Notes: generated by a model from the letters alone, not told the origin. A DNA stretch of 12,214 nt from Promethearchaeati archaeon (GCA_013166835.1 JABLTI010000078.1:1-12214), one strand, 5' to 3'; shown: positions 1-12,214, counted from the stretch's first letter. Program-made: numbers and translations.

Positions 1-1317
1 TATCAGATGAAACAGAATTTTCCACTAGCGCAAGAAACTTTTGAGCAAATTATCAAAATTGATAAGAATGATTTTCCATCTTGGAACAACCTTGGGAATG
101 TTCACTTAGCAAAGAAAGAATACAAGAAAGCGATTAAATGTTATGAAAAGGCGCTTAAGATTCAACCAAATTATTATCTCTCAATGCACAACATTGGAAA
201 TGCATATGGGAACATGGGAGATTTCAAAAAAGCAATAGAGTATTTCGAAGAAGCATTGAAAGTAAAACCTGATTTCCTACCATCCTTAAGCTATATTGCT
301 TTAGCATATACGAACTTGAATAATTATGATAAGGTAGTTGAATACCAGAAGAAAATGCTGGAAATAACACCAGACGATATAAAAATTACCTTTGGATTAG
401 GATTTTCATATTTAAGGATGGGCAAATACAAGGAATCAATTATTGAATATGAGAAAGTGCTTGAAAGTGATCCTAAAAACATGGATGCCTTGTTTAATAT
501 TGCCCTAGCGTATTCACACTTGAAAGAATTTGCAAAAGCAATTAGTCACTTTGAAACTGTTCTTGAAAACAATCCAAAGGATTACGAAGTTTTAGCAAGG
601 ATAGGAAAATGTTATTTTGACTCAGGTAATTTCGAGCAAGCTGTTGATTATTATCAAAAATGTTTAGATATTCAACCAGATTTAGTGGTTGTTTTGGTAG
701 ATATAGCTATTGCTTATTTTAATTTGAATAAGAAAGAAGAAGCACTCAAAAACTATCAAAAAGCTTGGGAATTAGAACCGAAGAATCTTACATTCATTTT
801 TGATATTGGAAGAATCTATATTGAGATGAATGAACTAGATAAAGCAATTCACATGTACAAACAAGCTTTGGAAATCGATGAAAAGTATGAACTTGCATGG
901 TCTCAAATAGCTTACTTGTACATGAAAACTAAAAATTACGAGGAAGCTTTGCTTTATAGTGAAAAATCAATTGAATTAAATCCTAATAACTATAATGTCT
1001 ACAATAATCTTGGGTATGTCTACTTAGGAATGGATGATCTCGAGAAAGCAATAGAGTGTTGGGAAAAATCTCTGGAATTAAATCCAGAATATGCATATGC
1101 TTGGCATTCTTTAGGTGAAGGATATGAAAAGAAAGAGGAACTAGAAAAAGCATTAAAGTTTTACATGAAAGCTTTGTCTATACATCCTGAAACTCAAATT
1201 TTCATTGATTCAGTAAAGCTACTTTATGAAAAACTTGGGAAAGAATACAATCTAAAATTAGTGCAAAAAGAAGCAGAAAAATTGAAGGGCAAAAAGATGG
1301 ATCCCAAGAATCCCTGA
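1..1317 (+). CDS. Tetratricopeptide repeat protein (11 complete TPRs plus a partial one), 5'-truncated at the window edge
   Basis: There are eleven consecutive 34-aa units with TPR consensus, e.g. SWNNLGNVHLAKKEYKKAIKCYEKALKIQP and AWHSLGEGYEKKEELEKALKFYMKALSIHP. The frame is open to base 1 (TAT CAG ATG), and the first residues look like the second helix of a TPR, so ATG at 7 is probably internal. Confidence 0.93.
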   Translation, partial: YQMKQNFPLAQETFEQIIKIDKNDFPSWNNLGNVHLAKKEYKKAIKCYEKALKIQPNYYLSMHNIGNAYGNMGDFKKAIEYFEEALKVKPDFLPSLSYIALAYTNLNNYDKVVEYQKKMLEITPDDIKITFGLGFSYLRMGKYKESIIEYEKVLESDPKNMDALFNIALAYSHLKEFAKAISHFETVLENNPKDYEVLARIGKCYFDSGNFEQAVDYYQKCLDIQPDLVVVLVDIAIAYFNLNKKEEALKNYQKAWELEPKNLTFIFDIGRIYIEMNELDKAIHMYKQALEIDEKYELAWSQIAYLYMKTKNYEEALLYSEKSIELNPNNYNVYNNLGYVYLGMDDLEKAIECWEKSLELNPEYAYAWHSLGEGYEKKEELEKALKFYMKALSIHPETQIFIDSVKLLYEKLGKEYNLKLVQKEAEKLKGKKMDPKNP

Positions 1318-1344
1318 ATTAAAGACTATATTTTTTCTGAGTGA

Positions 1345-3480
1345 TCATTGCCTATTTTTCTTAATATATCTATAAAAGAAGAAGGTAGCAACAGGGATAA
1401 TTATTAGCATAATGTAATAATTATTTGGAGAAAAGCCCATTTTTATTTGAACAATATCTGATACTGGTCCCCAAAACACGCTGCTTGGTTCTGAATTCAT
1501 CGTTCTGAATCGACATCTAAAATAGTATTCATGCCCACTCAATTGACTCACATCGAATTCTTCTATAAACCAGGTATTTGTAATATTATCCCATTCCAAA
1601 TCTCCAGTATAAATTGTAGTGGCACCATCAAAATAGAATAGCTGCCATTTAGCTTGTCTTTGATCACTGCCATATACATACTTTTCAGATATTTGATGAT
1701 TGTTTAGTTGTATATTTTGGTAATCTTGCACAGCAGTGATTGCTGAGGCTCCTAAAGTATTACTTTTTTCGAAATAATGAATTTGAGGTTTTGAGCTTGA
1801 CAGAATATGGTTTCTTGTTTTGAATAAATGAATCCCATTATGACGAGCATAATTGTAATAATATACTGAATATGGTGTCTCATATTCTGTTCCAATTGGC
1901 AAATTCGAAAGATTAAATTTAATCACAATAAAACACTCAACAAATTCAGTTGTTAAAACCCACCCGATATCCATATTTGTTGCAGACCAAGTTTTAGTTT
2001 GATTATTAAATTCAAGTTGTCCATGAACAGGATTACCTTGTGTATCTATCACAGGAACTCCAAAGACATAATTTGGATAAATAATATCATAACTTCCATA
2101 ATACAATATCCATTCAGCTAAGTTCACATTAGAATCATTTACTATTTCATAACCAGGATTATTTTCTAGTGCTGGAGTTGCATCAGAAATATTTACACTA
2201 AATGCATCAGATAGATATTCATAATGGAAATCCGGAAATGTCATGTTAAAGAAATTAAAATGAAAAATCTCCGAAGTTAGATTACTCCAAATATAAGAAG
2301 ACTTTGTAGTTTGGAAGCAATAAATAAGACTGTGTGTGGTATTAAATGCCATTCCATTCGTCAAGGATTTTGGATAAAACCATTTCTTTGAAACATTATT
2401 ATACACAAATTGATTGTTTTCCTCAGACATAGATATAATTAATGATGTTTGATCATAGTATAAGTAATAAAATTCTGCTTTTGATGTGTTTTCTTCTGTT
2501 AAAATATTGGTGCTTGAATTATCAGAAAAAGTAACTTCAAATTCCGGGATTTCAATTTGTCCATCGGAATCATAAAACGTGAAGCTTGGATCTGGTAAAC
2601 TTATGTACTGTAAATTTGCTTCAATAATTGCTGCGTTTATACTGGAATAAATTGCTTCTACAGAATATTCCAAACAAGTTTCAACATCATCATGATATGA
2701 ACTAATCCATTGATTCGCATGAAGAATCGAGTCATTAAAATTATCACCTAAACCTTGAGCAACTGGATGAATATTTTTAGCTAGATTTATTGTGGCATTG
2801 TATGCATCTTCATCCGCTACAATTGCAGGTTCTAGATTGAAATAATCATTCTTTATGTTTGTATAATTAAGAAATCTAAAATTGATTTCTATTTGTGGTA
2901 AACTATTAATCACATTTCCCCTTTCGATTGCTAATTCAAAATCTGTCCAATTCTCTTGACTTAGCGTCCCCCACAAGGTTTCATCCCAAATTGATCCCCA
3001 AACACCTGCTTGAGAAATGTAATGACTAAGAGCTCCAGCATAAAATGCTGCTAAGGAATAATTGGGATGTATCTTCTTCAATTCAAGAACGAGTTTAATG
3101 TATTCTTCACTTGCTCTTAAAGCAAGGGAATCATTAGTAACACTCGTTCCTAAAACATCGAGATATAACACATAACTATTGATGTCTCCATAATCATTAC
3201 TGTCTAATCCATGTTGAATGCAGGCTTCATCATTCAGTGCTGCTTCTACTCCCTGCCAAAAACTCAAGTAGTTAATAGTTATCCATTGAATTTGGGCATC
3301 AAGGAATAATTTGATAGCTTCAATAGCCAACCACTGATGAGTAGAGAAAGATGGATTTGTTGCTAATTGAGGATTCTCCGTAATCTCAGCAAACCAACTT
3401 TTCGAGTTTTGAGGGAATGCAACTACAAATAATGATAAGAGTATGCAAAATTTGATTATCCTAAAATCTCTCTTCAACAC
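1345..3480 (-). CDS. Secreted, C-terminally anchored protein with an N-terminal Zn-dependent phospholipase C/S1-P1 nuclease-like domain and three beta-rich repeats
   Basis: GTG start with GAGG just upstream. A signal peptide ends SKS|W, followed by 'W...STHQWLAIEA' and 'AAFYAGALSHYISQ', which match the W...H and GxxxHYxxD pattern of the PLC/P1 fold. The C-terminus has a hydrophobic helix plus a basic tail (YIMLIIIPVATFFFYRYIKKNRQ), and the protein has many N-x-S/T sequons. Confidence 0.6.
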   Translation of the reverse strand: MLKRDFRIIKFCILLSLFVVAFPQNSKSWFAEITENPQLATNPSFSTHQWLAIEAIKLFLDAQIQWITINYLSFWQGVEAALNDEACIQHGLDSNDYGDINSYVLYLDVLGTSVTNDSLALRASEEYIKLVLELKKIHPNYSLAAFYAGALSHYISQAGVWGSIWDETLWGTLSQENWTDFELAIERGNVINSLPQIEINFRFLNYTNIKNDYFNLEPAIVADEDAYNATINLAKNIHPVAQGLGDNFNDSILHANQWISSYHDDVETCLEYSVEAIYSSINAAIIEANLQYISLPDPSFTFYDSDGQIEIPEFEVTFSDNSSTNILTEENTSKAEFYYLYYDQTSLIISMSEENNQFVYNNVSKKWFYPKSLTNGMAFNTTHSLIYCFQTTKSSYIWSNLTSEIFHFNFFNMTFPDFHYEYLSDAFSVNISDATPALENNPGYEIVNDSNVNLAEWILYYGSYDIIYPNYVFGVPVIDTQGNPVHGQLEFNNQTKTWSATNMDIGWVLTTEFVECFIVIKFNLSNLPIGTEYETPYSVYYYNYARHNGIHLFKTRNHILSSSKPQIHYFEKSNTLGASAITAVQDYQNIQLNNHQISEKYVYGSDQRQAKWQLFYFDGATTIYTGDLEWDNITNTWFIEEFDVSQLSGHEYYFRCRFRTMNSEPSSVFWGPVSDIVQIKMGFSPNNYYIMLIIIPVATFFFYRYIKKNRQ

Positions 3481-3570
3481 TTTTCCTCATCTATTATTAA
3501 TAGGAGACAATTAGGTATAATGTTTTTTGTTGTTTTCTATAATAAAAAATTCCACAATTATTTCAAGACG

Positions 3571-3616
3571 GAAAAGAAAAAGAAAAGAGAATATGTCTAT
3601 TATGTAATAGACATAT
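3571..3616 (-). terminator. Hairpin over the stop codon followed by a pyrimidine tract
   Basis: A perfect 12-bp inverted repeat ATATGTCTATTA-TG-TAATAGACATAT lies at 3591-3616 and spans the TAA TAG stops. On the minus strand it is followed by TCTCTTTTCTTTTTCTTTTCC. Confidence 0.6.
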
Positions 3617-4955
3617 CAAAAACTAAGAAATTATTATATTCATCTATGAATCCATTGAATGGATTATCATTTGAATCGCCAGGATAAGCCCAGAAGTCCG
3701 TTCCAATAAAACTCATCGTTCCATAACCAGCGACAAAGAGATACAATAATTCATCATCTAAGTCTGGGAATTCTGATTTTGACATATTGAATTCAAACAT
3801 TCTGTGATCCTCAGAACACTTAACACTTGGTCCATATGACCATGCAATATCATAGTTTCCTTGAGATATAGTATTCTCAATTAACGTAGTTAGGTAAGTT
3901 GTTCGCATTCTTAGGGCTAAATAATCAATGTTTAATTCATATGCTGTTGGATGGGTTGCATTATAATTATTCCAACAATGAATTGTAAAATAGAACATCC
4001 CATTAGAAGCATTGACTCCAGAATGATCAAAATCAACACTACCACTTACTAATGTATCATTTGGAAAATTAATGGTATTCATATCACTTGTGAAATTAGC
4101 TTCATCTGTAAAATTCCCTGGCATGCCATCATGTTCTGCAACACCACAATAGAAATTCTCAGCTTTATTCAAATTCTCAGTATTATTTGCAGTTAAGTTT
4201 GAGGATATAACATAATTCAAACGCAAATCTAACAAATCTGCTAGAAAAGTTGTGATGTTTTGCTCTGGGAATTTCTCTGTTATATTTACGCCAAATTGTA
4301 TGTCAACATAATCCCCAACATCCCAAGTTCCTTCAGGAGTTGTGTTGAATGATTCAAAAGTATAACTCTTATCATCATAATTGTACCAGAAGTCTAGATA
4401 ATTCGAACTTGTGTTTCCATTAATTATTTCAATTGAATCGTATTCGGGAACAATTGGTATTTGATTATATGTTTGCGGAACAATCTCTGTTCCCAAGGAA
4501 TAATCAAATGTTTTACTTTGATTGACATCATAATAGAGATATTCAAAACCATAATTTGTTAGGGCTTGAAATGCTAGGCGAGAATTCAATATATCTGGCA
4601 TTCTATTTGCGAGAAAGTATGAAATCCATTCTCCATTCTTATTATTAGTGCGATCAGAACAAAGATCTAAAGCAATATAGTAGTTTTCTTCGTCTTCTCC
4701 TACACTCAGATAATTCCATCCATCGACGTTTTGCTTTCCTTCTATTGGATCTATCGCATTATCAACATCCAAATAAAATGGAATATTATAATAAGCTGCT
4801 CGTTTCCATTCCTTCTTCTCTATTATCCCATCAACAGTTGGTGTGATTGGTTTTGGGTTATTGGTAAATTGGAAATCATTTCCCCAAACAAACCCAAATA
4901 TGAGAGAAGCACCGGAAACAATAACAATTAAAGATATAGCTAATCCTTTTTTCAT
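3600..4955 (-). CDS. Membrane-anchored or secreted protein with a CBM9/DOMON-like domain and a large insertion
   Basis: It has an N-terminal hydrophobic helix. The motifs PTVDGIIEKKEW, YLSVGEDEENYYIALD and the C-terminal HRMFEFNMSKSEF resemble CBM9/DOMON-like strands. I counted 13 N-x-S/T sequons. Confidence 0.55.
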   Translation of the reverse strand: MKKGLAISLIVIVSGASLIFGFVWGNDFQFTNNPKPITPTVDGIIEKKEWKRAAYYNIPFYLDVDNAIDPIEGKQNVDGWNYLSVGEDEENYYIALDLCSDRTNNKNGEWISYFLANRMPDILNSRLAFQALTNYGFEYLYYDVNQSKTFDYSLGTEIVPQTYNQIPIVPEYDSIEIINGNTSSNYLDFWYNYDDKSYTFESFNTTPEGTWDVGDYVDIQFGVNITEKFPEQNITTFLADLLDLRLNYVISSNLTANNTENLNKAENFYCGVAEHDGMPGNFTDEANFTSDMNTINFPNDTLVSGSVDFDHSGVNASNGMFYFTIHCWNNYNATHPTAYELNIDYLALRMRTTYLTTLIENTISQGNYDIAWSYGPSVKCSEDHRMFEFNMSKSEFPDLDDELLYLFVAGYGTMSFIGTDFWAYPGDSNDNPFNGFIDEYNNFLVFDMSIT

Positions 4956-5165
4956 TTTTTAATCACTAATTACTATAGAACACGAAAATACTAAAGGAAT
5001 CTCTGAGTATGGTTGTCTTTACGTTGGGAAGGTTCAAATTAGGTTTCAATTATGTCCAATTCCATTTGGTTAGCAAATAAATTTAATAAAATAAGTACGC
5101 ATGAAACGTTTTCTGGATTATATTTAGTTTTTTAACCATTTCTTCTCACAAATTTAATCGTTCTA

Positions 5166-5173
5166 TTTAATAT
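5166..5173 (+). promoter_or_regulatory. Putative archaeal TATA box of a leaderless DM13 transcript
   Basis: TTTAATAT ends 22 nt before the ATG at 5196, and there is no SD-like sequence before that ATG. Confidence 0.45.
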
Positions 5174-5195
5174 TCACTTTCATTATTGTTTAGTT

Positions 5196-5657
5196 ATGAA
5201 GAGAAAAATTATCATAATTGTTCTTTCAGTAATCATACTTGCTGGAACCGGTACTGGGTTAGGGTTATATTTCTGGTTGAATCCACTTGGAGGAGTGAAC
5301 GAACAACTAGAACCGGGGACTGTACTTTCTGATGGAAATTTTGTCGCAATTGATACATCACATTGGGGTACAGGAAAAGTTCAAATTGTGCAATTAGTGA
5401 ATGGAAGTTTACAACTGCAATTTGATAGAGTTGAGATTGCAAATGGACCTGATTTGTATGTATATCTGTCAAATAAAACCTCATTTACAGGTATAGCTGA
5501 TAGTCCTGGTCCTTACGTCGATTTAGGACAATTACCATATAATGAAGGCCGTTTTAGCATGGATATTCCAGGAAGTACAAACCTAACAGAAGTAAACTCA
5601 GTTCTAATTTGGTGCTTAGCATTTACAGTCGTATTTACCTATGCTTCACTAAGTTAA
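5196..5657 (+). CDS. DM13 domain protein with an N-terminal membrane anchor
   Basis: It shows DM13 hallmarks: G-x-F...H-x-G-x-G-x-V, NGPDLYVYLS, VDLGQL and SVLIWCLAFTVVF. The N-terminus is MKRK followed by a transmembrane helix. Confidence 0.9.
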   Translation: MKRKIIIIVLSVIILAGTGTGLGLYFWLNPLGGVNEQLEPGTVLSDGNFVAIDTSHWGTGKVQIVQLVNGSLQLQFDRVEIANGPDLYVYLSNKTSFTGIADSPGPYVDLGQLPYNEGRFSMDIPGSTNLTEVNSVLIWCLAFTVVFTYASLS

Positions 5658-5713
5658 TTAAAGAAATAAAAGAAAGAGATCTAGTACAATAGGTTTTGAG
5701 TAGATAAAAGAAT

Positions 5714-5745
5714 GTGAAGAAATGAATCTTCACTTTTTATTTATT
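5714..5745. terminator. Probable bidirectional terminator hairpin between the convergent DM13 gene and hdrB
   Basis: GTGAAGA-AATGAA-TCTTCAC (5714-5733) is followed by TTTTTATTTATT on the plus strand and ATTCTTTT on the minus strand. A further minus-strand U-rich tract lies at about 5660-5680. Confidence 0.55.
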
Positions 5746-6603
5746 GACTAATTCTTCCCAACCAGTGAGATTGAATTGCAATCCAAGTTTTTCTTCATCC
5801 ATACCTAAAGCTAAACCAATGTACTGAGAAAGATACATAGCAGGGAGTTTCACGTCCTTTCCTAAAACTTTTCCAGCAACATCTTGGGAAGCTCCCAATT
5901 GTTTGTGGCAGAAGGGACAAATATTCGCAATGCTATTGTAACCTCTTAGTTTCATGATTTCGACTTTTTCTCCTGAAACTTTAAGCGCTTTTTCCGCATC
6001 AACACCAATAGTTGTTGCAGAACAACAGTCAAGAAGTTCAGGATATGCAGGAGATTTTGCACCAAGGACTTCTAAAATCTCTTGGATGTGAGTTGGTTGT
6101 TCGTGATGATCAGGACGCTTAATGGTCTTGGGTCTAATAGCATGGCAACCGTAATGTGCTGCAGTAACAAATCCTTTAAGCTTCTTTTTTACGCTCTTCT
6201 GTATCTTCTCGAGACCAATGTCTTCATAGAGAATCTCAAGAATATTTCTTACGGGAAGAGAACCATCATAATGTAAGCCTTCTTTTGCTAAAGCTTCATT
6301 GATTAATTCAACTATATCCGGATGATGCTCTAATTCATGATCCAATTCACTTAATGAGAGATCGCAACCATTACAAATTGTTGCAATTGCTTCATAGCCT
6401 TGTTTCTTTGCTAATGCATGAACTCTGGCAGCTAAGAACGCCCACATAGAATGCTTTGTAGTTTTTATTGGTGTTCCACAACAGCTTTGATCTTCTATAT
6501 CTTGAAAATCGATCCCATAATGTGTTAAAATTGCTCGAGAGCTTATCTCGTTTTCGTAACTATCAGCTTGAGAGGTACAACCTGTGAAGAAACCGTATTT
6601 CAT
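5737..6603 (-). CDS. hdrB: Heterodisulfide reductase subunit B (two CCG domains)
   Basis: All ten Cys of two CCG domains are present: GC...SCCG...ICNGC and HYGCH...DCCS...ICPFC. The C-terminus reads SQYIGLALG. It overlaps hdrC by ATGA and has GGAGG at 6611-6615. Confidence 0.95.
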   Translation of the reverse strand: MKYGFFTGCTSQADSYENEISSRAILTHYGIDFQDIEDQSCCGTPIKTTKHSMWAFLAARVHALAKKQGYEAIATICNGCDLSLSELDHELEHHPDIVELINEALAKEGLHYDGSLPVRNILEILYEDIGLEKIQKSVKKKLKGFVTAAHYGCHAIRPKTIKRPDHHEQPTHIQEILEVLGAKSPAYPELLDCCSATTIGVDAEKALKVSGEKVEIMKLRGYNSIANICPFCHKQLGASQDVAGKVLGKDVKLPAMYLSQYIGLALGMDEEKLGLQFNLTGWEELVNK

Positions 6604-7139
6604 TTTTCTTCCTCCGCTTTCTTTATTTCAAGTACTTGGTCAGCTCCTACTATTTTCAGAGCTTCCTGGAATTTTTCAGGATCTTTTATCCCTCTTGCTG
6701 GTAATTCTAAATCTTCTCTAGTGAGAAAATCGAAATCAGTTGTTTGCGCTTCTCGAGGTTGAATGATCGCTCCATTTGCTTTTACTGCTCGGATCATTTC
6801 TGTGAATACTTTTGGTGGAGCTATCCCACGATTAACAGCAATATTAGTTAGTGAACTGATGGTTTGTACTGGAGAGGTATTCATTGGGCATCTCGTTTGG
6901 CAAGTTAAACAATTCATACAATACCACAGAATGCCTGACTCTATTAGATCTTCAACAAAACCCATATGAGCTGCCACTTGGATTTTATGCGGTGCAAACC
7001 CTTCAAAGATTTTGTTTGCAGGACATCCATTTGTACATTTTATACAAGTATAGCAGTCCTCTGGTTTAGCTTCATCTGAGATAGCTTTTATTTTATTAGC
7101 TAGCTCTTTATCTCGAGAACTGTATTCGATAGTATCCAA
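6600..7139 (-). CDS. hdrC: Heterodisulfide reductase subunit C (2x[4Fe-4S])
   Basis: It has CYTCIKCTNGCP and LWYCMNCLTCQTRCP motifs, a TTG start with GGAGG at 7147-7151, and sits directly before hdrB. Confidence 0.93.
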   Translation of the reverse strand: MDTIEYSSRDKELANKIKAISDEAKPEDCYTCIKCTNGCPANKIFEGFAPHKIQVAAHMGFVEDLIESGILWYCMNCLTCQTRCPMNTSPVQTISSLTNIAVNRGIAPPKVFTEMIRAVKANGAIIQPREAQTTDFDFLTREDLELPARGIKDPEKFQEALKIVGADQVLEIKKAEEEK

Positions 7140-7153
7140 GATTATTCCTCCAA

Positions 7154-7600
7154 CTATTTATTTAGAGGGCTTGGTCCAAGCTCTCTGAGCTTATCTACCA
7201 TCTCGATTACAGTATCTGCGAATTTATTTCCTTCACCTGCTGAGATAAATTCTAAACGCAATCGGTCTTTCTCTATCAGAAATGAGTCCATCAATTTATG
7301 AAGCAAATTCACTCTCTTGTAGGTTTTATAGTTCTGTGAAATATAATGACAATCACCAAGGTGACAAGCAGCAATAAGTACTCCATCAGCTCCGTTCTCA
7401 AACGCGTCAATTACGAATTGTGGATCAACTCTGCCTGAACACATGGTTCTAATAATTCTGATATTTGGTGGATATTTTAATCTTGAGAGTCCAGCCAAAT
7501 CTGCTCCTGCATAAGAACACCAATTACAGCAAAAAGCCAGTAAATTGGGTTCAAATGTCTGATCTTTATTTTTAACAACGGTGGTTGCTTTTTGGTTCAT
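7154..7600 (-). CDS. mvhD: MvhD/FlpD [2Fe-2S] electron-transfer subunit
   Basis: The motifs FCCNWCSYAGADLAG, RTMCSGRVDP, ACHLGDCHY and ISAGEGNKFA are present, with SD-like GGGGGT at 7608-7613. Confidence 0.96.
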   Translation of the reverse strand: MNQKATTVVKNKDQTFEPNLLAFCCNWCSYAGADLAGLSRLKYPPNIRIIRTMCSGRVDPQFVIDAFENGADGVLIAACHLGDCHYISQNYKTYKRVNLLHKLMDSFLIEKDRLRLEFISAGEGNKFADTVIEMVDKLRELGPSPLNK

Positions 7601-7618
7601 ATCTTTGACCCCCGAAAT

Positions 7619-10600
7619 TTAAGATGCGGGTGTTAATGAATCTTTAAATGCATTTTCAATCATTGCTTCGATTTGTGCATCAGTATAGTGATTCATAATT
7701 ATTGCATTTGATGGGCAAGCCACTACACATACGCCGCAGCCTTCACAAAGGATATCATTGATTTTAGATTTTACTAATCCTTCGTCATTTACGATCAACG
7801 ATAAGGCTTGGAATGCACATGTTGAAATGCAAGAGCCACATCCTGCGCAAACGTCTTGATCAATTGAAGCAACAATTGATTCCTTTTCTATCTTTTTGCT
7901 TTTAATAAGTTTCGTTGCTAATGAAGCTGACGCTAAACCTTGTGAAACACTATCTGTAATGTCAAGTGGACCTCTACAAGCACCTGCTATGAACTTCCCA
8001 GAAGAGGCTGTTTCTATTGGGCCGAGTTTTATGTGTTTCTCTATGAAGAAGCCATCTTTATCCATTGAACAACTTAAGAGTTCCCCAATTTTTTTGGATT
8101 CATTTGTTGGTTCCATTGCAGTTTGTAAGATGATTAGATCGGGTTTGTAACGAATGTTTTTATCCAAATCACCATTGTAAACATCAAAGTACATTTTACC
8201 TTCTATATCTTTCCTGATTTCACTTGGAACACCCCTAATGTAATCTACGCCCATGGATCTTGTTTTATTGTATAATTCCTCGTACCCCTTGCCGAATGTT
8301 CGTATGTCTTTATAGAAAAGTATTGTATCAACATCTGATCCAAATTTATTTTTCATCAAGAAAGCATGCTTAATTGAAGCTGTGCAGCAGTATCGTGAAC
8401 AATATTCATGGTAATTAAGGTCTCGACTACCAACACAATTGATGAAAGCTATGGTCTTAGGTTTTTTCCCGGTTGAAGAGATAGTGAGTTTTCCATCTGT
8501 TGGCCCTGCTGAGTTAGTTAATCGTTCGAATTCCATACCTGTAATGATGTCTGGATAGTCAACATCTTTGTAGTGATACTGAGGTATCACGCTGGGATCG
8601 AAAGTTTGGAATCCAGTTGCAGCGATTATTGCACCAACTTTTTCAGTTATTTTTGTTGGCAATGCATTATGATTTATGGCATTCGCTTCACAAATTCTCA
8701 CACACTCTAAACAAACTCCACAATTAGCACAGTGAAGACAACGACTTGCTTCAGCCTTCGCATCTTCTTCAGAGTATGGTTTTACTACCTCAAGATAACA
8801 ATTTTCTAAACGCTTCTCAACAGATTCTTTTGGTAGTGCTTTTCTCTTGACTTTGTTTGCACGTTCTACAGGTATATCTGTAACAACTTTCCCTACTCGA
8901 ACTCTTCCTTTATAAATTTGAGAGTGTGTGGTTACTTCATCTGGTCTACCTAGATGCATATCCTCTCCCTGAATGTATCTGTGAGCTGATTCTGCAGCCC
9001 ATTTTCCAGAAGCAACTGCTTCAATAACTGATTCGGGACTGTAATAGAATTCACCACAACAGAAAATGTGGGGATGGGTTTGAGACTGCAATGTTTTTGC
9101 ATCAAGAATTAAGTTCCCATGTCTATCTACCATATCTTCAGGTATGATAGTTCGATCGAAGTATTGCCCTATGGCAACAAAGACATGATCAAACTTCTCT
9201 TCATACTCTGAACCTTCAATGCAAATAGCCTTTCGTCGACCATCGGCTCCGGGTTCTGTTAGATCGGTTTTCAGGAATTCTACGGCAACAAGTTTTCCAT
9301 TTTTTCCAATGAATTTCACAACTTGTACTTGGCTACTAAGAAGTATACCTTCTTCTATTGCATCATCAATCTCTTCTTGATACGCAGGCATTTCTTCTCT
9401 GCCACGACGATAAAGAAGTTTAACTTCAGATGCTCCAAGACGTTTTGCTACTCGGGCAACATCTACAGCAGTGTTTCCTCCACCAACAATACCAACTTTC
9501 CCTTTTAGTTTGGTTATTTTCTTATCACAAACATCTTTGAGGAAAGTAAGTCCTGGGGTAACTCCTTTGAGATCTTCTCCGTCTACAAACATTTCATAAT
9601 TACCAATCGCACCTGTTGATACAATAACTGCATCATATCCTTTTTTGCGAAGCAATCCTCTTTTCTTCAAATCATCAAAAGTTAATTCCTCGTTTTGCCC
9701 TACTCGGTATCCAGTTTTTAACTCTACTCCGAGGTCAAGAATTCGTTGGATTTCATAATCTAAAACATCCTTTGGTAAACGATAATCAGGTATAGCGTAT
9801 TGGAGTAATCCACCAGCTTTGTCCTTCATTTCATATATAGTAACTTTGTAACCTTTCTTTGCTAGCCACCAAGCTGAAGATAAACCGGAAGGACCTGCAC
9901 CTATGACTGCAATTTTCTCTTTGAAAATCTTTGGAATGGGTTTTACTTTCTCAGCCTTCATTTCCTTTCTTTCGTAATCACAAATGAAATTCTTTAAAGC
10001 ACGAATAGAAACAGGAGCATCTACTTGAGCTCTGCCACAATAATATTCGCAATGTCCTACACAGATTTTGCCACAAACAGATGGAAATGGATTTTCCTCT
10101 CTAATTAACTCGAGAGCTTCTTCATATTTACCCACTGATATTAGATTAACATATCCTTGAACATGAATATCTGCTGGACAACCATCTCTACAAGGTGGGA
10201 TGCCTAATTTGTCTATAGTATAACATTGAGGAACTGCTTGAGGGAAGGGCATATACGTTCCTTTGTGAGTCACTAATCCCACATCAAAAGAACTTATGAT
10301 ATCAGTTGGACAGTTCTTAGTACAATCGCCACAGGCTGTGCATTTTTCTGGATCAATATACATTGGTTTCTGCACTATTTCAATATCAAAGTTTCCAACA
10401 TAACCTGAAACTTTAGTAACTTCAGCATTTGTTAAAAGAGTAATATTTGGGTTATCAATTACTTCAGCCATTTTTGGAGTTAAAATACAAGCAGAACAAT
10501 CCTGAGTCGGAAATGTCTTGTCTAATTGAGCCATTTTTCCACCAATGGTCGCTTCTTTCTCAACTAGAATTGTATCAACTTCCAAATCAGCTAGGGCTAA

Positions 10601-11077
10601 TGATGCAGTGATACCTGTGATTCCTCCACCAATAACCAAAGCTTTTGGTACGCCTGAAACTATGTTTGGACTTAAAGGTTCCAAAAGCGTAGCCCGACTT
10701 ACTGCCATTCTAACAAGAGCTTTAGCTTTTTGAGTTGCTTTTTCAATATCATCCGTAACCCAACTAACCTGTTCTCTGATGTTTGCCATTTCAAACAAGT
10801 ATTTGTTTAATCCTGCCGCTTGCACTGTTTTTCTAAAGGTTTCTTCATGCATTCTAGGACTACAAGAAGAGACAACAATTCGATTCAAATTATGTTCTTC
10901 AATATCTTCTTGTATTTTCTTTTGACTTGGTTTGGAACAGCTATACTTGAAAGTATGAGCATAAACAACATTAGAAAGTGTTTTCGCATATTCAGTTACT
11001 TCTTCACAATTAACGGTGGATGCTATATTTGATCCGCACATACAAATATAGACACCAATCCTTTTTTCCTCGCTCAC
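7619..11077 (-). CDS. hdrA: Large heterodisulfide reductase subunit A (HdrL-like) with an inserted GltD/NfnB-like NAD(P)H oxidoreductase module
   Basis: HdrA motifs: IGVYICMCG, SCSPRMHE, GGGITG, KTFPTQDCSACIL, EFERL, CVGSRD..YCSRYCCTASIK and a C-terminal 2x[4Fe-4S]. Internal GltD-like motifs: PCRDGCP, NPFPSVCGKIC...CE..C, GAGPSG, IPDYRLP, GGGNTAVD, YRR and EASRCLHC. It starts at GTG with GGAGA at 11087-11091. Confidence 0.93.
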   Translation of the reverse strand: MSEEKRIGVYICMCGSNIASTVNCEEVTEYAKTLSNVVYAHTFKYSCSKPSQKKIQEDIEEHNLNRIVVSSCSPRMHEETFRKTVQAAGLNKYLFEMANIREQVSWVTDDIEKATQKAKALVRMAVSRATLLEPLSPNIVSGVPKALVIGGGITGITASLALADLEVDTILVEKEATIGGKMAQLDKTFPTQDCSACILTPKMAEVIDNPNITLLTNAEVTKVSGYVGNFDIEIVQKPMYIDPEKCTACGDCTKNCPTDIISSFDVGLVTHKGTYMPFPQAVPQCYTIDKLGIPPCRDGCPADIHVQGYVNLISVGKYEEALELIREENPFPSVCGKICVGHCEYYCGRAQVDAPVSIRALKNFICDYERKEMKAEKVKPIPKIFKEKIAVIGAGPSGLSSAWWLAKKGYKVTIYEMKDKAGGLLQYAIPDYRLPKDVLDYEIQRILDLGVELKTGYRVGQNEELTFDDLKKRGLLRKKGYDAVIVSTGAIGNYEMFVDGEDLKGVTPGLTFLKDVCDKKITKLKGKVGIVGGGNTAVDVARVAKRLGASEVKLLYRRGREEMPAYQEEIDDAIEEGILLSSQVQVVKFIGKNGKLVAVEFLKTDLTEPGADGRRKAICIEGSEYEEKFDHVFVAIGQYFDRTIIPEDMVDRHGNLILDAKTLQSQTHPHIFCCGEFYYSPESVIEAVASGKWAAESAHRYIQGEDMHLGRPDEVTTHSQIYKGRVRVGKVVTDIPVERANKVKRKALPKESVEKRLENCYLEVVKPYSEEDAKAEASRCLHCANCGVCLECVRICEANAINHNALPTKITEKVGAIIAATGFQTFDPSVIPQYHYKDVDYPDIITGMEFERLTNSAGPTDGKLTISSTGKKPKTIAFINCVGSRDLNYHEYCSRYCCTASIKHAFLMKNKFGSDVDTILFYKDIRTFGKGYEELYNKTRSMGVDYIRGVPSEIRKDIEGKMYFDVYNGDLDKNIRYKPDLIILQTAMEPTNESKKIGELLSCSMDKDGFFIEKHIKLGPIETASSGKFIAGACRGPLDITDSVSQGLASASLATKLIKSKKIEKESIVASIDQDVCAGCGSCISTCAFQALSLIVNDEGLVKSKINDILCEGCGVCVVACPSNAIIMNHYTDAQIEAMIENAFKDSLTPAS

Positions 11078-11136
11078 TTGGTGATTTCTCCGAATTTTTT
11101 TTGAGTGACCTTAGTCGCACTAACTATGATATTAAC

Positions 11137-11152
11137 TTATTAAAATTTATAA
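11137..11152 (-). promoter_or_regulatory. Candidate TATA box(es) for the hdr operon
   Basis: The minus strand reads TTATAAAT-TTTAATAA, 60-75 nt upstream of the hdrA GTG. The AT-rich background limits certainty. Confidence 0.35.
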
Positions 11153-11203
11153 CGGTGATTTTGACTCTATTTACTCAAATGATTATTTGAACAAATTTTA
11201 GTA

Positions 11204-11217
11204 TGAGTAGCTACTCA
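11204..11217. promoter_or_regulatory. Perfect 14-bp palindrome, putative operator in the divergent hdrA/SDR intergenic region
   Basis: TGAGTAGCTACTCA is its own reverse complement. Confidence 0.5.
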
Positions 11218-11332
11218 CGGATGGTTAAAAAAACGGAAGATTCTTATGTGACTAGACCAATATTTTTCAGACTCTAAATGTAAAACAAGAGTTTTATTAC
11301 AGCTATTACAACTATATAGAGGATTAGTTAGA

Positions 11333-12214
11333 ATGAAAGTTTTAGTTACTGGAGCCTTTGGCAATGTTGGTGCTAGCACCTTAAAGGCTTTAATTGCCAA
11401 AAATAAACATGAAATCACTTGTTTTGATAGACCCAAGCTTATTAATCGAAAAGAATCAAGGAAATTCAAGAAAGACGTTAAAATCATTTGGGGAGACTTG
11501 CGAAATCCGAAAAAAGTAGAAAAAGCAGTTAAAGGTCAAGATATTGTTCTCCATATTGGAGCGATTATCCCACCTGCTGCTAATAGGAGTAGAAAACGAA
11601 CCTTTAATATCAACTTTGGTGGAACAAAAAATATAGTCAATGCAATTGTAAAACAAGCAACCAAACCAAAGATAATCTATACTTCATCAGTAGCTGTGTA
11701 CGGAGATGTAAGAGAACTTGGAGAGCATTGTATAGATATTGATTATCCTTTCAATCCAAGTCCCGATGATTTCTATGCAGTAACGAAAATAAGATCTGAA
11801 GAATATATTCGGGAATCTGGTGTTGATTTTGTTATTTTCAGACTCAGCTATATTCCGAATGCAGAGAAGATTGCTCTCACACCACTAATGTTTCGTATGC
11901 CATTAGATACTCCAATAGAGTTCACACATACTTTAGATACTGGTTTAGCAATAGCAAATACCATCGAGAAAGATGAAATGTTTGGGAATGTATACAACCT
12001 TGGGGGCGGAAAAGAATCTCAAATATATTATAGAGAATTTCTTGAGAACATGTTGCCATTCATGGGAGTAGACATGTTACCCGATGAAGCTTTTAGTACC
12101 GAGCCATTCCATTGTTGTTTCTATGATACTACTGAATTAGAAAAATTACTACAATTCCAAAAACATAACATGAAAGATCTCTATCAAGAAATGGTTGATA
12201 ATACAAGAGCAGCT
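11333..12214 (+). CDS. Extended SDR, NAD-dependent epimerase/dehydratase family; 3'-truncated and absent from the ORF track
   Basis: My manual translation begins MKVLVTGAFGNVGAST (GxxGxxG) and includes VLHIGAIIPP, NINFGGT, YTSSVAVYG, YAVTK (YxxxK) and YNLGGG. GAGGA lies at 11319-11323 and there is no stop before the window end. Confidence 0.92.
   Translation, partial: MKVLVTGAFGNVGASTLKALIAKNKHEITCFDRPKLINRKESRKFKKDVKIIWGDLRNPKKVEKAVKGQDIVLHIGAIIPPAANRSRKRTFNINFGGTKNIVNAIVKQATKPKIIYTSSVAVYGDVRELGEHCIDIDYPFNPSPDDFYAVTKIRSEEYIRESGVDFVIFRLSYIPNAEKIALTPLMFRMPLDTPIEFTHTLDTGLAIANTIEKDEMFGNVYNLGGGKESQIYYREFLENMLPFMGVDMLPDEAFSTEPFHCCFYDTTELEKLLQFQKHNMKDLYQEMVDNTRAA

Follow-up and report, generated by a model that had tools for sequence, protein, structure and literature searches.

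Organization of the hdr locus

The window analysed is the whole of contig C211 (12,214 nucleotides), from an uncultured member of the Heimdall group (Asgard) represented by a Heimdallarchaeota-type metagenome-assembled genome of 85% completeness. ORF calling identified a four-gene operon on the minus strand with spacing of 18, 14 and -4 nt (hdrC and hdrB share 4 nt). The features of the locus are as follows:

5196-5657, plus strand: DM13 gene, convergent flank of the operon
5704-5733, minus strand: terminator-like stem-loop (7 bp) followed by a T-rich run, beginning 4 nt past the hdrB stop codon
5737-6603, minus strand: hdrB, 288 aa, two CCG domains, the second motif being CCS
6600-7139, minus strand: hdrC, 179 aa, TTG start, two CX2CX2CX3CP motifs
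7154-7600, minus strand: mvhD, 148 aa, [2Fe-2S] adaptor subunit
7619-11077, minus strand: hdrA (type III), 1152 aa, GTG start, GGAG 12 nt upstream
11078-11332, no strand assigned: AT-rich intergenic region between the divergent hdrA and epimerase genes (sequence inspection)
11333-12214, plus strand: SDR/epimerase gene, divergent flank of the operon

The stem-loop has a folding energy of -9.4 kcal/mol (z -3.65), with one of 200 shuffled sequences folding equally well, and the promoters of hdrA and the epimerase gene are presumed to lie within 11078-11332. Family searches of the window found no mvhA, mvhG, fdh or flx genes; flxABCD is thus not found beside hdrABC there, and mvhA and mvhG do not accompany the hdr genes in the window or at four orthologous loci. 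The order hdrA-mvhD-hdrC-hdrB without hydrogenase genes was found to be kept in four congeners (G004, G005, G009 and G002). The tight packing of these genes and the nature of their flanks had been described in an earlier reading of this DNA (the sequence-only reading) and were found again here, and synteny, which that reading proposed to check in relatives, held in these congeners.

An assembly chimera as the origin of the large hdrA was ruled out by its orthologues (1152-1153 aa, 73-89% identity) and by DNA contigs from other studies that bridge both insert junctions (X5 record 22, spanning 8460-10962; X4 record 13, spanning 8081-9119). Four RNA-library contigs matched at 99% identity or above, one of which joins hdrA to mvhD at 7566-7716; these give a weak hint of operon expression, as such contigs may be DNA-derived.

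The HdrA core and its partner subunits

HdrA aligned to HdrA of the methanogen complex 5ODC (5odc_A, E value 7e-197) with every cofactor ligand of the HdrA core present, the alignment being interrupted by an insert of approximately 490 residues. The insertion site lies between 5odc_A residues 290 and 292 and splits the inserted ferredoxin domain, giving three parts:

7622-8734, minus strand: HdrA residues 782-1152, aligning with 5odc_A residues 292-653 (294 bits)
8735-10207, minus strand: GltD/NfnL-like insert, residues approximately 291-781 (profile, PDB and Foldseek matches)
10208-11077, minus strand: HdrA residues 1-290, aligning with 5odc_A residues 2-290 (370 bits)

The N-terminal [4Fe-4S] domain has ligands C12, C14, C47 and C72, and GGGITG (150-155), C194 and C197 lie in the first part of the FAD domain, while C246, C249, C252 and C256 make up the first Cys motif of the inserted ferredoxin domain; these Cys are invariant in all 14 type III proteins aligned. 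Beyond the insert lie the second Cys motif of the split domain (C783, C786, C789, C796), the remainder of the FAD domain (EFER 849-852, CSRYCC 893-898 and K903) and, at C1077-C1121, the C-terminal 2x[4Fe-4S] ferredoxin domain. The N-terminal cluster, the thioredoxin-reductase-like FAD domain, both ferredoxin domains and the flavin residues of HdrA are all present. Retention of the Glu of EFER and of the Lys past CxxxCC, as previously suggested, was confirmed by alignment, with E851 falling on Glu356 of 5odc_A, presumably a residue at the HdrA flavin, and K903 on Lys409. Roles at the flavin have been described for Cys197 and Lys409 (PMC6405883, PMC9012536). Across the 14 type III proteins, which are divergent, 36 Cys of HdrA are invariant, and little or no variation is seen at K903, at E851 or at any of the eight Cys in the C-terminal ferredoxin domain.

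Domain mapping with HMMs, a check proposed with the sequence-only reading, gave a match to NCBIfam HdrA2 (775.8 bits) that falls into two segments, separated by a match of residues 293-805 to the GltD-like NF009410 (441 bits). HdrA, HdrB and HdrC all score below the NCBIfam equivalog cut-offs, those for methanogen HdrA being NF041778 (545.3 against 1400 bits), NF041891 (550.1 against 1300) and NF040770 (775.8 against 1100). An AF2 model reached a pTM of 0.49 with unreliable inter-domain geometry.

MvhD is full-length and highly conserved, matching FlpD (PF02662) over profile positions 2-123 of 123 (1.5e-52; 177.2 bits, cut-off 22.3) and the solved subunits 9sw2_D (180 bits) and 5odc_D (175 bits). 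HdrC has a 2x[4Fe-4S] ferredoxin domain, with orthologues aligning across residues 1-179. HdrB contains two CCG domains (9.1e-24) and aligns end to end with 5odc_B (186 bits), while scoring 213.7 bits against TIGR03288 (equivalog cut-off 345) and having CCS, not CCG, as its second motif.

A GltD/NfnL-like module within HdrA

Placement of a GltD-like domain inside the inserted ferredoxin domain of a type I HdrA is the arrangement that defines type III HdrA, and it is found here. The insert also matched Fer4_20 and Pyr_redox_2, and its top PDB matches were 9n5u_A (312 bits), 9bov_A and 8oh5_C (294), 4ylf_B (236) and 5jca_L (231), all of these closest solved relatives being NADPH binders. Foldseek gave a TM of 0.78 against 5jca_L (0.78-0.79 over the NfnB/NfnL fold). 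Motifs for [4Fe-4S] clusters are present at C296 and C300, at C335/C339/C343/C347 and at C780 and C783, an FAD site at GAGPSG (393-398) with R433, and an NADP(H) site at GGGNTA (532-537) with YRR (556-558). The last two motifs line up with their counterparts in 4ylf_B, 5jca_L, 9n5u_A and 8oh5_C and fit the NADPH site of NfnB/GltD-type proteins (GXGXXA plus two Arg). In NfnI the 2'-phosphate is described as held by two conserved Arg (PMC6405883), and the two Arg of YRR may play this role here. The predicted built-in FAD and NADP(H) module of HdrA, whose Rossmann and YRR motifs had been located earlier, is supported by comparison with its solved relatives.

The order of the cluster motifs in the insert is a circular permutation relative to NfnB, in which RCx2Cx4Cx3CPV is followed by GRVCPQExQCx3C (PMC6405883). 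Assignment to NfnB/NfnL proper was rejected, as RCLHC (779-783) follows and PPCRDGCP (294-301) precedes the Rossmann domains, and PQE is missing. No NfnA-like gene was found in the window. As judged from these matches, the insert is nearest to the NADPH-input NfnL-like domain of NfnABC and Stn, which is a new detail.

Genomic context and distribution

The same genome encodes a canonical locus on contig C174 (por-hdrA-mvhDGA-hycI-hdrCB), in which mvhAG are accompanied by their own MvhD and their own canonical HdrA. The description 'hydrogenase-free' thus holds for the operon and fails for the organism. McrA gave no match in this 85%-complete genome, which supports the suggestion of a probable non-methanogen, and ComA, DsrC and CdhC gave no match in it either. 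A second type III HdrA, also a new detail, is an orphan paralog in which SLE replaces YRR, and its nucleotide site is probably of the NADH type; the gene divergently adjoins a cluster of NuoEFG-like, NfnA-like and GltD-like genes. Of 201 genomes sampled from the same phylum, 47 encode insert-bearing HdrA, which also occurs in Bathyarchaeia, Chloroflexota, Desulfobacterota and others.

Comparison with described systems

The design of the complex has already been described and is common in anaerobes, the architecture having been published as HdrL (2009), ANME-1 HdrA9-11 (2022) and 'type III HdrA' (2025). NAD(P)H-linked bifurcation or confurcation was proposed in PMC2702500, PMC9012536 and PMC12054007, with the idea also in PMC5947623, and the novelty implied by the sequence-only reading was overstated. 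The literature found on type III HdrA and HdrL consisted of genomic and proteomic papers, with no enzyme assay among them.

The same coupling is proposed for the type III HdrA (A9/A10) of PMC12054007 (Microbiol Spectr 2025), with which the ANME-1 HdrA9-11 (PLoS Biol 2022, PMC9012536), carrying a 500-aa NfnB-like insert, is equated here. Unlike the hosts in those accounts, the present host is a Heimdallarchaeon and not a methane/alkane metaboliser, and its site is GXGXXA with YRR (NADPH type), whereas PMC12054007 describes GXGXXG and infers NADH. Gene order also differs: in place of hdrA3-mvhD-hdrC-hdrB, clusters with several hdrA genes occur in ANME-1, and in Bathyarchaeota mvhADG adjoin the gene.

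HdrL of Desulfobacterium autotrophicum and Syntrophobacter fumaroxidans is likewise an HdrA/glutamate-synthase-type fusion followed by mvhD without MvhA; the fusion and downstream mvhD described by Strittmatter (2009) are both seen in the window. NAD(P)H input was proposed for HdrL, which has been detected in proteomes (PMC2702500, PMC5947623). The large bacterial HdrL-type forms (approximately 1460-1660 aa) differ in length and domain order, with the insert-bearing unit lacking the N-terminal domain and being joined to, or placed beside, a second HdrA unit (e.g. L060-L073), and the substrate proposed for HdrL is DsrC, of which this genome has no match.

With the methanogen MvhADG-HdrABC (5ODC and relatives) the operon shares a full-length HdrA core, MvhD, HdrC and HdrB with conserved ligands; it differs in lacking mvhAG, in the 490-residue NADP(H) module within the ferredoxin-exit domain, and in a genome without an mcrA or ComA match. 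The best insert matches, the NfnL-like domain in NfnA of Bfu-type NfnABC and in StnC (9n5u, 9bov, 8oh5; PMC11829005, PMC10482914), are permuted in the same way, their Rossmann domains preceding the 'RCxxC' helix, and share the NADPH site. In NfnABC, however, the module lies inside an Fdh/NuoG-like subunit and feeds the flavin-plus-clusters site of NfnB, NADPH reducing FAD and single electrons passing via two clusters to a bifurcation site located elsewhere (PMC11829005). NfnB/NfnL of NfnAB (NfnSL; 4YLF, 5JCA) shares the fold, the FAD and NADPH motifs and Arg187 (R433 here), but has the unpermuted motif order, 'CPQExQC' and an NfnA partner that the operon lacks.

Proposed mechanism and alternatives

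In solved Hdr complexes the inserted ferredoxin domain is the ferredoxin-side exit, and MvhD feeds the flavin from the opposite side via the C-terminal ferredoxin domain (PMC9012536, PMC13518236). From its position, the insert is predicted to be wired to the ferredoxin-side branch of HdrA, away from MvhD. The reading favoured, on balance and by a modest measure, is that type III HdrA-MvhD-HdrC-HdrB is a cytoplasmic flavin-based bifurcating/confurcating enzyme in which three arms meet at the HdrA flavin. Homology shows HdrC and HdrB to work on a thiol/disulfide couple. It likewise points to exchange of hydride between NADP(H) and the FAD of the GltD/NfnL-like module, single electrons passing from the two [4Fe-4S] clusters of the module through the pair of clusters in the split ferredoxin domain to the HdrA FAD, although this direction of flow is inferred. 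The C-terminal ferredoxin domain and MvhD may lead to a third, low-potential partner, either ferredoxin itself or a module that docks there, for instance the MvhAG hydrogenase whose genes lie elsewhere in the genome. The net reaction would most likely be 2 NADPH + disulfide + oxidised low-potential acceptor to 2 NADP+ + 2 thiols + reduced acceptor, or the reverse. Since the insert sits on the canonical low-potential exit branch, entry of NADPH there would require those clusters to be re-tuned, and for its nine type III sequences PMC12054007 favours NADH. These points count against the reading, as does the lack of any match for ComA, DsrC, CdhC or McrA in the 85%-complete genome.

A possible though less probable alternative is that the MvhD of the operon docks the MvhAG of the canonical locus, coupling H2/H+ with NADP(H) and disulfide, the module replacing free ferredoxin; disulfide reduction could, for example, pull the evolution of H2 driven by NADPH, or the reverse. 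Besides the mvhD-mvhG-mvhA-hycI genes on C174, mvhG and/or mvhA were found in the fetched flanks of eight of 15 full-length type III loci, all from other lineages (L042, L044, L045, L048-L051 and L058), a sister Heimdall family has a single cluster (mvhG-mvhA-mvhD-...-hdrA-hdrA3-hycI-mvhD), and PMC12054007 reports mvhADG adjoining type III hdrA in Bathyarchaeota, with a proposal that the site for ferredoxin is blocked there by the insert. An MvhA match was also present in 9/10 relatives having type III hdrA, but MvhA is common across the class (27/41 genomes) and this co-occurrence therefore says little. Against such docking, the mvhAG of this genome already have an MvhD and HdrA of their own, the window's MvhD falls in a separate clade (support 100/98) together with those linked to type III HdrA elsewhere in the genus, and the hydrogenase-less operon is kept in four congeners.

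The sequence-only reading, in which a strictly self-contained NADPH, ferredoxin and disulfide enzyme has MvhD carrying insert electrons to the HdrA flavin, is unlikely. The operon does lack a donor module in five genomes, and the HdrABC/HdrL cluster of S. fumaroxidans has MvhD without MvhA and is proteome-abundant (PMC5947623). Self-containment is nevertheless undermined by the hydrogenase genes of this genome and those beside type III hdrA in other loci and the sister family. MvhD as an internal relay is unsupported because the insert joins the ferredoxin-side branch and nothing places it beside MvhD, which in solved complexes touches HdrA at both its N- and C-terminal regions and docks external modules (PMC9012536, PMC13518236).

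It is quite unlikely that the complex is a plain NADPH:disulfide oxidoreductase without bifurcation, with electrons passing from NADPH through FAD and Fe-S clusters to the HdrA FAD and HdrCB. Electron transfer from NADPH to any disulfide near -140 mV is downhill by textbook potentials, and such modules are a simple NADPH input in GltD, DPD and NfnABC (PMC11829005; PDB titles), but a highly conserved MvhD is kept, as are the bifurcation-associated residues K903 and E851 and the eight C-terminal ferredoxin-domain Cys. Two bifurcating flavins per polypeptide, with an NfnB-like b-FAD in the insert as put forward for ANME-1 by Chadwick et al. (PMC9012536), are very improbable, since although R433 aligns with Arg187 of Thermotoga maritima NfnB, the partner of b-FAD N5 (PMC6405883), C335x3C339x3C343x3C347 stands in place of GRVCPQExQC and its acidic ligand region, the operon has no NfnA-type [2Fe-2S]/FAD partner, and the closer relatives NfnABC and Stn are reported not to bifurcate at this module (PMC11829005).

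The genus keeps both type III paralogs, which may also be considered together. HdrA is an obligate dimer, and two such paralogs could therefore pair as a heterodimer. It is conceivable, if very unlikely, that the YRR (NADPH-type) and SLE forms do so on one HdrCB set, which would give a transhydrogenase/bifurcase on an Hdr scaffold linking both NADH and NADPH to a thiol/disulfide couple and to either H2 or a low-potential carrier. If true, these relatives of the eukaryotic ancestor would be able to channel electrons from NADPH into a syntrophic metabolism of H2 or ferredoxin.

Organization and integrity of the operon

The source metagenome-assembled genome comprises 3.56 Mb in 260 contigs and is 85% complete, with the window making up one entire contig (C211, 12,214 bp). 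The closest protein and DNA relatives of the window bear the labels Candidatus Heimdallarchaeota or 'Asgard group'. The minus strand was found to carry four ORFs in a head-to-tail row, which are given below with the elements bordering them.

Features of the operon and its borders
7619-11077, minus strand: hdrA-like ORF of 1152 aa, GTG start with GGAG 12 nt upstream
7154-7600, minus strand: mvhD ORF, full-length FlpD match (177 bits)
6600-7139, minus strand: hdrC ORF, TTG start, two CX2CX2CX3CP motifs
5737-6603, minus strand: hdrB ORF, two CCG domains
Upstream of hdrA: AT-rich spacer of 255 nt, between hdrA and a divergent SDR-epimerase gene
Beginning 4 nt past the hdrB stop: stem-loop of 7 bp with a T-rich tail (fold energy -9.4 kcal/mol, z -3.65)
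5196-5657, plus strand: gene encoding a small protein with a DM13 domain ('electron transfer DM13', 1.2e-17), convergent with hdrB

The ORF coordinates give spacers of 18 and 14 nt and a 4 nt overlap of hdrC with hdrB, the same values as in an earlier sequence-only reading, and by its layout the operon is predicted to be a single transcription unit. A chimeric origin of hdrA was ruled out by the existence of orthologues of the same length (1152-1153 aa, 73-89% identity) and by contigs from the DNA of other studies that span both junctions of its insert. In the metatranscriptome of RNA run X10, four short near-identical contigs (≥99%) were located in hdrC, mvhD, the hdrA-mvhD spacer and hdrA, with most of the operon being without cover. 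These contigs are a weak hint that the operon is expressed, in which no level is implied and DNA carry-over is possible.

Elsewhere in the window are a 436-aa protein consisting almost entirely of TPR repeats (7-1317, plus strand, 10 repeats) and ORFs of 711 aa (1345-3480, minus strand) and 451 aa (3600-4955, minus strand), neither of which has a Pfam or NCBIfam match. When these three and the DM13 protein were used as queries, no match above 60 bits was obtained in the eight loci searched, including the orthologous loci of congeners, and their genes were therefore left out of the unit.

The HdrA core and its insert

The large protein was found to align with HdrA models in two pieces, with residues 293-805 instead matching models of the GltD/NfnB type (NF009410 at 441 bits, plus Fer4_20 and Pyr_redox_2). 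On the solved methanogen HdrA (5odc_A), residues 3-290 aligned with 2-290 and residues 782-1147 with 292-653, which places the insert exactly between both Cys motifs of HdrA's 'inserted ferredoxin domain'. All motifs named from the sequence alone were located, namely GGGITG (150-155), GAGPSG (393-398), GGGNTA (532-537), YRR (556-558), EFER (849-852) and CSRYCC (893-898). Furthermore, K903 is aligned with Lys409 of 5odc_A, a residue described as forming a hydrogen bond to flavin N5 (PMC6405883). Alignment of 14 homologues, hand-picked from 120 listed and spanning 46-77% identity, identified 36 invariant cysteines, a number that would suffice for eight [4Fe-4S] clusters, in addition to two FAD sites. 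Homology shows a predicted HdrA flavin site with bifurcation-associated residues, a putative disulfide-reducing arm in HdrCB and an MvhD adaptor, along with a predicted two-cluster NADP(H)/FAD module that is fused into the ferredoxin domain.

The best solved relative of the insert was the NfnL-like domain of NfnA from the Bfu-type NfnABC (9n5u_A, 312 bits), followed by 9bov_A (NfnABC) and 8oh5_C (StnABC) at 294 bits each, with Thermotoga NfnB (4ylf_B, 236 bits), Pyrococcus NfnL (5jca_L, 231 bits) and GltD (176 bits) scoring lower. An AF2 model of the whole HdrA (14-row alignment, mean pLDDT 71.6, pTM 0.49) has its junctions and cluster loops below 50 and an unusable inter-domain geometry; with this model, Foldseek returned 5odc_A as the top match overall and 5jca_L with a TM of 0.78 and an rmsd of 3.2 A, a predicted likeness that agrees with the sequence ranking.

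In comparison to NfnB, the insert shows a circular permutation: the 'RCLxC' helix at the N terminus of NfnB corresponds to residues 745-784, after the Rossmann domains, which is the position that this helix also holds in NfnA and StnC. The equivalent of Arg187 of NfnB is R433, while the 'CPQExQC' motif described for NfnB (PMC6405883) is replaced by C335x3C339x3C343x3C347. The NADP(H) site (GGGNTA...YRR) is of a type identical to that of the NADPH enzymes NfnABC, Stn and Nfn, and the NADP(H) module proposed from the sequence alone holds, as a GltD/NfnB-type insert.

A second type III hdrA in the same genome

The nucleotide site was alignable in 53 insert-bearing ORFs (loci L034-L121), in which three classes were observed: YRR (37/53), x(L/M)E (12/53) and xWF (4/53). 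This suggests that the classes mark NADPH- and NADH-specific lineages of insert-bearing HdrA.

The source genome was found to possess a second type III hdrA (HdrA core with the GltD/NfnL-like insert), 62-74% identical, which is divided between contigs C171 (1-1068, minus strand) and C41 (1-2547, plus strand) that overlap by exactly 144 nt. Neither mvhD nor hdrCB lies alongside this paralog (loci L019 and L020), and its context, with eIF2B and PNP on one side and two Zn-ribbon genes and a NuoE-like gene on the other, is kept in a congener (G005) and a further relative (G003). At the position of the YRR motif of the window, the paralog has SLE. By general Rossmann-fold rules, an NADH site is typically marked by the loss of both arginines and the appearance of an acidic residue, and on this basis the nucleotide site of the paralog is probably of the NADH type.

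A divergent cluster of five genes was also observed 2.3 kb from this orphan paralog (L019, C171:3295-9750, plus strand), encoding a NuoE-like [2Fe-2S] protein, NuoF-like (625 aa), NfnA/PyrK-like (290 aa) and GltD/NfnB-like (541 aa) proteins and a NuoG-like protein of 529 aa in which the molybdopterin domain is truncated. The cluster resembles a Bfu/Nfn-type NAD(P)H-ferredoxin module.

Distribution and gene neighbourhoods

At E ≤ 1e-100, the window HdrA was matched in 11 of 41 genomes of the class, ten of which, from two genera, hold the insert or near-identical fragments; the match in genome G034 was to a canonical HdrA only. The order hdrA3-mvhD-hdrC-hdrB (hdrA3 denoting type III hdrA) is retained in the orthologues of G004, G005 and G009 (76-83% identity) and in a 58% copy of G002, and neither mvhA nor mvhG was identified in the flanks of these four loci. 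In a genome of the sister Heimdall family (G038), a single cluster (L122, G038:C21 5264-17319) holds mvh, canonical hdrA and type III hdrA genes in the order mvhG, mvhA, mvhD, two ferredoxin-domain genes (one Fer4_22), an NfnA-like gene (NAD-binding/[2Fe-2S]), hdrA, hdrA3, hycI and mvhD, with the type III gene having a CLE-type nucleotide site.

Across an even sample of the phylum, insert-bearing HdrA was found at E ≤ 1e-150 in 47 of 201 genomes and 18 of 59 genera, and at least 20 of these 47 genomes have the full-length type III form. Several Asgard insert-bearing hdrA matches (for example G168:C56, G203:C144, G081:C29 and G073:C83) contain single in-frame TAG, TAA or TGA codons, which might mark selenocysteine/recoding sites, a frameshift or the border of a gene. 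Asgard selenoproteins are listed as including HdrA (PMC11291895).

Outside the phylum, a homologue alignment was used as query (a single protein gave 2 loci) and the best 80 of at least 600 stretches were kept. Among these 80 were 15 full-length type III genes, the hosts of which include Bathyarchaeota, Dehalococcoidia, Desulfobacterota, WOR-3, Eubacteriales, Aminicenantes, Hadarchaeota and others. For these 15 loci, mvhG and/or mvhA were present in the fetched flanks of eight, mvhD was directly downstream in nine, and hdrB and/or hdrC were adjacent in eleven.

The novelty claimed for this fusion was overstated. In 2009 it received the name HdrL in Desulfobacterium autotrophicum, described as always having mvhD after it and with NADH as proposed donor (PMC2702500), and HdrABC/HdrL of S. 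fumaroxidans is reported as abundant in proteomes, with MvhD present and MvhA absent (PMC5947623). For ANME-1, Chadwick et al. described HdrA9-11 with an NfnB-like insert of 500 aa and proposed that these forms carry out NAD(P)H-linked bifurcation or confurcation (PMC9012536). A 2025 survey of nine sequences from ANME-1 and Bathyarchaeota introduced the name 'type III HdrA', noted mvhADG beside the Bathyarchaeota gene, held the ferredoxin site to be blocked by the insert, and gave preference to NADH (PMC12054007). A literature search of full main texts found no biochemical study of any type III HdrA/HdrL-like enzyme and no paper on type III HdrA in Asgard archaea. As the design, spread and proposed role of type III HdrA are already published, the operon is a further example of a widespread enzyme type and, as a discovery, ordinary. 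Hdr-type bifurcating enzymes govern the energy economy of many anaerobes, and forms carrying an NAD(P)H module occur in abundance among the archaea and bacteria of sediments; the operon is a handy candidate for biochemical and structural tests of type III HdrA, being compact (four genes) and conserved, with a clear NADPH-type site and a probable NADH-type paralog for comparison.

Hydrogenase and other potential partners

A canonical Mvh-Hdr locus was identified on three contigs of the source genome, C140 (3-4548), C174 (1-4425) and C42 (1-3160), with C174 and C140 overlapping by exactly 144 nt and C174 joined to C42 through complementary hdrB fragments.

Gene order of the canonical Mvh-Hdr locus
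Three 2-oxoacid:ferredoxin oxidoreductase subunit genes - hdrA (647 aa) - mvhD - mvhG - mvhA - hycI
Continued: hdrC - hdrB - ferredoxin gene - FAD_binding_2 flavoprotein gene (550 aa)

This order is unbroken in a congener (G005, L123). The HdrB of this locus shares only about 24% identity with that of the window. The setting of the flavoprotein is reminiscent of thiol:fumarate reductase, and it could be a source of the disulfide. Asgard papers refer to HdrABC with 'an unidentified heterodisulfide' (PMC11291895).

The description of the operon as hydrogenase-free is correct for the operon itself, and is kept so in four congeners, but not for the organism, given mvhG-mvhA on C174. A survey for mvhAG, fdh and mcr, as proposed from the sequence alone, yielded these hydrogenase genes, while McrA, ComA, DsrC, CdhC and FrhB/FdhB gave no match and no FdhA-type molybdopterin enzyme was found except a NuoG-like protein, in a genome 85% complete, such that absence is not proof. 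The lack of an McrA match is in keeping with the view of the host as a probable non-methanogen.

MvhA was matched in nine of the ten relatives holding the gene, a co-occurrence that is uninformative because MvhA is also present in 27 of 41 class genomes overall. Complex prediction with MvhA and MvhG of C174 and the window MvhD gave an unspecific score, as a control with MvhA replaced scored almost equally. In a 58-row MvhD tree with an unresolved backbone (19 of 77 extracted sequences being dropped for a length outside 100-260 aa), the MvhDs linked to type III genes did not form a single clade (5 changes, a count equally low or lower in 39 of 500 shuffles).

Proposed electron paths

In solved Hdr complexes, electrons are described as passing from MvhD through the C-terminal ferredoxin domain and on to the flavin, with the inserted ferredoxin domain being the low-potential exit (PMC9012536, PMC13518236). 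From these paths we infer that the NADP(H) module connects to what was the ferredoxin exit, and not to MvhD. NADPH would then enter via the insert as in NfnABC, where the module is described as the entry point from which NADPH reduces FAD and single electrons travel via two clusters to a distant bifurcation site (PMC11829005). At the HdrA flavin the electrons would part, one branch leading to HdrCB and the other to a low-potential partner, the latter being reached via the C-terminal ferredoxin domain and MvhD; this partner may be ferredoxin or, from synteny elsewhere, the MvhAG hydrogenase of the other locus. Taken as a whole, this reading is somewhat favoured.

That the low-potential partner is specifically the MvhAG encoded at the canonical locus is a possible, less probable explanation, to which the mvhG/mvhA genes beside type III hdrA in other lineages lend support. 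These genes, together with the canonical locus in the same genome, also make the claim of a self-sufficient complex an overreach. It is unlikely that MvhD serves as an internal relay from the insert, as the sequence-only reading had it, since by comparison with the solved complexes the insert attaches to the ferredoxin-exit domain, away from the MvhD path. Slightly more doubtful still is a plain NADPH:disulfide reductase. A second bifurcating flavin, placed in the insert itself, is very improbable.

Two more matches to [NiFe]-hydrogenase large subunits were observed in the source genome, on C13 (1470-2615) and C11 (8805-9020). Ahead of the C13 match lies a fragment of an NfnA-like gene (C13:1-498), a pairing that we presume to be as in group 3b hydrogenases.
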